Shown: positions 1-64,000 of the stretch, piece after piece
Numbering within the stretch: position 1 is the stretch's first letter
Layout: the number at the start of each line of letters is the position of its first letter
NCBI GenBank assembly: GCA_038131485.1
Contig: JAYPPO010000001.1
Span: 150,053 to 214,052, forward strand
DNA: 64,000 nt
Source: Alphaproteobacteria bacterium
Lineage (GTDB): Bacteria > Pseudomonadota > Alphaproteobacteria > MPNO01 > UBA830
Direction: 5' to 3'
Notes under the pieces: model-generated
Databases searched by the model: none
What the model was told of the DNA's origin: nothing
The model's input: only the letters and a program-made list of their open reading frames with translations
Translations under genes and position numbers: made by a program

Positions 1-968
1 TCGCGCTCGAAGAACATTTCGCCATCGAGGACACGCTGATGGATTCGAAGGGCTACCTTCCGGACTACACTTGGGAGGAGCTAAAGGCGCGTATTCTCGA
101 CATCGAGGGCCGCCGGATTGAAGAAATGGATCGGTGGGGGATCGAGCTGATGATCTTGTCGCTGAACGCCCCCGCCGTGCAGGCGATCTGGGACCGTACT
201 AAGGCGGACGACATTGCTCGGAAATCAAACGATATGCTGGCCGAATGGGTGCAGCGCAATCCGGGACGGTTCCGAGGCTTTGCGGCGCTGCCAATGCAGG
301 ATGTCGACATGGCGTGCGCCGAGATGGAACGCTGTGTTAAGGAGCTGGGCTTCGTCGGCGCGCTGGTCAACGGCTTCTCGCAGATCGATGAACCGGAGAC
401 CGCCGTCTATTACGACCTGCCGCAATACAGGCCGTTCTGGAAGGTGATGGCTGAACTCGACGTGCCGTTCTACCTCCACCCGCGCAACCCCCTTAAATCT
501 ATGGCGCAGATCTACGACGGCCATCCGTGGCTGCTTGGCCCGACCTGGGCGTTCGGCCAAGAGACGGCGGTTCATTCGCTGCGCCTAATGGCGTCTGGCC
601 TGTTCGACGATCACCCTAACCTGCAGATCGTACTCGGTCATATGGGCGAGGGGCTGCCCTACAGCATGTGGCGCGTCGACAATCGCAACAAGTGGACCAA
701 TGCGGAGCCCGCCTATCCCGCAAAGCAGAAGCTTGCGCATTATTTCGAGAATAATTTCTACATCACCACCTCGGGCAACTTTCGCACCCAGACGCTGATC
801 GACGCGATGTTAGAAATCGGCTCGGATCGCATTCTGTTCTCCGCAGACTGGCCATTCGAGAACATCGACCACGCAGCGGAATGGTTCGACGTCTGCACCA
901 TCGCCGAAGCCGACCGTCAGAAGATCGGCCGCGACAACTCGATGCGGCTGTTCCGAATAGATATTTGA
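1..968 (+). CDS. Amidohydrolase-2 family non-oxidative decarboxylase (ACMSD / gamma-resorcylate decarboxylase-like); 5' end lies outside the window
   Basis: The frame is open from nt 3 (ALEEHFAIEDTL precedes the first Met at 39), matching the family-typical ALEEHF N-terminal strand. Later motifs FYLHPRNP, VLGHMGE and SADWPFEN fit the metal-dependent decarboxylase fold. Confidence 0.8.
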   Translation, partial: ALEEHFAIEDTLMDSKGYLPDYTWEELKARILDIEGRRIEEMDRWGIELMILSLNAPAVQAIWDRTKADDIARKSNDMLAEWVQRNPGRFRGFAALPMQDVDMACAEMERCVKELGFVGALVNGFSQIDEPETAVYYDLPQYRPFWKVMAELDVPFYLHPRNPLKSMAQIYDGHPWLLGPTWAFGQETAVHSLRLMASGLFDDHPNLQIVLGHMGEGLPYSMWRVDNRNKWTNAEPAYPAKQKLAHYFENNFYITTSGNFRTQTLIDAMLEIGSDRILFSADWPFENIDHAAEWFDVCTIAEADRQKIGRDNSMRLFRIDI

Positions 969-981
969 GAAATTAAATCGC

Positions 982-1045
982 GGTTCCGGCCCGCTCACCC
1001 AGCGCCAGTATCCTCATGGGTGGCCGGGGGCGGGCGGGCCGGAAC
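982..1045. repeat. REP-like intergenic hairpin element, copy 1 (conserved core CACCCAGCGCCAGTATCCTCATGGGTGG)
   Basis: A 12-bp outer stem GGTTCCGGCCCG / CGGGCCGGAAC(C) encloses an inner stem CACCCA/TGGGTG. The core is 26/28 identical, in reverse complement, to the core of the element at 7156..7232. Confidence 0.7.
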
Positions 1046-1063
1046 TGTTTTGACTAAGGCCCG

Positions 1064-1870
1064 CTACCGCGCCGGTGGTGCGGGAACGACGATCGACGCG
1101 AGATAGATCAGAGCGGACGCGCAGACGATCGCGGGTCCTGAGGGCAGGTCCCACAGCAGCGACGCCTGCAGCCCGGCCGCGACGGCGACGCATCCAGCAA
1201 GGGCGGCGAAAGCCGCCATCTGTTCAGGCGTGCGCGAGAACCGGCGCGCCGCGGCGGCGGGGATGATCAGCAGCGCGGTGACTAGGAGGATGCCGACCAC
1301 CTTCATCGCCATCGCGATAACCAGCGCGAACAGCACCATGAAGGCGATCTGCGTCCGGAGGATTGGCACGCCCTCGATGTGGGCGATTTCCTCGTGCACC
1401 GTGATAGCGACGAGGTCGCGCCAGATCCAGGCGAGCGCGGCCAGCGCGACGCCGCCGCCGCCGTAGATCCAGACAAGGTCGGCAGGCATTACAGACAGGA
1501 TATCGCCGAATAGGTAGCTCGTCAGGTCGACGCGGAGCGCGGCGACGAACGACACGGACACCAGCCCGAGGGCGAGAGACGAGTGGGCGAGGATGCCGAG
1601 CAGCGTGTCCTCGGCTAGGTAGCGCTGGCGTCGCAGGAAGACGAGACCGATCGAGATAATCAGGCAGACGCCGACGATGCCCGCGTTAGCGTCGATCCCG
1701 ATCATGAAGCCCAGCGCGACGCCGAGAAGCGCTGAATGCGCCAGCGTATCCCCGAAATAGGCCATGCGCCGCCATACGACGAAAACGCCAGTGACGCCCA
1801 TAACCGCCGCGACGCCAATCCCGGCGGCTAGCGCATAGAGAAAGAAATCGGGGAGACCGAAATTAGGCAT
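1064..1870 (-). CDS. znuB: Zinc ABC transporter permease ZnuB
   Basis: 268-aa polytopic membrane protein of the ABC-3 family. It overlaps znuC by 8 nt and lies in a zur-znuC-znuB operon divergent from znuA. Confidence 0.85.
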   Translation of the reverse strand: MPNFGLPDFFLYALAAGIGVAAVMGVTGVFVVWRRMAYFGDTLAHSALLGVALGFMIGIDANAGIVGVCLIISIGLVFLRRQRYLAEDTLLGILAHSSLALGLVSVSFVAALRVDLTSYLFGDILSVMPADLVWIYGGGGVALAALAWIWRDLVAITVHEEIAHIEGVPILRTQIAFMVLFALVIAMAMKVVGILLVTALLIIPAAAARRFSRTPEQMAAFAALAGCVAVAAGLQASLLWDLPSGPAIVCASALIYLASIVVPAPPAR

Positions 1871-2597
1871 GGTGGTGGTCGTGGCTGTGCGAGTAGAGCG
1901 CGACGGCCGCCGCGGTGTCGCCGAACAGCTCGCGGTAGGCGGGGTGAAGCGAGACGTCTTCCGGCTGGCCCGAACAGCAGATATGGCCGTTGAGGCAGAA
2001 CACGCGGTCGGTCGCTGACATCACGAGGTGTAGATCGTGCGAGACCAGCAGGATGCCGCAGCCTTGCTCGTCGCGGATGCGCGCGATCATCTGGTAGAAT
2101 TCGAGCTGGCCATGGACGTCGACGTTTGCCGTCGGCTCGTCGAGGATCAGCAGGTCCGGCTTGCGCAGGAGTGCCCGTGCAAGCATCACGCGTTTGCGCT
2201 CGCCGCCAGACAGAAGGCGGATTTCGCGGCCGAGAACCTCCGCCGCGCCGACCGAGGCGAGCGTCGTTTCCAGCATGGCCGGATCCTTTTCGCCCGCCAT
2301 CGCAAGGAAACGGCGCACGTCGAGCGGCAGTGTCCGATCGACCTCCAGCGACTGCGGCGTGTAGCCGACGCGGATATCCGGCATCTGGCGCACCGTCCCC
2401 GACAGTGGCGTCTCGAGTCCCAGCAGCGTGCGGACCAGCGTCGTCTTGCCGGACCCATTGGGCCCGACAAGCGTCACCAGCTCGCCGCGGTGGATGGCGA
2501 TGTCGACGTCGTGAAGAATAGTCCGTCGGCCGTGCCGGACACAGATTTTTTCGCCGGCGACGAGGACTTCCGCGAGCGCGGCAGTGCCGTCAGCCAT
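1863..2597 (-). CDS. znuC: Zinc ABC transporter ATP-binding protein ZnuC
   Basis: Walker A GPNGSGKTT, signature LSGGERKR and Walker B LLILDEP, plus a His-rich C-terminus (HSHDHHH) typical of ZnuC. Confidence 0.9.
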   Translation of the reverse strand: MADGTAALAEVLVAGEKICVRHGRRTILHDVDIAIHRGELVTLVGPNGSGKTTLVRTLLGLETPLSGTVRQMPDIRVGYTPQSLEVDRTLPLDVRRFLAMAGEKDPAMLETTLASVGAAEVLGREIRLLSGGERKRVMLARALLRKPDLLILDEPTANVDVHGQLEFYQMIARIRDEQGCGILLVSHDLHLVMSATDRVFCLNGHICCSGQPEDVSLHPAYRELFGDTAAAVALYSHSHDHHHA

Positions 2598-3090
2598 ACG
2601 CTGCCTCCGCGCAATGGCGGCACAGTCCCTCGATCTCGATTGTTTGGCGCGAAACGTCGAAGCCGACGCTCCTAGCCTTCCGCGCGATCAGCCGCGCAAT
2701 GTCGGGATCGTCGAGCTCTCCCACCTGGCGGCACTTGCCGCAGATCAGGAACTGCGCCGCATGGTCACCGTCTGGGCGGCCGCAGCCCACGAATGCGTTC
2801 AGGGACTCGATCTTGTGGACGAAGCCGTTCTCCAGCAAGAAATCCAGTGCGCGGTATACGGTGGGCGGGGCAGCGCTGCCGCGGTCGTCGCGCAGCTCTT
2901 CCAGAATGTCGTAGGCGCCGGTTGGCGCGTGACGGTTCCAGACGATCTCCAGCACGCGGCGGCGGATTTCCGTGAAACGTAGACCCCGCTCTCGGCATTC
3001 GCGCTCAGCTGCGTCAATTGCATCAGCGATACAGCTGTTGTGGTCATGGTCGCGTGTCGGAAACGTCTCGTCCATTGGCGAAGATGCCAT
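2590..3090 (-). CDS. zur: Fur-family zinc uptake regulator Zur
   Basis: 166 aa with a Fur-family winged helix (PPTVYRALDFLLENGFVHK) and CxxC pairs (CGKC, CRHC). It overlaps znuC by 8 nt. Confidence 0.85.
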   Translation of the reverse strand: MASSPMDETFPTRDHDHNSCIADAIDAAERECRERGLRFTEIRRRVLEIVWNRHAPTGAYDILEELRDDRGSAAPPTVYRALDFLLENGFVHKIESLNAFVGCGRPDGDHAAQFLICGKCRQVGELDDPDIARLIARKARSVGFDVSRQTIEIEGLCRHCAEAAYG

Positions 3091-3134
3091 TCGATATCCC
3101 CCGGGATTGACTAATGAAGCCTCTCACCTAACAT

Positions 3135-3153
3135 TGAAACAATATAACATTTC
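3135..3153. promoter_or_regulatory. Candidate Zur operator in the zur/znuA divergent region
   Basis: The only AT-rich imperfect palindrome (TGAAACAATATAACATTTC, contains ATAACAT) in the 76-bp gap between zur and znuA. Only about 12/18 positions are symmetric, so the call is weak. Confidence 0.3.
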
Positions 3154-3166
3154 GAATGAGGCGTCC

Positions 3167-4126
3167 ATGTTTTCACGTACATTCCTTTGCTCGGCCGCGG
3201 CTGCGGCCGCGCTGTCGCTCGCCGCTATCGGCCCGGCACGGGCGGAAGTCCCGACGGTCGTGGTTACGATTGCGCCACTCCATTCGCTCGCAGCGATGGC
3301 TATGGGCAGCGTCGGAAGTCCTCGGCTCCTGTTGCCAGGCAGCTCGTCGCCGCATGGTTACACGCTCCGCCCGTCTCAGCGGCGGGCGCTTGCAGAGGCA
3401 TCGTTGATCGTGCGCGTCGGCCCCGCACTGGAAGCGTTTCTCGACCGTCCGCTCGCGGCGCAGCGCAAGCGAGGCCGCGTGCTTGATGCGATCGAAATTC
3501 CGGGGATGCGCCGCTACTCGCTGCGAAAGGGTGGCGTTTGGGAGACTGCAAACCACGATCATGACCACGAAAAAGGCCATGACGCATCGCGCGATGCGGA
3601 CGGGGTCGATCCTCACTTTTGGCTTGATCCACGAAATGCGGAGATCGTCGTCGCTGCGATCGCCCGCCGCTTGGTGGAGATCAATCCAGTGAATGCCGCC
3701 ACGTACGTCCGTAATGCGACATCGGCTACTTCGACGCTCGACGCGCTGGAGAGAGAGCTGCGCAACGCGCTGACGCCTGTTCGCGATGCGCCCTTTATCG
3801 TCCTTCACGACGCTTGGCAGTATTTCGAACGCGCGTTCGGCCTGCGCGGTGCCGGGGCCATCACCCTCAGCCCCGAGAGGCGACCTGGCGCGCGTCGGAT
3901 CGCCGCGCTGCGCAAGCACCTAACGGCCACCGGTGTTCGTTGCGTCTTCTCCGAGCCACAGTTTCCAGCTGCCATCGTGGAGACGGTCGTCGGGGGAACT
4001 GGTATACGCACCGCGCCGCTCGACCCGCTAGGCGCGACGCTCTCTCCCGGAAAAGCGCTCTATCCGGCATTGATGCGCGCCATGGCCGGAACGATCGCCA
4101 ATTGCCTGCGGCCCGCAGGCGGCTAA
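3167..4126 (+). CDS. znuA: Zinc ABC transporter periplasmic binding protein ZnuA
   Basis: Start chosen at ATG 3167 (MFSRTFLCSAAAAAALSLAAIGPARA signal peptide). The track's start at 2972 would run antisense through zur. A His/Asp-rich loop (NHDHDHEKGHDASRD) is typical of ZnuA. Confidence 0.85.
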   Translation: MFSRTFLCSAAAAAALSLAAIGPARAEVPTVVVTIAPLHSLAAMAMGSVGSPRLLLPGSSSPHGYTLRPSQRRALAEASLIVRVGPALEAFLDRPLAAQRKRGRVLDAIEIPGMRRYSLRKGGVWETANHDHDHEKGHDASRDADGVDPHFWLDPRNAEIVVAAIARRLVEINPVNAATYVRNATSATSTLDALERELRNALTPVRDAPFIVLHDAWQYFERAFGLRGAGAITLSPERRPGARRIAALRKHLTATGVRCVFSEPQFPAAIVETVVGGTGIRTAPLDPLGATLSPGKALYPALMRAMAGTIANCLRPAGG

Positions 4127-4152
4127 GCTGTCTCCAGACAAAAAGGGAGAAA

Positions 4153-4758
4153 ATGATGACGACTAGAATTCCCCCCGACATCGATTTGGAATCCGGATCG
4201 AGATTGCCGCTGCCCGACCGTGAAAGTCTCGACGAAGCGGGGAAGCTGACCTACGACAATCTGGCGAGCCCGACCGGCGATACCCTGGCCGGCTTGCGTG
4301 GTCCGGGCGGAATCAGGCTGCACAGCCCCGACCTATCGCGCGGACTGCGCGAGGCGAACCAGTATCTGCGTGACCCGTCGATTATCCCCGCACGGATGCG
4401 CGAGCTCGCAATCCTGGTGACGGCGCGTGAGCACGACTGCCAGTTCGAATGGGCGGCGCACGAGGCTGAGGCCAAGAAGGAAGGCGTGTCGGAGGAGATC
4501 GTCGAGATCGTTCGCCACCGTCTGCCTGCCGACAGCCTCGACGAGGCAGATGCGGCCATCATCGCGTTCGGCAGAGAGCTGTTTGGCAATCACGCCGTCA
4601 GTTCCGCGACCTACGCCCGCGTCGCAGCCCTGTTCGACCGGCGGTCGCTGGTCAATCTCGTGAACCTGATGGGGATGTACGCAATGACGGCGGCAGTGCT
4701 GATTTCTTTCGATACGCAACTGCCGGACGGGGTCGAGCCGGGGCTTCCCCCCTTATAA
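4153..4758 (+). CDS. Carboxymuconolactone decarboxylase (CMD/AhpD-fold) family protein
   Basis: Start at ATG 4153 behind the RBS AAAAGGGAGAAA. The track extension to 3814 overlaps znuA in another frame. The motif TAREHDCQFEWAAHE is typical of the CMD family. Confidence 0.75.
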   Translation: MMTTRIPPDIDLESGSRLPLPDRESLDEAGKLTYDNLASPTGDTLAGLRGPGGIRLHSPDLSRGLREANQYLRDPSIIPARMRELAILVTAREHDCQFEWAAHEAEAKKEGVSEEIVEIVRHRLPADSLDEADAAIIAFGRELFGNHAVSSATYARVAALFDRRSLVNLVNLMGMYAMTAAVLISFDTQLPDGVEPGLPPL

Positions 4759-4760
4759 TA

Positions 4761-5306
4761 CTATACCCCTGCGGTTTCGTCGGGCTCTAGATCGACCTCG
4801 AGCGCCTGCAGGACGCGGGAATGCGAGATGTAGGCGCCGACCATCAGTGTAATCTCGACCACATGCCGGTCGCTGAAATGCTCCCTAAGCGGCTCGAAAA
4901 CCGTGTCCGGCACCATGATGTCGCGCGCCATAGCGTCGACATAGCCGAGAACCGCCTTTTCGGAAGAATCGAAAAGTCCCGAATTCCGCCAATCCGCCAG
5001 CGCATCGCACTCTTCTTGCGTCATGCCTTCGGCGGCGGCGAGTTTCGGGACGTGCTGGCGCAGCACGTAGGCCGATTTGACGAGATGGCCGAGCCGGATG
5101 ATGACGATTTCTCGCAGTCGGCCCGAAATCTCGGTGCCCCAGCGCACCCTGTTGATGTGCTCGAACCAGCTTTCGGCTAGCGGCGGGCTGTGCAGGAGCG
5201 TGCGATAGACGTTGATCAGGTTGCCGCGACGTTGCCCGCGGATCCGCTCGACGAGTTCTGCGTGGTCGGGAAGGTCTTCGGCGTCGAGGAACGGGACGCG
5301 GGCCAT
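4761..5306 (-). CDS. Carboxymuconolactone decarboxylase (CMD/AhpD-fold) family protein
   Basis: 181 aa resembling the CMD-family helical repeat (REIVIIRLGHLVKSAYVLRQH). Convergent with the previous gene, 2 nt apart. Confidence 0.7.
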   Translation of the reverse strand: MARVPFLDAEDLPDHAELVERIRGQRRGNLINVYRTLLHSPPLAESWFEHINRVRWGTEISGRLREIVIIRLGHLVKSAYVLRQHVPKLAAAEGMTQEECDALADWRNSGLFDSSEKAVLGYVDAMARDIMVPDTVFEPLREHFSDRHVVEITLMVGAYISHSRVLQALEVDLEPDETAGV

Positions 5307-5372
5307 GGTAATCGTGCTCCGTAGCTGCTAAATGCGAGAGCAAGATCATAACCGTTTCAGGGAGGGCGGCCC

Positions 5373-6446
5373 ATGGCCGTGATAGCTGTGCAGGACGACA
5401 AGATCCTGCGCTTTCTCGAGGTCATTCTGGACCCGCGAGTCTCGGCAGAGCGCGTCGAGGCCTTTCGCGATTACCTGTCGTTCGACTTGCCCGATGCCGA
5501 CGGCTGGTTCCAGGAACAGCGGCGCATCGCTGCGGCGATCTGCCCGTCGACGATACATCTATGCGAGGATGAGGCGGCGATGCGAGCCGCTCTTCCCGAG
5601 GCCGACGCCGTGGTCAGCGAAAGCTTTCATATCGGCGCCGACGATCTCGCGGCCGCGCCCAGGCTGAAATTCGTCCAGAAGTTCGGCATCGATGCGCGCA
5701 ACATCGATATCGCCGCAGTCGAGAAGGCGGGCCTCACCTTCCGCCGGCTGCGCCGCCGGGTGAACGGCACAGTCGCCGAGCATGCGATCCTGCTGATGAT
5801 GGCGGTCGGGCGGAAGCTGGTCGAGACCGACGGCGCGCTCGACTTCGCCTCGCTCCAGGCACTCGGGTACCATCCGAAAAAATTCCATCCCGACCATGTC
5901 GCCGGAGCTAACTGGGCGCGGGTTAACGGGCTGATCGCGCTCCAAGACGCGACGCTGGGCGCGCTTGGGCTCGGCGAGGTCGGCCGCGAAGTCGCCCAGC
6001 GCGCGAAGGCGATGGGCATGCGAATTGTCTATTACCAGCGTTCGCGCCTGCCAGAGGAAATCGAGCGCGAATTCGATGCAGAATACGTCTGCTATGAGGC
6101 ACTACTGGAACAGTCCGATTTCATCAGTGTGCATCTGCCGCTAAACGGCAGTACCCGTGGCATGATCGACCGCGAGGCGTTCGGCAGGATGAAGGAGGGC
6201 GCGATTATCGCGAACATTTCGCGCGCGCACATCATCGACCGCGACGCGCTGATAGGGGCGCTCGACTCGGGTCGTCTCGGCGGCGCAGGACTCGACGTGC
6301 ACTACGAGGAGCCAGGCGATCTGGACGAGCCGCTGAAGAACTACAGGAACGTCGTCCTGAGCCCCCATATCGCGGTCGCCGAACGGCGCCACAATATGGC
6401 CGACACGGCCGAACTCGTGCGCAATCTGGCCGAGATTCTGGGGTAG
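5373..6446 (+). CDS. D-isomer-specific 2-hydroxyacid dehydrogenase family protein (NAD-binding)
   Basis: Rossmann motif GALGLGEVGREVA plus the catalytic region ISRAHIIDRDAL...GAGLDV...SPHIA. Confidence 0.85.
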   Translation: MAVIAVQDDKILRFLEVILDPRVSAERVEAFRDYLSFDLPDADGWFQEQRRIAAAICPSTIHLCEDEAAMRAALPEADAVVSESFHIGADDLAAAPRLKFVQKFGIDARNIDIAAVEKAGLTFRRLRRRVNGTVAEHAILLMMAVGRKLVETDGALDFASLQALGYHPKKFHPDHVAGANWARVNGLIALQDATLGALGLGEVGREVAQRAKAMGMRIVYYQRSRLPEEIEREFDAEYVCYEALLEQSDFISVHLPLNGSTRGMIDREAFGRMKEGAIIANISRAHIIDRDALIGALDSGRLGGAGLDVHYEEPGDLDEPLKNYRNVVLSPHIAVAERRHNMADTAELVRNLAEILG

Positions 6447-6586
6447 AGCCCCTTGGGTAGTGACGTGTAGATCTAAGAGTATGACTTTTGTTGAATTGTT
6501 CATAAGTCGCTGAAAAATAACGTGTAAAAAAGTATTACCAGCGCCGCTACCGGGAAAATACGGGAAAAATCGCCGGACGCAGGCCG

Positions 6587-6598
6587 GGTAGTACTACC
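6587..6598. promoter_or_regulatory. Perfect 12-bp palindrome GGTAGTACTACC (candidate operator) upstream of the flavin reductase/LLM operon
   Basis: Self-complementary 12-mer 42 bp upstream of ATG 6640. It follows a tandem CGGGAAAATA/CGGGAAAAAT repeat (6551..6570) in an unusually AT-rich 190-bp intergenic region. Confidence 0.4.
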
Positions 6599-6639
6599 GG
6601 AAATCGACGGATCGCATCGCAGACCAAAGGAGAGAAAAA

Positions 6640-7140
6640 ATGGATGCAGACCAGAAGAAAACAGCCCTGCGGATGATCCCCTACGGGATCTATGTCCTGA
6701 CCGCCGAGGACGGCGGCGACATCGCCGCCGCGACGGTCAACTGGGTCACCCAGACCTCGTTCGACCCGCCGCTCGTCGTGATCGGCGTGAAGGCGGATTC
6801 GGGGGCCTACCAGATCGCCAAGAAGGCGGGCCATTTCGCGCTGAACGTTCTCGGCAAGGGCCAGCAGGGCGCCGCGTTCGCATTCTTCAAGCCGGCCGAG
6901 GTCGCGGACGGAAAGATATCCGGCGAAGCCTACCGCACCGGCACTACCGGCGCGCCGCTGCTCGACAGCGCGCCTGCGGCGGTCGAGTGCAAGGTCGCCG
7001 AGATCGTCGAGCGCGGCGATCACCACATCGTCATCGGCGAAGTGGTCGACGCGCACGTCAACAAGGCGCCCGACGGCCGCGCCGACGATGCGACGCTATG
7101 GATGCGCGAACTGGGCGACAACGTCTTCTACGGCGGGTAG
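6640..7140 (+). CDS. Flavin reductase (HpaC/NADH:FMN oxidoreductase-like)
   Basis: 166 aa with the flavin reductase domain pattern (IPYGIYVLTA...AATVNWVTQTSFDPPLVVIGV). RBS AAAGGAGAG precedes the start. Confidence 0.85.
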   Translation: MDADQKKTALRMIPYGIYVLTAEDGGDIAAATVNWVTQTSFDPPLVVIGVKADSGAYQIAKKAGHFALNVLGKGQQGAAFAFFKPAEVADGKISGEAYRTGTTGAPLLDSAPAAVECKVAEIVERGDHHIVIGEVVDAHVNKAPDGRADDATLWMRELGDNVFYGG

Positions 7141-7155
7141 GCTCTTAATATATGC

Positions 7156-7232
7156 GCGCCTGCCCGCTCCCCCTCCCGGCCGCCCATGAGGATACTGGCG
7201 TTGGGTGGCCGGGAGGGGGAGCGGGCAGGCGC
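7156..7232. repeat. REP-like intergenic hairpin element, copy 2 (26-bp perfect inverted repeat around the conserved core)
   Basis: GCGCCTGCCCGCTCCCCCTCCCGGCC (7156..7181) is the exact reverse complement of 7207..7232. The 25-nt spacer carries the core CCCATGAGGATACTGGCG shared with 982..1045. It lies inside an operon, between the flavin reductase and LLM genes. Confidence 0.8.
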
Positions 7233-7258
7233 CGCCAAAAATTACGGGAGAGGGTAAA

Positions 7259-8299
7259 GTGAAGTTCGGGATTTTCGATCACGTCGACAAGTCGGGCCGG
7301 CCGCTCGCCGAGCAGTTCGCGCAGCGCGTGGAATACGTCCAGGCGGCCGACCGACTCGGGTTCTACTGCTATCACGTCGCGGAACATCACGCGACGCCGC
7401 TCAACATGGTTCCGGTGCCCGGCGTGTTCCTGGGCGCGGTCGCGCAGGCGACGAAGAACATCCGGCTGGGCCCGCTCACCTACCTGCTGCCGCTCTATTC
7501 GCCGCTGCGGCTGATCGAGGAGATCGGCATGTTCGACCACATGTCGAACGGGCGCATGGAGATCGGCGTCGGGCGCGGCGTGTCGCCGTTCGAGCTCAAC
7601 TATCACGGCGTCGATCCGGAAATCGGCCGCGAGATCTATGCCGAGGCGCTGGAGGTGCTGATCGAGGGCATGACCCACGACCAGCTCACCTATTCCGGCA
7701 AGCATTTCACCTACAAGGACGTCCCGATGGAGCTGCGGCCGCTGCAGCAGCCCTATCCGCCGCTGTGGTACCCGTCCTCCAACGCGTCCAGTGCAACCGT
7801 CGCCGGCGAACAGGGCTTCCATTTCTGCACCTTGGGCGGCGGCGATGCGGCGAAGGCCAATATCGACGCTTTCAAGGAAGGTTACGCCAAGCGGGGTGCG
7901 CCGCCGCAGGGCGCCGAAAGCCCGTTCCCCGGCGGGGCCGCGATCGGCATCAGCCGTCAGGTGACGCTGGCCGAAACCGACGAAGAGGCGCTGAAGATCG
8001 CCGGCCCGGCCTACAAGACCTGGCATGCGAGCCTGACCAAGCTGTGGCGCGAAAATCAGGTCGAGGGCCCGTCTTTCGCACGGAACGCCGTCGATACGGT
8101 CGAAAAAGCCATGGCCGGCGGCAACCATCTCGCGGGCTCGCCTTCCACCGTTGCCGAGCAGCTCACCGAACAGATCGAGTTTTTCGGCGTCAATTACATG
8201 GTGATCGCCTTCAATATCGGCAGCATGGCGCACGAGGACGCGATGCGCTCGATCACGCTGTTCGGCGAGGAAGTAATGCCCAAGCTGGCGGAGCTGTAA
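7259..8299 (+). CDS. Luciferase-like (LLM class) flavin-dependent monooxygenase
   Basis: Start moved to GTG 7259 (VKFGIFDHVD, the canonical LLM N-terminus, behind GGGAGAGGG). The track start at 7205 lies inside the REP hairpin. Confidence 0.8.
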   Translation: MKFGIFDHVDKSGRPLAEQFAQRVEYVQAADRLGFYCYHVAEHHATPLNMVPVPGVFLGAVAQATKNIRLGPLTYLLPLYSPLRLIEEIGMFDHMSNGRMEIGVGRGVSPFELNYHGVDPEIGREIYAEALEVLIEGMTHDQLTYSGKHFTYKDVPMELRPLQQPYPPLWYPSSNASSATVAGEQGFHFCTLGGGDAAKANIDAFKEGYAKRGAPPQGAESPFPGGAAIGISRQVTLAETDEEALKIAGPAYKTWHASLTKLWRENQVEGPSFARNAVDTVEKAMAGGNHLAGSPSTVAEQLTEQIEFFGVNYMVIAFNIGSMAHEDAMRSITLFGEEVMPKLAEL

Positions 8300-8313
8300 T
8301 CGGGAGACAGCCG

Positions 8314-9129
8314 ATGACCGTAAAGGCCGCGGCACCGCCCCGCTGGCAGAATCACGACGAGCCGCCGCTCTCGCGCGACACGTTCGAGGCGCTGTGCCGG
8401 TTCGAGATACCGTGCGCGCGCATCCGGGGCTTCGCAACTGATGCCGAATGCGACGACCTGGTCGCCGCGATGGATGCGGTCGGCCTGCACAAGACCTACA
8501 AGGTGCCAGGGCTGAAGGAGCCGCCGCGCTATGTCGGGCTGACGCAGTTCGAAAAGCGCAAGCAGACCAAGGAAGACTATTTCCGCGAGGTGGACGAGGC
8601 CTGGGCCGAACAGGAAGCAGTGCTGTCGCACATGGGCTGGAACCCGTTCGAACGCATGTTCGACACCGTCCGCGCGCTCTATCCCGAAAAGACGCTGACC
8701 CTGGCCGACGAGCCGGGATACGGTCGCTATTACGCCGGCATCATCCGCGACACCAGCGGCGGCGGCACGCTGCATGCCGACGTCACCATGTACAGCGCCT
8801 GGGACTATGAGATCGGCAAGGTCGTCGACCAGATCACCTGGAACTTCTTCGCGAGCCACGTCGAGGGCGCCGGCGGCCGCACGACGATCCACAACCGGCC
8901 CTATCGCGTCGCGCCGGCCTCCGACGGGCGGATCGAGATCGAGGGCTTCGACCGGTCCTACGTCGCCGCCGCAGAAACGCATCTCTACGCCCCCGCCAAG
9001 GGCGACGTCGTGGTGTTCAACTCGCACAATCCCCACGAATGGACGGCCGTCGACGGCGCTCAGCGGCGCATGGGCGTCAGCACCTATATCGGGCGGCTTG
9101 CCGACGGCAATTTCATCTACTGGTCGTGA
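8314..9129 (+). CDS. Hypothetical protein, possible 2OG-Fe(II)/cupin-type oxygenase
   Basis: ATG 8314 lies 14 nt after the LLM stop. A candidate facial triad is present (TLHAD ... NSHNPHEW). The family assignment is tentative. Confidence 0.5.
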   Translation: MTVKAAAPPRWQNHDEPPLSRDTFEALCRFEIPCARIRGFATDAECDDLVAAMDAVGLHKTYKVPGLKEPPRYVGLTQFEKRKQTKEDYFREVDEAWAEQEAVLSHMGWNPFERMFDTVRALYPEKTLTLADEPGYGRYYAGIIRDTSGGGTLHADVTMYSAWDYEIGKVVDQITWNFFASHVEGAGGRTTIHNRPYRVAPASDGRIEIEGFDRSYVAAAETHLYAPAKGDVVVFNSHNPHEWTAVDGAQRRMGVSTYIGRLADGNFIYWS

Positions 9130-9133
9130 TCAG

Positions 9134-9694
9134 ATGACCGCGATCCCCGACGCCCAGATCAGCCATGTCGGCATCTACGTCACCGATCTGGACCGGATGG
9201 TGGATTTCTACGTGCGCGTGCTCGGCTTCACCGTCACCGACCGCGGGCCGCTGCCGTCGATGAAGGGCACGCCCGGCGCGCCCGAATATGTCTTCATGAG
9301 CCGAAACCCGGAAGAGCATCACCAGCTCGTGTTCGTGCCCGGCCGGCCGGCGGACGCGCCCTCGCAGATCGTGCAGCTCTCGCTCAAGGTAAGGACGCTC
9401 GCCGATCTCCGGACGATGCACGAAATCGTCACCGCCGACGCCGAAGCTCACGACATCCAGACCCGCGCGCACGGCGTCGCCTGGAGCATGTATTTCAAGG
9501 ATCCCGAAGAGAACACCGTCGAGGCCTTCACGCCGTCGCCGTGGTACGTCAACGCGCCGTCGGCCGTGCCGTTCGATTTCGACGCGATGACCGACGAGGA
9601 GATCTTCGACCACGTCGCCGCCGCGATAAGGGACATGCCCGGCTTCTCCTCCTACGACGACTGGAGGAAACGGGCGGCGGCGGAGATGGGCTGA
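9134..9694 (+). CDS. VOC (glyoxalase/bleomycin resistance/extradiol dioxygenase) family protein
   Basis: ATG 9134 lies 4 nt after the previous stop. The N-terminus ISHVGIYVTDLDRMVDFYVRVLGFTV is the classic VOC beta-alpha-beta module. Confidence 0.8.
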   Translation: MTAIPDAQISHVGIYVTDLDRMVDFYVRVLGFTVTDRGPLPSMKGTPGAPEYVFMSRNPEEHHQLVFVPGRPADAPSQIVQLSLKVRTLADLRTMHEIVTADAEAHDIQTRAHGVAWSMYFKDPEENTVEAFTPSPWYVNAPSAVPFDFDAMTDEEIFDHVAAAIRDMPGFSSYDDWRKRAAAEMG

Positions 9695-9724
9695 AACGGC
9701 TAGTCGCCGCCCGGGAGCGATAAC

Positions 9725-10351
9725 ATGTATCAGCCGCCGCTGTTTCGCGAAGAGAGGCCGCGCGTTCTCCGCGGCCTGATCGACGCGTTTCCGTTCGCAA
9801 CCGTCGTCGTCAACGGCACCCACGGTCCGGAGGCGAACCACATCCCGCTGATCTTCCACCCGGAAGAGGACGCGCATGGCATCCTGCGCGGCCATGTCGC
9901 CAGGGCGAACCCGCTCGGCGACGCCGCAAGGGACGCGGCGACCGCGCTCGCGATCTTCCAGGGGCCGCATCACTACGTCAGCCCGTCCTGGTATCCGTCG
10001 AAGGCGGCGCATGGCAGGGTCGTGCCGACGTGGAACTATGCCGTCGTCCATGTGCGGGGCACGCTGTCGGCGGTCGACGACCCGGCGCGGCTGCTCGCGC
10101 ACCTGAAATCGCTGACCGGACGGCACGAAGGCCCGCGCACGACGTCCTGGTCGGTCGACGATGCGCCGGCGGATTTCATCGAGAAGCAGCTCAAGGGGAT
10201 CGTGGGCCTCGAGTTGCGTATCGAGGCGATCGACGGCAAGTGGAAGATGAGCCAGAACCGGGATGCGGCGGATCGCGCCGGTGTGCTCGACGGGCTGGCC
10301 GACGAAGGCACCGACGGCGCGTCGGCGGTTCGTGGGGAAATGGAGCCCTGA
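9725..10351 (+). CDS. PaiB-family FMN-binding protein (annotated in databases as a negative transcriptional regulator)
   Basis: MYQPPLFRE... and WKMSQNR motifs are typical of the PaiB family. Last gene of the 6640..10351 operon. Confidence 0.8.
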   Translation: MYQPPLFREERPRVLRGLIDAFPFATVVVNGTHGPEANHIPLIFHPEEDAHGILRGHVARANPLGDAARDAATALAIFQGPHHYVSPSWYPSKAAHGRVVPTWNYAVVHVRGTLSAVDDPARLLAHLKSLTGRHEGPRTTSWSVDDAPADFIEKQLKGIVGLELRIEAIDGKWKMSQNRDAADRAGVLDGLADEGTDGASAVRGEMEP

Positions 10352-10366
10352 GGCTCCGGTCCGCTG

Positions 10367-10945
10367 CTATTTCAAGAGCGGTTTGACGGCCTCGCGAAAT
10401 TCGCGGCGGCGGTCGGCGCTGTGCAGCCACTCGTAATCGTAGTTCAGCGGCGGCGCGTCGCCCGGTTCGACCTTCAGCGCGCCGAACACCGGGCCTTTCA
10501 TCGCCAATAGCTCCGGCAGGTCGGCGGCGAACTGGTTGAGGCCCTCGTAGCTCGCCGCATGCGCATAGCCTGCCGCCCGCGCCATGCCGGCGAAGTCGAC
10601 CTTGCCGGTCTGCGGCGTCGGATGGCCGCCGTTGGCTTCGTAGGTGCCGTTCTCGACCACGAAGTGAACGAGGTTCTGCGGCGCCGCGTTCGAAATGGTC
10701 GTGAGCGTCGACATGTTCATCATCAGGCTGCCGTCGCCGTCGAGCACGATGATCTTCTGGTCCGGCAGGCCGATAGCGAGGCCGAGCGCGTGAGACGACG
10801 CCTGGCCCATCGCCCCGACGCTGACGAAATTGAGCGGGTTCGGATCGACCCGGTGCCATTCGAAAGCCGACGTGTAGGTCGCGACCACGATTGCGCCGTC
10901 GCGCAGGTCGCGGATCTTCTCGAAACAGGCCATGCGCTGCATCAT
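10367..10945 (-). CDS. Thiamine-diphosphate enzyme, C-terminal (PP-binding) half; sulfopyruvate/phosphonopyruvate decarboxylase beta-like
   Basis: Real start MMQRMACFEK at 10945. TPP motif GDGSLMMN...N (VLDGDGSLMMNMSTL). ATGA overlap with the alpha-like gene. The rest of the track's 644-aa ORF is an Arg-rich alternate-frame artefact. Confidence 0.8.
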   Translation of the reverse strand: MMQRMACFEKIRDLRDGAIVVATYTSAFEWHRVDPNPLNFVSVGAMGQASSHALGLAIGLPDQKIIVLDGDGSLMMNMSTLTTISNAAPQNLVHFVVENGTYEANGGHPTPQTGKVDFAGMARAAGYAHAASYEGLNQFAADLPELLAMKGPVFGALKVEPGDAPPLNYDYEWLHSADRRREFREAVKPLLK

Positions 10946-11457
10946 TGCCGGACGCTCCTTCCGATCAGGGCCACCATCGGGCGCGAGGTCTCGTAGGCCT
11001 TGTCGATGGCGCCGGGCAGCGCCGCGACGTCTTCGGACCCTTCGATCAGGATGTGGTCGATCTCCATGACGTCGAGGATCGGCTCGATGACGCGCACGCC
11101 GAAGCTCGCCGATTCCGCGGGCGACTTGTCGGCTTCCTTGCCCAGAAGGCCGACGATCATGCAGATCGGCTGTTCGTAGTCGCAGCCGACGGCGCGGATG
11201 TTGTTGAGCGAATCCATCAGGCCCGTCTGCTGCATCAGGAGAACGGACCGCTTTTCGCAATAGCCGAGCGCCGCGCAGATCGAGACGCCCTCGTCCTCCT
11301 TGCTCAGGCGGATCAGCTCCAGCTCGCCATCCTGGGAGAGGGGCCAGAGCAGACCGGCGCTGGTCGTCAGGTCCGGCAGCGCGCAGACGTGCCGGACGCC
11401 GGCCTCCTTGATGGCGGCGATGATCTCCGCGCCGCGCGGACCCTCGGGGGCCGCCAT
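10942..11457 (-). CDS. Thiamine-diphosphate enzyme, N-terminal (pyrimidine-binding) half; sulfopyruvate decarboxylase alpha-like
   Basis: 171 aa, EDEGVSICAALGY...LLMQQTGL pattern of the TPP N-terminal domain. Translationally coupled to 10367..10945. Confidence 0.75.
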   Translation of the reverse strand: MAAPEGPRGAEIIAAIKEAGVRHVCALPDLTTSAGLLWPLSQDGELELIRLSKEDEGVSICAALGYCEKRSVLLMQQTGLMDSLNNIRAVGCDYEQPICMIVGLLGKEADKSPAESASFGVRVIEPILDVMEIDHILIEGSEDVAALPGAIDKAYETSRPMVALIGRSVRQ

Positions 11458-11460
11458 GCG

Positions 11461-12264
11461 TTACGCCGCGACCGACAGTTCTGTGAGGAACGCGGCGAGC
11501 GCGATATTGAAGTCTTCCTCGTTCTCGATATTCGAGATATGGCCCGCCCGCGCGATCACGTCGTGACGGCAGTTGGGGATGGTCCTGGCCGCCTCGTGCA
11601 GAACTTCCGGCGGCGCGCCCTTGTCCATCTTGCCGCCGATGATCAGCGTCGGTACATGGATCTCGTCCAACCGCGAGCCGAAGGCGAGACGCTTCAGCGC
11701 CTCGCAGCAGCCTTCGTGGCCGACCGGGTTGGTCGTCCGCAGCATGTTGCGGACCTTGTCGAGGTAAGGTGGGTTCGCGGCGACCGTTTCCGGCGTGAAC
11801 CAACGTTCGATGGTCGGCTCCACGACGCCTTCCATGCCGCCGGTCTTGCGGACGGTGTCGATGCGGTACTGGAAATAGGCCGCGTAGTCCGGCGGCGCGT
11901 CGGGGCGCGAGTCGCACGCCGTCAGCGAGGTCAGCCGGTCGCCGTGGTTCTGCGCCATGCCGTAGCCCAGCATGCCGCCGATCGACAGGCCGACCCAGTG
12001 CGTCTCGTCGATCTCGAAGTGATCGAGCAGCGCGATGGCGTCCTTCATCAGGTCGTCGAACGAATAAGGTCCGGGGGGCGCGTCGGAGCCGCCGTGGCCG
12101 CGGTGGTCGTAGCGAAGGATGTGGAACCGGTCCTTCAGCATGTCGACCTGGGCGTCCCACAGGTGAAGATTGTTGCCGAGCGCGTGGCTGAACGTGAGCC
12201 ACGGCGCGCCTTCCTTGCCTTCCACCTCGCAGTTGAGCGAAAAGCCCCCGACATCGACTTTCAT
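11461..12264 (-). CDS. Alpha/beta hydrolase (3-oxoadipate enol-lactonase PcaD-like)
   Basis: HALGNNLHLWD, RYDHRGHGGSD and the nucleophile elbow GLSIGG are present. 3 nt upstream of the TPP alpha-like gene. Confidence 0.8.
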   Translation of the reverse strand: MKVDVGGFSLNCEVEGKEGAPWLTFSHALGNNLHLWDAQVDMLKDRFHILRYDHRGHGGSDAPPGPYSFDDLMKDAIALLDHFEIDETHWVGLSIGGMLGYGMAQNHGDRLTSLTACDSRPDAPPDYAAYFQYRIDTVRKTGGMEGVVEPTIERWFTPETVAANPPYLDKVRNMLRTTNPVGHEGCCEALKRLAFGSRLDEIHVPTLIIGGKMDKGAPPEVLHEAARTIPNCRHDVIARAGHISNIENEEDFNIALAAFLTELSVAA

Positions 12265-12348
12265 GATTTCCCTCCCGGTGGTCCCGTTGATTTGTTCTCA
12301 AAACCTATCAGCGGAGCGCGAGGGCGTACAGTCGCAGTCGATGCAGGT

Positions 12349-14211
12349 CTATCCTGCAATTTCTCCGGCGAAGTCCCTGCCGCCGTTGATTTCCGCCAGA
12401 AACGGCTCGGCGAAATCGCGCAGCTTGGAGGCGCCGACGCCGTGAACGTCGGCGAAATCGTCCGTGGTCTGCGGCCGGCGCTTGGCCATATCGATCAGCG
12501 ACTTGTCGCCAAAAACGACATAGGCCGGGACGCCGCGGGCCTTGGCGATCTCGAGCCGCAGCGCGCGCAGGCGGTTCAGGAGCTCGATGTCGGAGTCCGA
12601 CAGGTCGCCCGCCTCGGCGAGATCCTTGCGGCGCCGTGCCGCGGCGGGAGACTTCTTCACGGTATCGGGCCGGTACTTGAACGCCTCCTCGCCGCGCAGC
12701 AGATCGCCGCCCTTCGGCGTGAGTTTCAGCCCGCCGTAGTCCTGGACGTCGAGCGACAGAAACCCTGCGGCGACAAGCTGTCGGACGATCGACTGCCATT
12801 CGTTCTTGTGCAGCTCGGCACCCGCCCCGAAGACGGGCAGCTTGTCGTGGCTCGCCTTTTCGATCTTCTCCGTCGGGCTGCCGCGCAGGATGTCGATGAT
12901 GTGCGCCGCGCCGTAGAGCTGGCCGGTGCGCTCGACGGCGGTCAGTACCTGGGTCGCGAGGTCGGTGCCGTCCCGCACCTCGACCGGGTCGAGGCAGACG
13001 TCGCAATTGCCGCACGGCTCGATCCGTTCGCCGAAATAGGAGAGCAGCGACCGGCGGCGGCACTCCGGCGCCTCGCAATAGGCGACCAGCGCGTCGAGGC
13101 GCTTGTGCTCGCGGCGCTTGCGGTCGGGACCCGACTCCTCGTCCTCGATGAAGACCCGGCGCATGCGGATGTCCTGCAGGCCGTAGACCATATGGGCCTC
13201 GGCGTCCGCCCCGTCGCGCCCGGCGCGCCCGATTTCCTGGTAATAGGCCTCGAGGCTGCCGGGCAGGTCGACGTGAAGAACGAAACGCACGTCCGATTTG
13301 TCGATCCCCATGCCGAACGCGATGGTGGCGACCACCACGACGCCCGGATCCGTCATGAAGGCGTTCTGGTTGGCCTCGCGCAGGCTTTTATCCATGCCCG
13401 CGTGATAGGGCAGCGCGTTGACGCCCTTCGCGCGCAGCCAGGCGGCGGCTTCCTCGGTCTTCTTCCGCGACAGGCAGTAGACGATTCCGCTCTCGCCCGC
13501 GTGGCGTTCTACGAATTCGCCCATCTGCTTCTTCCAGTCGCGCTTCATCTCGACCGACAGCTTGATATTGGGCCGGTCGAAGCCGAGCACGACCGTCTCG
13601 GCGTCGCCGCCGAACAGCTTGGCGGCGATGTCGTCGCGGGTGACCGCATCGGCAGTCGCCGTCAGTGCCGCGATGGGGACGCCCGGGAACACCTCGCGCA
13701 GCGCGCCCAGCATTTCGTACTCGGGCCGGAAGGCAGGTCCCCATTGCGAGATGCAATGCGCCTCGTCGACGGCGATCAGCCGCAGGTCGAGCTTCGCCAG
13801 CGCCGCCAGCATGCGATCCGTCATCAGCCGCTCGGGCGCCATGTAGAGGAGCCGCAGCTCGCCCGCCGCGGCGCGTCGCCAGACGGCGACGTTGTCCTCG
13901 CGCGACTTGGCGGAGTTGATGGTGTCCGCCGCGACCCCCGCGAGCTTGAGCGCCGCGACCTGGTCTTGCATCAGCGCGACCAGCGGCGAGACGACGATCG
14001 TCAGCCCGCCCAGCGCCAGCGCCGGCACCTGGAAACACATCGATTTGCCGGAGCCCGTCGGCATGACCGTCATCACGTTGCGGCCGGCCAGCAGCGCGTC
14101 GACAACCTGCTCCTGTCCCGGCCGGAACGCGTCGAAGCCGAACACGTCCTTCAGGATGCGGTGCTTGTCGTCGAAAGGGGCGGCAGGATCCGAAAGGGCG
14201 GTTGCGGTCAT
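12349..14211 (-). CDS. recQ: ATP-dependent DNA helicase RecQ
   Basis: Motifs FRPGQEQVV, TGSGKS, DEAH, Zn-binding CxxxxCxxC (CGNCDVC) and a C-terminal HRDC region; 620 aa. Confidence 0.95.
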   Translation of the reverse strand: MTATALSDPAAPFDDKHRILKDVFGFDAFRPGQEQVVDALLAGRNVMTVMPTGSGKSMCFQVPALALGGLTIVVSPLVALMQDQVAALKLAGVAADTINSAKSREDNVAVWRRAAAGELRLLYMAPERLMTDRMLAALAKLDLRLIAVDEAHCISQWGPAFRPEYEMLGALREVFPGVPIAALTATADAVTRDDIAAKLFGGDAETVVLGFDRPNIKLSVEMKRDWKKQMGEFVERHAGESGIVYCLSRKKTEEAAAWLRAKGVNALPYHAGMDKSLREANQNAFMTDPGVVVVATIAFGMGIDKSDVRFVLHVDLPGSLEAYYQEIGRAGRDGADAEAHMVYGLQDIRMRRVFIEDEESGPDRKRREHKRLDALVAYCEAPECRRRSLLSYFGERIEPCGNCDVCLDPVEVRDGTDLATQVLTAVERTGQLYGAAHIIDILRGSPTEKIEKASHDKLPVFGAGAELHKNEWQSIVRQLVAAGFLSLDVQDYGGLKLTPKGGDLLRGEEAFKYRPDTVKKSPAAARRRKDLAEAGDLSDSDIELLNRLRALRLEIAKARGVPAYVVFGDKSLIDMAKRRPQTTDDFADVHGVGASKLRDFAEPFLAEINGGRDFAGEIAG

Positions 14212-14259
14212 CGGGCGATAGTAAGGATCGCAGCCGAATCGGGCGACAGCCGGCGCGGA

Positions 14260-15645
14260 TTATTCGCGGAAATTCGCTAGCCCGGAGATATTTTCAGCGT
14301 CGAAAAGACCGTCACAGAACGTCGTCAGCGCGTCGGCGCGGCCGTCCGGCCAGCCCGCGAAGGCCAGGTTGGCGCGGAACTTGGCTTCGAGCTCGGCGCG
14401 GCTGAGCGGTTCGCGCGCGCCGCCGCGCAGGTGCGGCTGCTCGACCTCGCGGACGCTGCCGTCCCTCAGGATCGCGCGGATATGGCCCGAGTAGTTGGCG
14501 GGATATTCGTTCCCGGGGTCGATCTCGTAGCCGATCCTGGCGGTGAGCGAGAGGATTTCGGGATCGCGGATGCGCGCCTCGGTGAACTGGGCGAGGCCGG
14601 CGGCGCGGTCGATCATCCCGGCAGCGATGCAGAACGGCACGCTGAATTTCGCCGAGTAAGGCGTCGACGGCGCGCGTTTCTCGGCCAGCACCTCCCACAG
14701 CCGGTGGACCGTGCCTTCGCCGACCTTGCAGGTGACGGTCTCGACGTCGCCCGCCGTCAGCCCGTCGTTGGCGAGCCGGATGGCGCAGTCGATGAAGGGC
14801 TGGGCCATGGTGCCGCAGGCATAGGGCTTGAAGGCGATGTTGGCGGCGTGCCACGTCTCGCCGAGCCCGTCGGTCAGCTTGCCGTAGTCGCGCTCGATCG
14901 CCGGGTCCGCGAAGCCGAAGAAGAAGCCGTGCCGGCCCTCCATCACGGTGCGCGGGCCCATGAAGCCCTCGCGGCCCAGCAGTGCCGCGCGCAGGCCGCT
15001 CTGCGCCGCCCAGCCGGCGTGGATGCGCTTGGTCCAGCTTCCTTCCGCGAGATATTCGATGATGCCGCCCGCGAAGCTTGCCGCGATGCCGATGGCGTCG
15101 ACCGTCTGTTTCGGCGAGAGCCGCAGCATCGTCGAGACGGCCGCAGCCGCGCCGAGCGCGCCGATCACGGCGGTCGGGTGGAACCCCGCGCGATGGACGG
15201 CCGTCGGCGCGACCAGCGCCATCCGGCACATAAGCTCGGTGCCTGCCGCGATGCCGCGCAGCGCGTCCGCGCCAGAGCATCCGAACCGTTCGCCCGCCGC
15301 GAGGACGGTGGGCAGAATCACCGCGCCCGTGTGGACCGGCGTGCCCTCGAACGTGTCGTCGTAGTCCTCGCCGTGCGCGGCGGTGCCGTTGACCAGCGCC
15401 GCGCCAGCCGCATCGACGCCCGCCGCATGGCCGAGCGCGGTGCAGCCGCCTGGCTCGCTCCCCGCCGCCAGTGTCGCGTGGACGTAGTCCTCGCCGCGTG
15501 CCGCGATGCAGAGCCCGGTGAAGTCGAGCAGCGCGTTGCCGGCCGCGGCGCGCACGCTGTCCGGGATGTCGCCGGCTTCCAGCCCGGTCGCCCAGGCGGC
15601 GAATTCCTCGCTTTTCGAGATATCGGGAAGGGCGTCGTCGCTCAT
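14260..15645 (-). CDS. MmgE/PrpD family protein (2-methylcitrate dehydratase-like)
   Basis: 461 aa with family-typical blocks (GTAAHGEDYDDT, FHPTAVIGALGAAA). ATGA overlap with the upstream monooxygenase gene. Confidence 0.85.
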   Translation of the reverse strand: MSDDALPDISKSEEFAAWATGLEAGDIPDSVRAAAGNALLDFTGLCIAARGEDYVHATLAAGSEPGGCTALGHAAGVDAAGAALVNGTAAHGEDYDDTFEGTPVHTGAVILPTVLAAGERFGCSGADALRGIAAGTELMCRMALVAPTAVHRAGFHPTAVIGALGAAAAVSTMLRLSPKQTVDAIGIAASFAGGIIEYLAEGSWTKRIHAGWAAQSGLRAALLGREGFMGPRTVMEGRHGFFFGFADPAIERDYGKLTDGLGETWHAANIAFKPYACGTMAQPFIDCAIRLANDGLTAGDVETVTCKVGEGTVHRLWEVLAEKRAPSTPYSAKFSVPFCIAAGMIDRAAGLAQFTEARIRDPEILSLTARIGYEIDPGNEYPANYSGHIRAILRDGSVREVEQPHLRGGAREPLSRAELEAKFRANLAFAGWPDGRADALTTFCDGLFDAENISGLANFRE

Positions 15646-17237
15646 GCGGCGGATCCCATGCGCCGCGCGATTTCCGCGGCGACCGTTCCGGCGTCGCCGG
15701 GCGCGAAGGTCGCGGCGACGTATTTGTCGGGCCGGACGAGCAGGATCTTGCCCTCGTAAGGCCGGAATTTCGGCAGGGTCTCGCCAGCTCGAAGCGTTGC
15801 GGTCCGGACGCGGGGGGCGGCATTCGCGGCGACGTCGGTCGTCAGCGCGACGCGGGCGGCGTCCAGCCGCTCCCAGACCGGCTGGTCCAGTGCTTCGAGC
15901 GCCGCTTCCGCGTCCAGGCCGAGCGCGAGCAGCGCAAAGCCGGGGCCGAGCAGGTTATCGAGTTTCGTCTCGTCGCCGTCGGGCAGGGCGACGACCGGCT
16001 GCGGCAGCATGCGCCCGACCAGCGTCTTCTTCGCCGATTGTCCGTCCGGAATCAGGAACCCGTCGAGGAACCGCGGCACCGGCTTATATTTCATGTTGAG
16101 AAAGTAGTCCCGCAGCTTCGGGATCAGGCCGGTAACCTTGAAGAAGACGATCTGGCCATAGGTATGGAACCAGTTGCGCGGCACCATCACCCAGCCCGTC
16201 TGGATCGCCATGCGGATCAGCAGCCACGCGTGGTCGCGGCGCTCGGTCTCGTATGTGTCCATGAGAGACGGCGGGAACTGTCCCTTCACGACGGCAGCGG
16301 CTTTCCACGCGAAGTTGGCGGCGTCGCGCTGGCCGCTGTTGAGACCCTGACCGGCGTAGGGCGGCGTCAGGTGCGCGGCGTCGCCGAGCAGAAACACGCG
16401 GCCCTTGCGCCAGTGGTCGGCGATGCGGGCGTGGAAGGTGTAGACGACCTTGCGGACGACCTCGACCGGCCGGTCGCCGATATAAGGACGCAGCAGATCC
16501 GCGATGGTTTCTTCCTTGAGGAAATGGTCCGCGTCCTCACCCGGGTGCACGATGAATTCCCAGCGGCGTGTCCCGCCGTACCCGGGCAGCGTGATGGCGG
16601 GCCGCCGATGGTCGCAATGGGCGACCGAATCCGGCGTGTCGTCGAAATCGTTGACCGTGTCGAAGACCAGCCAGCGCTCCTCGAAGCTGGAGCCGCGCAG
16701 CTCGGTGCCGATGGTGCGGCGGATCAGGGACCGGCCGCCGTCGCAGCCGGCGAGGTACTTGCCGCGGACCGCGTGCGTCGCGCCGTCCGGCCCCTTGGCG
16801 TAGGCGGTCACGCCGTCGGCGTCTTCCTCGAAGCGTTCGACCTCGTGCTCGAACAGGGTTTCTATCCCCGGGAACCGGTCGAGCCCCTTGAGCAGGGTCG
16901 CTTCGAGCTCGGGCTGGTGAAAGGCGGAACGCCGGGGATGGCCGTATTCCCGCGTCGTCGGCTTGACCCGCGCGAACTCGCGCTGGCCGGGCGAATAGTA
17001 GCGCGCGCCGTATCCGGGCAGCGTGCGCGGGACGATCTCGTCGACCAGGCCCAGCGTCTGCATGGAACGCATGGATTCGTCGTCGATCGAGACCGCGCGC
17101 GGCTCGGCGACCGTTCCCGCGTTGCGTTCGATGACGACGGCGCGGACGCCGTAGAGCCCGAGATAATTCGCGGTGGCGAGCCCCGCCGGCCCGGCGCCGA
17201 CGATGACGACGTCGGTGTCGATTACTCCCGCTTCCAC
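15642..17237 (-). CDS. FAD-dependent aromatic hydroxylase (MhpA / 3-(3-hydroxyphenyl)propionate hydroxylase-like)
   Basis: Start set at GTG 17237 (VEAGVIDTDVVIVGAGPAGL, GxGxxG). Also DG(x)RS (CDGGRSLIR) and GDAAH motifs. The track extension to 17552 runs through the upstream dioxygenase gene. Confidence 0.8.
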   Translation of the reverse strand: MEAGVIDTDVVIVGAGPAGLATANYLGLYGVRAVVIERNAGTVAEPRAVSIDDESMRSMQTLGLVDEIVPRTLPGYGARYYSPGQREFARVKPTTREYGHPRRSAFHQPELEATLLKGLDRFPGIETLFEHEVERFEEDADGVTAYAKGPDGATHAVRGKYLAGCDGGRSLIRRTIGTELRGSSFEERWLVFDTVNDFDDTPDSVAHCDHRRPAITLPGYGGTRRWEFIVHPGEDADHFLKEETIADLLRPYIGDRPVEVVRKVVYTFHARIADHWRKGRVFLLGDAAHLTPPYAGQGLNSGQRDAANFAWKAAAVVKGQFPPSLMDTYETERRDHAWLLIRMAIQTGWVMVPRNWFHTYGQIVFFKVTGLIPKLRDYFLNMKYKPVPRFLDGFLIPDGQSAKKTLVGRMLPQPVVALPDGDETKLDNLLGPGFALLALGLDAEAALEALDQPVWERLDAARVALTTDVAANAAPRVRTATLRAGETLPKFRPYEGKILLVRPDKYVAATFAPGDAGTVAAEIARRMGSAA

Positions 17238-18064
17238 GCGTGTCCCCAGAGATTGAGGGTGCGGTCCTCCGCCTTCCAGAGGCCGGGCGTCTTGTCGAAG
17301 TCGACCGTCTCCAGTTCCGCGGAGATTTCGACCGGATTGTGGTCGGGATCGCGGACGAAGATGAACAGGTTGTTGCCCGCGCCGTGGCGCGCCGCGCCCC
17401 ATTCGATCTCGGTGCGCATAGAGGCGAAATGATCGCCCCAGTCGCGGATGTCGTTCCAGCAGGTGGATTCGTAGCACTGGTGGTCGAACCGCGAGGTCGA
17501 GGCTGAGAACAGCGCGAGGCAGTGATGCTCGTGGTCGGAGCGCAGGAAGCACGCGGCGGTGTGCCCGTCGTCTTTCTTCACGATATCCGACGGCCGGTAG
17601 CCAACCGTGCCGGTGTAGAACTCGATCAGCTTGTCGATCTGCGGCGTGCAGATGCCGAGATGCTGGAGGCGGCCCGGCATCGGGTCGGGATCGGCCGATT
17701 CCGGCCGCGCCGGCACGCCGAAGATGAAAATGTTGCCGTCCGGATCGAGCACTGCGGTCTGGTCGTCAGTGAAGACGGGCGAACGAATGTCGGACAGTGG
17801 AACGCCCTTTTTTCGCATGTCTGCGTCGAATTTCGCAGACTGATCCGTATCTGCGAGCGCATACGCGGCATATGCTATACCGCGGGTTTCAGCAGGTTGG
17901 AGAACGATATTCCGCTGACCCGCGCTCAACAATATCTTGCCGCCGTCCACGGTTTCTGAGCTCAGCTCCAGATGTTTCTCGTACCAGCCGCGCATGACCT
18001 CAGGCTGGTCTGTGCGGAGACAGAAATGGTGGAGGTGGGCGGGCCAAAGGGGCGGTCTAGTCAT
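17222..18064 (-). CDS. Two-domain type I extradiol ring-cleavage dioxygenase (catechol 2,3-dioxygenase-like, VOC fold)
   Basis: Two VOC modules (HLHHFCLRT..., LQHLGICTP...) with His/Glu ligand context (DHEHHCLALF, HNPVEISAE). The start at ATG 18064 is preferred but not certain. Confidence 0.75.
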   Translation of the reverse strand: MTRPPLWPAHLHHFCLRTDQPEVMRGWYEKHLELSSETVDGGKILLSAGQRNIVLQPAETRGIAYAAYALADTDQSAKFDADMRKKGVPLSDIRSPVFTDDQTAVLDPDGNIFIFGVPARPESADPDPMPGRLQHLGICTPQIDKLIEFYTGTVGYRPSDIVKKDDGHTAACFLRSDHEHHCLALFSASTSRFDHQCYESTCWNDIRDWGDHFASMRTEIEWGAARHGAGNNLFIFVRDPDHNPVEISAELETVDFDKTPGLWKAEDRTLNLWGHAWKRE

Positions 18065-18150
18065 GGGGAAAGCTTCCGGCATGCTATGAACGGATGTTTT
18101 CGATTGCCTACACATTTACCGCCGCAAGGACGGCTTGAACAGATGGGGCG

Positions 18151-20004
18151 TCAGCCACCCTCGATCTCCTCGCGTTTCATCTCAAGCTCTAGCCAGAGCT
18201 CTTCCGCATCGGAGAGGTCAGTCTCGGCTACCTGCAGGTCTTTCGCCGTGGCCTCGAACCTAGCAGGGTCCCTGGCGAATAGGTTCGGGTCCGTCAGCGT
18301 ATCCCGGAGAGCGGTGATGCGCCCTTGAAGCTCGTCCATGCGAGCGGGCAGGGTCTCCAGCGCGTGCTTGTCCTTGAAGGACAGCTTGCGGCGTTCGAGG
18401 GCGGGCCGTTCCCGTGCGGGGGCGGGTGCAGCAGCCTTCTTTTCCCGAGCGGTTGACGGCTGCCGTGCTGCCAGGTCGCCGCCGCGCTGGGCCATCATGT
18501 CCGAATAGCCGCCGGCATATTCGACCCAGCGCCCGCTTCCTTCCGCCGCGATCACCGACGTGACCACCCGGTCGAGGAAGTCGCGGTCGTGGCTGACCAG
18601 CAGCACGGTGCCGGTATAGTCGGACAGCAGTTCCTGCAGCAGGTCGAGCGTTTCCAGGTCGAGATCGTTGGTCGGTTCGTCGAGCACCAGCAGGTTCGAC
18701 GGGCGACGCAGAGCGCGGGCCAGCATGATGCGGCCGCGCTCGCCGCCCGACAGCGCGCCGACCGGCGTGCGCGCCTGCTCCGGCAAGAAGAGGTAATCCT
18801 TCATGTAGCCGATTACGTGGCGCGTCTCGCCAGCAACCTCGACCTTGTCGCCGCCGCCGGTCAGCGCGTTGGTGAGGGTCTCGGCTGGGTCCAACGTATC
18901 ACGGCGCTGGTCGAGATATTCGACCTCGAGATTTTTTCCGACCCGCACGTTACCTTCGTCCGGTTTCAATTCGCCGGTAAGTAGCTGCAGCAGGGTCGTT
19001 TTGCCCGCGCCGTTGGGCCCCACGATGCCGACCCGGTCGCCGCGCGCGACCCGCGCCGAGAAATCGCGGACGATTATGGTGTCGCCGTAGCTCTTGGAGA
19101 TTGATTTCGCCTCAGCGACCAGCTTGCCAGACATTGTGCCTTCGGTCGCCATCATGTTGACGCGGCCCGCCGGCGCGCGCCGCGTTCGGCGCTCGGCGCG
19201 CATCTCATTTAGCGCGCGCAGCCGTCCCATGTTGCGTTTGCGCCGCGCGGTGACGCCCTTGTGCAGCCAGTCCATTTCCGAGGCAAGCTTGCGGTCAAAT
19301 TTGTGACGCTCTGTCGCCTCGGCCTCGATATAGTTTTCCCGCCATTGCTCGAACGCAGCAAAGCCGCGCTCCAGCCGATGGGTGCGGCCCTGCTCGATCC
19401 ACACGGTCGCGCTCGACAGGTTCTCGAGGAATTTGCGGTCGTGGCTGATCAGTACCAGCGCCGAGCGTATGCCGCGCAACTCCGTTTCCAGCCACTCGAT
19501 CACCGGCAGGTCGAGATGATTGGTAGGCTCGTCGAGTAGCAAGATGTCCGGTTCGGGCGCGAGCGTGCGGGCGAGCGCGGTGCGCCGCGCCTCGCCGCCC
19601 GATAGTGTGGCCGGGTCTTCGGTGCCAGTAAGGCCAAGCTGCTCGAGCAGCCACGGCGCGCGCTGAGGATCGTCGCCTGCCTCGAGGCCGGATTTGACAT
19701 AGTCGAGGGTCGTCTCATAACCGGAAAGGCTTGGCTCCTGTGGCAGGTAGCGGACCGTCGCGCCCGGCTGCAGGAATCGCTCGCCGTCATCGGGGGCGAT
19801 CTCGCCCGTCGCGATCTTCATCAGCGTCGACTTGCCCGAGCCGTTACGCCCCACGACGCACAGCCGCTCGCCAGGCGACACCGACAGCTCTGCTGCCTCG
19901 AACAGCGGCTTGCCGCCGAAGGTCAGCTCGATATCGCGAAGAAGCAGAAGCGGGGGCGCCACGGTATAGTCCTGTTGTTTGGTCCCTGTGTCGGCTATCG
20001 GCAT
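18151..20004 (-). CDS. ABC-F family ATPase (Uup-like, two ABC domains plus C-terminal coiled coil)
   Basis: Two Walker A sites (GRNGSGKST, GPNGAGKTT) and two signatures (LSGGEARR, LSGGERGR), with no membrane domain. ATG 20004 chosen over TTG 20040. Confidence 0.85.
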   Translation of the reverse strand: MPIADTGTKQQDYTVAPPLLLLRDIELTFGGKPLFEAAELSVSPGERLCVVGRNGSGKSTLMKIATGEIAPDDGERFLQPGATVRYLPQEPSLSGYETTLDYVKSGLEAGDDPQRAPWLLEQLGLTGTEDPATLSGGEARRTALARTLAPEPDILLLDEPTNHLDLPVIEWLETELRGIRSALVLISHDRKFLENLSSATVWIEQGRTHRLERGFAAFEQWRENYIEAEATERHKFDRKLASEMDWLHKGVTARRKRNMGRLRALNEMRAERRTRRAPAGRVNMMATEGTMSGKLVAEAKSISKSYGDTIIVRDFSARVARGDRVGIVGPNGAGKTTLLQLLTGELKPDEGNVRVGKNLEVEYLDQRRDTLDPAETLTNALTGGGDKVEVAGETRHVIGYMKDYLFLPEQARTPVGALSGGERGRIMLARALRRPSNLLVLDEPTNDLDLETLDLLQELLSDYTGTVLLVSHDRDFLDRVVTSVIAAEGSGRWVEYAGGYSDMMAQRGGDLAARQPSTAREKKAAAPAPARERPALERRKLSFKDKHALETLPARMDELQGRITALRDTLTDPNLFARDPARFEATAKDLQVAETDLSDAEELWLELEMKREEIEGG

Positions 20005-20042
20005 GGGACTGTCAATCGAGACCCAAGCGCGCAGGAGCAAGT

Positions 20043-20417
20043 ATGGAAATCAACATCCCCGAGGTTGTCGAGGAGGTCACGGCGGCCTTTATGGCTTATG
20101 AAAAGGCGCTTCTCGCCAACGACGTTGACATGATCGACGAGCTGTTTTGGGACGATGAGAAGACGCTTCGGTATGGGCCGAACGGCACCGTCGTCAGCCA
20201 TGCGGCGTTGTCCGCCTTTCGCCGGGCGCGCGATATCGGATCGTGGGAAAGGACGCTGAAGGATACCTCTATCATAACCTTCGGGCGAAATTTCGCGGTA
20301 GCCAACACAGAGTCCACGCGGCCGGGCAGCGACGATATCAGCCGCCAAAGCCAGACCTGGGTGCGGATGCCAGAGGGCTGGCGCATCGTAGCGGCTCATG
20401 TCTCTGACCAGCCTTAG
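20043..20417 (+). CDS. SnoaL/DUF3225-fold protein (AtzH / HpxZ-like)
   Basis: MEINIPEVVEEVTAAFMAYEKALLANDVDMIDELFW... resembles HpxZ/AtzH-type small proteins. The track's upstream extension is antisense to the ABC-F gene. Confidence 0.65.
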   Translation: MEINIPEVVEEVTAAFMAYEKALLANDVDMIDELFWDDEKTLRYGPNGTVVSHAALSAFRRARDIGSWERTLKDTSIITFGRNFAVANTESTRPGSDDISRQSQTWVRMPEGWRIVAAHVSDQP

Positions 20418-20519
20418 ATAAAAGCCGGTTCGGTCCTGTCTCCCGCCAGGCTACGCTTACAATACTGATGTTGGATGGTGGGCGAGGGAGAGGACTGATG
20501 AAGTTACCGAGAGGCGGCC

Positions 20520-21236
20520 CTAGGCCTTTGCCGGCGACTGCCGGCCGTAGACGCGGGAAACCATCACGACGCCGGTTAGCACCAGAGCGGTGCCGATGGC
20601 ATGATAGGGTCTCAAGGCCTCGTCAAAGAAGATCATGCCGAGGCCGGATCCGAAGATTGGGTGCAGGCACATGAATGCCGACGCTCGGTTCGGGCCAAGC
20701 TGGAGAGTGCCGCTGTTCCAGCAGATCCACGCCACGATGGTGCTGAAGACGGAGACGTAGCCGAGCGAGGCCCAGGTCAGCAAAGTCCAGCTCATTTTGT
20801 AACCCATGGCGAGCTCTACGCCGTAGGCGGGGACCAACCACAGGGTTGCGAAAGCGGACAGGACAACCAACAGCGACAATCCGGATATCTTCACCTGGGC
20901 ATGCTTGATCATCACCATGTAAAGCGCCCAGCAGATCACCGCGCCCAGCATGTATACGTCGCCCCAGCCAAACTGAAGCCTCAGCAGGATGCCGAGCTGT
21001 GCCTTGGTGACGACAGTAATGATGCCGGCGAAGGCGAGGACAATGCCGACGGCCTGCCAGCGATTGATGAGGTCGCGCAACATAAGCCACGAGAAGAAAA
21101 CGACCGCAACTGGGACTCCCGCGTTGATTAGCGCGGCGTTGACCACCGTGGTTTCCAGCACCGCGAAGTAGACCAGCGTATTGCCTGCTGCGAGCAGCGC
21201 TCCAATCAGGGCGAAGCTCCATAGCCGGGTCTTCAT
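20520..21236 (-). CDS. EamA/DMT family transporter (coordinates from the first ATG; the conserved N-terminal domain continues upstream to 21449 without a canonical start)
   Basis: Multi-TM DMT pattern. My translation of 21237..21449 in the same frame gives LRNPYFLLSFAILCWGGNFVVARW..., a typical EamA helix 1. See the finding on this gene. Confidence 0.75.
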   Translation of the reverse strand: MKTRLWSFALIGALLAAGNTLVYFAVLETTVVNAALINAGVPVAVVFFSWLMLRDLINRWQAVGIVLAFAGIITVVTKAQLGILLRLQFGWGDVYMLGAVICWALYMVMIKHAQVKISGLSLLVVLSAFATLWLVPAYGVELAMGYKMSWTLLTWASLGYVSVFSTIVAWICWNSGTLQLGPNRASAFMCLHPIFGSGLGMIFFDEALRPYHAIGTALVLTGVVMVSRVYGRQSPAKA

Positions 21237-21449
21237 CGTGGGCCAGTCGGTCTTGAGCAGCCGGATTACGAACGGAGCGATGAGAGCGACCGAGAATAGG
21301 TGCCGCCAGAACGACAGTGCGACCGGCGGCGCATCGAGATTAGCCCAGCGGGCGACGACGAAATTGCCGCCCCAACAAAGAATGGCGAAGCTCAGCAGGA
21401 AATAGGGATTACGGAGGAGGGTCAGCGTGGTTACTCGTCGCCAGGGTGT

Positions 21450-22220
21450 CTATTCGCCATAGGTGTTGGACAGCGTGCCGATGCCGTCGACGATCACGTC
21501 GATGGTCGAGCCGGGCTTCATCGGGAGGGCGCCGGGGCCGGTGCCGCAGGAGACGATATCGCCTGGCTCCAACGTCATGAAGTGTGACAGCCGGCTCACC
21601 AGCTCCACCGGCTGCAGGATCAGGTCGCTGACCGGATAGTTCTGGCGTTCGCGGCCGTTGAGCTCGGCGCGGATGGTGGCGCTCCCGAGGTCCATGTCGG
21701 TCGTGATTACGGGGCCGAACGGCCCGAACGTGTCGTACCCCTTGGCGCGCGCCCATTGCGGAAAGCTTGGGTCGGCGTCGAGCACCTGCAGTGCGGTCAC
21801 GTCGTTGACGCAGGTGTAGCCGAAGATGCAGTCGGCCGCCGCCGCCTCGTCGGCGTCCTTGCATTGCTTGCCGATGACGACGCCGAGCTCGGCCTCGTAG
21901 ATCACACGCCCGTCGTAGGAGGCGGGTTTGCGGATCGTGCCGTCGGGCGCCAGATAGGTGTTCGGGCCTTTCAGAAAGAACAGCGGATCCGCCGGCCGGC
22001 CGAGACCCTGCTTCTCCGCCGCCGACGCGGAATTGTTCCACAGCGCGACGATCTTGGACGGCACGCACGGCGTCAGGAGGGTGACGTCGGTAAGCTGCAG
22101 CGTTTCGCCGGTCGGCGTCGCGACGCCGAACATGTCGCCCTCGAAAACGCCGACCGCACCGCCCACTAGCGTGCCGAACGCGGTCTCACCGCCGCGCTCG
22201 AACCGGATCCAGTCGGTCAT
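21450..22220 (-). CDS. Fumarylacetoacetate hydrolase (FAH) family protein
   Basis: Start at ATG 22220 (MTDWIRFERGG...). FAH core blocks are present: YEAELGVVIGK, VNDVTA, ...GDIVSCGTGPG. Confidence 0.85.
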   Translation of the reverse strand: MTDWIRFERGGETAFGTLVGGAVGVFEGDMFGVATPTGETLQLTDVTLLTPCVPSKIVALWNNSASAAEKQGLGRPADPLFFLKGPNTYLAPDGTIRKPASYDGRVIYEAELGVVIGKQCKDADEAAAADCIFGYTCVNDVTALQVLDADPSFPQWARAKGYDTFGPFGPVITTDMDLGSATIRAELNGRERQNYPVSDLILQPVELVSRLSHFMTLEPGDIVSCGTGPGALPMKPGSTIDVIVDGIGTLSNTYGE

Positions 22221-22230
22221 CGCGGCTCTC

Positions 22231-23670
22231 CTATTGGTAGGCCGGCGGCAGGTCGGCCGCGAATTTTGCCTTGATGCGGTCGTCAAGCTCCTGCGACGAG
22301 CGCGCGACCTTCGGGAACGTGTCCTTGCGGGCGAACGGGATGCAGGCGTCAATCACCATGCGCGAATTGCGGCGGTCGTGGTCGTCGTCGAAGCACATCG
22401 GGTCGAGATGCGTGCTCCAGCAGCCGTTCAGGATGTCGACGCCCTCGCGCGGATCGAACCGCGTGCACATCGCCCAGACGACGTCGTTCATGTTCGACGG
22501 GTCGATATCGTCGTCGACGACGACGACCCAGCGGTTGGCGTAGGCGCCGGCGTGGCACTGTGAGGCGACGAGGCCGGCCTGTTTGGAATGGCCGCCGTAC
22601 ATCTGCTTGATCGAGACGGTCAGCCACATGCGGCTGCCGCCGGCCTCGTGCGCGTAGACGCCCTTGACACCCGGAATGCCGGCGGCTTCGAGCTGGTTCC
22701 ACACGGCAGCGGCGCGGTAGGCGCCCATGTAATAGGTGTTGTCGTTGGGCGGCACCGCCGGGATCGCGCCGGTGATGACCGGATTGTCGCGGTGCCACAG
22801 CGTCTCAATGCGGATTGCAGGTTCTGGCCGCTGGCCGCCCGCGTAGTAGCCCGTCCATTCGCCGAGCGGGCCTTCCAAAATCTCGTCGTTGGGCGAGATG
22901 TAGCCTTCAAAGGCGATCTCCGCGCCAGCGGGAACCGGCAGGCCGGTCTTGGGCATGTTAATGACCTCGATGCCCTCGCCGAAAATTCCGCCGACCACGT
23001 CGAGCTCGTTGCGGCCGTAAGCGACTTCGAAGCCGCCGATCATGAACATTAGCGGATGGACGCCGGCTACCACCGCGACCGGGCACTTCTCGCCGCGGTC
23101 GTGATATTTCTTCATCATCAGGCGGCAGTGCTTGCCCGGCGACATCATAACGGTCGCTGTACGTTCATCGTGCGTCTGCACGCGGTAGGTGCCGTAGTTC
23201 ACCCAGCCGGTGTCGGGATCGCGCATGGCGACGATGCAGCCGGTGCCGATGAAGTTGCCGCCGTCATGCTCGTGCCACTTGGGCGACGGCAGCGTCTTGA
23301 TGTTGACTTGGTCGCCCTCGAATACGTTGTCGATGATCGGCCCGCCGTTGACCTCGATCGGTGGGTGCTCCGGCGCGTCGGCGCCGAGATAGTGCCGCCA
23401 CCAGTCGATCAGCTGCTGCTCGGTCGCGTCCGGCGGCAGGCCTAGCGCGATCGCGCAGCGCGGCCGCGACATGATGATATTGGCGAGGACGCGAAAGCCG
23501 TCGGGATATCCTGCGATCTTGTCGAAAAGAACGGCCGGGTTGCCGAGATCGCGCATGTAAATGTCGACGATGCCGCCGATGGCCTCTTCGGCGTCGGCGC
23601 CGCTGATGTTCTTCAGCTCGCCGATCTTTTCGATTTCCTCGATGAAATTGCGAAGGTCCTTGTTCGCCAC
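22231..23670 (-). CDS. UbiD-family (prFMN-dependent) aromatic acid decarboxylase
   Basis: Start at GTG 23670 behind GGGAGAA (MANKDLRNFIEEIEKIGEL, the canonical UbiD N-terminus). About 479 aa. No UbiX-like partner is in the window. Confidence 0.85.
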   Translation of the reverse strand: MANKDLRNFIEEIEKIGELKNISGADAEEAIGGIVDIYMRDLGNPAVLFDKIAGYPDGFRVLANIIMSRPRCAIALGLPPDATEQQLIDWWRHYLGADAPEHPPIEVNGGPIIDNVFEGDQVNIKTLPSPKWHEHDGGNFIGTGCIVAMRDPDTGWVNYGTYRVQTHDERTATVMMSPGKHCRLMMKKYHDRGEKCPVAVVAGVHPLMFMIGGFEVAYGRNELDVVGGIFGEGIEVINMPKTGLPVPAGAEIAFEGYISPNDEILEGPLGEWTGYYAGGQRPEPAIRIETLWHRDNPVITGAIPAVPPNDNTYYMGAYRAAAVWNQLEAAGIPGVKGVYAHEAGGSRMWLTVSIKQMYGGHSKQAGLVASQCHAGAYANRWVVVVDDDIDPSNMNDVVWAMCTRFDPREGVDILNGCWSTHLDPMCFDDDHDRRNSRMVIDACIPFARKDTFPKVARSSQELDDRIKAKFAADLPPAYQ

Positions 23671-23836
23671 GTCCCGTTCTCCCGGTCTCGTACTATATCG
23701 TGCCGCGACAATCCGGTTTTCGCCGGGTTCGGTCAAGGCACGCCCCTGAAACGGCTCATTTCGATATTGCAAAACCGCCGTGGGAGTACGAAAAGAGATC
23801 CACGCCAAAACGATACAACAAAAGGGAGAGAAGACG

Positions 23837-24739
23837 ATGGCAAGCTACAGGCTACTCAATTACGCGGGCGACAACGGTAAGCCGTGCCCGGGCATTCTCG
23901 TCGGTGACGACGTGATAGATCTCGCCGCGGCCGGTATTTCCGGTTCGACGTATGAACTGCTGCAGGACTGGGCCGAGAACGATGCGAAGCTGGCAAGGCT
24001 GGCCGACGATCCTGGGTCGCACGTCTGTACAAAACTCGAGTCCGTGAAGCTGATGGCGCCGGTGCTCTACCCGCCGGTCGTGTTCAATGCAGGCGCGAAC
24101 TACGTCGATCACCAGAAGGAAATGTCGCCGGACGGCAAGACCCAGCTTGTGAAGGAAGACACTGATCCGTACTTCTTCCTGAAGTCGGGCCCGCATTGCA
24201 TCATCGGGCCGGGCGACGAAATCCAGCTTCCCAAGGTATCAAACTTCATCGACTGGGAAGCAGAGCTTGCTGTTGTCATCGGCAAGCCTGCGCGTAACGT
24301 GAAGGCTGCTAATGCGCTCGACTATGTTGCCGGCTACACCATCTTCAACGATCTGTCGGCGCGCGATCTCGGCAAGCCTCGCAACCGGCCGTTCAACACG
24401 CACTGGTTTGTCCACAAGAACTTTGAGGGCTCCGGCCCAATGGGCCCATGGATGGTGCCAGCGTCCGATATTCCGGACCCGCATAACATCGACATCAAGC
24501 TGTGGGTCAACGACAGCCTCGAGCAGGATTCGAATTCGAAATATCTGTTCTTCAACATCAACGAGCAGATCGAGTACATCAGCGCGCGTCTCACCATGCG
24601 TCCAGGCGACGTGATCGCCACCGGAACGCCCGCGGGCGTGGGCAGGCCCAAAGGCAAATGCCTGAAGCCCGGCGATACGGTGACAATCGAGCTCGAAGGC
24701 ATCGGCACGCTCAAGAACCCCGTCGTTCAAGGAATCTAA
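23837..24739 (+). CDS. Fumarylacetoacetate hydrolase (FAH) family protein
   Basis: ATG 23837 behind AAAGGGAGAG. Motifs WEAELAVVIGK, FNDLSARD, GDVIATGTPAGVG. Confidence 0.85.
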   Translation: MASYRLLNYAGDNGKPCPGILVGDDVIDLAAAGISGSTYELLQDWAENDAKLARLADDPGSHVCTKLESVKLMAPVLYPPVVFNAGANYVDHQKEMSPDGKTQLVKEDTDPYFFLKSGPHCIIGPGDEIQLPKVSNFIDWEAELAVVIGKPARNVKAANALDYVAGYTIFNDLSARDLGKPRNRPFNTHWFVHKNFEGSGPMGPWMVPASDIPDPHNIDIKLWVNDSLEQDSNSKYLFFNINEQIEYISARLTMRPGDVIATGTPAGVGRPKGKCLKPGDTVTIELEGIGTLKNPVVQGI

Positions 24740-24748
24740 AATAGCGCT

Positions 24749-24781
24749 CCGCACTCCGCTTGCGCGGGGTGCGGGGTTTTT
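24749..24781 (+). terminator. Rho-independent terminator
   Basis: 11-bp stem CCGCACTCCGC/GCGGGGTGCGG (one G-U pair) with loop TTGC, followed by GGTTTTT. It lies 10 nt after the FAH stop. Confidence 0.8.
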
Positions 24782-24996
24782 GCACATGGCAAAACTGTTC
24801 GCAGCCTTCGGCAGCAACGCGAGCATTAGCCTGTTTGGCTCGGGCGCGCCCAGCCATCTCCTTGTGAGCGAGCCTCTAGACGAGAAAATCGTTGCGGCGG
24901 TGCCGCCCGATCCCAGCCTAGACTGAATAACTGCCAGCATACCAGTCTAAGGCGATGAACGGCGTCGATCTAGGCTTCGCGATCTTGCGCCGAGCG

Positions 24997-25449
24997 TTAT
25001 GACGGTAAAGTGCCGTCGTTCTCTTCGCCCGCGCGAGTTGTCTTCGCATCGGGAAAGACAGTGGAGATCGCGTAGCGCGCGATTTGCTCGTCCTCATGGG
25101 ACTTCACGCCGGAGATGCCCACCGCGCCGATGATGTCGCCGTCGACAATGATAGGCAGGCCTCCTTTGGCGGCCAGGAACGGGAACGTGGCGTAAGCCCT
25201 GTGGGTCGTCTCGATCCAGTGTTCCCAGACGCCGCTCGGTCGGCAGGTCATCGCCGCCGTGTTGGCCTTGGCGAGCGCGATGTCGTCGTTACCGGGCCGG
25301 GCGCCGTCCATTCGGTGAACCGCCACGATGCGGCCGCCGTCGTTGACGACGGAGATCACCACTTCCCAGTTGTTGCGCCTTGCCTCTTCCTCGGCAGCCT
25401 CGAGCAGTTTCTTCGCATCTTCGAGCGTGATCGCAGGTTTCATCCGCAT
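24997..25449 (-). CDS. GlcG/HbpS-like (DUF336) heme-binding protein
   Basis: 150 aa with the pattern AKANTAA...GGLPI...G.IGAVGISG typical of the family. Confidence 0.8.
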   Translation of the reverse strand: MRMKPAITLEDAKKLLEAAEEEARRNNWEVVISVVNDGGRIVAVHRMDGARPGNDDIALAKANTAAMTCRPSGVWEHWIETTHRAYATFPFLAAKGGLPIIVDGDIIGAVGISGVKSHEDEQIARYAISTVFPDAKTTRAGEENDGTLPS

Positions 25450-25482
25450 TGCTTTACCTCCCTTGGACCGTCGAACGTTTTT

Positions 25483-26298
25483 CTAATCCCTGAACCCCGG
25501 TTGTTCCTTGTCCATCCAGCGGACCAGGGCGGGCCATCGCATCTCCTCGGTCTTGTCGTTGATGGCCCACGCCTGCTGCGCTGATTTTTCGCAGACCTCG
25601 GACGACGGCAGGATGAGATGCGAGTCGTCGGCACCCGTTGCACCGGCCATCAACTGCGCGACACAGCCTTTTTCCAGGTGGTACATGAGAGTGAAGGCCT
25701 CGGCGATAGTTCGGCCCGCCGTTAGCAGGCCGTGATTGCGGAGGATCAGCGCGCGATGCTCGCCCAAGCTTGCGACCAGCCGGCCTCGCTCGCCAAGCTC
25801 GAGCGAGATGCCTTCGTAATCGTGATAGCCGTGGCGGTTGTAGAATCGGACAGCGTCCTGGTTGAGCGGCAGTAGACCGCATTTCAGCGAAGAAATCGCG
25901 AGGCCCGCCTCAGTGTGGGTGTGCAGCACGCAACCGACGTCCTCACGCGCCGCATGGATCGCGCTGTGGATCGTGTAACCCGCCGGATTGATGCCGTAAG
26001 GGGTCTCGTCAAGCACGTTGCCGTCGAGATCGATCTTGACAAGGTTCGACGCTGTCACCTCGTTGTACATCGGGCCGTACGGGTTGATCAGGATAGTCCC
26101 GTCCTCGCCCGGCACGCGAGCTGAGATGTGGTTGAGATTGAGGTGATGCCAGCCGTAGTGAAATACGAGGCGGTAGCACGCCGCGAGATCGACACGGACC
26201 TGCCACTCTTCCGCTGAGACGCGGGCCTTCACGCCTTCCGGCCGCACTAGTGCACCGTGCGCGTAGCCGACGGCGGCGGATACCTGGAACGTATCCAT
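25483..26298 (-). CDS. Class II aldolase/adducin family protein (possible decarboxylase/aldolase)
   Basis: Start at ATG 26298 behind GAGGAG. His-ligand blocks are present (VLHTHT, HGLL). Confidence 0.8.
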   Translation of the reverse strand: MDTFQVSAAVGYAHGALVRPEGVKARVSAEEWQVRVDLAACYRLVFHYGWHHLNLNHISARVPGEDGTILINPYGPMYNEVTASNLVKIDLDGNVLDETPYGINPAGYTIHSAIHAAREDVGCVLHTHTEAGLAISSLKCGLLPLNQDAVRFYNRHGYHDYEGISLELGERGRLVASLGEHRALILRNHGLLTAGRTIAEAFTLMYHLEKGCVAQLMAGATGADDSHLILPSSEVCEKSAQQAWAINDKTEEMRWPALVRWMDKEQPGFRD

Positions 26299-26309
26299 GA
26301 GGGGCTCCT

Positions 26310-26675
26310 CTATTTTTCCGGAAACGCTATCTCTTGCGCTGCGTCGCGGCAAGACGCACCTGGGTCGGGCACTCGCTGCCAGACTCGCTCGACGATGGCA
26401 AACTCGAACAGGTCGGCCCTCGTATAGGGGTCGTTACGATGGAAATCCTCGACCGTTGCCCGATCGGCTGCGAAGACGAGGACGTTACCAGTGATGTCGC
26501 GGATATCCACATCGCCGGACGTTTCGGTTCCGTCACTGACCAACCCGCCGCCGTAAACAATCAGTGGCAGGAACGGCTGCTGGTAGGCTGCGTGCTCCGA
26601 CTGCAGGCGGGCGCGTTCCGCCGCCCGGGCCGGACGGTCTCGGCGCACTAGGACGTAGAGCAGTGTCCCCGACAT
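26310..26675 (-). CDS. YciI-like protein
   Basis: 121 aa with YciI/DGPF-type pattern (DPYTRADLFE). The start abuts the stop of the preceding YciI gene (TAAATG). Confidence 0.6.
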   Translation of the reverse strand: MSGTLLYVLVRRDRPARAAERARLQSEHAAYQQPFLPLIVYGGGLVSDGTETSGDVDIRDITGNVLVFAADRATVEDFHRNDPYTRADLFEFAIVERVWQRVPDPGASCRDAAQEIAFPEK

Positions 26676-27032
26676 TTAGACCACCTGCGCCGTCTGGTCC
26701 GAATAGTTGATCGTGACCGTGAAGCTACCCTCGTTCATTACCCATTTGTGGATTTCGTATTCTCGGAGGCCTGCCTTGTGGAAGGGGTCCTCCGCGGCGA
26801 TGGCATCGGCTTCCTCGAACGAGTTCGCACGGATAACGATCATCCCAAACGCCGGTCTCTCACCGCCCTTCTCGAACATCGGGCCGGCGCCGAACATGAT
26901 ACCTTTCCTCTCCAACTCCACCTGGCGGTCGAGATGTTGCGGCAGCAGTTTGCGGATTTCCTCCGGCTCGCCGACCGGCCGCGTGAAAACCACATAGAGT
27001 TCCTTGCCGAGCATCGTTGCGGTGTCTGCCAT
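26676..27032 (-). CDS. YciI-like protein
   Basis: 118 aa, strong RBS AAGGAGGA, pattern H...G....GP....G.........F...EA...DPF...L typical of the YciI family. Confidence 0.7.
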   Translation of the reverse strand: MADTATMLGKELYVVFTRPVGEPEEIRKLLPQHLDRQVELERKGIMFGAGPMFEKGGERPAFGMIVIRANSFEEADAIAAEDPFHKAGLREYEIHKWVMNEGSFTVTINYSDQTAQVV

Positions 27033-27153
27033 GATTTTCCTCCTTTATCTTGGTCGCGTGTTTGCTATCGGGGATAATGGGAGGACAGGGTTGCCGTGGG
27101 CAAGGCCGGACCCAAAAGTTGAGGCCCGAGGCACAACCGGGCGGGGGAGACGA

Positions 27154-28161
27154 ATGACGATCGACATGCACACCCATTTCGTGCCGGAAGCGATGGCGGG
27201 TGAGCTACGCAAGCGGAGCGCGCCGCCGTGGATTAAGGCGCTGCAGGACGGGACGGAACGGATCCATCTGCCCATCGAAAACCTCGCTTTCGGATCCGAC
27301 TATATGGACATGGGGGAGCGCATCGCCTTCATGGATGAACGGGGCATCGAACGCCAGCTTCTGTCATTCCCCGGCCTGTTCGGGCTCGACAGTCTGCCGG
27401 CGGATGAGTCGCTCCCGCTGCTGTCGCTATTCAATGACGAGGCGGCAGCGTTGTCGAAGGCGCATCCCGACCGGTTTTCTGGCCTCGCCGCGCTGCCGTT
27501 CGCCGATATGCCGAAAGCGGTGTCTGAACTGCAAAGGTGTTGCGGGCCAGAAGGCGGCCTCGGCCTCGCTGGCGCGATTTTGCCCAACAACGCTTTCATT
27601 TCGATCGCCGAGGCAGAAAAGCTGCGGCCGGTGTTCGAAGCCGGCAACGAGATCGGGCTTCATTTCTTCGTCCATCCCGGCCGCCGCCCCGACGAGGTGC
27701 CGTCGCTGGGAGCCACCCCGACGTCGCCGTTCCCGGACACTGTTTTCGCGCGCCAGGCGCTCGGTGTTCAGGCCAGTGTTGCGCAGGCGACCGCGACCCT
27801 GCTCTTCTCTGATTTCCTGAACGACTACTCCAACGTCACGGTTCACATCGCCAATCTCGGCGGCTCGTTGCCGATGGTGATCGAGCGGATGGAGCATGTC
27901 GCTGAGACGCGCGGTATCGGCGGCGACCGGCCCATGAAGCGCGCCCGCGACTCGCGTCTCCACGTCGATTGCTCGTCGCTCGGCCCGCACGCGCTCGAAA
28001 TTGCGGTGGCAGTCTTTGGCGCTGGCAAGATCGTCGTGGGCACAGATTGCCCAATCTTCTCAACCGACTGGACGCTCGCCGCGATCCGGGACGCCGCCAT
28101 TTCGAGCGCGGACCGGCAGGCGATCCTGCGCGAGAACGCCGCCCACCTGCTGAAAGCCTGA
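27154..28161 (+). CDS. Amidohydrolase-2 family protein (ACMSD/LigW-like decarboxylase or hydratase)
   Basis: Start at ATG 27154 (MTIDMHTHFVPE, the HxH metal motif) behind GGGGGAGA. A C-terminal VGTDCP motif is present. Confidence 0.85.
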   Translation: MTIDMHTHFVPEAMAGELRKRSAPPWIKALQDGTERIHLPIENLAFGSDYMDMGERIAFMDERGIERQLLSFPGLFGLDSLPADESLPLLSLFNDEAAALSKAHPDRFSGLAALPFADMPKAVSELQRCCGPEGGLGLAGAILPNNAFISIAEAEKLRPVFEAGNEIGLHFFVHPGRRPDEVPSLGATPTSPFPDTVFARQALGVQASVAQATATLLFSDFLNDYSNVTVHIANLGGSLPMVIERMEHVAETRGIGGDRPMKRARDSRLHVDCSSLGPHALEIAVAVFGAGKIVVGTDCPIFSTDWTLAAIRDAAISSADRQAILRENAAHLLKA

Positions 28162-28162
28162 C

Positions 28163-28495
28163 ATGAGCCTCTACTACGTCCAGAAGCTGCTGTACCAGCT
28201 CAACCGAGATCCCGGCATCCGCGAACGTTTCGGCGACAACGAAGACTCGGTTCTGGCCGACTACGAGTTGACCAGAGATGAGCTCGCGGCCATCCGCAAG
28301 CCGGATATCGGCCTCCTCTACGTCCTTGGCGTAAACGGCCAGCTGTTAATGCATTTCGCGGCGATGAAGGGTTATGCGTGGGACGAATACTTAAATGCGA
28401 TGCGCGACGGGCGCGCCGTGCATGGTCCGGTGCGCGCAGGCGTTTACGCGCTGGTTCAAGACACGGAAACGGATACAGACGGGGGGGACGCCTGA
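28163..28495 (+). CDS. LigA-like small subunit of a class III extradiol dioxygenase
   Basis: 110 aa; YYVQKLLYQLNRDPGIRERF... resembles the protocatechuate 4,5-dioxygenase alpha-subunit family. It starts 1 nt after the amidohydrolase stop. Confidence 0.75.
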   Translation: MSLYYVQKLLYQLNRDPGIRERFGDNEDSVLADYELTRDELAAIRKPDIGLLYVLGVNGQLLMHFAAMKGYAWDEYLNAMRDGRAVHGPVRAGVYALVQDTETDTDGGDA

Positions 28496-29316
28496 TGACG
28501 ATGGTCTTTGCCGGCGCCTGCAGCCATGCACCAGGCATCACGGGGCGTGCCGACCGGGCCGACCCAGAGAAGCGCGCGGCGCTCTACGCCCAATTTGCGC
28601 GGATGAAAGACGCTATCGATGGATCCGATGCCGAGGCGCTAGTGGTGATCGCGGCAGAGCATTTCGCCAACTTCTTCATGAACAACATGCCCGCCTTCTG
28701 CGTCGGCATGGGTGACAGTTATTTTGGTCCGATCGAGGATCCCGCCTGGCTCGGCATCGAGCCGCGAACGATCCCCGGAGCGCCCGACCTGTCGAAGCGG
28801 CTGATCGAACGTATGATGGAAGACGTCGACGTCGCGTATGCCGAGGAATGGAAATTCGACCACGGCATCATGGTGCCGCTCCATTTCCTAAGCCCTGACA
28901 ACGGACTGCCTATCATCCCGGTGAACATCAACTGCCAGGGCCCACCGCTCGCGCCAATGAAACGGGTTTACGAGTTCGGCCGCGCGCTCCGCAAGGCCTG
29001 CGATTCCGTGCCGGAAAAGATCGCCGTGATCGGCACCGGCGGCATCTCGCACTGGCCGGCGACGCCCGACTCGGGCCGTATCAACGAGGAATGGGACCGC
29101 GAATTCCTCGACCGGTTCGTCAATAACCGGCGCGACGAGCTGATTTCCTATACCGACGAGGACACCTACCGGCAGGGCGGGCAGGGCGGTTTCGAGATCC
29201 GCACCTTCGTCGCCGTCGCCGGTGCGACCGAGGGCGCGACCGGCGAGCTGTGGCACTACGACCCGATCCCGATCTTCGCGGTCGGCTGCACCGTCGCCGT
29301 GATGGACGTGGAATGA
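28495..29316 (+). CDS. LigB-like catalytic subunit of a class III extradiol dioxygenase
   Basis: ATG 28495 overlaps the LigA-like stop (TGATG). Motifs CSHAPG, EHFANFF, FDHG and GTGGISHWP are typical of the LigB family. Confidence 0.85.
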   Translation: MTMVFAGACSHAPGITGRADRADPEKRAALYAQFARMKDAIDGSDAEALVVIAAEHFANFFMNNMPAFCVGMGDSYFGPIEDPAWLGIEPRTIPGAPDLSKRLIERMMEDVDVAYAEEWKFDHGIMVPLHFLSPDNGLPIIPVNINCQGPPLAPMKRVYEFGRALRKACDSVPEKIAVIGTGGISHWPATPDSGRINEEWDREFLDRFVNNRRDELISYTDEDTYRQGGQGGFEIRTFVAVAGATEGATGELWHYDPIPIFAVGCTVAVMDVE

Positions 29317-29329
29317 CGGAGCGGGCGCG

Positions 29330-30334
29330 ATGACTGCGCGCGCCAAGCCGCCGTTCCGCGCCGATCACGTCGGCAGCCTGCTTCGGCCGGCGCGCCTCGC
29401 CGAAGCGCGCGCCAGAGGCAAGGCCGGCGAGATATCGGCCGACGCGGTCCGCGCCGTCGAGGACGATTGCGTCGCGGACGCCGTCGCGCTGCAGGAGGGG
29501 CTCGGGCTCCACGGCGTCACGGACGGCGAGTTCCGGCGCGACTGGTGGCATCTCGATTTCCTGTGGGGGTTCGCCGGCGTCGAGCCATGGGAGGCGCTGC
29601 GCGCGCAGAGCTTCTCCAACGACGAGCAGCCGCCGATGGCCAAGATCGTCGGCAAGGTCGGCCATCCGCACGGCATCTTCACCGACATGTTCGGTTATCT
29701 CGCGAAGACGACGCGCGAGACCGCGAAGCAGACGATCCCCGGCCCCGCGATGATCCATCTCCGCCCCGGGCGCGAAGCGGTCGAGCAGAGCGCGTATCCC
29801 GACATGGACGCGTTCTGGGCCGACTGGACGGCGGCCTCGATGACGACGCCGGCTGCCGCGCAGGTCGACTGGCCTATCGTGCGATGAGGCGATGCGCGCC
29901 TCGATGCGCGACCGCGGCGACGATGCGGCGCTATACCGACCGCCCCGCCGACATGACGGTGACCGTCCATACCTGCCGCGGCAATTTCAAGTCGAGCTGG
30001 GTCGCGCAGGGCGGTTACGAGCCGGTCGCCGAGACCGTGTTCGGCGGGCTCGATGTCGACGGCATCTTCATGGAGTTCGACAGCGACCGCGCCGGCGGCT
30101 TCGAGCCGCTGCGCTACGTTCCCGACGGCCAGACGGTCGTGCTCGGCCTGATCACCACCAAGACGCCCGCGTTGGAGGATGCCGACGCCGTCCGGCGCCG
30201 CATCGACGAGGCGTCGGCGTATGTGCCGCTGTGCCTCAGCCCGCAATGCGGCTTTTCCTCGACGCACCACGGGCACCGAGGACGACCAGCAATGGCGCTG
30301 GTCGTCGATCGCGGAGCTAAAACGCGCCCTATAG
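29330..30334 (+). pseudogene. Cobalamin-independent methionine synthase II (MetE C-terminal-like) family gene, inactivated by multiple frameshifts and a net internal deletion
   Basis: Family-conserved segments are spread over all three frames:
- KPPFRADHVGSLLRP...FWADWTAA in frame 0
- DAGCR in frame 2
- QVD in frame 0
- CDEAMRASMRDRGDDAA in frame 1
- TDRPADMTVTVHTCRGNF...SPQCGFSST in frame 2
- TEDDQQW...* in frame 0
An intact paralog lies at 62363..63517. Confidence 0.8.
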
Positions 30335-31628
30335 GATGCTGCATCGGCGGTTCTCGCCGATAGAGTTCGGACACCTCCCGCGCGAAGGCCCGGAGCGCGG
30401 CGGGATCGTCGGCGTCGCCGCCGATCTCGCTTGCCGGCACCACCAGATCGTTCGCGAAGCTCGGCGGGATCTCGCCTCCCGGCGGGGAAAAGCCTTTTGG
30501 GTCTTCGCCGCGGGCGACTGCCTCGATGCCCTCGCGCACGATGCGCCGGAACAGGACGATGCCCTGGTCCTGCGAGCCTAGATGCTCCAGCGCATGGACG
30601 TTAATTGGTCCCTGGCCGACCTGCGCGTCATGGTCGCCCGGGATCCATTGGCGGTCGAGATAGGGGCGCAGGCCCTTCTGGCCAAACACCTCGAGGCGCC
30701 GCCGCTCATCGAACGGCATCGTTTCGTCGCTGAAAACGTGGCTGACATAAAAGGTGATGCAGCGGTCGTCGTCGACCGGCAGCGTCCAGAATGTCATGAA
30801 TGGGCGGCTTGCTGGCTTCGGCTCGCGGCCGTTTTCGAAGATCGAGCTGATCGCGTGAATGTTGCTGCCGTATACCTCGGCCGAGCGGACCCACACAGTG
30901 TCGTCGACGCGCCTAGCGGCGAGATAGATCACGCCCGCGGGAGTTTCGGTCCAGACAATCTGCGGGATGTGCTCGAACTCATCGGCGAAGTGCGCCATGC
31001 CGCGGAGCTGCGGAATGACGTGCAGCGTGTGTGTGTGGAGCGGGTCGATCGCGTTTTCTTTTACCTGCAGCCAGTTGCAAGCGAAATCGAAGCGCTCACC
31101 CGGCACCAGTTGCGCGCCCGGGACGGAAAACCGGTCGAGCGCCGGAAACGCCGGGATGCGGTCGGGCGGGCCCATGTAGGCGAACACGATTCCGGCGAAT
31201 TCGTGTGTGGGGTAGGCGCCCTGGCTGACCTCGTCCTTCAGGGTTTTGGCCGCGGGATCGCCTGGGATGTCGACGATCGTGCCGTCGACGTCGAAGACGC
31301 GGCCGTGATAGCAGCAGCGGATACCCGCTTCGGTCAGGATGCCGTATTCCAGCGATGTGTTGCGGTGGCAGCAATGGAGGTGCATGACGCCGATACGGCC
31401 TGAGAGATCGCGGAAAGCGACGAGATCTTCACCCAGCGCGCGAACGCGCAGCGGCACGTCGCCCAGTTCGGAAAGGTAACAGACTGGTTGCCAGAAGCGC
31501 CGGTGATATTCGCCCGCCCGCGTGCCGCGCCCGACTTCCAGCAAGGCCAGATCGGGTTCCGCCTCGATGCGGCGCTCGTATCCCCGGAATGCCAGCCCGT
31601 TGGGCGGCGGCCGTGCCGTGTTGTCCAT
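30114..31628 (-). CDS. Rieske [2Fe-2S] non-heme-iron oxygenase, catalytic (alpha) subunit
   Basis: Start at ATG 31628 behind GGAGGAA. Rieske motif CCH-x17-CCYH. Mononuclear-iron region NWLQVKENAIDPLHTHTLH. The last ~75 codons are Arg/Ser-rich and antisense to the MetE-like pseudogene, so the annotated 3' end is doubtful. Confidence 0.75.
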   Translation of the reverse strand: MDNTARPPPNGLAFRGYERRIEAEPDLALLEVGRGTRAGEYHRRFWQPVCYLSELGDVPLRVRALGEDLVAFRDLSGRIGVMHLHCCHRNTSLEYGILTEAGIRCCYHGRVFDVDGTIVDIPGDPAAKTLKDEVSQGAYPTHEFAGIVFAYMGPPDRIPAFPALDRFSVPGAQLVPGERFDFACNWLQVKENAIDPLHTHTLHVIPQLRGMAHFADEFEHIPQIVWTETPAGVIYLAARRVDDTVWVRSAEVYGSNIHAISSIFENGREPKPASRPFMTFWTLPVDDDRCITFYVSHVFSDETMPFDERRRLEVFGQKGLRPYLDRQWIPGDHDAQVGQGPINVHALEHLGSQDQGIVLFRRIVREGIEAVARGEDPKGFSPPGGEIPPSFANDLVVPASEIGGDADDPAALRAFAREVSELYRREPPMQHPIGRVLAPRSTTSAIAGRPRCPWCVEEKPHCGLRHSGTYADASSMRRRTASASSNAGVLVVIRPSTTVWPSGT

Positions 31629-31773
31629 GACGGGATTCCTCCGCTTCCACCCGCAAACATTAGGAACGCTCCCCAGCAATGTCCATCCGCGTCCGGCCTC
31701 CAGCGTTGAATGCCCTCGTGCGCTGGCGCATAGTCCGCGCCAAGAGATACCAATTTACAAACGAGGAACCACG

Positions 31774-32610
31774 ATGGCTGATACCTATACCCCGCCGAAG
31801 GTCTGGACATGGGAGTCCGAGGCCCAGGGACCTTACGCCAAGCTCAACCGGCCGATCGCCGGCGCGACGCACGACAAGGAGCTGCCGCTCGGCAAGCATC
31901 AACACCAGCTTTATTCGCTGGCGACGCCCAATGGGGTCAAGGTCACGATCATGTTCGAGGAATTGCTCGCGGCTGGTCACAAGGATGCGGAGTACGACGC
32001 GTGGCTAATCCGCATCCGTGACGGCGAGCAGTTCGGCAGCGGATTCGTGTCGATCAACCCGAATTCGAAAATACCGGCGATGCTCGATGTCAGCACCGAT
32101 CCGCCGACGCGGGTCTTCGAATCCGGTGCAATCCTGCTCTATCTCGCCGAGAAATTCGGTGCCTTCCTGCCGGAGGACCCCTCGGCGCGGGCCGAGTGCT
32201 ATTCGTGGCTATTCTGGCAGATGGGCAGCGCTCCCTATCTCGGCGGCGGCTTCGGGCATTTCTACCACTATGCGCCGGACAAACTGCAATACCCGATCGA
32301 CCGCTTCACCATGGAGGTAAAGCGCCAGCTTGACGTGCTCGATAGGAACCTCGCCGACCGGCAATTCCTGTGTGGGGACGACTACAATATTGCCGACATG
32401 GCGACCTATCCTTGGTACGGCAACGTGGTGCTGAACGACCAGTACGAGGCGACTGAGTTCCTCGACGTCGCGAGCTACAAGAACGTCGCCCGCTGGGCGA
32501 CGGAGATCCAAAACCGCCCCGCCGTTCAGCGCGGCCGGCGCGTCAACCGAGTGATGGGCCCGGAGGAAATGCAGCTCGCCGAGCGTCATGACGCTAGCGA
32601 TCTGGATTAA
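31774..32610 (+). CDS. Nu-class glutathione S-transferase (YghU-like)
   Basis: MADTYTPPKVWTWES...LYSLATPNGVKVTIMFEELL...EYDAWLIRI.DG.QF closely resembles E. coli YghU as I recall it. Confidence 0.85.
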   Translation: MADTYTPPKVWTWESEAQGPYAKLNRPIAGATHDKELPLGKHQHQLYSLATPNGVKVTIMFEELLAAGHKDAEYDAWLIRIRDGEQFGSGFVSINPNSKIPAMLDVSTDPPTRVFESGAILLYLAEKFGAFLPEDPSARAECYSWLFWQMGSAPYLGGGFGHFYHYAPDKLQYPIDRFTMEVKRQLDVLDRNLADRQFLCGDDYNIADMATYPWYGNVVLNDQYEATEFLDVASYKNVARWATEIQNRPAVQRGRRVNRVMGPEEMQLAERHDASDLD

Positions 32611-32684
32611 ATGGGTCGCAACAACCCGTTGGTCTAAGTCTCAGCCGCTTCGCGTAAAACGATTTTGCGACGCTGTCCTGCGAT

Positions 32685-33623
32685 TTACCGCGGCCCCGGT
32701 ACCTCCAGACCGACGCCACGCAGGTGCCCGAAAAGTGCGGCGAGCTTCGCGCGGTCGGCATCGGGGAGCGGCGGGCTGAGGATCGACGCGACGTTTGAGC
32801 GCAGGTGATCGGGGTTCCCGGTGCCGAACAGTACCACGTCTGCGCCGGGCTCGTGGCGCGCATAGCGGTATGCGGCGTCGATGAGACTGGTCGCGCCGCG
32901 GTCGTGGATCAGGAAACCGAGCGGATTGTCCGTTGCCAGCTCGGCCGGCACTTTTCCGTCCGCCGCGAGCTCCCGCATCGTCTCCTCGAGGCGTCCCGGC
33001 ACACTGAAGACATTGCGGACGGTGAACATCATCAGGGTGCCAATGCCGTTCGCCATTGTGTGCGGGAAGACGCGGTCGCGCGCGACCTGATGCATCAAGT
33101 TGAAGCCCAGCATGATCACGTCCCAGCAGCCATTGTGGACGGCGCGACCCAGCATCTCATGCTCGTGGTCGTTGGGGGACGTCTCGGTGATGCCGAGAAA
33201 GCGTAGCTTGCCCCGCTCCTTCTCGCGCAGCAGCGCCGGGGCGAGTTCGTTCAGCGCATGGTCGTACTGGCGCGGCGAGACGCCGTGCAGCATGAAGATG
33301 TCGACGCAATCGGTGCCGAGCTCGCGCAGTGACTTCTCAAGCGCCGCGACGGTGCTCTCCGGGGATCCGCCAGCGAGGTGCTTGGTCGAAATCACGACCT
33401 GGTCGCGCGGCACGTCTGCGATCGCCCTGCCGAGCACACCCTCGGTGCCGTAGCTCCGCGCCGTGTCGAAGAAATTGATGCCAAGGTCCATCGCCTCGCG
33501 CAGGATCGCGACCGCGCCTCGGTCGCCCGCGCCGGTGCCAAGCCCCGCCTTGCTGTTGCCACCGCAGCCGAAGCCTGCGACGCTGACCTTGAGGCCGGTG
33601 CGGCCGAGGGTGGTGTAGTCCAT
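32685..33623 (-). CDS. Aldo/keto reductase
   Basis: 312 aa with AKR blocks (FFDTARSYG, ISTK, LGITETS). Confidence 0.85.
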   Translation of the reverse strand: MDYTTLGRTGLKVSVAGFGCGGNSKAGLGTGAGDRGAVAILREAMDLGINFFDTARSYGTEGVLGRAIADVPRDQVVISTKHLAGGSPESTVAALEKSLRELGTDCVDIFMLHGVSPRQYDHALNELAPALLREKERGKLRFLGITETSPNDHEHEMLGRAVHNGCWDVIMLGFNLMHQVARDRVFPHTMANGIGTLMMFTVRNVFSVPGRLEETMRELAADGKVPAELATDNPLGFLIHDRGATSLIDAAYRYARHEPGADVVLFGTGNPDHLRSNVASILSPPLPDADRAKLAALFGHLRGVGLEVPGPR

Positions 33624-33636
33624 CCGCTTTCTCTTC

Positions 33637-34374
33637 TTATCCGATCCTCTTGCCGCCGCGGTCGTAGTCCTTCGACTGGATCGAATCCTCAGCGGCGAAC
33701 GACTCTAGATAGGCTTCGCTCCGAAGTTTAGACGCATCGTAGCGCTCGTAGTGGACAATGCTGTCGAGCGCGCGGCGGCTCTTGGGTGTGGCGATCACCT
33801 CGGTATAGCCGACCGGCACGATTTGATAGACCCTCAGCTCCTTCGGGATACCCAGCATGTGCTTGAGCATCAGACTGAAATAGGGTGATGCGGCGTCGCT
33901 GACATATTGCGTCGACAGGCCGAAGGATTCGGCCATAAGCATCAGCTGCAGCGTCGCGTTGGCGAGACCACTGTAGAAATGCGAGTCCGCCTTGTCCTCC
34001 GCCGTCCGCAGCGGAAAGCACAGCGACGTGCGCGGATCGCCGAGAACGAGGATCAGGACCGGCGCGTTGCGCCAGCCGACGCCGCTGACGCTTGTCGTCC
34101 CGCGTATTGTGCGTTCCAGTTCGATCTTTTCGGTCAGCTGCTGCTTGTAGAGGTCGGCGATGCGCACCCGCGTGTCCTTGTTGCGGATAACAAGGAATTC
34201 CCATGGCTGCGCGTTGCCGCCCGATGGTGCCGCCCGGGCGGCTTCCAGCAGCAGCTCCAGCATTTTTTCTGGCACCTCGGTGTTCTCGAGAAAGCCGGTG
34301 CGCGACGAGCGCCGCCGGCGCATCATCTCCAACAGTTCCAACGGCTCGATTCCTGTCGTGCCGCTCGTGGCCAT
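33637..34374 (-). CDS. Nitroreductase-family flavoprotein
   Basis: Start at ATG 34374, 2 nt after the FAH stop. RRSSRTGF...AARAAPSGGNAQPWEFLVI is the nitroreductase FMN-binding signature. Confidence 0.8.
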   Translation of the reverse strand: MATSGTTGIEPLELLEMMRRRRSSRTGFLENTEVPEKMLELLLEAARAAPSGGNAQPWEFLVIRNKDTRVRIADLYKQQLTEKIELERTIRGTTSVSGVGWRNAPVLILVLGDPRTSLCFPLRTAEDKADSHFYSGLANATLQLMLMAESFGLSTQYVSDAASPYFSLMLKHMLGIPKELRVYQIVPVGYTEVIATPKSRRALDSIVHYERYDASKLRSEAYLESFAAEDSIQSKDYDRGGKRIG

Positions 34375-34376
34375 TC

Positions 34377-35237
34377 TTAGACCTCCTCGTCGACCACCTC
34401 GTTCGAGAGCAGCCCTATCCCCGGCACCTCGACCTCGACCACGTCGCCTGGGACTAGCCATTTTGGCGGGTCGAAGCGCGCGCCCGCGCCGGTTGGCGTG
34501 CCGGTCGAGATGATGTCGCCGCGGCGCAGCGTCATAAAGGTCGACACGTAGGAGATGAGATAAGTGAAATCGAAAATGATGTTTTCGGTCGTGTCGTCCT
34601 GGCGCACCTCGCCGTTGACCCGGGTTGTCACGCGCATGGGTGCGGTCATGTCGAACTCGTCGGCGGTCACCATCCACGGGCCGATGGATGCTGTCCGGTC
34701 GAAATTCTTTCCTTGCGTGACGTTGAATTTCGAATGGCGCAGCCAGTCGCGGATGGTGCCTTCTTGCAGGATTGTAAGCGCGGCGATGTGATCGAGCGCC
34801 TTTTCCTTCGGGATACGTCTGCCTTCCTCGCCGATGACAATGGCTATCTCACCCTCATAGTCGAGCTGATTGGACTCGGGCGGGCGCACGATTTTCGCGC
34901 CATGGCCGACGAAGGATTCCGGCGTTCGGAAAAACATGCTGGGATAGTCGGGGAGATTGGAGTTGTCCTTATACTCTTCGTTGCGGTTGGCGTAGTTGAC
35001 GCCGATGCAAAGGATCTTGCCTGGCCGGTCTACCGGGACCAGGAGGGTCGCGTCGGCCAGCGCGCAATTTGTCGAAGCGCTCGCGACGATCTTCTCCGCT
35101 TCCGCCAGCTTTTCCGGGATCAGCAGATCTTCTGGCGCGAGCACGGAATCGATCCTTCCGGCCAGATCAACGATTCCCTCGTTCTTCACGGCGCCGAACG
35201 ACTTGTGGCCGGCTGTCTCATATGAGACGATCTTCAT
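34377..35237 (-). CDS. Fumarylacetoacetate hydrolase (FAH) family protein
   Basis: 286 aa; motifs YEGEIAIVIGE and GDIISTGTPTGAG. Confidence 0.85.
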   Translation of the reverse strand: MKIVSYETAGHKSFGAVKNEGIVDLAGRIDSVLAPEDLLIPEKLAEAEKIVASASTNCALADATLLVPVDRPGKILCIGVNYANRNEEYKDNSNLPDYPSMFFRTPESFVGHGAKIVRPPESNQLDYEGEIAIVIGEEGRRIPKEKALDHIAALTILQEGTIRDWLRHSKFNVTQGKNFDRTASIGPWMVTADEFDMTAPMRVTTRVNGEVRQDDTTENIIFDFTYLISYVSTFMTLRRGDIISTGTPTGAGARFDPPKWLVPGDVVEVEVPGIGLLSNEVVDEEV

Positions 35238-35257
35238 ATTGTTGACTCCCCAACAAT
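35238..35257. promoter_or_regulatory. Inverted repeat ATTGTTG-N6-CAACAAT in the FAH / dehalogenase-like divergent promoter region
   Basis: 7-bp perfect arms immediately adjacent to the FAH start codon, in a 105-bp divergent intergenic region. Confidence 0.35.
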
Positions 35258-35342
35258 TATCGCGACGGAACGGTCGCGCTTGTCCGGGGACACATTATCA
35301 TGCTGGTTCGCGTGCGCCAGCGCCCGGCGAGAGGGGTTGGGG

Positions 35343-37538
35343 ATGCTCTTTTATCCGAAGTCGAAGGACAGGCCGTATCATCTCGGTTCCTATCCGCTCG
35401 AAGTACTTCCGCGCGACGACGGTGTGCTGGAAGTCGAGGCCGCCCGCCCGCGCGCGCGCGCCAAGGTGGCCGCGGTCGCGTCGGGTCCGCTCGGCGACGC
35501 GGCGGTGAAATACAGCGGCCTATTCGAACGCTTCATCGAGGAAGCTCCCGTCGAGAAACAAGCACCAGTCCCCGCCGACCTCGACCGCCGTGTGCAGGAC
35601 GTAAAAGGCTGCGCCTATTTCATGGATGCGAGCCAGGTCGGCATTTGCTGTATCCCGAACAACGCCTGGCTCGAGGGCGCGACGCCGGTCGCGGATCAAA
35701 CCCACGCCGTCGTCATGCTGTTCGAGCATCCGCGCCTGCCCGACGTCGGCAATCTTGCGCGCGACTTGGTCGACGGCGCCGTCGACGCATCCTGCGAAAT
35801 GCGCGCACTCGAGATCGCGGCCTGCGTCGCGGGGCACTTGCGACAGATGGGCTTCGAAACCCGCATCCACATGCCGGGCAAGAGCCTGCTCGACCTCGAT
35901 CGGATGACGGTGCTGGCCGGGCTCTGCGTTCGCGAGGGCGATACTCTCGCCAACCCGTTCATCGAGGGCAGCTACACGATCGCCGCCATCTCGACCAACT
36001 ACGAGCTCGCCTGCGACCGGCCACTGGCTGCCTCTGCGGCGAACGCGCGCGACAGGGCCTACTGGAAAGGCATCAACGGCGCGACGTCCGGCCGCGAACG
36101 CGTGCGCCGGGCCAAGCGCAAATCGCATGACAGCCGGTATCCCATGGAAACCGTCAAGCGCGTCGACCGTCCGACGACGCTGATCCTCGACGACGAGGTG
36201 CCCCGCGTGCCCAAACGCGCTGCGTTCTTCGAACGTGCGTTGCAGGGCGATCTAGGCGACAAGGCGCGTCGCGAGCGCACGCGCTTTTCGTTCAAGCACC
36301 CGCTGTCGATGAGCCTGTTGAAGGTGATCCGCTCGATGGTGCCACATCAGAGTGGCGAGATCGCAGACGGGGTGAACTCAGAGGAGTATGGTGATCCAGA
36401 GGAAAACGCGAAGGCGATCAAGGCACTGTCCTATTTCCTCGGCTCTGATCTGACCGGCATATGCGAGATCCCGCGTTATGCCTGGAATTCGCACAAGGAG
36501 GACGGCCAGCCGATCGAGATGTATCACCGCTACGCCGTCGTGATGCTGATAGACCAGGGCTACGAAACAATGGAGGGTGCGTCCGGCGACGACTGGATTT
36601 CTGGCGTGCAGTCGATGCGCGGCTATCTGCGCGGCGCCGAGATCGCCGGCGTGATGGGCGAGACGATGCGCTCGCTCGGTTTCCCGTCGCGTTCGCAGAC
36701 CAATGCGGATTCCGACGTCCTCCACATCCCGCTGGTTCTGTGGGCCGGGCTCGGCGAGCTGAGCCGTATCGGTGAGCTAGTCCTCAACCCGTTCGTTGGT
36801 CCGCGCTTCAAGTCGGTGGTGCTGACGACCGACATGCCGCTTGCCGTCGATAAGCCGATCGACTTCGGCCTTCAGTATTTCTGCGACCATTGCCACAAGT
36901 GTGACCGCGAATGCCCGTGCGACGCGATCCCGCACGGCCCCAAGGTCATGTTCAACGGCTACGAAATCTGGAAGCCCGACGTTGAGCGCTGCACGCGCTA
37001 CCGACTGACCAACTCCAAGGGTTCTGCCTGCGGGCGCTGCATGAAGACTTGCCCCCTCAACAAGGTGGTCGATCTCGACGGCGCGCTGATGACGCGGATG
37101 GCGAGTTGGCTCGGGGTCAACGCGCGTTTCCTGAAGCCCGCCTTGGTGCCGCTCGCAACCTGGATCGACGACAAGCTGGGCAACGGCATGCGCAATCCGG
37201 TTAAGAAATGGTGGTTCGACCATGAGATCGTCGAAGACGGCGTGATCGAAGCAAAGGCGACCAACCAACGCGACATTGAGCCGAAGAAAGAGGTCGATAT
37301 CGAAGGCCAGAAGGTCGCCTACTACCACGCCAGCATGATGCCGCCGCCGGATCAGCCGGATACCTTCCCGGTCGATCGCAAGGCGGCGATGGCGGCGAAG
37401 GACCTGCTCGAGACGCCGGCAGAGGCGAGGACGCGGAAGGCGAAGGGAGGTCCGACGCCGGATCATTACAAGCCGACGGCGGCGCTTGGCATTGGTGCGG
37501 CCAAAGACCGTACGGCAAGCCCCTACGCGGACGACTGA
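35343..37538 (+). CDS. Soluble (non-respiratory, 'catabolic-type') reductive dehalogenase homolog with two [4Fe-4S] motifs
   Basis: - Start at ATG 35343 behind GAGAGGGG.
- Cluster motifs CDHCHKCDRECP (CxxCxxCxxxCP) and C-x12-CGRCMKTCP.
- RdhA-type core (AIKALSYFLGSDLTGICEIPRYAW...YAVVMLIDQ) preceded by a degenerate copy of the same module (VKGCAYFMDASQVGICCIPNNAW...HAVVMLFEH).
- No twin-arginine signal and no rdhB-like anchor gene nearby. Confidence 0.7.
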   Translation: MLFYPKSKDRPYHLGSYPLEVLPRDDGVLEVEAARPRARAKVAAVASGPLGDAAVKYSGLFERFIEEAPVEKQAPVPADLDRRVQDVKGCAYFMDASQVGICCIPNNAWLEGATPVADQTHAVVMLFEHPRLPDVGNLARDLVDGAVDASCEMRALEIAACVAGHLRQMGFETRIHMPGKSLLDLDRMTVLAGLCVREGDTLANPFIEGSYTIAAISTNYELACDRPLAASAANARDRAYWKGINGATSGRERVRRAKRKSHDSRYPMETVKRVDRPTTLILDDEVPRVPKRAAFFERALQGDLGDKARRERTRFSFKHPLSMSLLKVIRSMVPHQSGEIADGVNSEEYGDPEENAKAIKALSYFLGSDLTGICEIPRYAWNSHKEDGQPIEMYHRYAVVMLIDQGYETMEGASGDDWISGVQSMRGYLRGAEIAGVMGETMRSLGFPSRSQTNADSDVLHIPLVLWAGLGELSRIGELVLNPFVGPRFKSVVLTTDMPLAVDKPIDFGLQYFCDHCHKCDRECPCDAIPHGPKVMFNGYEIWKPDVERCTRYRLTNSKGSACGRCMKTCPLNKVVDLDGALMTRMASWLGVNARFLKPALVPLATWIDDKLGNGMRNPVKKWWFDHEIVEDGVIEAKATNQRDIEPKKEVDIEGQKVAYYHASMMPPPDQPDTFPVDRKAAMAAKDLLETPAEARTRKAKGGPTPDHYKPTAALGIGAAKDRTASPYADD

Positions 37539-37638
37539 GAAACGCCATCGTCAGATGCATGGCTTTTCGAACTGGACCTTGGAACTAGTCCGAGGTGACA
37601 GTTCGAGGGAGACTTAGCGAAGCGGGGACGACAGCAAT

Positions 37639-38610
37639 ATGAAAATCTGCATCTACGGCGCAGGCGCCATCGGCGGCTTGATCGGCGGCTATCTCGCGCG
37701 CGAGGGCCAAGACGTCTCGCTGATCGCCCGAGGCCCGCATCTCGACGCCTTTAAGGCCGGCGGGCTGACGGTGGAGACGCCCGACGGTGGGCGGTTTACT
37801 GCAACCTGCGAGGCCTCCGACGATCCCGGCGACCTCGGGACGCAGGACGTCGTCTTCGTCGCGGTGAAGAACCCCGCCCTGCCATCCGTCGCCGCCGGCA
37901 TCGCCCCTCTGCTCGGCCCGGGCACCGTCTTCGTAACCGCCATGAACGGCCTGCCGTGGTGGTTCTTCAACGGGTTTCCGTCGGACGGCCCGATGATCGA
38001 TATTTCGGCGCTTGATCCCCAAGGCGCGATCAGCCGCGCGATACCGAAGGAACGCGTCGTCGGCTGCGTCATCCATATGGGGGCGGAGGTGCCTGCGCCG
38101 GGAAATGCGCGGCACATAGGCGGCGGGCTGCTGATCTTCGGCGAGGCGACCGGAGAGGTTTCGGACCGCGTGCGCGCGATTGCCGGGATCTTCGCGCCCA
38201 CGCCGCTCGAGACGAAGACCGTCGACGATCTTCGCCTCGAAATCTGGCTCAAGCTTCTCGGCAATTTCAACTTTGGGCCGATCTCGGCGCTGACCGGCGC
38301 AACCAACAGCGCCATCGGGGCGGATCCTGCGCTACGCAACCTCGCCAACAACCTGTTTGAGGAGGCGGCCGAGGCCGGACGCTGCGTCGGACTGGTGCCC
38401 GACATGACCGCCGACGAGCGAACCGCTCTTGGCGCGCAGCTTGGCAACTTCAAGACCTCGATGCTGCAGGATTTCGAAAACGGTAAGACGCCCGAGATCG
38501 ACGCCATTGTTGCCGCGCCAGTCGCCCTCGGCCATGCGGTCGGAGTGCCGATGCCGGTCTCGGAAGCGGTGCTGGCGCTGGTGCGCGCGAAGGCCGCCGC
38601 GATTTCCTGA
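37639..38610 (+). CDS. 2-dehydropantoate 2-reductase (PanE/ApbA) family oxidoreductase
   Basis: MKICIYGAGAIGGLIGGYLA Rossmann N-terminus; KTSMLQD motif. Confidence 0.85.
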   Translation: MKICIYGAGAIGGLIGGYLAREGQDVSLIARGPHLDAFKAGGLTVETPDGGRFTATCEASDDPGDLGTQDVVFVAVKNPALPSVAAGIAPLLGPGTVFVTAMNGLPWWFFNGFPSDGPMIDISALDPQGAISRAIPKERVVGCVIHMGAEVPAPGNARHIGGGLLIFGEATGEVSDRVRAIAGIFAPTPLETKTVDDLRLEIWLKLLGNFNFGPISALTGATNSAIGADPALRNLANNLFEEAAEAGRCVGLVPDMTADERTALGAQLGNFKTSMLQDFENGKTPEIDAIVAAPVALGHAVGVPMPVSEAVLALVRAKAAAIS

Positions 38611-38616
38611 GAGGCG

Positions 38617-39657
38617 TTATTCAGCCCGCGGCGCCGCCGTTTCCGCCGCGATCATTTCCTCCAGCGCCTTGCGGGCGGCTATCGGCGCGGCGTCGACGTT
38701 GATGTCGATGCCGGGGGCGTCAGGTTTAAGGTCCATCATCCGCTGCTGCGCCTCGAACACGACGACGTCCTCCCTGAACACGTCGACGAAGTCGACCGCC
38801 ATCATGGTTTCGAGCGCAGGGTCTTCGTGGCCGAAATCGCGCACGAACGCGAAGAAGTAATGCGTGGTGCGCTCGGTCTCGGGGGTCGGCGCGCTTAGCG
38901 CCTTCAACGTGATGCCCCGGCGGCGGTCGCCTTCGGGAGCGCCGGTGCCGGCGACAGCGCAGCCGGCGTCGTTGACGCTGAAGCAGGGCGGCACATGCTC
39001 GACGATCTGCCAGCGGTCGACGTTGCCCTCGAAATTGCCGGCGGCCTTATACATGGGTGGCGGCGGGCGGTCGAGAATCCAGCGCGTCATCGTTACCTGC
39101 TTGCCATGGCGTTCGGTCTTAGACGGAAAATCGTTGATCGCCGCATTGCCGATGGAACTGCGGTGGACATAAGCGAGGTGCGTCGTGTCGAGAACGTTAT
39201 CGTTCACGAGCCGGTAGTTGCAGGCGATGTGCATCGGGTCGGGCAGGGTGACGGTCCAGGCCGGGTCCTCGAGCCACGGCCAAGGCGGAAACATCTCGTC
39301 GTCGACCCGGTCGGTCTCTCCCATCCAGATCCAGATCCAGCCGGCTTTCTCGATGACGGGATACGTGCGGATGGCAGCGCCGGGCGGCACGCGCGACTGG
39401 CCGGGAACGGCGACGCACGTCCCCGTCGCGTCGAATTCGAGCCCGTGATAGCCGCACTGCAGCCGGTCACCCATGATGCGGCCGCAGGACAGCGGCAGGT
39501 GACGGTGGCAACACCGGTCTTCGAGTGCGGCGACCGAGCCGTCATCCCGGCGGAACAGCACCACAGGACAATCCAGGAAGGTCCGGCCGAGCGGTTCGTC
39601 TCCCAATTCGCGGCTCAACGCTGCCACGTACCAAGCGTTGTGAAGGTAGTCGGCCAT
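38617..39657 (-). CDS. Rieske [2Fe-2S] oxygenase, VanA / phthalate-family (class IA-type) oxygenase component
   Basis: NAWYVAA...CCHR-x17-CGYHG Rieske motif and NVLDTTHLAYVH iron motif; 346 aa, as in the VanA-like family. Confidence 0.85.
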   Translation of the reverse strand: MADYLHNAWYVAALSRELGDEPLGRTFLDCPVVLFRRDDGSVAALEDRCCHRHLPLSCGRIMGDRLQCGYHGLEFDATGTCVAVPGQSRVPPGAAIRTYPVIEKAGWIWIWMGETDRVDDEMFPPWPWLEDPAWTVTLPDPMHIACNYRLVNDNVLDTTHLAYVHRSSIGNAAINDFPSKTERHGKQVTMTRWILDRPPPPMYKAAGNFEGNVDRWQIVEHVPPCFSVNDAGCAVAGTGAPEGDRRRGITLKALSAPTPETERTTHYFFAFVRDFGHEDPALETMMAVDFVDVFREDVVVFEAQQRMMDLKPDAPGIDINVDAAPIAARKALEEMIAAETAAPRAE

Positions 39658-39670
39658 TGCCGGCTCCTCC

Positions 39671-40711
39671 CTACTTGTCCAACGTATTCTCCGCGAAAAT
39701 CTCTTCTAACTTCAACTTTCGGGGCGTGAGACCCTGTTCGAATGAATACTGCGCGATGGTTTCCAGGGTCTTGCGGTTGGCGATCACCCCATGGCGCACC
39801 AGCGGCGTTGCCAGCGCCTGCTTGGACTCGGGCGGCAGCAAGCCAGCGTCGAGATAGTAGGCCGTCTGCGCCATGCGCTGCTGGTCGACCATCGCGTTGG
39901 CGTCCTCGAACGCCTTGAAGATGTTGAGGATCGCCCATGGGTGCCTTTCGGCGACCTCGCGCTTAATGACCATGCCGTGATTGATGGGATAAAGGCCGGT
40001 CTTCGAATAGAACCGCTTGCCCTCTGCATAGGCATCGGGGAACAAAGGCCGGATGTCCGGGTGATTATCGAGGTCTGCGGTCGAACGGTCGACGAGGTTA
40101 CCGCCCGGCAGGTAGAGCAGCGTCGCGTCTAGTTCCTTGTCGAGCATCATCTGGCCGATATTTTTCTCGATCGGGATCTGGTTGACGGTGACGCCGGGCG
40201 GTGGTGCGAAGCCGGTGGAGCCGCCGTGGCTGATGTCCGGCGTGCGCTCCATGAAAAATTCCATGTCCTTCGGCTCGACGCCGAACTCGTGCTGCAGGAT
40301 GCCGCGCGACCACAGCGCCGCCGTTTGCTGGAATTCCGGCACGCCGACCCGTTTGCCCTTCAGATCCTCCGGCTTTTCGATGCCGGCGTCCTTGCGGACG
40401 AGCGCCCAGGTCTGGAAGAAGAACCGCGTGGTGAAAATCGGCAGGCCGATGAAGCGGTCGTCGCCGCGCGCGACCGCCATAAGCAGCGACGAGACCGACA
40501 TTTCCGAGACGTCGAACTCCGCGAATTTGAGCTGGCGCCAGAATAGCTCAGAGGGATGCAATTCCGATGTCACCATGTCGATCGCATCGGCGGTGATGAA
40601 GCCGTCGAGGATTGGCCTGGTGCGCAGGTTCGGCGTTAGCCCGACGCTAAGCTGCACGCGCGTGTTCGCCCCGCTGCCAGCGTGGTTCTTCTGCGGTCCG
40701 AGGTCTACCAT
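39671..40711 (-). CDS. 4,5-dihydroxyphthalate decarboxylase-like protein (periplasmic-binding-protein fold, no signal peptide), paralog 1
   Basis: NLRTRPILDG...ELFWRQLKFAEFDVSEMSVSSLL pattern of the PhtD/Pht5-type family as I recall it. By eye roughly two thirds identical to the adjacent paralog. Confidence 0.65.
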   Translation of the reverse strand: MVDLGPQKNHAGSGANTRVQLSVGLTPNLRTRPILDGFITADAIDMVTSELHPSELFWRQLKFAEFDVSEMSVSSLLMAVARGDDRFIGLPIFTTRFFFQTWALVRKDAGIEKPEDLKGKRVGVPEFQQTAALWSRGILQHEFGVEPKDMEFFMERTPDISHGGSTGFAPPPGVTVNQIPIEKNIGQMMLDKELDATLLYLPGGNLVDRSTADLDNHPDIRPLFPDAYAEGKRFYSKTGLYPINHGMVIKREVAERHPWAILNIFKAFEDANAMVDQQRMAQTAYYLDAGLLPPESKQALATPLVRHGVIANRKTLETIAQYSFEQGLTPRKLKLEEIFAENTLDK

Positions 40712-40738
40712 TTCGTCATTCCTGTCTTTTCCTTTGGG

Positions 40739-41734
40739 TTACGTATTCATCATCGGGGGCGCGAAGAGCTCCTCGAGCGCGACGCGCTTCGGCGTTAGCC
40801 CCTGTTCGAAGGAATAGTCTGCGATCGTCTCGAGCACGTTGCGATTGGTAGCGATGCCGTAGCGCACGAGAGGTGTCTCCAGCGCCGTCTTCGCCGCAGC
40901 CGGCAGCAGGCCGGCCGCGATATGGTTTTCGCAAAGCGCCATCCGATGGCGGTTAACGAGATCGTTCGCCGCCGTGAACGCTTCAAGGATCTTTTCCGGC
41001 AGCCACGGGTGCCTCTCCAGCGTGTCACGGCGGATCGCCATGCCATGGTTGATCGGGAACACCCCGGTCGCCTCAAAGTACCGCTTGCCCTCGGCGAGCG
41101 GGTCGAACAACAGGCGGATATCGCAGCGCTTACTGAGGTCCGCCGTCGACCGGTCGACTAGGTTGCCGCTGCGGATGTAGCGGAGCGTCGCGTCGAGCTC
41201 GCCCGAAATCAGCATCGAGCCGATGTTCTTCTCCGGTGGGATGCGGTTGACCGTGACGCCCGGTGGCGGCTCGAACCCGGTGGAGCCGCCGTGGCTCACC
41301 TCCGGGGTGCGCTCCATGAAGAATTCCATGTCCTTTGGCTCAACGCCGAATTCGTGCTGCAGCGCTCCTCGCGCCCACAGCGCGGCCGTCTGCTGATATT
41401 CGGGCACGCCGACCTTCTTGCCTCTGAGGTCGGCGGCTTCGTTTATACCGCGGTCTGTGCGGACCAGGATTGCTGTGTGATAGAACGCTCGCGTCGTAAA
41501 GACCGGTATGCCGACGAACCGGTCGTCGCCGCGCGCGACCGCCATCAGGAGCGACGACATCGACATCTCCGAGACGTCGAACTCGGCAAATTTGAGCTGC
41601 CGCCAGAACATTTCCGAAGGGTGCATTTCGGTGACCGTCGCTGCGACGCCGTCGACCGTGACGTACCCGTCGATGAAGGGTTGCGTGCGCGGGTTGGGCG
41701 ACAGGCCAAAGGAAAGCGACAGTAGTTCCGTCAT
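40739..41734 (-). CDS. 4,5-dihydroxyphthalate decarboxylase-like protein, paralog 2
   Basis: Start at ATG 41734 in an ATGA overlap with the upstream aldolase-like gene (MTELLSLSFGLSPNPRTQPFIDG...). Same family blocks as 39671..40711. Confidence 0.65.
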   Translation of the reverse strand: MTELLSLSFGLSPNPRTQPFIDGYVTVDGVAATVTEMHPSEMFWRQLKFAEFDVSEMSMSSLLMAVARGDDRFVGIPVFTTRAFYHTAILVRTDRGINEAADLRGKKVGVPEYQQTAALWARGALQHEFGVEPKDMEFFMERTPEVSHGGSTGFEPPPGVTVNRIPPEKNIGSMLISGELDATLRYIRSGNLVDRSTADLSKRCDIRLLFDPLAEGKRYFEATGVFPINHGMAIRRDTLERHPWLPEKILEAFTAANDLVNRHRMALCENHIAAGLLPAAAKTALETPLVRYGIATNRNVLETIADYSFEQGLTPKRVALEELFAPPMMNT

Positions 41735-42447
41735 GAAGACGGTGGCATCGCGCGGCGGCACCACGCTTCCCAAGTGCGTTCGAGGCCGAGCGGGCCGAGC
41801 TGGGTCTTCGTGCTCGCTTCGATTTCCTTCGCCGTCAGGTAATCGGGGGTGCCGATTTGCATAGCCTGCATCTGCAGCTTCGCATTGACCTGCAGATAGA
41901 CCGCTCTCATCACCGCTTCCTGCAGCGTCGCTCCGACGACGACGCAGCCGTGGCGCTTCATCAGAGCGATGGACTGGCCGCCGAGCGCGGCGCCGAGGTC
42001 GCGTCCCTGGTCCATGGTAACGACCAGGTGATCGCCTTCGCCGAACTTGTCACGAATGTCCCACGTCGGAATATCTTCGCCGATCACGCCGCAGGTATGC
42101 ATTACCGGGCGGATGGGCACGCCGGTCGACGCGAACGGGATAACCTCGTAGGAATGGTTGTGGATCACGGCACCCACGTCCCCGCGGAGCTCGTATATCG
42201 CGCCGTGGATCATGCGCTCGCCGTAGGGGCGCCTGCCGTTTAGGTCGATGCCGTCGCCGTCGAGGCGGAACTCCACAATGTCCTCCGCCTCGATCATTTC
42301 CGGCGCCCGCGCCCACGACAGAAGGTAGCGCTCGCGGTCCGTCGGATGGCGCACGCTCACATGGCCGAAGGAGTCGACGACGCCTTCATGCGCAAGAATG
42401 CGGTTCGCGATCACGAGATCAAGTAGGGTCTCAGGGCTGGCAGACAT
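41731..42447 (-). CDS. Class II aldolase/adducin family protein
   Basis: Start preferred at ATG 42447 (GGAG at -10). Motifs HVSVRHP, VIHNHS and RHGCVVVG. Confidence 0.8.
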   Translation of the reverse strand: MSASPETLLDLVIANRILAHEGVVDSFGHVSVRHPTDRERYLLSWARAPEMIEAEDIVEFRLDGDGIDLNGRRPYGERMIHGAIYELRGDVGAVIHNHSYEVIPFASTGVPIRPVMHTCGVIGEDIPTWDIRDKFGEGDHLVVTMDQGRDLGAALGGQSIALMKRHGCVVVGATLQEAVMRAVYLQVNAKLQMQAMQIGTPDYLTAKEIEASTKTQLGPLGLERTWEAWCRRAMPPSS

Positions 42448-42478
42448 TCGGTGCTCCGGCGGGCGTTTCGGCCTGTCT

Positions 42479-43087
42479 TCAGGCGTCAACGCGTTCCTCG
42501 CGGGAGGGCACGCGCTTGTGCAGGTCCCCGTAGAACTCTTCGACCGGCATGAAGCCCGGCGCCTCTCGGCACATCTTTTCGGTGATGTCCATCAGCTCGC
42601 CCTCGTCCATGTTGAAGTCCATGGGCTTCAGGAAAGGCTGGGTGACGTACCAGGGGCTGTCTGCGAAGAATTCGATGCCGTTGCCCTCGGGATCTGTTGC
42701 GTACATCGTCCAACAGATCCCGTGCGTGCCTGTCATGATCTTGGTGTCAGGGCGTTCACGCTGGATACGGAGATACATGGCGCGCAGGTCGGAGAGGGAC
42801 TCGAGCCGGAAGGCCATGTGATGGATAACGCCGCCGGCGCCCTTGGCGATGGTGTTGCCGGGGACGTCGTCCGGACGGCCGTCCACGAGAAAAATCTGAT
42901 GGTGTTCTTCCGGGTCAAGCGTCATGAAGATCATGGTGACGCCGGCGCCGGTCAGCCCGCCGTCCGTGCGTTCGAAACCGATGACGCGGGTGTAGAAGTC
43001 TTCCATCATTTCGATGTCCTTCACGACCAGCCCCATGTGGCTGAATCGCGCTGTGATCTTCTTGTCCGTCGTTGCGTCGACAGGCAT
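42479..43087 (-). CDS. VOC family protein (extradiol dioxygenase/glyoxalase fold)
   Basis: Start at ATG 43087 behind GGGAGGAA. FSHMGLVVKDIEMMEDFYTRVIGF is the VOC module. Confidence 0.8.
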   Translation of the reverse strand: MPVDATTDKKITARFSHMGLVVKDIEMMEDFYTRVIGFERTDGGLTGAGVTMIFMTLDPEEHHQIFLVDGRPDDVPGNTIAKGAGGVIHHMAFRLESLSDLRAMYLRIQRERPDTKIMTGTHGICWTMYATDPEGNGIEFFADSPWYVTQPFLKPMDFNMDEGELMDITEKMCREAPGFMPVEEFYGDLHKRVPSREERVDA

Positions 43088-43202
43088 GCCATTCCTCCCG
43101 AGAAATTTGTGGAACATATTCTGTGTCAGGGAAGGGCGAGAATCAATTCACGCCATACGAGAGTGCCCGGGCCGGGGGCGGCCAATAAGGTCCATAAAGA
43201 TA

Positions 43203-43230
43203 CGGCGGGCGAGGTTTCCCGCGCCCGCCG
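43203..43230 (-). terminator. Probable terminator of the selenoprotein operon
   Basis: 9-bp GC stem CGGCGGGCG/CGCCCGCCG with a 10-nt loop, 23 nt after the redoxin stop. On the minus strand it is followed by UAUCUUUAU. Confidence 0.5.
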
Positions 43231-43253
43231 AGTCTAAGGCCTGCAAATTCAAG

Positions 43254-43724
43254 TTATTTGCGCGATTCGTAGAAATTCACGAGTTTCACGACGTCTTCGG
43301 CCTGAATACGGCCGAGCGGTCCATCGGCGTAGCTCGACGCGACGACCTTGTTGTCTTCGCCCAGGATGAATTCGGATGGCTGGATGATCTGGCGGCGGTC
43401 TTCCCACCAAGAGCCCAACGCGTCTGCGATGTCGCGGGTAACTTCGAAGCCGACCGGGAAATTGACCTCGTTGGTTACTTCCTTCGCCTTGTCTTCCGGA
43501 TCGATGCTCGCCGCGACGACCGAAATCCCGAGCTTGTCTAGCTCAGCCTTCTGTTCTGCGAAGCCGACCAACTGCCGGCGGCAGTAGGGTCACCAATGAC
43601 CCCGATAGAAGAGGATGACCTTGTATTTAGAATTCAGGTCACCCGGAAGGTCCAGCGTGCCCCCGCCGACGGTCTTGATCGTCAAGCTGGGAAACGCGGC
43701 GCCAATCCCAAGTTTATCGGACAT
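43254..43724 (-). CDS. AhpC/TSA-type thiol-disulfide oxidoreductase (Prx-like redoxin) selenoprotein; in-frame TGA (43592..43590) read as Sec, motif W-U-P-Y-C
   Basis: ATG 43724 behind a perfect AAGGAGAA RBS. 44 sense codons (…KVILFYRGHW), then TGA, then PYCRRQLVGFAEQ... continue in the same frame into track ORF 43254..43571. The TGA replaces the first Cys of the redoxin WCPYC motif. Confidence 0.75.
43566..43591 (-). promoter_or_regulatory. Candidate SECIS hairpin of the redoxin selenoprotein
   Basis: mRNA GACC-CU-ACUGCC-GCC-GGCAGU-U-GGUC: 4-bp and 6-bp stems beginning at the GA of the UGA. The apical loop is small and slightly closer to the UGA than in textbook bacterial SECIS. Confidence 0.45.
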
Positions 43725-43837
43725 ACGTTCTCCTTTTCTTCACGAGGGCGGACCGCCCGAAGGTGGCCCGTCCCCGTAGAATGCACAAGCAGGGACGGCG
43801 GCGCAATGGACGCCACGGTAAGATCTAAGCAAAACAT

Positions 43838-44965
43838 TTACTCTGCGGTGTTGGAGGCCGCGTCCTCCTCTAACGCCATCTTTTGCGAGGCGAACGCGTC
43901 GATGCCGATTTCGGCGCGAAGAACGGCGGTGACCGCCGCCTTGTCCTCTTCGAGCGGCTGGCCGGTCGAATCGGCGACGCGGTCGATGGCGTTGAACAGG
44001 GCAGCGACGGCGGCCGAATCGACTAGCGCGTCCCCGCCCATCGCATCGACGATCGCCTGACGCGCGCGGATCAGCCTGTCGACGTCGGGGTCGAGCACCG
44101 CCTCTGCGAACTCGATCAGTAGCGCGCCTTGTTCGACGCCCGTGTCGCCCGCGCCTGACCCTTCAGTGATGGCGTGGAAGTTGAGGGTCTCACCAGCATG
44201 TTCGCTGCCCGCACGGAGCAGTACCGAATGGCTGGTCGTTCAATAGGTACACTGGTTGAGGGCGGAGATCCGGGCCGCGATCAGTTCGATCTGCAGGTGG
44301 CTGATCGCGCGGAATTCCTTCGTGAAGTCGCGCATCTGCGAGCCCGCTAGATACTGCGCGGCGACGACGTCGAAGAAGCTGCGCGCCTCGTCCGGCACTA
44401 GCGTAAGCGCGCGCCGAATGTTGGCCTCTGGACCGACGAAATAGTCTGCCTCGTTAGGTCCGAACTCGTCCCACGCGATATTTGGCGCCCACGCCTGATG
44501 CTGGCGCGCCTCCGTTGGCCGGTAGTGCGAAGGCTCGCCCCCTTGCGCGTCGGGCAGGGCGCGCGGTGGGATGCCCATGCCGTGCGCGAAGGTGTCGATC
44601 GCGATCGTGTGCGCAACGACGCTGACGATCTCGACGAAATGGGTCTCCGGGATCGCCGCGATGGTGCAGTCGTACCAGCTTCTGGTTAGGCGGCCCGGGT
44701 CGGCGACAATAAGGTGGATCATGTCGACCCAGTCACGTGGAAGATCGGTTCCGGCATCGTGCGAGTGTGTCACCAGGAAGGGCGAGAGCGCGTCGCGGAC
44801 TGCGACGCAGGTCGTGCAGCCCCGGGCATGGCGCGTTTCCGCCATTACCTCCACGCGCTGCTCGCCGGTCAGCCAGGCGCCCGGTTTCGACAGCCGGTCC
44901 CAGGCGCGAGCATGCGACTCGCTCAGCTCGTCGCGGATCTTATAGGGGGAGTCGGTGTAGTCCAT
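43838..44965 (-). CDS. Two-repeat AhpD/CMD-fold (alkylhydroperoxidase-like) selenoprotein; in-frame TGA (44242..44240) read as Sec, motif C-T-Y-U-T-T-S-H
   Basis: Track ORFs 44240..45037 and 43838..44098 share one frame and are separated only by the TGA plus 47 sense codons. Start taken at ATG 44965 (MDYTDSPYK) because 45037 would overlap tRNA-Sec. The N-terminal repeat carries an ordinary CTTC pair. Confidence 0.75.
44193..44235 (-). promoter_or_regulatory. Candidate SECIS hairpin of the AhpD-like selenoprotein
   Basis: Starts 7 nt after the UGA. Stems CCAGC/GCUGG, UUCG/CGAA and CUGCU/GGCAG, with a 3-nt bulge, a small internal loop and a 7-nt apical loop CCGUGCG. Confidence 0.6.
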
Positions 44966-45008
44966 AGTGGCTCTTTCCCGTCTGGTCGGCGTTCGTGCGC
45001 CGGGGATT

Positions 45009-45104
45009 TGGCGGAAAAGAGTGGGAGTCGAACCCACCAGGGACGTCTAACGCCCCTCACCGGTTTTGAAGACCGGGCGCCCCACCGGGGTGCGATTCTC
45101 TTCC
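45009..45104 (-). tRNA. selC: tRNA-Sec (anticodon UCA)
   Basis: 96 nt: GGAAGAGA...TCTTTTCC-G-CCA gives an 8-bp acceptor stem. Anticodon loop CUUCAAA (UCA), long variable arm GGTGAGGGGCGTTAGACGTCCCTGG, T-arm GTGGGTTCGACTCCCAC, encoded CCA. Confidence 0.9.
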
Positions 45105-45200
45105 GACCGACCGCAAAAACTAGCAGACAGTGCGAGTGGGCGGCAATGACGGCCGATAAGGGTGTCGGACTCCGGCCGCGCCTGCTAATTTTCGCCAGTC

Positions 45201-46115
45201 GTGACTGACCGTCCTTTTATCCTCGAAGCCTATCGCGGCTATGGTGCGCGCGGGCGCGCTGTATTGCGCGGGCGTATCTACCGCGAACCGCGATGCCGGT
45301 TCGCCTATTTACGCCGTCTCGCGCGGCGGGGGATCGGCGATATCGCGGTGACGGCACTTCTTGGAGGCGTCGAGGCGCGGGCCCGCACCGATCGGGACGG
45401 CTATTTCCGGCTCGCCTGGGACGCGCTTGATGACGGTCTCGAAGGTTGGCGTGACGTGTCGCTGAGCGCCGCCGGGACGACGGCGGCGGGTGAGTTACAC
45501 TTGCGCGGCGCTGCCAGCCGGTTCGTCGTCATCAGCGACATCGACGACACGGTGATGGTCACCGGCGTTGCCAACAAAGCGGCGATGTATTGGCGGCTGT
45601 TTCTGCAATCGCCCGACGCTCGCCGGGTATTTCCCGGCGCGCCGGCTTTCTATCGCGCGCTCCGCGACGGGACGGGGGGCGAGGACAATCCCGTCCTTTT
45701 CGTCTCGCGCGCGCCCTGGAGCATTTACGACGCATTGTCCCGGTTCTTCGCGAGTCAGGGAGTGGCAGAGCGGCCGATCCTGCTGATGCGCGAATGGGGG
45801 CTGACGCTTCAGAGCCCGATGCCGCGACGTGCGCGTGCCCACAAGCGCGAGCTGATCGACGAAATCCTCTCGGTCTACGGCAATGTTGATTGCGTGCTAA
45901 TTGGCGACAACGGCCAGCTAGATCCCGCCCTCTATGCTGATATCGCGGCGTCAAATCCTGGGATAATTCGCGCTGTCTATATCCGCGACGTCGCCGGGAC
46001 TGGCAGGGCCGATCCGCTGGAGAAACTGGATGCGTTGATTGTTAGCGCGGAAACGACCGACATGCTGCGGCACGCGGCTGCAGTGGGGCTGATCGCAGAC
46101 GTCACTCCCCGTTGA
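45201..46115 (+). CDS. App1-family (DUF2183) phosphatase-like protein
   Basis: GTG start; the VISDIDDTV and IGDNGQLDP motifs fit the HAD-like App1 catalytic domain. The 3' end overlaps selB convergently by 14 nt. Confidence 0.7.
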   Translation: MTDRPFILEAYRGYGARGRAVLRGRIYREPRCRFAYLRRLARRGIGDIAVTALLGGVEARARTDRDGYFRLAWDALDDGLEGWRDVSLSAAGTTAAGELHLRGAASRFVVISDIDDTVMVTGVANKAAMYWRLFLQSPDARRVFPGAPAFYRALRDGTGGEDNPVLFVSRAPWSIYDALSRFFASQGVAERPILLMREWGLTLQSPMPRRARAHKRELIDEILSVYGNVDCVLIGDNGQLDPALYADIAASNPGIIRAVYIRDVAGTGRADPLEKLDALIVSAETTDMLRHAAAVGLIADVTPR

Positions 46116-48027
46116 ACGCGTCGGCCGCTGGCCGGATGACCTCGTGGCCGTCGCCTATCCGCCGTGTGAATTTCACCTTGTCGAAAAATTCCAGCACCTC
46201 GATCGCAAGATTGCGGCCGATGTCGGAGGCGTCCCGAAAGGCGGCGGCAGTGACCATGCCGTCGGGCGCGTCGTCGGCGATCCGCTCAGTGATCTCGCCC
46301 AGCAAGCGCAGCGACGCCGGCGGGTAGAAGCGGTTCTTGGAGACTCGTACGACCATGCCGTGCCTTCCGGCGCGAACAAGCAGCGATTCCACCTTGCGGG
46401 GCTCGCTGCCGATTTCGCGGGCGATCTCGACGACAACGGGCGGCCGCAAGCCGCCGTCGAGCAAAATCGGTTCGATCTTGCGCCAGTTCGCGGCATCCGG
46501 GCCCTGCAGCGCCGGCCGATGGTCGGGCAGGCGGACGCCCATGCCTTCCTTAACGATGGCACCTTCGCGCACCAGTTCTGCGGCGATGGCGACCGCGGCA
46601 TCCGCGGGCAGTCGAATCCCAGTGCCGGCGAGGATCCGATTTTCGCCCGGGCCGACAACGTCCGGCGATTTTCTGTGGAAGGCGGCGAGGCCCTCCAGCA
46701 CGGCTATGCGAAGTTTCGCCCAGCGTGTTTCGGAGAAGGCAAGCGGCGCGCCTGGGACGCTGACGCGTTTCATTGCCACCAACTCTGCCATTGCTCCGAT
46801 GTCGTCCGGCGTCAGATTGCGCGCGGCGGCGAACCGGTCGAGATCGAGTCCATTGGGCGCAGCGTCGAGCAGGGCCGATAGCGCGGTCGCGTCGTCCGCT
46901 TCCTCCATCGCCGACAAGAAGGCGAGACGGCTGAGGTGCGCGCGGCCCCGCACCGGAGGGAAGATATCGACTACGCGTCCGCCGCCCACGGTGCGCTGTG
47001 CCGACTGGTCGCGGACGATCAGCCCGTCGCCGTGCACCGCCCCGACCGGTACGTCGAGCACAAGCTGGACCAACGCATCCTCGCCTGGCTGCACCGCGGC
47101 CCCTTCGAGTATCGCAACGCGCCCGGTCGTCTCCATCGCGCCGAGATGGACGTGCACCGGCGTCCAGTGCGTGAGCGGCTGCGCTTCCGACCCGAGCACG
47201 CGAAGCCGGACGTCGATCTTGCGGGCGGGGGGCGGAACGTTGCCAGTAACGACCCAGTCGCCGCGCTTGATCAGATCCTTGTCGAGCTCGGTGCCCGCGA
47301 GGTTGAGGGCGCAGCGCTGGCCCGCCTGGCCGCGCTCGGCTTGGGCGTTCTGCGCATGGACGCCTCGGACGCGCACCTCCATGCCAGCGCCGGCGATACG
47401 GGCTGGCTCGCCGGGTGAGATTTTCCCTGAAAACGCGGTCCCCGTGACGACCAGTCCCGCGCCGACGACGTTGAAGCGCCGGTCGATGGCGAGCCGAAAA
47501 TTGCCGGCCGTCGGGCGCCGTGGCAGGTCGCGCGCGCTCGCGATGAGGTGTTCCTTGAGCGCCTCGATTCCGTCGCCGGTCATGGCGGACAGCGGGAATA
47601 TCGGCGCGTCTTCGAGCGTGGTACCCGCCAGCAGCAGATCTATCTCTTCCGCCACCTCGACGGCGCGCTCTTCCGGCACCCGGTCGATTTTAGTCAGGGC
47701 CACCGCGCCGCGAGAGACGCCAAGTAGGTCAAGAATCGCAAGATGTTCTTGCGTCTGCGGCATCGGACCGTCGTCCGCCGCGACGATGAACAGCACGAAA
47801 TCGATGCCCGCGACACCGCACAGCATGTTGCGAATGAACTTTTCATGGCCGGGCACGTCGATGAAACCGATGGTCTCCGCCCCTTCGAGCGGTAGATACG
47901 CGAAGCCAAGATCAATGGTGAGGCTGCGCTTCTTCTCTTCCGGCAGCCGGTCTGTATCCACGCCCGTCAGCGCCTTGATCAGCAGCGTCTTGCCGTGATC
48001 GACGTGGCCCGCCGTGGCAATGATCAT
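46102..48027 (-). CDS. selB: Selenocysteine-specific translation elongation factor SelB
   Basis: MIIATAGHVDHGKTLLIKALTG...DRLPEEKKRSLTIDLGF GTPase domain plus long C-terminal winged-helix region; 641 aa. ATGA overlap with selA. Confidence 0.9.
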   Translation of the reverse strand: MIIATAGHVDHGKTLLIKALTGVDTDRLPEEKKRSLTIDLGFAYLPLEGAETIGFIDVPGHEKFIRNMLCGVAGIDFVLFIVAADDGPMPQTQEHLAILDLLGVSRGAVALTKIDRVPEERAVEVAEEIDLLLAGTTLEDAPIFPLSAMTGDGIEALKEHLIASARDLPRRPTAGNFRLAIDRRFNVVGAGLVVTGTAFSGKISPGEPARIAGAGMEVRVRGVHAQNAQAERGQAGQRCALNLAGTELDKDLIKRGDWVVTGNVPPPARKIDVRLRVLGSEAQPLTHWTPVHVHLGAMETTGRVAILEGAAVQPGEDALVQLVLDVPVGAVHGDGLIVRDQSAQRTVGGGRVVDIFPPVRGRAHLSRLAFLSAMEEADDATALSALLDAAPNGLDLDRFAAARNLTPDDIGAMAELVAMKRVSVPGAPLAFSETRWAKLRIAVLEGLAAFHRKSPDVVGPGENRILAGTGIRLPADAAVAIAAELVREGAIVKEGMGVRLPDHRPALQGPDAANWRKIEPILLDGGLRPPVVVEIAREIGSEPRKVESLLVRAGRHGMVVRVSKNRFYPPASLRLLGEITERIADDAPDGMVTAAAFRDASDIGRNLAIEVLEFFDKVKFTRRIGDGHEVIRPAADAFNGE

Positions 48028-49436
48028 TTGGCCGGAGAGAGTTTGAAAAGCTGAGCCGCAAACCCGGCCTCGTCGTCGAGGCAGCGAAGATCGAGGACGA
48101 AGCTGTCACCCTGGATACGGCCGATCACAGGAACAGGCAGGAAGCGGAACGCGCTAGCCAGCCCGTTCAGCGAGGAACCAGCCGACTTCGTTTTTTTCGG
48201 TACAACGGCGAGCCCGGCGCTCGGTATGCGCTGGGTCGGGAGCGCGCCGGAGCCGATCTGGCTGTCGCAGTCGGCGACCTCGACAACTCCGAAGTCGCCA
48301 ACGGCTTGCTGCAACGCCGGCTGCAGCCGAGAGGCCGCGGCGCGTATGTCTTCGACCGGCCGGGCGAGCCAGCGCAGCGTGGGGACCCGCGCGACCAGGC
48401 GGTCTGGATTGGCGTAGAGCCGGAGGGTGGCCGACAGCGCCGCGATCGTCATCTTGTCGCAGCGGAGTGCACGTTTCATCGGGTTCTTTTTGAGTTTCGC
48501 GACGATGTCTTTCCTGCCGACGATGATGCCGCATTGCGGTCCGCCCAGCAGCTTGTCGCCCGAGAACGTCACGACGTCCGCACCGTTCTTCATCGCCTCC
48601 ATCGGCGTGGGCTCGTGCGGGAGCCCAAAGCGTTCGAGATTGACAAGCGTGCCGCTGCCGAGGTCGATGGCGAAGGGCAGGCCGTTGTCGTGGCAAAGCT
48701 TCGCAAGCTTGGATTCCGGCACTTCGGCCGTGAAACCCTCGACAACATAGTTGCTGGTATGAACCTTCATGATCATGCCGGTCCTGCGCCCGATCGCCTC
48801 GGCATAGTCCTTCAAGTGCGTCCGATTGGTGGTACCGACTTCGATCAGCTTACAGCCCGACCGCGCCATGATGTCCGGCATGCGGAAGGAGCCGCCGATC
48901 TCGATCAGCTCGCCGCGCGACATCGGCACTTCCTTTCGGCTGGCGAGGCTGTTGAGAACCAGCATAACTGCAGCGGCGTTGTTGTTGACGATGGTGGCTG
49001 CTTCCGCGCCCGTCATCCGGGAGAGGATGCTCTCGATATGCTCGTCGCGGTCTCCGCGTTTTCCGGGCTCGATACGGTACTCGAGGTTGCTCGCGCCGCG
49101 CGCGGCTTCGGCGACGGCGTTGATCGCCTCTTCAGGAAGCGCGGCGCGGCCGAGATTCGTGTGAAGGACCGTGCCGGTCAGGTTGTAGACCGGTCGAAGC
49201 GAAGGGGTCGCCCGACGGTCGAGCTCCTCGGCAACGGCGGCGGCTATGGCGGGAATTTCCATAGCCGGGCCTCCCTCGTTGCGCAGCGTCTCGCGAAGCT
49301 TCGACAGCACTTGCCTGACGGCGTCGGTAGTTTCGCTCCGACCGAACTCCTCTGCGAGCGGCGCCATTTCGGCGTCGCCTAGCAGGCGGTCGACGCTCGG
49401 GAGCGCTGCAAGCGGGTTTCTGGTGTCGTCCGGCAT
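48024..49436 (-). CDS. selA: L-seryl-tRNA(Sec) selenium transferase SelA
   Basis: 470 aa; VNNNAAAV, KVHTSNY and the PLP-lysine block FSGDKLLGGPQCG are present. Confidence 0.9.
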   Translation of the reverse strand: MPDDTRNPLAALPSVDRLLGDAEMAPLAEEFGRSETTDAVRQVLSKLRETLRNEGGPAMEIPAIAAAVAEELDRRATPSLRPVYNLTGTVLHTNLGRAALPEEAINAVAEAARGASNLEYRIEPGKRGDRDEHIESILSRMTGAEAATIVNNNAAAVMLVLNSLASRKEVPMSRGELIEIGGSFRMPDIMARSGCKLIEVGTTNRTHLKDYAEAIGRRTGMIMKVHTSNYVVEGFTAEVPESKLAKLCHDNGLPFAIDLGSGTLVNLERFGLPHEPTPMEAMKNGADVVTFSGDKLLGGPQCGIIVGRKDIVAKLKKNPMKRALRCDKMTIAALSATLRLYANPDRLVARVPTLRWLARPVEDIRAAASRLQPALQQAVGDFGVVEVADCDSQIGSGALPTQRIPSAGLAVVPKKTKSAGSSLNGLASAFRFLPVPVIGRIQGDSFVLDLRCLDDEAGFAAQLFKLSPAK

Positions 49437-49597
49437 AACGGGTGGAGAATAGGCCTTTCGAAGGCTGACGAAAACCTTCCGGGCGGCCCGGGTCGCGGCT
49501 CTTTATGCGATCGCGAAGACATTTACGGCTTGATCAAACGCAGGTGCCAAAAAACAAGATACGTCCTATTCTCTGCGGCAAGAGAGAGACGAAATGG

Positions 49598-49798
49598 ATG
49601 CCAGTTCACGATGCGCTCTTGGCGCTGATCGCCAGGGGCGCCGGTCTCAATGCGCTAGAGAACGACCGTTATGATGTCGTGATGATCGCGTCGGTCACGG
49701 ACAATACAAAGACGCGCGGTATCGTGCTGAAGGCTGGTACCAGCCCGTTTGATGGCTCGAGGCTCCTCATGCTGGCTGAGAAATGCGGCTACACTTAA
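49598..49798 (+). CDS. Hypothetical small protein (66 aa)
   Basis: Inner ATG of track ORF 49505..49798 with GAGAGAG upstream. Moderate GC3 in a lower-GC intergenic region. No recognisable family. Confidence 0.3.
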   Translation: MPVHDALLALIARGAGLNALENDRYDVVMIASVTDNTKTRGIVLKAGTSPFDGSRLLMLAEKCGYT

Positions 49799-49871
49799 GT
49801 GGCCGACACACTGCGCGCGGCGGGCGGCCGGCCCTGACCGGATGAAGCCGCCGCAGTCCCAGGAGGGTGAT

Positions 49872-51089
49872 ATGGACGAAAACGTTTCACGCAATCTCCG
49901 GCCGTCGCTCAAAGCCTCCGCGCGGCGATTCACTGACATAGGCTCTTTTCCCGAACCGGCGCGTACCCGCGTCGGCCAGGTTTTCGAGGCGGCGAAAGCG
50001 TCGCTCGCCCGCGAGTTTGTCGGAATCACGGCGGGTGATATTCCGCGCGGCCTGTTTCCCGTCGTCAAGACCGGCATATCGATGGCGTCGGTACTCAAGG
50101 CTGCGGACCGCCTCCGGGCGGCGCTTGGCCATGACCTGTGGACGCAGGCCTGCTTTCCCGTAGAGGACGACGGTCCGTGGCGGTCGTGGCACAATATGCA
50201 CATCTTCCTCATGCGCCACGGCGTCTCTCTTGCCGAGCTGAGTGATGCCCAGCGCAATGCGGCGCTCGGCCTCGTCGAGGCGTGCTCCAGCGCCGCCGGC
50301 TACCGCAACGCGCGCGACATCATGCGCCTGAACGAGCATGCCGCCGAGATTACTGGCGACCACGAGGAATTCGGCGAATGGTGGTACTGGATCAGCCTTT
50401 TCGGCGAGCCATCCGAGACCGCCCCGTGGGGCTGGCAGATCGACGGTCACCACCTAATCGTCAACTGCTTCATCTACGGCGATCAGATGGTGATGACCCC
50501 CGATTTCCGCGGTTCCGAGCCGGTGCATGCGAAATCCGGCAAGTACGCGGGCACCCGTGTCTTCCACGAGGAACAGTCGCGCGGGCTTCAGTTCATGCAG
50601 GCGCTGTCGGCCAGCCAACAGGAACAGGCGGTCGTTTGCACTCAGCTGCCGCGCGATGTGATTACGACCGCGCAGATGGACAATCTCGAGCTGGCCTATG
50701 CGGGTATCCGTTCTGACGTGTTGGAGCCCACCCAGCAGAAGCTCTTGATGGAGCTGATCGAGATTTATGTCGGGCGCCTGCCCACGGGCCATGACAAGAT
50801 CCGGATGGACGAGGTGAAGAAGCATCTTGCGGAGACACATTTCTCCTGGATCGGCATGCATGAAGCGTCGGAGCCTTTCTACTACAGGGTGCACAGCCCA
50901 GTGATCCTGATCGAGTTCGATCATCTACCCGGCATCATCTGGGACAACATGGAGCCGACGCAGGACCATATCCACACCATCGTGCGGACGCCGAACGGCA
51001 ATGACTACGGCCGCGACCTGCTGCGCCAGCACTACGAGCACCACGACCACAGCCACGCGAATACTCCGCACCGAAAGGGGCTGGTGTGA
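49872..51089 (+). CDS. DUF3500 family protein
   Basis: ATG 49872 behind AGGAGGG. The block WYWISLFGEPSETAPWGWQIDGHHLIVN matches my recollection of DUF3500. Confidence 0.7.
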   Translation: MDENVSRNLRPSLKASARRFTDIGSFPEPARTRVGQVFEAAKASLAREFVGITAGDIPRGLFPVVKTGISMASVLKAADRLRAALGHDLWTQACFPVEDDGPWRSWHNMHIFLMRHGVSLAELSDAQRNAALGLVEACSSAAGYRNARDIMRLNEHAAEITGDHEEFGEWWYWISLFGEPSETAPWGWQIDGHHLIVNCFIYGDQMVMTPDFRGSEPVHAKSGKYAGTRVFHEEQSRGLQFMQALSASQQEQAVVCTQLPRDVITTAQMDNLELAYAGIRSDVLEPTQQKLLMELIEIYVGRLPTGHDKIRMDEVKKHLAETHFSWIGMHEASEPFYYRVHSPVILIEFDHLPGIIWDNMEPTQDHIHTIVRTPNGNDYGRDLLRQHYEHHDHSHANTPHRKGLV

Positions 51090-51199
51090 CGCAATTGTTG
51101 TAAAGAAGATGGGCCAGGAAGACGGACAGGTGTTAGACGCGCCCCTGAGCAACATCGAGGTATCAGCAGGGATCGGTCTAAGACCGGCCTGAACGGTGC

Positions 51200-52804
<1,605 letters not shown>

Positions 52805-52943
52805 GTCATATTCCTGAGGATCGGTGCGGCGCGAATATAGGGTGGGTTGGGCAGAATTTACAGGGAAAGCTCCAGTAGTCGATTTGTCACTTCCTGCGCG
52901 CTACGATAACTGGAGACAAACGGCACGGTGCGAGGGACACGCC

Positions 52944-54254
52944 ATGGATACGCTCACCGCCACCAAGCTCGACTACCAGTCCGGTTTTGGTAACGAATTC
53001 GCCACGGAGGCGCTGCCCGGCGCGCTGCCGGAAGGGCGGAATTCGCCGCAAAAAGCGCCCTACGGGCTCTATGCCGAACTGATCAGCGGCACGGCTTTCA
53101 CGCAGCCGCGGGGCGAAAATCTGCGCACCTGGGTCTACAGGATGCGTCCGTCGGCGACGCACGGTGCATTCCGCCGGATCGATGCCGGGTTGTGGCGCAC
53201 CCCGCCGTTTTCCGGGGGTGTTCTCACGCCTCAGCAGAATCGTTGGGACCCGTTCCCGATCCCCAAGGGCGACGTCGACTTCATCGACGGGATGAGCACG
53301 ATCGGTGGCAACGGCGATGCCAACGCGCAGGCAGGTATCGGCATCCACGTCTATACGGCGAATAAGTCGATGACCGGGAGGTTCTTGTATAACGCCGACG
53401 GCGAGATGTTGTTCGTCCCGCAGCAGGGACGGCTGCGGGTAGTGACCGAGTTGGGCGTCCTTGAGGCGGCACCGAACGAGATCGCTGTCGTCCCACGCGG
53501 GGTCAAGTTCCGCGCCGAGCTTCCCGACGGGCCATCGCGAGGCTATGTCTGCGAAAACTACGGAGCGGCGCTGCGTCTTCCCGACCTCGGGCCGATCGGC
53601 TCGAACGGGCTCGCCAATCCGCGCGACTTCCGTGCCCCGGTCGCCGGATTTGAGGACAAGGAGGGTGACTTCGAGCTGGTCGCCAAGTTCGGCGGCGGGC
53701 TGTGGGCGGCTGAAATGGGCCATTCACCGCTTGACGTTGTCGCGTGGCACGGCAATCTCGCACCATACAAGTACAACCTCGCCAACTTCATGGCGATCGG
53801 CACGGTCAGCTTCGATCACCCGGATCCGTCAATCTATACGGTGCTCACCTCGCCGTCGGGACCGCTCGGGCTCGCCAACGTCGATTTCGTGATTTTCCCG
53901 CCGCGCTGGCTCGTAGGCGAGGATACGTTCCGGCCGCCGTGGTATCATCGCAACTTCATGAGCGAATTCATGGGGCTCGTACGAGGCCAGTACGATGCCA
54001 AGCCAGAAGGTTTCGTACCCGGTGGCGCCAGCCTGCACAACGCGATGTCGGCGCACGGACCCGACGTGGATGCTTTCGAGAACGCGACGAAAGCCGATCT
54101 AAAGCCCGTGAAGCTGGACGAAACGATGGCATTCATGTTCGAGACCCGCTACCCGATCCGGCTGACGGACTGGGCGGCCAATAGCCCCCAGATGCAGCAA
54201 GGCTATTCGGCGTGCTGGGACGGGCTTGAGAAGAAATTCACGGGGAAAAAATAA
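52944..54254 (+). CDS. hmgA: Homogentisate 1,2-dioxygenase
   Basis: ATG 52944; [26 protein letters not shown] and later blocks are diagnostic. The track extension to 52824 is unsupported. Confidence 0.9.
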
Positions 54255-55576
54255 TGCCGACATTGAACGACACCCACGATCCGGCCCTGGAGAGCTGGGT
54301 CGAAGGGGCCGATGCGCACAGCGCGGATTTTCCGGTCCAGAACCTGCCTTTCGGCGTGTTCGTCCATCCCGACACCGGCGCGCCGACGGTCGGCGTTGCC
54401 ATCGGAGGCTCGATCCTCGACGTCTCGGCCGCCTATGCGAAGGGCTTGATAGGTGGCGCTGCGGACGATGCGGCGCAGGCTTGCGGCGGGCCGACGTTGA
54501 ACGCGCTGATGTCGCTCGGTGGGCAACACTGGTCGGCGCTGCGGGCGGCCCTCTCGCTGTTGCTGCGGGCTGATACCGAGGCCGGCGAGCAGGCCCAAGA
54601 AGTTGCGGGAGAAATTCTCGTCCCGATGGCCGGCACTAAGCTGCTGCTGCCGGTCCAGATCGGCGACTACACGGATTTCTACGCCTCGATCTTCCACGCG
54701 ACCAACGTCGGCAAGATGCTGCGGCCGGATAATCCTCTGATGCCGAACTACAAGCACATTCCGATTGCCTATCACGGTCGTGCGTCGTCAATCGTCGTCA
54801 GCGGCGAACCGTGCAAGCGCCCTGTGGGCCAGTTAAAGGCACCCGATGCCGAAGCGCCGTCCTTCGGCGCGTCAATGGCATTCGACTACGAGACCGAGAT
54901 TGCTTTCTATGTTGGGCCCGGCAACCCGCTCGGCCAGCCCGTGGCGTTAGAAGAGGCGGAGGACCACATCTTCGGGCTCTGTATCCTCAACGACTGGTCG
55001 GCACGCGACATCCAGGCGTGGGAATACCAGCCGCTCGGCCCGTTCCTTGCCAAGAGCTTCGCCTCGCACCTCTCGCCCTGGGTAGTGACGATGGAGGCCC
55101 TTGCGCCGTTCCGCTGTGGTGCCTACCGCCGCCCGGAGGGCGATCCGTCACCGCTGCCTTACCTGACGTCTGCCGCCAACGAGTCAGAAGGTGGATTCGA
55201 CGTTCAAATCGAGGTCTCCATCGCGTCCGCGAAGATGCGCGCCGAGGGGATGGATCCCGAGGTCCTCGCGGTCACCAATATGCAGCATCTCTACTGGACT
55301 ATCTTCCAGATGCTAACTCACCACACGTCCAACGGTTGCAACCTGCGCCCCGGAGACATGATGGGGACGGGTACTATTTCCGGGCCCGACGAGGACTCGC
55401 TCGGCTCGATTCTCGAGATCACCAAACGCGGCACGAGTCCTGTGAAGCTGCCGACCGGCGAGGAACGAAAGTTCCTCGGCGACGGCGACGAGCTGACCAT
55501 GCGCGCCTGGTGCGAGAAGGACGGCGCACGGGCCATCGGCTTCGGCGCTTGCAGCGCCGTGATCGAGCCCGCCTGA
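54254..55576 (+). CDS. fahA: Fumarylacetoacetase
   Basis: The start overlaps the hmgA stop (TAATG). SWV...DFPVQNLPFGVF N-terminal domain plus FAH core; 440 aa. Confidence 0.9.
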   Translation: MPTLNDTHDPALESWVEGADAHSADFPVQNLPFGVFVHPDTGAPTVGVAIGGSILDVSAAYAKGLIGGAADDAAQACGGPTLNALMSLGGQHWSALRAALSLLLRADTEAGEQAQEVAGEILVPMAGTKLLLPVQIGDYTDFYASIFHATNVGKMLRPDNPLMPNYKHIPIAYHGRASSIVVSGEPCKRPVGQLKAPDAEAPSFGASMAFDYETEIAFYVGPGNPLGQPVALEEAEDHIFGLCILNDWSARDIQAWEYQPLGPFLAKSFASHLSPWVVTMEALAPFRCGAYRRPEGDPSPLPYLTSAANESEGGFDVQIEVSIASAKMRAEGMDPEVLAVTNMQHLYWTIFQMLTHHTSNGCNLRPGDMMGTGTISGPDEDSLGSILEITKRGTSPVKLPTGEERKFLGDGDELTMRAWCEKDGARAIGFGACSAVIEPA

Positions 55577-55599
55577 CGGGCGGCCTCCGGTTCCAATCC

Positions 55600-57924
55600 A
55601 TGGCGGACATCGTCGGCGCCCGTGTCAAAAGGATCGAGGATCCCGACCTGCTGCGCGGGCGCGGCGTGTTCGTCGACGACATCCACCTCGCCGCCGGGCT
55701 CCATGCCGCGTTCGTCCGTAGCCCGCATCCGCACGCCGACATCCACGGAATCGATGCAGCTGCAGCCCGCGCGGCGCTGGGCGTGCATGCCGTTTTCACG
55801 CTCGACGATTTCCGGCCTCATCTGACCGGTCCGCGCCTGCCGCTGGAATTTCCCAATAAAGCTCTATCGGACAAAGTGACGCCCTATCTGCTGGCGTCAT
55901 CCGAGGTGTGTTATGTCGGCGAGCCGGTTGCGATGGTAATTGCTGACAGCCGCTATCTTGCGGAGGACGCAGCGATGCTGGTCGAGGTTGACTACGACCC
56001 GCTGCCGTCGGTGGCGGGATGTGCGGCGACCTACGCTGCGGGTTCACCGGCTGTTCATTCGGGGGACACGGATAACATCCTCGCCGAGATCGAGCAGGCC
56101 TATGGTGACGTGGAGGCGGCCTTCGCCGCCGCGCATTCGGTCTATTCAGACCGCTTTCTGCAGCATCGCGGCGGCGCGCACCCGATCGAGGGACGTGGCG
56201 CAGTTGCACGCTACGATGCCATGGATGACCGACTGACGGTTTGGTCGTCGACCCAAATGTCGCATGAGGTCCGCTCCGCGGTCGTTCAGATGTTAAATAT
56301 AGACGAGGGCCGCATCCGCGTCGTTGCACCCGAGGTCGGCGGAGGGTTTGGCTCCAAATACATCGCCTATGCTGAGGAGGTCGCCGTCGCGCTTGCCGCG
56401 AAACTGCTCGACAGACCGGTGAAATGGGTCGAAGACCGGCGCGAACACTTCATTGCCGCCATTCAGGAGCGAGAACAGGACTGGCGAATGGAGATCGCCG
56501 TCGATGCCGACGGCCATGTGTTGGGCGTTCGAGGCGAGATGATCCACGATCAGGGCGCCTACACGCCGCAGGGCATCAACATGCCCTACAACGCATCTAC
56601 TGCCGTGCCCGGTCCCTATGTGGTACCGGCCTATGCAATCAAGGTGCACGTGGTGGAAACCAACGCGGTCCCGACGGCACCAGTGAGGGGCGCAGGCTAC
56701 CCAGAAGGCAACTACGCGATGGAGCGGCTACTTGACAGGGCTGCACAGGGGCTAGGCATGGACCGTGCCGAGATTCGCCGGCGCAACCTGATCCCGGCGG
56801 ACGAGATGCCCTATACGACGCCCCTGCTGACGCGCGCTGGCACGCCGGTCGAGGCCGACAGCGGCGATTTCCCTGAATGCCAACGCATAGCGATGGACGC
56901 TGTGGACTACGCCGGGTTCCCGGCGCGACAAGCGGCGGCTCGGGCTGAGGGCCGCTATATTGGCATCGGTGTTGCCAACAGCCTGAAGGGAACCGGGCGA
57001 GGGCCGTTCGAATCGGGTTCTGTCCGGATCGAGCGCTCCGGCAAGGTTCGCGTGTTTACTGGCGCGCTTGCCATGGGGCAGGGGCTCAAGACGATGCTGG
57101 CGCAGGTGACAGCGGAACAGCTTGGCGTGGGTCTCGACGAGATCGAGGTCGTCGCAGGCGATACCGGCACCATCGCGCTCGGTCTTGGCGGTTTTGCGAG
57201 CCGCCAAACGGTGACGGCCGGCTCGTCCGTACACTATGCTGCATCCGAAGTCCGAACGAAGGTGCTCAAGCTCGCCGCGCACCTGATGGAAGCGGCTGAA
57301 GAAGATCTTGAAATCGTGGACGGCATGATCCGGGTCCGCGGCGCTGACGTGACGATCCCTATGAAGGCCGTTGCCGAGGCGGCATCCGGCGCGCCGGGCT
57401 ACTCGATGCCAGAGGGAATAGATCCGGGGCTGGAAGCGAACGTTAATTTCAAGCCACCGGCGCTGACTTATTCGAACGGCACGCATGTGGTCGAGGCGGA
57501 GGTCGATATTGGGACCGGCTCGGTCGCCTTTCTGCGTTACGTTGTCGTGAGCGACTGCGGCACGCTGATCAACCCGATGATCGTCGACGGCCAAATCGCC
57601 GGCGGAGTCGCACACGGCATCGGTAATGCTTTGTTCGAATGGATGGGCTATGATGAGCGAGGCCAGCCGCTGACCACGAATTTCGGCGAATATCTGATCC
57701 CCAGTGCGCCGGAAATCCCTGATTTCGAGCTGCACTACATGCAGTCGCCGACGCCCTTGAACCCGCTGGGCGTGAAAGGCGTGGGCGAAACAGGCACCGT
57801 GCCGGCCGCTGCCGCGGTGGTCGCCGCGGTTGAGGACGCGCTGTCGCCGTTTGGTGCGAGGATTTCTGATTACCCGGTCAGTCCGGCGAAGATCGTGGAA
57901 ATCGTCCAGAGCGCTCTTGTCTGA
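55600..57924 (+). CDS. Xanthine dehydrogenase/CoxL-family molybdopterin-binding subunit (no small or medium subunit genes adjacent)
   Basis: ATG 55600 (MADIVGARVKRIEDPDLLRGRG, the typical family N-terminus). The track's 54811 start is an alternate-frame run through fahA. 774 aa. Confidence 0.85.
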   Translation: MADIVGARVKRIEDPDLLRGRGVFVDDIHLAAGLHAAFVRSPHPHADIHGIDAAAARAALGVHAVFTLDDFRPHLTGPRLPLEFPNKALSDKVTPYLLASSEVCYVGEPVAMVIADSRYLAEDAAMLVEVDYDPLPSVAGCAATYAAGSPAVHSGDTDNILAEIEQAYGDVEAAFAAAHSVYSDRFLQHRGGAHPIEGRGAVARYDAMDDRLTVWSSTQMSHEVRSAVVQMLNIDEGRIRVVAPEVGGGFGSKYIAYAEEVAVALAAKLLDRPVKWVEDRREHFIAAIQEREQDWRMEIAVDADGHVLGVRGEMIHDQGAYTPQGINMPYNASTAVPGPYVVPAYAIKVHVVETNAVPTAPVRGAGYPEGNYAMERLLDRAAQGLGMDRAEIRRRNLIPADEMPYTTPLLTRAGTPVEADSGDFPECQRIAMDAVDYAGFPARQAAARAEGRYIGIGVANSLKGTGRGPFESGSVRIERSGKVRVFTGALAMGQGLKTMLAQVTAEQLGVGLDEIEVVAGDTGTIALGLGGFASRQTVTAGSSVHYAASEVRTKVLKLAAHLMEAAEEDLEIVDGMIRVRGADVTIPMKAVAEAASGAPGYSMPEGIDPGLEANVNFKPPALTYSNGTHVVEAEVDIGTGSVAFLRYVVVSDCGTLINPMIVDGQIAGGVAHGIGNALFEWMGYDERGQPLTTNFGEYLIPSAPEIPDFELHYMQSPTPLNPLGVKGVGETGTVPAAAAVVAAVEDALSPFGARISDYPVSPAKIVEIVQSALV

Positions 57925-58164
57925 ATGAATGGCCGCTTTCTTGCTACCCTTCGCGATTGCCGTCCGGAGACGGATCTATGCGCCGAAAACCAGCTTAGAT
58001 TTACTAGTGCCTAAGACGGGCGTCGCATTGTCGATCGAGGCCTTAAAAAACTAATGACTCTTTGAGCCCGACACCGGACCCAGGCACAGCTAGCGCTTCT
58101 TGGGTTCGGCGGAGAAGGCCGGGTCGGCCGACCCGTCGATTCTGCATGGCGCAGCGGCGCCCCA

Positions 58165-58632
58165 TTAGTTGTCCAGTCTAACCAGCTGGCCCATGTCGGC
58201 GCAGTCCTCATCGGTCTTGAGGCCGGCGGCATGGATCCCATGGGCAGCCATGTCCTCGTCAACGTTCTGACGGTCGCCGGTGACGCCGACCGCGCCAATC
58301 ACCTCTCCCGCGCTATTGCGGATCAGGCGGCCGCCGCCTTCGCAGAATATTTGGTGGTTAGAAGCCTGGTGTAGGTAATCCATAAACATCGGGCGTTCGT
58401 CGGCCCGCACTTGAACGAGGCTCGACGACCGGCCGAGGGCCAGCGCGGCGTACGTCTTGCCCAGCGCCATTTCGAGGCGTAGCGCCGAGGCATGGTCTTC
58501 CTTCTTAAACGCTTTGACAACGTTGCCCGGCTCGACGACGACGGCGGTCATCGGCCTGAGGTTCAACTCCCGGCTCTTTTCGAATATTGCGTCGATGATC
58601 TTGTCGGCCTGCGCTAGGCTGATGATATTCAC
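58165..58632 (-). CDS. GlcG/HbpS-like (DUF336) heme-binding protein
   Basis: 155 aa; ...GKTYAALALGRSS... and GGG.LIR...GEVIGAVGVTG family pattern. Confidence 0.8.
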   Translation of the reverse strand: MNIISLAQADKIIDAIFEKSRELNLRPMTAVVVEPGNVVKAFKKEDHASALRLEMALGKTYAALALGRSSSLVQVRADERPMFMDYLHQASNHQIFCEGGGRLIRNSAGEVIGAVGVTGDRQNVDEDMAAHGIHAAGLKTDEDCADMGQLVRLDN

Positions 58633-58912
58633 GTGATGGCTCCCTGAGTTGAATTTCGTCTCCCTTTATGGGACAGACAAAACCATAGCGCTAGACGCGA
58701 GAAGAAGCGCTTTTAAATGACCCGTCTCTGTGCGGGCCCGGACTATAATTTTCGCCCCCGAAGATCGCGCCGACGCCGAAAGCCTGTTGTGCCCAGGCGC
58801 ATGTGTTCGGTCCGCTCGACCTGTTGGATCAGTTTTTGGGCTGGTGCGACGACGACGAGACGCGCCACCGAATACTTGTCGCGAACATCGCAAGGCTTTA
58901 CGACTTTCCGGC

Positions 58913-59428
58913 ATGAGCGAACGCGAAGTATGGTCCAAATTAATCTTCGACAAGTTGGTCGAGGCCGAAGTCAGCCTATTCACCTATGTGCCTGATTTCG
59001 GCAATGCCGCGATCGTCGAGATGGCGGAGGAGCACAACAGCACGCGCACCGTCCTGCTTGCGAGCGAGGAAGAAGGCGTGGCGCTGTGCGCCGGTGCCGA
59101 TTTGGTGGGCGCGCGCGGTGTGCTGCTGATGCAGTCGTCTGGTGTCGGCAATTGCCCGAACATGCTGTCACTGGTCCAGGGCGGCAGATTTCCCATGCTT
59201 ATGATCGTCACCATGCGGGGCGACTACGGCGAGCAAAACCCGTGGCAGTATCCGATGGGACAGGCGGTGGTGCCGGTGCTTAAGGCGATGGGCATCCTGT
59301 GCATAGAGGTCGAAAGAGAGAACGAGCTCGAACAAGCGGTTGACGCCGCACTGTCGGCATCGTTCAAGGCGGGCAACGGAGTCGCGCTGATCCTGACCCA
59401 GAAATTTCTTGGCGCGAAAGCCTTCTGA
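58913..59428 (+). CDS. Thiamine-diphosphate enzyme, N-terminal half (sulfopyruvate decarboxylase alpha-like), second copy
   Basis: ATG 58913 (MSEREVWSKLIFDKL...). EEEGVALCAGA...LLMQSSGVGN pattern. Followed 5 nt later by the beta-like half. Confidence 0.75.
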   Translation: MSEREVWSKLIFDKLVEAEVSLFTYVPDFGNAAIVEMAEEHNSTRTVLLASEEEGVALCAGADLVGARGVLLMQSSGVGNCPNMLSLVQGGRFPMLMIVTMRGDYGEQNPWQYPMGQAVVPVLKAMGILCIEVERENELEQAVDAALSASFKAGNGVALILTQKFLGAKAF

Positions 59429-59433
59429 GGGCA

Positions 59434-60030
59434 ATGGAGATGGACGCGACAATCGACCGCAGGGACCTGATGCCCCAGCTGTTCCCAAAGCCTGAGAGGT
59501 ATCTTCTGGTGACCGGCCTGGCCGGGGCGGCCAAGGACATGGCGGCCTATACGAAGGAAGCGGACAATCTCATCACCCTCGGCGGTGCAATGGGCGGTGC
59601 GGTGCCGATGGCGCTCGGCGTGGCCCTGTCGGCGTCGGATGAGAGCGTCGTCTGCGTCACCGGCGACGGAGAATTGATGATGAGCCTCGGGGCGCTGGCG
59701 ACGGTCGCCAGCGTGATGCCGAAGAACCTGTCAATCGTCTGCGTCGACAACGGACAGCACGGTGAGACCGGTGGTCAGGCGGGGCACACGTCGCGGCGTA
59801 CCGATCTCGCGAAGGTCGCCGATGGCGCCGGCATTCCCTCGGTAATGACGGTGACTAAGGAAAGCGAGTACGAGGCGGCCCGCGCATTCCTCGAAGAGGC
59901 GCCCGGTCCCCGGTTCCTGCTGGCCCGCGTGATGCCCGGCGCGCCAACTAAATACAACCGGAACTGGAATTTAGCGGAAACCCGTCTAATATTCCGAAAC
60001 GCCTATCTCGCTACGCGGAAGGGCGTATGA
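59434..60030 (+). CDS. Thiamine-diphosphate enzyme, C-terminal half (sulfopyruvate decarboxylase beta-like), second copy
   Basis: TPP-binding motif GDGELMMSLGALATV...VDNGQHGETG. Confidence 0.75.
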   Translation: MEMDATIDRRDLMPQLFPKPERYLLVTGLAGAAKDMAAYTKEADNLITLGGAMGGAVPMALGVALSASDESVVCVTGDGELMMSLGALATVASVMPKNLSIVCVDNGQHGETGGQAGHTSRRTDLAKVADGAGIPSVMTVTKESEYEAARAFLEEAPGPRFLLARVMPGAPTKYNRNWNLAETRLIFRNAYLATRKGV

Positions 60031-60094
60031 TCCGCCGCCTGCCACCTATTTGATCGCGGGGACGATAGCGTCACTTTAGGGCCACCCCCCTCGC

Positions 60095-61159
60095 TTAATC
60101 GAGCTTGAGCAGCGACTTCGCGTTGCCGCCCCAAATCGCCGCCTTGTCGCCCGCGTCCAGCGTGTCGACTAGATCAACTAGCTCGACAGGGTTGTAGTCG
60201 CCCATGTCGTACGGGTAGTCGGTTCCCATTACGAGCTTTTCGGTGCCGTACTGCTCGATCAAGTATTTGAGCTGATGCGGCGTAAAGACGACGGTGTCGA
60301 GCCACATCTTCTTGAGATAATTTGTCGGCGGCTGGGTGACGAACTGGCGGCCGTCCTCGCGCGCACCCCAAACGTGGTCGATACGTCCGGAATAGGCTGG
60401 CAGGTACCCGCCGCCGTGTGCGAGCAGGATCCGCAGGTTCGGGTATCGTTCCATGATGCCGTCGAATATCAGCCGGTGAACGGCAATGGTCGTCTCGAGC
60501 GGGTTGCCGATCACGTTGTTGAAATAGTGGTCCTTGAACCGCTCGGCTGAGGTGAAGCCGTTCGGGTGGATAAAGATCAGCGTATCTAACTCCTGCGCCT
60601 TCGCCCAGAACACATCGAGGCGCGGATCGGATATCTCCGAGCCATTGACATTCGTGAGGATCTGGAAGCCCTTAAGGCCGAGCTTGGTAACGCCGCGTTC
60701 CAGTTCCTCGACTGCCATCGAGGCGTCCTGCAGCGGGATCGTGCCGAAGGCGACGAAGCGGTCGGGCATGTCATCGACGATCTCTGCGAGCCCGTCATTA
60801 ACGAGCTGTGCGGACTTCATGCCGATTTCCGCCGGCAGCCAATAATATGCCTGGAAGGGCGGAGGGATAATGGTCTGCAAGTCGATCCCCATCTTGTCCA
60901 TGTCGATCAGCCGATGGTCGACAGTCGTTAGATGAGGCATGCGATCAACGTTCTGCTGCATATTGATTTCGCGCGTCATCTGGTTCGCGAACAGGACGGC
61001 GGGCTCCATATCCGGCGTGAAATGCGGCTCCGCGACGTCAGCGGCGGCCGGAATGTGGACATGGCAGTGAATGTCCACGGTGAAAGCGTCGGGTTTCTTC
61101 GGCGCGGTGCCGGGTTGGGGTCGGGCGGATGTGTATACGTAGGGCTGTGCGCCGGCCAT
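60095..61159 (-). CDS. Amidohydrolase-2 family protein (ACMSD-like decarboxylase/hydratase)
   Basis: Start at ATG 61159 behind AGAGGAAA. VDIHCHVH metal motif, IHPNGF, LAHGGG, MGTDYPYD. Confidence 0.85.
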   Translation of the reverse strand: MAGAQPYVYTSARPQPGTAPKKPDAFTVDIHCHVHIPAAADVAEPHFTPDMEPAVLFANQMTREINMQQNVDRMPHLTTVDHRLIDMDKMGIDLQTIIPPPFQAYYWLPAEIGMKSAQLVNDGLAEIVDDMPDRFVAFGTIPLQDASMAVEELERGVTKLGLKGFQILTNVNGSEISDPRLDVFWAKAQELDTLIFIHPNGFTSAERFKDHYFNNVIGNPLETTIAVHRLIFDGIMERYPNLRILLAHGGGYLPAYSGRIDHVWGAREDGRQFVTQPPTNYLKKMWLDTVVFTPHQLKYLIEQYGTEKLVMGTDYPYDMGDYNPVELVDLVDTLDAGDKAAIWGGNAKSLLKLD

Positions 61160-61193
61160 CGGAAGTTTCCTCTTCGTTTTGGTGTCGGGCTGG

Positions 61194-62264
61194 TTAGCGG
61201 AGGCGCTCCACGCCGAGGTCGTCGGCGAGTACGTCAAGATTTTTGAGCAGCGCGGCGTGCACTGGTACGCCGTTCGCCTCGTAGTCTTCGAGCTTCGCTG
61301 CGCGGCCGTCGCCCGGCACCCGGACGGCATCGTAGCCAGGCAGCGGCGTGGCGCTGCGCATCGTGCGGGAGACCGCGTCGACGCGTTTGCCGAAATCGGC
61401 TGGGTCGCTGAACCGGGCTGGATCGACAACGATGATGAAATGGCCGTTGTTGACCGGCGTTGACTGATAGGCTTCGTCGCCCATTCCCTCGACATCGACC
61501 CCCATCTGCGCGCCCGACAAAGTTGCAGCAAGAAGTCCGACGACGAGCGACAATGCATAGCCCTTGTGCTCGCCGATGGGGCTCAGCGTCCCTTCTGAAA
61601 TGCGGGTGGAGTCGGTGAGCGGCTTGCCGTCGCGGTCAAACATCCAGCCTACCGGCAGCTCCTCGCCGCGTTGAGCGGCCGTGCGCACCCTGCCGAATGA
61701 GGCGGTCGTCGTCGCGATGTCCATTACGACCGGCGGTTCCTCGCTGGCGGGGATCGCGGCAGCGATCGGGTTGGTACCGAGCAGCAGATCGGCGCTACCC
61801 CAAGGTGCCATGTGATTGGCGCTGCCGTTAGTGCCGTAGAGAGCGATCATGCCTTGGTCGGCTGCCATTGAGACATAGGTCGCTGCGGCGCCTGCGTGGT
61901 TGGAGTGTCGCGCACCGACCCAGGCGCAGCCGGCTTCCGCCGCTTTGTCGATCGCGAGGTTGGTAGCGAATTGCATCACGAGATGACCCATCGCGTTGTC
62001 GCCGTCGACGACCGCTGTTGCGGCCGATTCCTGAAGTGCCCGGATGTTCGGCGTGACGTTGATGCCGCCAGAGCGGATGCGTTTTACGTATTGTGAGAGC
62101 CGAAAAATGCCGTGCGTATGGAAGCCGGCGAGATCCGACGCCACCATAAGCCGTCCGCAATCCGCGGCGTCGGTTTCGGAGAAACCAAGATGCAAGAGCG
62201 TCTGGGAAATGAAGCCGGCGATGGCGTCGGCGGAAAAACGCTGTTCGGCAAGGGTGTCGGGCAT
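61194..62264 (-). CDS. Ldh_2 family (malate/L-lactate/ureidoglycolate dehydrogenase-type) oxidoreductase
   Basis: 356 aa; FHTHGIFRLSQYV, ARHSNHAGAAA and GEHKGYALS blocks. Confidence 0.85.
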   Translation of the reverse strand: MPDTLAEQRFSADAIAGFISQTLLHLGFSETDAADCGRLMVASDLAGFHTHGIFRLSQYVKRIRSGGINVTPNIRALQESAATAVVDGDNAMGHLVMQFATNLAIDKAAEAGCAWVGARHSNHAGAAATYVSMAADQGMIALYGTNGSANHMAPWGSADLLLGTNPIAAAIPASEEPPVVMDIATTTASFGRVRTAAQRGEELPVGWMFDRDGKPLTDSTRISEGTLSPIGEHKGYALSLVVGLLAATLSGAQMGVDVEGMGDEAYQSTPVNNGHFIIVVDPARFSDPADFGKRVDAVSRTMRSATPLPGYDAVRVPGDGRAAKLEDYEANGVPVHAALLKNLDVLADDLGVERLR

Positions 62265-62362
62265 GTGCGTCAGAATACCGTTCGGGGATGGGACAGCAAG
62301 CGGCTGCGAGATTAGCGGTTTTGACCCGCGTTAGGCGAGTCGGTGGTCGCGGCCCGCCGGCC

Positions 62363-63517
62363 CTAGGTCTCGCCCCACACGTCCGTGGCAACGTCAACGA
62401 TCCGCGCGAGCTTGGTTTCCTCATCGGCCTCCGACAGTGGATTCCCCTTCACCGAGCTGGCGAAGCCGCACTGGGTTGTGAGGCCGAGGCGTTCAAGGGG
62501 CGCGTGTCTCGCCGCCTCGTCGATGCGGCGCTTGATGAAGTCAGCGTCTTCCAGCACCGGCGTCTTGGTCGAAACGATACCGAGTAGCGCAACCTTTCCC
62601 TCGGGCACGAGGCGCAGCGGCTCGAACGAGCCGGCGCGCTCGGTGTCGTATTCGAGGTGATAGCAGTCGACGTCGATGGCGTTGAACAGCACGTCGGCGA
62701 CTAGGTCGTACCCGCCTTCCGCCGCCCAGAACCCCTCGCGATTGCCGCGGCACTGGTGCATGCCGACTGTAACGCCTTCGGGCAGCGCATTGAGCACGTC
62801 GTTGATGCGTTTCGCGTACTCGGCGAGGAGCGCGTTGGCGTTCGTTCCCCAGCCCGCAAATACGGGCGCGTAGTCCGGGTCGCAAAGGAACGGCAGCGCC
62901 ACGTCGTCGAGTTGGATATGGGTACAGCCCGCGTCGGCCAGCGCCTTGAGCTCTGCCCGGTAGGCCGCGGTGAGGTCCGTCCAGAACGCTTCCTCGTCGC
63001 CAGCGTAGGGTGTGCTCGCCAGCGCTCCCGGCCCGCCCATAAAGGAATGGACGACCGGCGGAGCGGGCAGGGTGACCTTGCCGACGGCGTCTCCAGAGTT
63101 CTCGTTCAGGAATTTGAAGGCGTCTACGATCGGGCTCTCGCGCCATGAAATCCTGCCGTCGACGAAGACGGTCGAGAACGCCTGCTGGAAGCCCTTCTCA
63201 TTCTTCCAGCCGAACGGTGAAGAAGTGTCTTGTCGGTTTGCCGAGAACCCATCCCAGTTCATGATCAGCTCTAGCCACCAGCTGCGCCGCCGCATCTCGC
63301 CGTCGGTAGCGCCCTTGAGCCCGACGCGCGCCTGCATGGCGATCGCCTCGCGGATGCAGTCGTCCTCCACCGCCGCGAGATTTATGTCGCCGTGTGGGCC
63401 GAGATTGCTCTCCGCCGTGTCCTCACCTAGCCGAGCGACCCGCGCGTCTTTTAGCCGCTGGGGACGAAGCAGGCTTCCGACATGATCGGCGCGAAACGGA
63501 GGCTTGGTGCCACGCAT
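62363..63517 (-). CDS. Cobalamin-independent methionine synthase II (MetE C-terminal-like) family protein, intact paralog
   Basis: Start at ATG 63517 (MRGTKPPFRADHVGSLLRP). HQCRGN, TKTPVLED and QCGFAS zinc-site blocks are in one frame; 384 aa. Confidence 0.8.
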   Translation of the reverse strand: MRGTKPPFRADHVGSLLRPQRLKDARVARLGEDTAESNLGPHGDINLAAVEDDCIREAIAMQARVGLKGATDGEMRRRSWWLELIMNWDGFSANRQDTSSPFGWKNEKGFQQAFSTVFVDGRISWRESPIVDAFKFLNENSGDAVGKVTLPAPPVVHSFMGGPGALASTPYAGDEEAFWTDLTAAYRAELKALADAGCTHIQLDDVALPFLCDPDYAPVFAGWGTNANALLAEYAKRINDVLNALPEGVTVGMHQCRGNREGFWAAEGGYDLVADVLFNAIDVDCYHLEYDTERAGSFEPLRLVPEGKVALLGIVSTKTPVLEDADFIKRRIDEAARHAPLERLGLTTQCGFASSVKGNPLSEADEETKLARIVDVATDVWGET

Positions 63518-63616
63518 AAGACAATCTTCTCTATTTTGTTGGTTACTATTGAGGCCAAACACAATAGCGCCTTCTACGGCTTGCGTGTAGGCTAAGACGA
63601 CATTGGTCTTCAGCAC

Positions 63617-63685
63617 GCGGGCGTGGTGAAATTGGTAGACACAAGGGACTTAAAATCCCTCGGCTTAGGCCTTGCCGGTTCGAGT
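63617..63685 (+). tRNA. tRNA-Leu (anticodon UAA), 3'-truncated: ends in the T-loop, with the 3' T-stem and acceptor strand missing
   Basis: GCGGGCG-TG-GTG-AAATTGGTAGA-CAC-A-AGGGA-CTTAAAA-TCCCT-variable arm-GCCGG-TTCGAGT is then followed by GATAGGCC instead of CCGGC+CGCCCGC. No CGCCCGC occurs downstream in the window. Confidence 0.75.
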
Positions 63686-64000
63686 GATAGGCCTTCGATA
63701 GATTCGAAATATCGTATAAAAAACAATATATTAAAAAAATACCCAGTTTTTTTCTATCCTCTATACTGATCGGTCAGAAGGCTATTTTTTTTCCGGTGAT
63801 ACTTCTGTGATACTTTTTTCGTGGGCATATCTGAAATTTAGCAAGTCTGGGCGATGCTTCTGCAATTGCGGTGATTCGGTTTGAGCAGGTTCTGGTCTTT
63901 TTTTTAGATTAAGATACGAAATAAGCAGTAAAACATACAAATTTATAGGTTCATTCATCATATTTGATGATAAGCCCCGCATTTTGGCTATATTTTTAAC
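63686..64000. mobile_element. Edge of AT-rich, compositionally foreign DNA (putative integrated element / genomic island) abutting the broken tRNA-Leu
   Basis: The composition switches abruptly from GC-rich to AT-rich (poly-A/T runs, about one third GC by eye) exactly at the tRNA break. Only 315 bp are visible and no integrase is seen. Confidence 0.5.

Follow-up and report, generated by a model that had tools for sequence, protein, structure and literature searches.

An AhpD-like selenoprotein gene of the NF041238 family, usually annotated as two fragments, beside tRNA-Sec and selAB in an alphaproteobacterium

Background

An AhpD-like selenoprotein family with a CxxU motif, referred to as 'AhpD-like protein (COG2128), CxxU' or 'AhpD-like 1', was described by Zhang and Gladyshev from the Sargasso Sea (2005) and the GOS (2008) metagenomes, where 27 and 299 members with the CxxU motif were reported, respectively. 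It is the same family as NCBIfam NF041238 ('AhpD_rel_CFYUT', alkylhydroperoxidase-related (seleno)protein), a curated equivalog model that comprises both Sec and Cys forms. Co-location of Prx-like and AhpD-like selenoprotein genes was also previously reported from metagenomes, and the GOS paper has one read that pairs Prx-like 1 with 'AhpD-like 2'. In the published work on this pairing we found no biochemical test of it.

Two groups of Cys-containing proteins are related to the family. The single-domain 'peroxidase-related enzymes' (TIGR01926; 6k40, 3c1l, 2pfx, 2oyo and 2prr) are proteins of ~190 residues with Cys only and without an N-terminal domain. AhpD of Mycobacterium tuberculosis (TIGR00777; 1knc and 1gu9) has the all-helical AhpD/CMD core and, with AhpC, forms the mycobacterial AhpC/AhpD couple. 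The proton relay residues are E118/C130/H132/C133/H137 in M. tuberculosis AhpD and E36/C48/Y50/C51/H55 in PA0269 (PMC3141380).

Here we analyzed a locus in a 64-kb stretch of alphaproteobacterial DNA, referred to below as the window, for which an earlier note, made from the sequence alone, had proposed a selenoprotein of this type.

Results

One reading frame interrupted by a single TGA

The earlier note had joined two minus-strand ORFs, 44240..45037 and 43838..44098, into one gene. Translation confirmed that both are in a common frame, with one TGA (44242..44240) and 141 nt (47 sense codons) free of stops between them. From 44965 to 43838 the frame has 375 codons followed by a TAA stop, and the TGA, preceded by ISALNQCTY and followed by TTSHSVLLRAG, is its sole internal stop. 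The ATG at 44965 is consistent with the homologs as a start, while the GTG at 45037 given in the ORF list would run into the tRNA-Sec gene.

43838..44965, minus strand: complete CDS of the AhpD-like selenoprotein, 375 residues including Sec242, ending in TAA
44240..44242, minus strand: UGA read as Sec242, in the motif C239-T-Y-U242-T-T-S-H246

The profile check that the note had suggested for the 375-aa read-through protein returned NF041238 end to end, with 443.2 bits (cutoff 175; E = 7.6e-133) and with residues 10-360 aligned to model positions 1-357 of 357, the model itself spanning the TGA junction. The C-x-Y-[U/C]-T motif of the family is present as C-T-Y-U-T; the model name has C-F-Y-U-T, with Phe at that position in most of the Cys forms. 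Other than this motif letter and the tRNA-Sec/selAB neighbourhood, no substantive difference from NF041238 was found. It is thus very likely that 44965..43838 on the minus strand is one gene, encoding a two-domain, all-helical AhpD-like selenoprotein of the NF041238 family. Members of the family were found on marine and soil Alphaproteobacteria-type contigs; a megablast search against plasmids gave no match.

Conservation of the TGA and of the downstream part

The related genes, which come from 91 loci in genomes and metagenomes and span identities of 50-95%, share the TGA at this column without exception (90 of 90). Where the related loci were translated beyond the TGA, the frame was open and conserved, with no shift, as far as the shared C-terminus. 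Full-length homologs that are more distantly related, 372-402 aa long (P0174, P0176, P0193, P0231, P0137 and P0161), have Cys at the Sec column and are continuous across it, the first four of them with C-x-Y-C in the form C-[FHA]-Y-C. Downstream of the SECIS region dN/dS was 0.1-0.5, similar to the N-terminal part, and the 133 codons 3′ of the TGA are under purifying selection. These values, together with the match of this part to solved AhpD-like structures (see below), bear out the claim that the downstream codons are coding.

On the other hand, the top 120 annotated homologs among the matches listed end at the TGA column at ~245 aa, and the databases list C-terminal 'orphan' proteins of 80-150 aa as entries of their own, as the earlier note had predicted for standard gene callers. 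These records would agree with a true stop at the TGA, with a 241-residue protein and an independent small gene after it, as such loci are annotated in the databases. We consider this highly improbable, since a protein of 241 residues would stop just one residue short of the catalytic position, lacking the relay His and half of the AhpD fold, and since the 47 codons from the TGA to the first possible start are conserved, synonymous sites included. The open, unshifted frame of the related loci, the continuous Cys homologs and the curated model that spans the junction argue against it as well. The note had named homologs uniformly ending at the TGA as evidence against its reading; at the DNA level the relatives do carry the TGA, but their frame stays open beyond it.

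A TGA could also have arisen from a Cys codon, TGC or TGT, by a single-base change that inactivated the gene, and additional internal stops are indeed found in one related locus (L009). However, a pseudogene would hardly keep its TGA at one column in every one of the 90 relatives, and a dN/dS near 1 downstream was looked for and not seen, selection being purifying on both sides of the TGA. With a conserved RNA hairpin following the TGA and dedicated Sec machinery adjoining the gene, we give inactivation practically no credence and retain the selenoprotein reading.

Active site and C-terminal AhpD-like domain

44228..44287, minus strand: active-site segment with the AhpD-type proton relay, Glu227, Cys239, Tyr241, Sec242 and His246

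The five relay columns are invariant in our alignment (A4). The relay Glu-(12)-Cys-x-[His/Tyr]-Cys-x-x-x-His is present with Sec as the second Cys, and its spacing is identical to that of PA0269 and M. tuberculosis AhpD (PMC3141380). The C-terminal half (residues ~172-340) matched solved AhpD-like proteins, 6k40 (1.3e-13), 3c1l (2.4e-11), 2pfx (3.4e-11) and 2oyo (3.7e-10) among them. These TIGR01926-type proteins are the closest structures to this half (E = 1e-13 to 6e-8 over the group), and their C-x-Y-C-x-x-x-H motif aligns with that of the window protein. The TGA therefore stands, as had been proposed, at the second Cys of C-x-x-C-x-x-x-H, where both the Cys homologs and the motifs of the solved proteins align.

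The window protein is, however, neither a TIGR01926 protein (29.9 bits vs a cutoff of 81.8) nor an ortholog of M. tuberculosis AhpD (TIGR00777, 13.6 bits vs a cutoff of 191.95). Although it shares the all-helical core and the relay with the latter, it has Sec in place of the second Cys and an extra N-terminal domain of ~165 residues with a C-x-x-C of its own. The Pfam CMD model PF02627 matched only residues 221-251 and below its gathering score (20.3 vs 23 bits); because of this sub-threshold match, membership of the AhpD/CMD superfamily is assigned here from the profile similarity to solved structures and from the proton relay.

N-terminal domain

44807..44818, minus strand: N-terminal C50-T-T-C53 pair, invariant in alignments A4 and A6

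The earlier note had seen in the N-terminal half a Cys pair, R-G-C-T-T-C-V-A-V, and a second CMD-like repeat. The pair is present, and an alignment of 18 full-length sequences shows no variation at C50 or C53, whereas the signals for a repeat were weak. Comparison of the N-terminal and C-terminal halves by hhalign aligned the C-x-x-C to the C-x-x-U, with a probability of 6.6% and P = 0.0055. The best PDB sequence match of the domain was the AhpD-like protein 2oyo at an insignificant E = 0.36, and a Pfam scan of the domain gave no match. An AF2 model of residues 1-150 was confident and all-helical, while in a model of residues 1-241 the truncated C-terminal domain was poorly predicted. The best Foldseek matches were to Sestrin2, which is a double AhpD-like fold, with probabilities of 0.95 and 0.90, TM scores of 0.50 and 0.44, and E = 0.2, which is not significant.

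A conserved hairpin after the UGA

44192..44236, minus strand: SECIS-type hairpin within the CDS, in the window's own three-segment form (RNAfold)
44205..44221, minus strand: apical stem-loop CUGCUC-CGUGC-GGGCAG, conserved family-wide, presumed SelB-binding site

Over the ~20 codons that follow the TGA, identity at synonymous codons reaches 0.85-0.97, compared with 0.51 gene-wide, and this jump points to an embedded SECIS hairpin. In the window sequence, RNAfold paired 44236..44231 with 44197..44192, 44228..44225 with 44204..44201, and 44221..44216 with 44210..44205. The hairpin begins 4 nt 3′ of the UGA. It has three stem segments, the number given in the earlier note, but the apical loop is the 5-nt CGUGC rather than 7 nt, as the closing C-G pair had been omitted.

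The apical core GCUCCGUG-G-GC does not vary across 65 distinct sequences. In the apical helix 95.4% of cells are paired, and two of the pairs switch between U-A and U-G; double changes that would be fully compensatory were not seen among these sequences, since the helix hardly varies. We examined the three-stem hairpin as a family-wide structure and rejected it: over the family as a whole, pairing holds in only 55% of cells for the lower stem and 66% for the middle one, and RNAalifold retains only a 5-bp apical helix. The SECIS claimed for this gene thus holds as a conserved hairpin after the UGA, of which the apical stem-loop is the only one of three segments kept family-wide. SelB is presumed to bind at this stem-loop.

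In a subgroup with CAGCUGCUC...GAGCGC, a bulged-U alternative appeared, by eye, to fit.

The stability of the hairpin is unremarkable (z = -0.03), as 102 of 200 shuffled sequences fold at least as well in RNAfold; the above-chance signal is its conservation and not its thermodynamics. A scan of Rfam at the gathering threshold found tRNA-Sec only and no SECIS family. The bSECISearch criteria call for 16-37 nt from the UGA to the loop and for a G early in the loop. By these, the distance at our locus, where the apical loop begins 24 nt 3′ of the UGA, is consistent with bacterial SECIS elements.

Selenocysteine machinery next to the gene

45009..45104, minus strand: tRNA-Sec, anticodon UCA (ARAGORN), ending 43 nt before the ATG at 44965
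46102..48027, minus strand: selB, Sec-specific elongation factor (TIGR00475, 432 bits; PF09107, PF25461)
48024..49436, minus strand: selA, selenocysteine synthase (TIGR00474, 588 bits; PF03841)

The tRNA-Sec also matched Rfam RF01852 at 45013..45104 with 76.2 bits (gathering score 47), and selB includes the C-terminal winged-helix domain. The arrangement described earlier, with tRNA-Sec 43 bp before the start and selB and selA within 5 kb, was confirmed, all on the same strand as the gene. The position directly behind tRNA-Sec and near selAB is found in this genome and in a close relative (L010). In nine other genome loci (L001-L009) there is no tRNA-Sec within 6 kb of the homologs, thus the linkage is lineage-specific.

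A tblastn search of the 64-kb window for selD, using an approximate E. coli SelD query, gave nothing better than E = 2. As tRNA-Sec, selA and selB are intact, it is unlikely that selD is missing from the organism. The search result would also fit a UGA recoded by near-cognate decoding as another amino acid, Trp or Cys, instead of Sec. We hold this to be very unlikely: of the other 10 genes called with confidence in the window, 8 terminate normally at TGA, which argues against codon reassignment, and intact Sec machinery is adjacent. In addition, the codon falls at the redox-active Cys of the motif, which is Cys in the homologs, and it is followed by the conserved hairpin at a suitable distance. 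Selenocysteine is therefore kept as the reading of the UGA.

A second selenoprotein gene downstream

[quoted passage not shown]
43565..43592, minus strand: candidate SECIS of the Prx-like gene, apical stem CUGCC/GGCAG, starting at the UGA (RNAfold)
43205..43222, minus strand: terminator-like GC-rich hairpin with a T-rich tail (pattern scan; consensus match only)

Translation of the Prx-like gene placed its TGA (43592..43590) in the motif G-H-W-U-P-Y-C, and PF00578 matched its C-terminal fragment from profile position 46. It is similar to the described Prx-like selenoproteins ('Prx-like 1', PF00578, UxxC), with a U-x-x-C motif and the AhpC/TSA fold. The apical stem of its candidate SECIS is conserved in 29 distinct sequences, one of its pairs occurring as C-G, U-G or U-A. 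The terminator-like hairpin, found by its consensus pattern after the Prx-like stop codon, likely marks the end of the operon.

The TGA-containing Prx-like gene recurs in 46 related loci, at full length in 42 and in part, at a contig end, in 4, and it is directly downstream in all of them but one, L076, where it lies on the opposite strand ~2.3 kb away. The partnership is not obligatory, as the Prx-like gene is absent from L094, a relative of 57% identity. No conserved reductase gene was found near the pair in L093 or L094. Unlike the GOS read, the Prx-like gene is paired here with the COG2128-type family, and repeatedly so; in this respect the 46 loci extend a known observation in number only.

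Discussion

By analogy with standard bacterial Sec decoding, the UGA at 44242..44240 would be decoded as selenocysteine, with the in-CDS hairpin recruiting SelB that carries Sec-tRNA-Sec. Sec242 would replace the second, nucleophilic Cys of the AhpD C-x-x-C inside the conserved proton relay. From this position of Sec242 and the conserved relay, the protein is most likely a selenol/thiol oxidoreductase.

The gene is probably co-transcribed with the Prx-like gene. As with the mycobacterial AhpC/AhpD couple, the gene adjoins one of the peroxiredoxin family, but its neighbour here encodes a small Prx-like protein with U-x-x-C, unlike a typical 2-Cys AhpC. By analogy with that couple, the AhpD-like protein probably re-reduces its Prx-like partner or itself acts on hydroperoxides. 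A broader model can be offered only tentatively, and we think it rather less likely to hold than to fail. Perhaps the two proteins form a self-contained, all-selenium AhpC/AhpD-like couple for peroxide detoxification of aerobic marine and soil Alphaproteobacteria, in which the N-terminal C-x-x-C, as a divergent second AhpD fold, would pass electrons from a donor to the C-x-x-U, the operon being co-transcribed with tRNA-Sec in this lineage.

Descriptions of the family go back to 2005 and NCBI has a model specific to it, and the split gene is a routine mis-annotation and no discovery. As the CxxU motif, the SECIS and the clustering with Prx-like selenoprotein genes were all previously published too, the scientific addition made here is little. 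The practical value is in annotation. Public records nearly always split the gene into a 'hypothetical protein' of ~245 residues and an orphan of 80-120 residues, and the neighbouring Prx-like gene is split likewise; joining the fragments returns two redox enzymes to the antioxidant inventory of the organism.

Reading frame and gene layout

Translation of the minus strand from 44965 to 43838 gave a single frame of 375 sense positions and a TAA stop, whose sole internal stop is a TGA at 44242..44240, within ...ISALNQ-C-T-Y-[TGA]-T-T-S-H-SVLLRAG.... The ORFs 44240..45037(-) and 43838..44098(-) lie in this same frame with 47 stop-free codons in between, and thus form one gene, as the earlier note had proposed. 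The start at ATG 44965 is backed by the N-termini of homologs and by the NCBIfam alignment; the mechanical ORF start, GTG 45037 (44966..45037, minus strand), would run 29 nt into the tRNA-Sec gene. The selenocysteine (Sec) genes that had been reported nearby were confirmed on the same strand, upstream of this AhpD-like gene:

45009..45104, minus strand: tRNA-Sec (anticodon UCA), the only tRNA of the window (ARAGORN; Rfam RF01852, 76 bits), 43 nt upstream of the ATG
46102..48027, minus strand: selB, equivalog-level score
48024..49436, minus strand: selA, equivalog-level score

No selD was found within the 64-kb window, and the Rfam scan of the window at the gathering threshold gave no match besides RF01852. 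The arrangement of tRNA-Sec immediately upstream, with selAB close by, is confined to this genome and L010 (GCA_038116875.1), its relative at 95% identity; nine other genomes (L001–L009) carry no tRNA-Sec within 6 kb of the AhpD-like gene.

Genome-wide reassignment of TGA is excluded, since TGA is the ordinary stop of 8 of the 10 other confident genes among the 12 examined in the window. Both selenoprotein genes, the AhpD-like gene and a downstream Prx-like gene, end with TAA, which is consistent with avoidance of a second UGA in selenoprotein mRNAs.

Elsewhere in the window, an ORF with a long N-terminal extension may encode an RdhA-like enzyme in an apparently aerobic alphaproteobacterial context, and prfC (release factor 3) adjoins a homogentisate-pathway pair (51200..55576), a synteny common to the window and L010:

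35280..37538, plus strand: 752-residue ORF, TIGR02486 (reductive dehalogenase) at 162.8 bits against a cutoff of 160.35, residues 416–621
52824..54254: hmgA
54254..55576: fumarylacetoacetase

Conservation across the TGA

The 120 top-ranking database proteins, each of about 241–250 residues, span 64% of the query. Naively this is a refutation of read-through, but their length is a gene-caller artefact: annotated homologs end at the TGA, whereas in the DNA of seven intact full-length loci, translated directly, the TGA occupies the same column and the frame is open and conserved to a common C-terminus. The seven are among nine genome loci, from MAGs of marine Alphaproteobacteria, Rhodospirillaceae and Paracoccaceae, at which tblastn matched residues 1–375 or up to the contig limit. 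In L002 the gene reaches the contig end before completion. L009 (8..988), a low-quality copy on a 2.9-kb contig, has three further in-frame stops beside the Sec TGA and is either decaying or poorly assembled.

With 80 metagenome loci added at 50–76% identity, TGA was found at the Sec column in 90 of 90 recovered genes, a count that tests the codon in close relatives and not the whole superfamily, as the retrieval pattern fixed ...NQCTY and left the following codon free. The region 3′ of the SECIS is coding, with dN/dS of 0.1–0.5 against eight relatives, comparable to the N-terminal part. When the C-terminal 133 residues served as query, an exhaustive HMMER search returned 798 matches, mostly orphans of 80–150 residues, and among them four full-length homologs (P0174, P0176, P0193 and P0231; 372–402 residues) carry C-[F/H]-Y-C at the Sec column, so that Cys at the aligned position, sought by the earlier note, does occur.

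On one metagenome contig, two tandem AhpD-like Sec genes (L036:1196 and L036:2359) precede a Prx-like Sec gene; both copies keep the TGA and the conserved hairpin, and the selenoprotein gene thus appears to have been locally duplicated. Low-complexity insertions in N-terminal domain loops were observed in L004 (GGGD repeats, ~6300..6360) and in L090 and L091 (P-N-T-[GV] repeats), the remainder of the protein being intact.

RNA element after the UGA

RNAfold reproduced, in the window, the three-segment hairpin that had been described from the sequence (44236..44192, minus strand, with a 5-nt loop CGUGC), although its energy is no better than that of shuffled sequence (z = −0.03). The evidence for the hairpin is conservation, not folding energy. 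Across nine relatives, identical amino-acid pairs share their codon in 51% of cases gene-wide and in 85–97% over the ~20 codons that follow the TGA, and the core GCUCCGUG-G-GC does not vary among 65 distinct sequences. In the apical helix (44221..44216 / 44210..44205), 95.4% of cells are paired, with U-A/U-G alternation at two pairs, against just 55% in the lower and 66% in the middle stem, and RNAalifold retains the apical 5-bp helix only. Because the apical helix hardly varies, it shows no double compensatory changes in the 65 sequences, so that the case for the structure is built on synonymous-site constraint and position rather than covariation. Thus, the functional unit shared family-wide is the apical stem-loop alone, its loop starting 24 nt after the UGA, and the lower stems are lineage-variable.

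Family identity and active site

The read-through protein, with Cys in place of Sec, matched NCBIfam NF041238 ('AhpD_rel_CFYUT', 'alkylhydroperoxidase-related (seleno)protein') with E = 7.6e-133 (443 bits, cutoff 175). Residues 10–360 align to the full curated model (357 positions), which therefore extends across the UGA. The Pfam CMD model covered residues 221–251 only, at 20.3 bits, under its threshold of 23. Orthology to mycobacterial AhpD was rejected (TIGR00777, 13.6 bits; cutoff 192).

A profile of 18 full-length relatives matched solved AhpD-like 'peroxidase-related' proteins across residues ~172–340 (6k40, E 1.3e-13; 3c1l, E 2.4e-11; 2pfx, E 3.4e-11; 2oyo, E 3.7e-10). Each of the four alignments sets the Sec column against the second Cys of C-x-Y-C-x-x-x-H, where the TGA had been placed from the sequence. 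E227, C239, Y241, U242 and H246 are all invariant among relatives, with the same spacing as the relays of Mycobacterium tuberculosis AhpD (Glu118, Cys130, His132, Cys133, His137) and Pseudomonas aeruginosa PA0269 (Glu36, Cys48, Tyr50, Cys51, His55) (PMC3141380). From this spacing, Sec242 would take the place of the second C-x-x-C cysteine, and the protein is predicted to be an AhpD-type selenol/thiol oxidoreductase.

That the N-terminal half is a second CMD-like repeat, as had also been suggested, is plausible but unproven; every positive test leans the same way, but the scores are weak. When the two halves were aligned to each other with hhalign, C50-x-x-C53 fell on C239-x-x-U242 with the next helices in order (probability 6.6%, P = 0.0055), and the best PDB sequence match of the N-domain profile was again AhpD-like 2oyo (E = 0.36). 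The AlphaFold model of residues 1–150 is confident and all-helical (pLDDT 84–97), and Foldseek placed it closest to two chains of Sestrin2, a double AhpD-like fold (E = 0.2, probability 0.95 and 0.90). A Pfam scan of this half gave no match.

The selenoprotein reading is correct and was well argued, and the gene belongs to a known, curated family in a known genomic arrangement. A 2005 Sargasso Sea study introduced 'AhpD-like protein (COG2128), CxxU' as a new selenoprotein family, with 27 sequences and a predicted SECIS drawn (PMC1088965). In the GOS selenoproteome 'AhpD-like 1' was the fourth most abundant family (299 Sec forms, 902 Cys homologs), and one read had neighbouring Prx-like 1 and AhpD-like 2 genes (PMC2398784). 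The family is also present in bacterial genome surveys (PMC1794560) and in BSepDB, and a 2026 review notes that metagenomic studies have uncovered Prx-like and AhpD-like selenoprotein genes clustered in operons (PMC13188914). The value of the finding is an annotation fix, its scientific novelty being low: in L010, of the same synteny, the AhpD-like gene is annotated as 241 + 86 residues, exactly the truncated protein and orphan foreseen in the earlier note, and the Prx-like gene as 44 + 105 residues.

The Prx-like gene and the probable operon

The second split gene, preceded by an AAGGAG ribosome-binding site, starts 113 nt beyond the AhpD-like gene:

43724..43254, minus strand: Prx-like selenoprotein gene, 156 residues, ATG 43724 to TAA 43256..43254, with TGA at 43592..43590
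43222..43205, minus strand: terminator-like hairpin after the Prx-like gene

Its TGA lies within F-Y-R-G-H-W-U-P-Y-C. The protein has an AhpC/TSA fold and matched no NCBIfam equivalog specific to it. The TGA-containing gene was found in 46 related loci (42 full-length and 4 partial matches), directly downstream of the AhpD-like gene in all except L076, and is missing in the 57%-identical relative L094. A conserved hairpin of its own begins at the UGA; one of the hairpin's pairs is C-G, U-G or U-A.

This adjacency, together with the terminator-like hairpin, indicates that tRNA-Sec, the AhpD-like Sec gene and the Prx-like Sec gene likely form one transcription unit. If the AhpC/AhpD couple is a guide, the AhpD-like protein would plausibly recycle the Prx-like protein.

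Follow-up and report, generated by a model that had tools for sequence, protein, structure and literature searches.

The tRNA-Leu(UAA) gene that breaks off near the right edge of the 64,000-nt stretch of DNA analyzed here (the window) very probably marks the left junction (attL) of an integrative pipolin of 9.57 kb that sits in the only tRNA-Leu(UAA) gene detected in this genome, a reading to which we give a probability of about 0.88. It is directly supported by a direct repeat, the composition of the island, an empty site in a relative, the gene content, the arm-type sites and the shared architecture of sister elements, one of which was recovered as a circle. The element is thus of a known kind, a pipolin, in the rarer 5′-side orientation.

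Positions 63617-63685 of the window correspond to nucleotides 1-69 of tRNA-Leu(UAA) (GCGGGCG-TG-GTGA...ACAC-A-AGGGA-CTTAAAA-TCCCT-variable arm-GCCGG-TTCGAGT), and low-GC DNA begins directly after. Following TTCGAGT, the sequence continues as GATAGGCCTTCGATAG..., where an intact tRNA would have CCGGCCGCCCGCACCA, and the break point lies directly 3′ of the seventh T-loop nucleotide, at tRNA position 69 of 85. The GC content is 0.34 at 63686-64000, against 0.636 in the remainder of the window and 0.613 in the genome. A preliminary description of this DNA, which reported a tRNA intact through GCCGG-TTCGAGT and then AT-rich DNA, was accurate as to both the sequence and the GC break. It also considered that the fragment might be a displaced copy, and all 69 nucleotides are indeed 100% identical to nucleotides 1-69 of an intact tRNA-Leu(taa) downstream, at C1:223309-223393. 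ARAGORN makes no tRNA call on the fragment, and the Rfam tRNA model gives it 25.7 bits through a forced alignment only, below the gathering score of 29, compared with 59.2 bits for the intact copy. An alternative fold of the fragment was considered and rejected, as neither ARAGORN nor Rfam recovers a tRNA from it and the DNA 3′ of nucleotide 69 is complementary to neither the T stem nor the acceptor stem. Upstream of the fragment, the motif GCGTGTAGGCT (63583-63593) is also found upstream of the intact tRNA in a genome of the same genus (G002), and this putative native promoter region would now drive the truncated fragment only.

The window takes in no more than the first 315 bp of the element, in agreement with the earlier suggestion that it sits beyond the window edge; the rest runs to C1:223308, and all positions outside the window are given in Table 1 as window-equivalents (C1 coordinate minus 150052). 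A perfect 69-bp direct repeat of tRNA nucleotides 1-69 brackets 9,571 bp, which form an island of 47% GC in a genome of 61% GC. The preliminary description held that the tRNA was not rebuilt, which no longer stands: a complete, high-scoring tRNA-Leu(UAA) closes the island on its far side, 9.57 kb downstream. A second junction carrying the 3′ segment CCGGCCGCCCGCACCA had been expected but is absent, since the duplicated segment is the 5′ 69 nucleotides; TTCGAGT is repeated as anticipated, but as the last 7 nucleotides of the 69-bp repeat and not as a separate repeat.

Table 1. Features of the element and its flanks, in window coordinates up to 64000 and window-equivalent coordinates beyond
Feature	Position	Strand	Remark
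MetE-like flanking gene	about 62363-63517	-	87% nt identical to G002 counterpart
Putative native upstream (promoter) region of the original tRNA-Leu(UAA) gene	63518..63616	+	GC-rich; motif common to G002
attL core, displaced 5′ fragment (nt 1-69) of tRNA-Leu(UAA)	63617..63685	+	Identity to intact copy
Left end (P arm) of integrated pipolin	63686..64000		Low GC; missing from G002 syntenic site
Predicted arm-type integrase site GTGATAC, P arm copy 1	63796..63802	+	
Predicted arm-type integrase site GTGATAC, P arm copy 2	63807..63813	+	
Zinc-ribbon protein, 88 aa, four cysteines	64225-64491	-	83% aa identical in C2 relic
Secreted fasciclin-domain protein	64848-65353	-	PF02469 at 2.9e-37
LOV-like PAS protein without photoactive cysteine	65586-65981	+	
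piPolB-type polymerase, 826 aa	66305-68785	-	
HNH endonuclease	68861-69271	+	
Secreted protein of unknown family, 446 aa	69522-70862	+	
Lipoprotein, 153 aa	71086-71547	-	
Tyrosine integrase, 463 aa	71724-73115	-	PF13356 + PF00589
P′ arm, promoter-like site facing integrase gene	73116-73256		Four RTGATAC sites at 73156, 73167, 73185, 73196
attR, rebuilt intact tRNA-Leu(UAA)	73257-73341 (C1:223309-223393)	+	

The same-genus genome G002 supplies the relative lacking the insertion that had been called for: there, a single intact tRNA-Leu(UAA) stands between the MetE-like gene and the downstream genes known from our genome, and the island is missing. From this flank-tRNA-flank order it follows that in our genome the left copy still has its native upstream flank, and that the native 3′ end and downstream flank belong to the right copy. 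The AT-rich segment is missing from the syntenic site of G002. Synteny around the tRNA-Leu(UAA) is confined to the genus, and G002 was located via the tRNA itself; the FAD-oxidoreductase gene was rejected as a synteny probe, as the tRNA and the MetE-like neighbor are missing at the 80 best other-species loci. The checks proposed in the preliminary description (extension to the right, an integrase, a second tRNA copy and relatives) proved decisive.

The criteria of Islander ask for a cognate end fragment in the same orientation, an integrase inside, a length of 2-200 kb and no overlap of a conserved CDS domain by the fragment. Here, an intact tDNA has a same-strand 5′ end fragment upstream, with an integrase inside and 9,571 bp in between, exactly the configuration of the 5′-fragment islands, with no difference in principle, which make up 159 of 3,919 islands (4%) in that database (Hudson, Lau and Williams 2015, PMC4383910). 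An integrating element is responsible, as had been proposed, and the insertion, first taken to be possibly atypical, belongs to a minority class of tRNA-gene islands.

A tyrosine integrase gene, as had been expected to the right, adjoins the intact tRNA (PF13356 at 5.4e-10, plus PF00589). Heterobivalent tyrosine integrases share the catalytic set R-K-H-R-H/W-Y. R277, K312, R383, H406 and Y419 are invariant across 11 members of this integrase family. At the 'His II' position, which precedes R383 by three residues, the family has N, K or R throughout and never H, as read by eye against the usual HxxR box rather than from a structure-based alignment. The family counts 21 homologues, all from metagenomes; a PDB sequence search gave no match for the integrase or the polymerase, and an exact-protein look-up found neither the integrase nor the FAD protein on record. 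All six copies of RTGATAC, two on the P arm and four on the P′ arm, lie on the + strand, at most about 125 bp from the island ends and paired 11 bp apart, an arrangement reached by 0 of 2000 shuffles. These sites are kept in the sister elements L107 and L108, the latter also retaining the block CC[G/T]GTGATACTTCTGTGATACTTTT, and they co-vary with integrase divergence in L096, where a more diverged integrase is accompanied by a GTGACA pair in place of the GTGATAC pair. Judged by its sequence, the integrase is predicted to be heterobivalent (lambda/P4/SXT-type), with an arm-binding domain and arm sites on both sides of the core.

Sister elements with integrases 55-97% identical to this one use tRNA-Leu genes in the same 5′-fragment mode. 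In L095/L096 (integrase 55% and piPolB 74% identical), an intact tRNA-Leu(UAA) lies beside the integrase and a 5′ fragment of nucleotides 1-47 at the far end. In L107, an integrase module with 97% identity adjoins a complete tRNA-Leu(UAA), and the host flank is another one. L108 (integrase 73% identical, same family) is an island with no polymerase and a complete tRNA-Leu(CAA) copy on each side. L109 is a circular contig with the junction order P′ arm-tRNA-P arm. Because the tRNA-derived cores of these elements measure 47, 69 or 87 nt, the series suggests that the attP core descends from a complete element-borne tRNA-Leu gene trimmed at its dispensable 3′ side. One sister island retains a complete tRNA-Leu gene, and the cores of our element and of another are 69 and 47 nt. 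Mapping of the crossover by tRNA sequence variants (G000, L107, G002 and ten relatives) was tried and gave an ambiguous result, as about 3% divergence between elements accounts for the differences.

The polymerase is carried by only 2 of the 78 genomes of the order. The second copy, 91% identical at the nucleotide level, occurs in another family at a tRNA-Glu with a different integrase (G073), and an exchange of integrase with a change of target is also seen in L099, at a tRNA-Pro. These comparisons point to an element that is patchy in distribution and horizontally mobile.

We also considered that the assembler could have joined, via the repeat, a free circular pipolin carrying the 69-bp core to a chromosome with an uninterrupted tRNA, which we regard as unlikely. 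The source genome is a 78%-complete MAG, the sister island L109 assembled as a circle, and the island and its flanks have about the same depth, as a single-copy episome would also show. Four estuary metagenome runs contain this DNA (Logan contigs, k=31, about 5x depth), and their contigs break inside the 69-bp repeat, so that each half-junction is confirmed but the integrated form is not separable from an empty site plus a circle; no excision joints and no attB/attP reads for this copy are present in these contigs (k=31, about 5x). Among JGI metagenome contigs, a scan for the attR/attP junction pattern gave one match, L107, which is attR in another host, and a scan for the attL junction pattern gave none; the genome contig set gave no match to the junction patterns. 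However, such a threading would need two coordinated mis-joins that match the exact site-specific topology on a 237-kb contig, and independent sister assemblies cross whole repeats into host DNA: L095/L096 and L108 carry both junctions, and L107 spans the P′ arm, the complete tRNA and the host flank. Under this scenario, too, what is seen in the window would remain the attP/attL core of that pipolin.

Inside the island, the polymerase, HNH and zinc-ribbon genes form a module kept in at least three elements and one relic. No excisionase was recognized among the element genes, and these include no terminal-protein gene, Cas1 or capsid genes; terminal inverted repeats are also absent. Two readings of the cargo were rejected. 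The PAS protein cannot be read as a LOV photoreceptor, as its flavin-binding cysteine is replaced by proline (GKTPRILQG), and a defense island is not indicated by PADLOC, which gives only a weak homing-endonuclease match to the HNH protein and finds none of the pipolin-typical defense cargo in the element.

The polymerase appears by sequence to belong to the piPolB group, which makes the element a pipolin. ExplorePipolin relies on a piPolB HMM with E < 1e-50, here approximated by pairwise, profile-free searches, and phmmer gave E values of 1e-84 to 1e-136 to the more distant homologues listed, of which the aligned ones bear KH-X8-KTRG. Similarity to phage pPolBs is marginal (E about 2e-4 over 20% of the protein). 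A tblastn search of 72,556 plasmids gave matches in three genera alone, Pseudosulfitobacter, Staphylococcus and Fusobacterium. Pipolin plasmids have been published for the first two of these, and the matches include an 8-kb plasmid of S. epidermidis ATCC 12228. The extended motif KH-X8-KTRG stands in for the KxY of other PolBs (PMC5695915). Our polymerase does not match it literally: with G for H, R for K and M for G, the motif in the clade of the element (P0001, P0003 and P0005) reads KG-X8-RTRM, with RVRM in P0014. K542 and R554, the equivalents of the priming K613 and of R625, are invariant in the alignment. As the E. coli piPolB mutant H614A is normal and K613A, K623A and R625A are defective, the motif residues known to matter are kept or conservatively replaced. 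Likewise invariant are the residues of Exo I-III and of the Pol motifs A, B and C (D12, E14, Y184, D188, D296, D298, Y303, K430, N434, Y437, G438, D502). A pPolB-like architecture is defined by exonuclease and polymerase domains, TPR1 and TPR2 insertions and intact catalytic motifs, and the catalytic residues together with an AlphaFold model (pLDDT 83.6), whose best match is phi29 DNA polymerase over its whole length (TM 0.60-0.62 normalized to phi29), indicate that this protein probably has it.

Less likely still is an ordinary integrase-borne island or satellite whose cargo happens to include a protein-primed (phi29/Bam35-type) or inactive PolB. It would account for the Pfam assignment, which is to the generic family PF03175 only, for the altered motif and for phi29 pPolB as the nearest solved fold, and the same integrase family does occur on the polymerase-free island L108. 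Against it, similarity to KTRG-bearing piPolBs is about 1e-100, compared with the value of about 2e-4 noted above for phage pPolBs, the priming lysine and the motif arginine are invariant with the Exo/Pol catalytic residues intact, a terminal-protein gene, terminal inverted repeats and Cas1 are lacking, and the polymerase-HNH-zinc-ribbon module is conserved. A decayed tRNA pseudogene left by a local duplication and unrelated to the low-GC DNA is highly improbable, for although a duplication plus a deletion could in principle leave a partial tRNA beside AT-rich DNA, the fragment is 100% identical over exactly nucleotides 1-69 to the copy that ends the island, an integrase and arm sites at both ends are present, a relative has the empty site, and four sister elements share the architecture.

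The reference for enterobacterial pipolins is that of E. coli 3-373-03_S1_C2 (Redrejo-Rodriguez 2017, PMC5695915; Flament-Simon 2020, PMC7385651; Mateo-Caceres 2024, PMC11551731). Like these, our element has att-like direct repeats that overlap a tRNA-Leu gene, a polymerase of the piPolB group, modular and variable cargo with a patchy distribution, and a tRNA-adjoining tyrosine integrase with a P4/SXT-type arm-binding domain. It differs from them in that the repeat comes from the 5′ part of the tRNA and the sequence upstream of the tRNA is provided by the element. At 9.6 kb it is also smaller than their modal size of about 20 kb, and it lacks a second, IntP2-type integrase/excisionase pair, the core genes DUF2787 and WYL, and any recognized defense system; its polymerase shares only about 33% identity with gammaproteobacterial (Aeromonas) piPolBs, and its motif is KG-X8-RTRM rather than KH-X8-KTRG. 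In a 2024 survey, the integrase type and tRNA 5′-side mode of our element were found in about 0.2% of the surveyed or delimited pipolins, and those of Alphaproteobacteria had mainly large serine recombinases at yifB, or IntP2- or IntTn916-type tyrosine recombinases (PMC11551731). Our element shares with these the host class, a piPolB that clusters with proteobacterial homologues, and a target site that shifts with integrase exchange, but it differs in its Arm-DNA-bind_3 (PF13356) integrase, which targets tRNA-Leu from the 5′ side. With the phi29/Bam35 phages, casposons and polintons it shares a PolB fold with a 3′-5′ exonuclease domain; sequence similarity to these protein-primed PolB elements is marginal, and our element lacks a terminal protein, terminal inverted repeats, Cas1 and capsid genes and uses a tyrosine recombinase and a tRNA att site for integration.

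We propose that the excised pipolin would be a circle of about 9.64 kb with an attP of about 300 bp, made up of the P′ arm (four GTGATAC-type sites over the integrase promoter), the 69-bp tRNA core and the P arm (two sites). The integrase, through its arm-binding, core-binding and catalytic domains, would recombine this core with the chromosomal tRNA gene by a crossover within tRNA nucleotides 1-47, most likely in the anticodon loop. The products would be attL, with the native promoter and a truncated, non-functional tRNA 1-69, and attR, where element DNA joins a complete tRNA and the element contributes both the 5′ part of that tRNA and its upstream (promoter) region. A promoter scan found none for the rebuilt tRNA, which would presumably use a promoter in that element-derived region; its transcript is predicted to start within the element, 3′ of an A/T-rich box at about -10 to -20. 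The piPolB-type polymerase and the neighboring HNH and zinc-ribbon genes would constitute the replication module of the excised form, with the polymerase presumably working without a primer; this particular copy may still be mobile today.

The apparent failure to rebuild the tRNA thus becomes a regular and mechanistically coherent case, and annotation is affected as well, as island finders restricted to 3′ tRNA fragments will miss such elements. Our findings extend pipolins to an uncultured marine or estuarine alphaproteobacterial group, and we suggest only tentatively that this is the first described marine alphaproteobacterial pipolin lineage to combine a tRNA-derived integration module with a re-modeled priming motif. 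If so, the module substitutes its own sequence for the 5′ part and promoter of the only tRNA-Leu(UAA) gene of its host, and the host tRNA for UUA codons would be transcribed from element DNA, a dependence that could stabilize the element or tie tRNA supply to the state of the element. Cores of 87, 69 and 47 nt would give a concrete picture of how an attP core arises from a complete element-borne tRNA gene. The KG-X8-RTRM motif may alter how, or whether, primer-free DNA synthesis starts, and its clade would represent natural mutants of the motif that is the presumed basis of primer-independent synthesis, an activity relevant to methods of DNA amplification.

The tRNA gene at the right edge of the window marks one end of an integrated element. 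In the fragment, a class II tRNA-Leu (anticodon UAA) is present for exactly its 5′ two-thirds, from the acceptor 5′ strand through the D, anticodon and variable arms to the 5′ T stem and 7-nt T loop; GATAGGCCTTCGATAG... and AT-rich DNA follow directly, up to the window end. ARAGORN found no tRNA at 63617-63685, and the fragment scored 25.7 bits on the Rfam tRNA model (gathering score 29), with a wrong 3′ pairing forced. GC content falls from 0.636 (window 1-63616) to 0.34 (63686-64000), the genome value being 0.613. The truncated tRNA and the compositional break given in the preliminary description are thus confirmed, but its claim that the tRNA was not rebuilt fails: extending to the right, as it had advised, we found an integrase gene and a second, intact tRNA-Leu(UAA). 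The low-GC stretch spans 9,571 bp (GC 0.47) and its right end is this intact gene, beyond which GC is 0.62. Since the fragment is 100% identical to nt 1-69 of the gene at the island's other end, with identity beginning exactly at tRNA +1 and ending after the T loop, the insertion did rebuild the tRNA, at its distal end. The intact copy is the sole tRNA-Leu(UAA) detected in the assembly, a 2.7-Mb, 24-contig, 78%-complete MAG (G000) in which the window occupies C1:150053-214052.

Comparison with relatives, also proposed there, yielded a same-genus genome (G002) without the insertion and with an intact tRNA-Leu(UAA). Its order is a MetE-like gene (87% nucleotide identity), the single tRNA gene, and then the block found downstream of the intact G000 tRNA (86-91% identity); the low-GC DNA is absent from this syntenic site. 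In G002 only, tRNA and downstream block are separated by a single ordinary GC-rich oxidoreductase gene, a lineage difference unconnected to the element. The native upstream motif GCGTGTAGGCT of G002 recurs at the left, truncated copy and its native 3′ trailer at the right, intact copy, which shows that the insert split the tRNA gene; it supplies the functional copy with its 5′ 69 nt (or the portion up to the crossover) and its entire upstream region. The MetE-like ORF of G000, which has several paralogues in the genome, abuts the fragment base-to-base; as similarity to the G002 orthologue starts only at residue 18, its true start is probably ~50-100 nt further in.

It is very improbable that the assembler threaded a free circle into the chromosome. 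The genome is a MAG, and the k=31 contigs (~5x depth) of the source runs for the element DNA do not cross the 69-bp repeat; these contigs confirm each half-junction, and island depth equals flank depth. Within the chromosomal insertion, both 69-bp copies (the right one at C1:223309-223377) carry an A at tRNA position 51, a base absent from the metagenome contig L107 and from all 12 related tRNA-Leu(UAA) genes in the comparison. The element core therefore matches the private allele of this host, for which long residence, repeat-to-repeat gene conversion or an origin in the species of G000 are possible causes.

Features of the island, its flank and related loci; island proteins are ordered from the tRNA end inwards, and L001 is the island locus, whose coordinates plus 62000 give window-equivalent positions
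Feature	Coordinates	Strand	Length	Description
MetE-like (Meth_synt_2) mechanical ORF	window 62363-63616	minus		GTG start
Truncated tRNA-Leu(UAA)	window 63617-63685			
Left-end RTGATAC heptamers	window 63796 and 63807			two, 110-125 bp inside left end
Intact tRNA-Leu(taa)	C1:223309-223393			Rfam tRNA model 59.2 bits
Tyrosine integrase			463 aa	Arm-DNA-bind_3 and Phage_integrase domains; tRNA end
Lipoprotein			153 aa	second
Secreted protein			446 aa	family unassigned; third
HNH endonuclease			136 aa	fourth
Family-B DNA polymerase			826 aa	PF03175; fifth
LOV-like PAS protein	window-equivalent 65586-65981 (L001 3586-3981)	plus	131 aa	
Fasciclin-domain protein				secreted; seventh
Zinc-ribbon protein			88 aa	four cysteines; eighth
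Second pipolin relic, G000	C2 ~54,300-57,000		~2.7 kb	beside tRNA-Arg(CCG), C2:54191-54267
G073 element	L106 7853-13831 (L106 = G073:C2:131001-151000)		5,952 bp	
L108 island	L108 9773-15482		5.6 kb	
G024 locus	L111 251-466 (L111 = G024:C111:1-6000)	minus		
G003 tRNA-like pieces	G003:C1:3985746-3986080 (L112)			~270 bp apart

The island polymerase has close relatives (54-92% identity) in metagenomes only, followed among the matches listed by Aeromonas, Sulfitobacter/Marimonas, Rhizobiales and Verrucomicrobia proteins (E 1e-84 to 1e-136), of which those in our alignment bear KH-X8-KTRG, the defining motif of primer-independent PolBs (piPolBs) (PMC5695915). The clade of the element itself departs from this literal motif with KG-X8-RTRM; the motif lysine and arginine are invariant in the alignment, the lysine being critical for priming in the E. 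coli piPolB (PMC5695915), and every catalytic residue of both exonuclease and polymerase is retained. Among 72,556 plasmids, matches occurred only in those of Pseudosulfitobacter and Staphylococcus, both genera with published plasmid pipolins, and of Fusobacterium; they include NC_005006.1, the 8-kb plasmid of S. epidermidis ATCC 12228, which from its host strain we take to be the published pSE-12228-03. Among 50,697 phages, only Bam35/GIL16-type protein-primed PolBs matched, at E ~2e-4 over 20% of the polymerase length. The best structural match of the AlphaFold model (pLDDT 83.6) was phi29 DNA polymerase (E 6e-15, TM 0.60-0.62 normalised to phi29 length), ranked above archaeal and eukaryotic PolBs. 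Judged by these comparisons, the island is a pipolin. We recognised no excisionase in it, and PADLOC found no defence system. The PAS protein most resembles the short blue-light sensors of LOV/YtvA type (NCBIfam 3.7e-21, falling far short of the cut-off); with GKTPRILQG in place of the flavin-binding cysteine motif, it is unlikely to be photoactive.

The island contains six RTGATAC heptamers, all on the same strand and paired at 11-bp spacing, with two at the left end and four before the intact tRNA, 55-100 bp upstream of it, an arrangement reproduced in 0 of 2000 shuffles. The right-hand cluster coincides in part with a predicted sigma-70-like promoter directed toward the integrase gene. Joining the island ends reconstructs an attP of ~300 bp, composed of P′ arm, 69-bp tRNA core and P arm. 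The integrase belongs to a small family, with 21 homologues that all come from metagenomes. The family conserves R277, K312, R383, H406 and Y419; where 'His II' would usually stand, all members have N, K or R, suggesting a family trait and not decay.

The 5′-side mode is common to four sister elements, one of them (G024) less firmly. On metagenome contigs L095/L096 (integrase 55%, piPolB 74% identical), an intact tRNA-Leu(UAA) adjoins the integrase and the far end holds a 5′ fragment, nt 1-47; the L096 arm sites occupy the same positions and are of GTGACA type, co-varying with its more divergent integrase. On L107, a 97% identical integrase module and P′ arm run into a complete tRNA-Leu(UAA), beyond which the host flank differs; it is the same element in another host. 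The L108 island lacks the polymerase, encodes a 73% identical integrase, an OMP beta-barrel protein and two unknown genes, and lies between two complete, identical tRNA-Leu(CAA) genes; its GTGATAC sites are arranged as in the G000 island. It recurred in another sequencing run (L109) as a 5,623-bp contig whose ends overlap by 30 nt (k-1), giving a junction of exactly P′ arm, tRNA and P arm; L109 is thus a circular or tandem form, and L108/L109 a small tRNA-carrying integrative element. In G024, a native tRNA-Leu(UAA) 5′ fragment (~nt 1-47, one-base deletion) is followed 87 bp on by a complete, only 72% identical tRNA-Leu(UAA), 250 bp before the contig end, and may represent a further 5′-side insertion that brought its own whole tRNA gene. 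Separately, G003 contains pieces resembling tRNA-Leu(UAA) nt 1-35 and 54-85, in which neither ARAGORN nor Rfam (gathering threshold) found a tRNA or group I intron.

The tRNA-derived core of related elements always starts at +1, with a length of 87, 69 or 47 nt. Most simply read, integrases of this family recombine the host gene with a tRNA-Leu copy that the element carries, and trimming of this copy from its 3′ side is tolerated. Upon integration, the core 5′ of the crossover would enter the functional gene and the part 3′ of it would end up in the displaced fragment, where it is dispensable. The crossover must lie within nt 1-47; sequence variants among the hosts and elements compared did not map its position, and we lean towards the anticodon loop, which with its symmetric stem is the classical sublocation inside that range (classes in PMC4383910). 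Transcription of the rebuilt tRNA would start from element DNA: G000, L107 and L108 have an A/T-rich box 10-20 nt before +1, and L096 has a differently spaced A/T-rich stretch, while a simple promoter scan of that strand gave no consensus promoter for it. The native promoter would drive a truncated tRNA-like RNA running into the P arm, and replication of the excised circle would fall to the polymerase module.

The target of enterobacterial pipolins is presumably leuZ, also a UAA isoacceptor. They likewise use a tRNA-Leu gene, theirs between pgsA and yecA, but integrate at its 3′ side, like 99.8% of the pipolins surveyed (PMC11551731), whereas the G000 element enters from the 5′ side. It is also smaller, lacks the DUF2787, WYL and IntP2 core genes and recognised defence cargo, and has the polymerase motif variant. 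Surveyed alphaproteobacterial pipolins mostly carry, unlike this element, serine recombinases or IntP2-/IntTn916-type tyrosine recombinases (PMC11551731). Among tDNA islands it is a textbook case of the displaced-5′-fragment class, a minority in Islander (159 of 3,919 islands; PMC4383910). The G000 element is a pipolin and a displaced-5′-fragment tDNA island, both kinds already known.

The polymerase is present in only 2 of the 78 genomes of the order. The second, G073, belongs to another family; its copy is 91% identical in nucleotides and frame-broken (three pieces, one in-frame TGA), in an element that has a 27-nt repeat of the tRNA-Glu(CUC) 3′ end at either boundary, with a different, apparently fragmented integrase, the fasciclin gene and no PAS gene, which points to a recent between-family transfer with an integration-module swap. 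G000 itself holds a decayed relic (35-47% GC) keeping only the N- and C-terminal ends of piPolB (83-87% amino acid identity), the HNH gene start and the zinc-ribbon module (85% nucleotide identity), in which no integrase or tRNA-Arg repeat was found. In this relic, in G073 and L095, and in variant metagenome contigs (runs X2, X5), homology begins at or within 2 bp of L001 2043 (window-equivalent 64043), which marks the border between an integrase-specific P arm (~360 bp) and a conserved polymerase-side module. On L099, in a more distant relative whose piPolB is 54% identical, a Xer-like integrase lies at a tRNA-Pro 3′ end. As related piPolBs in G073 and L099 are paired with different integrases and targets, the polymerase module has moved from one integration module to another, a behaviour already described for pipolins (PMC11551731), and the 5′-side mode tracks the integrase, not the polymerase.
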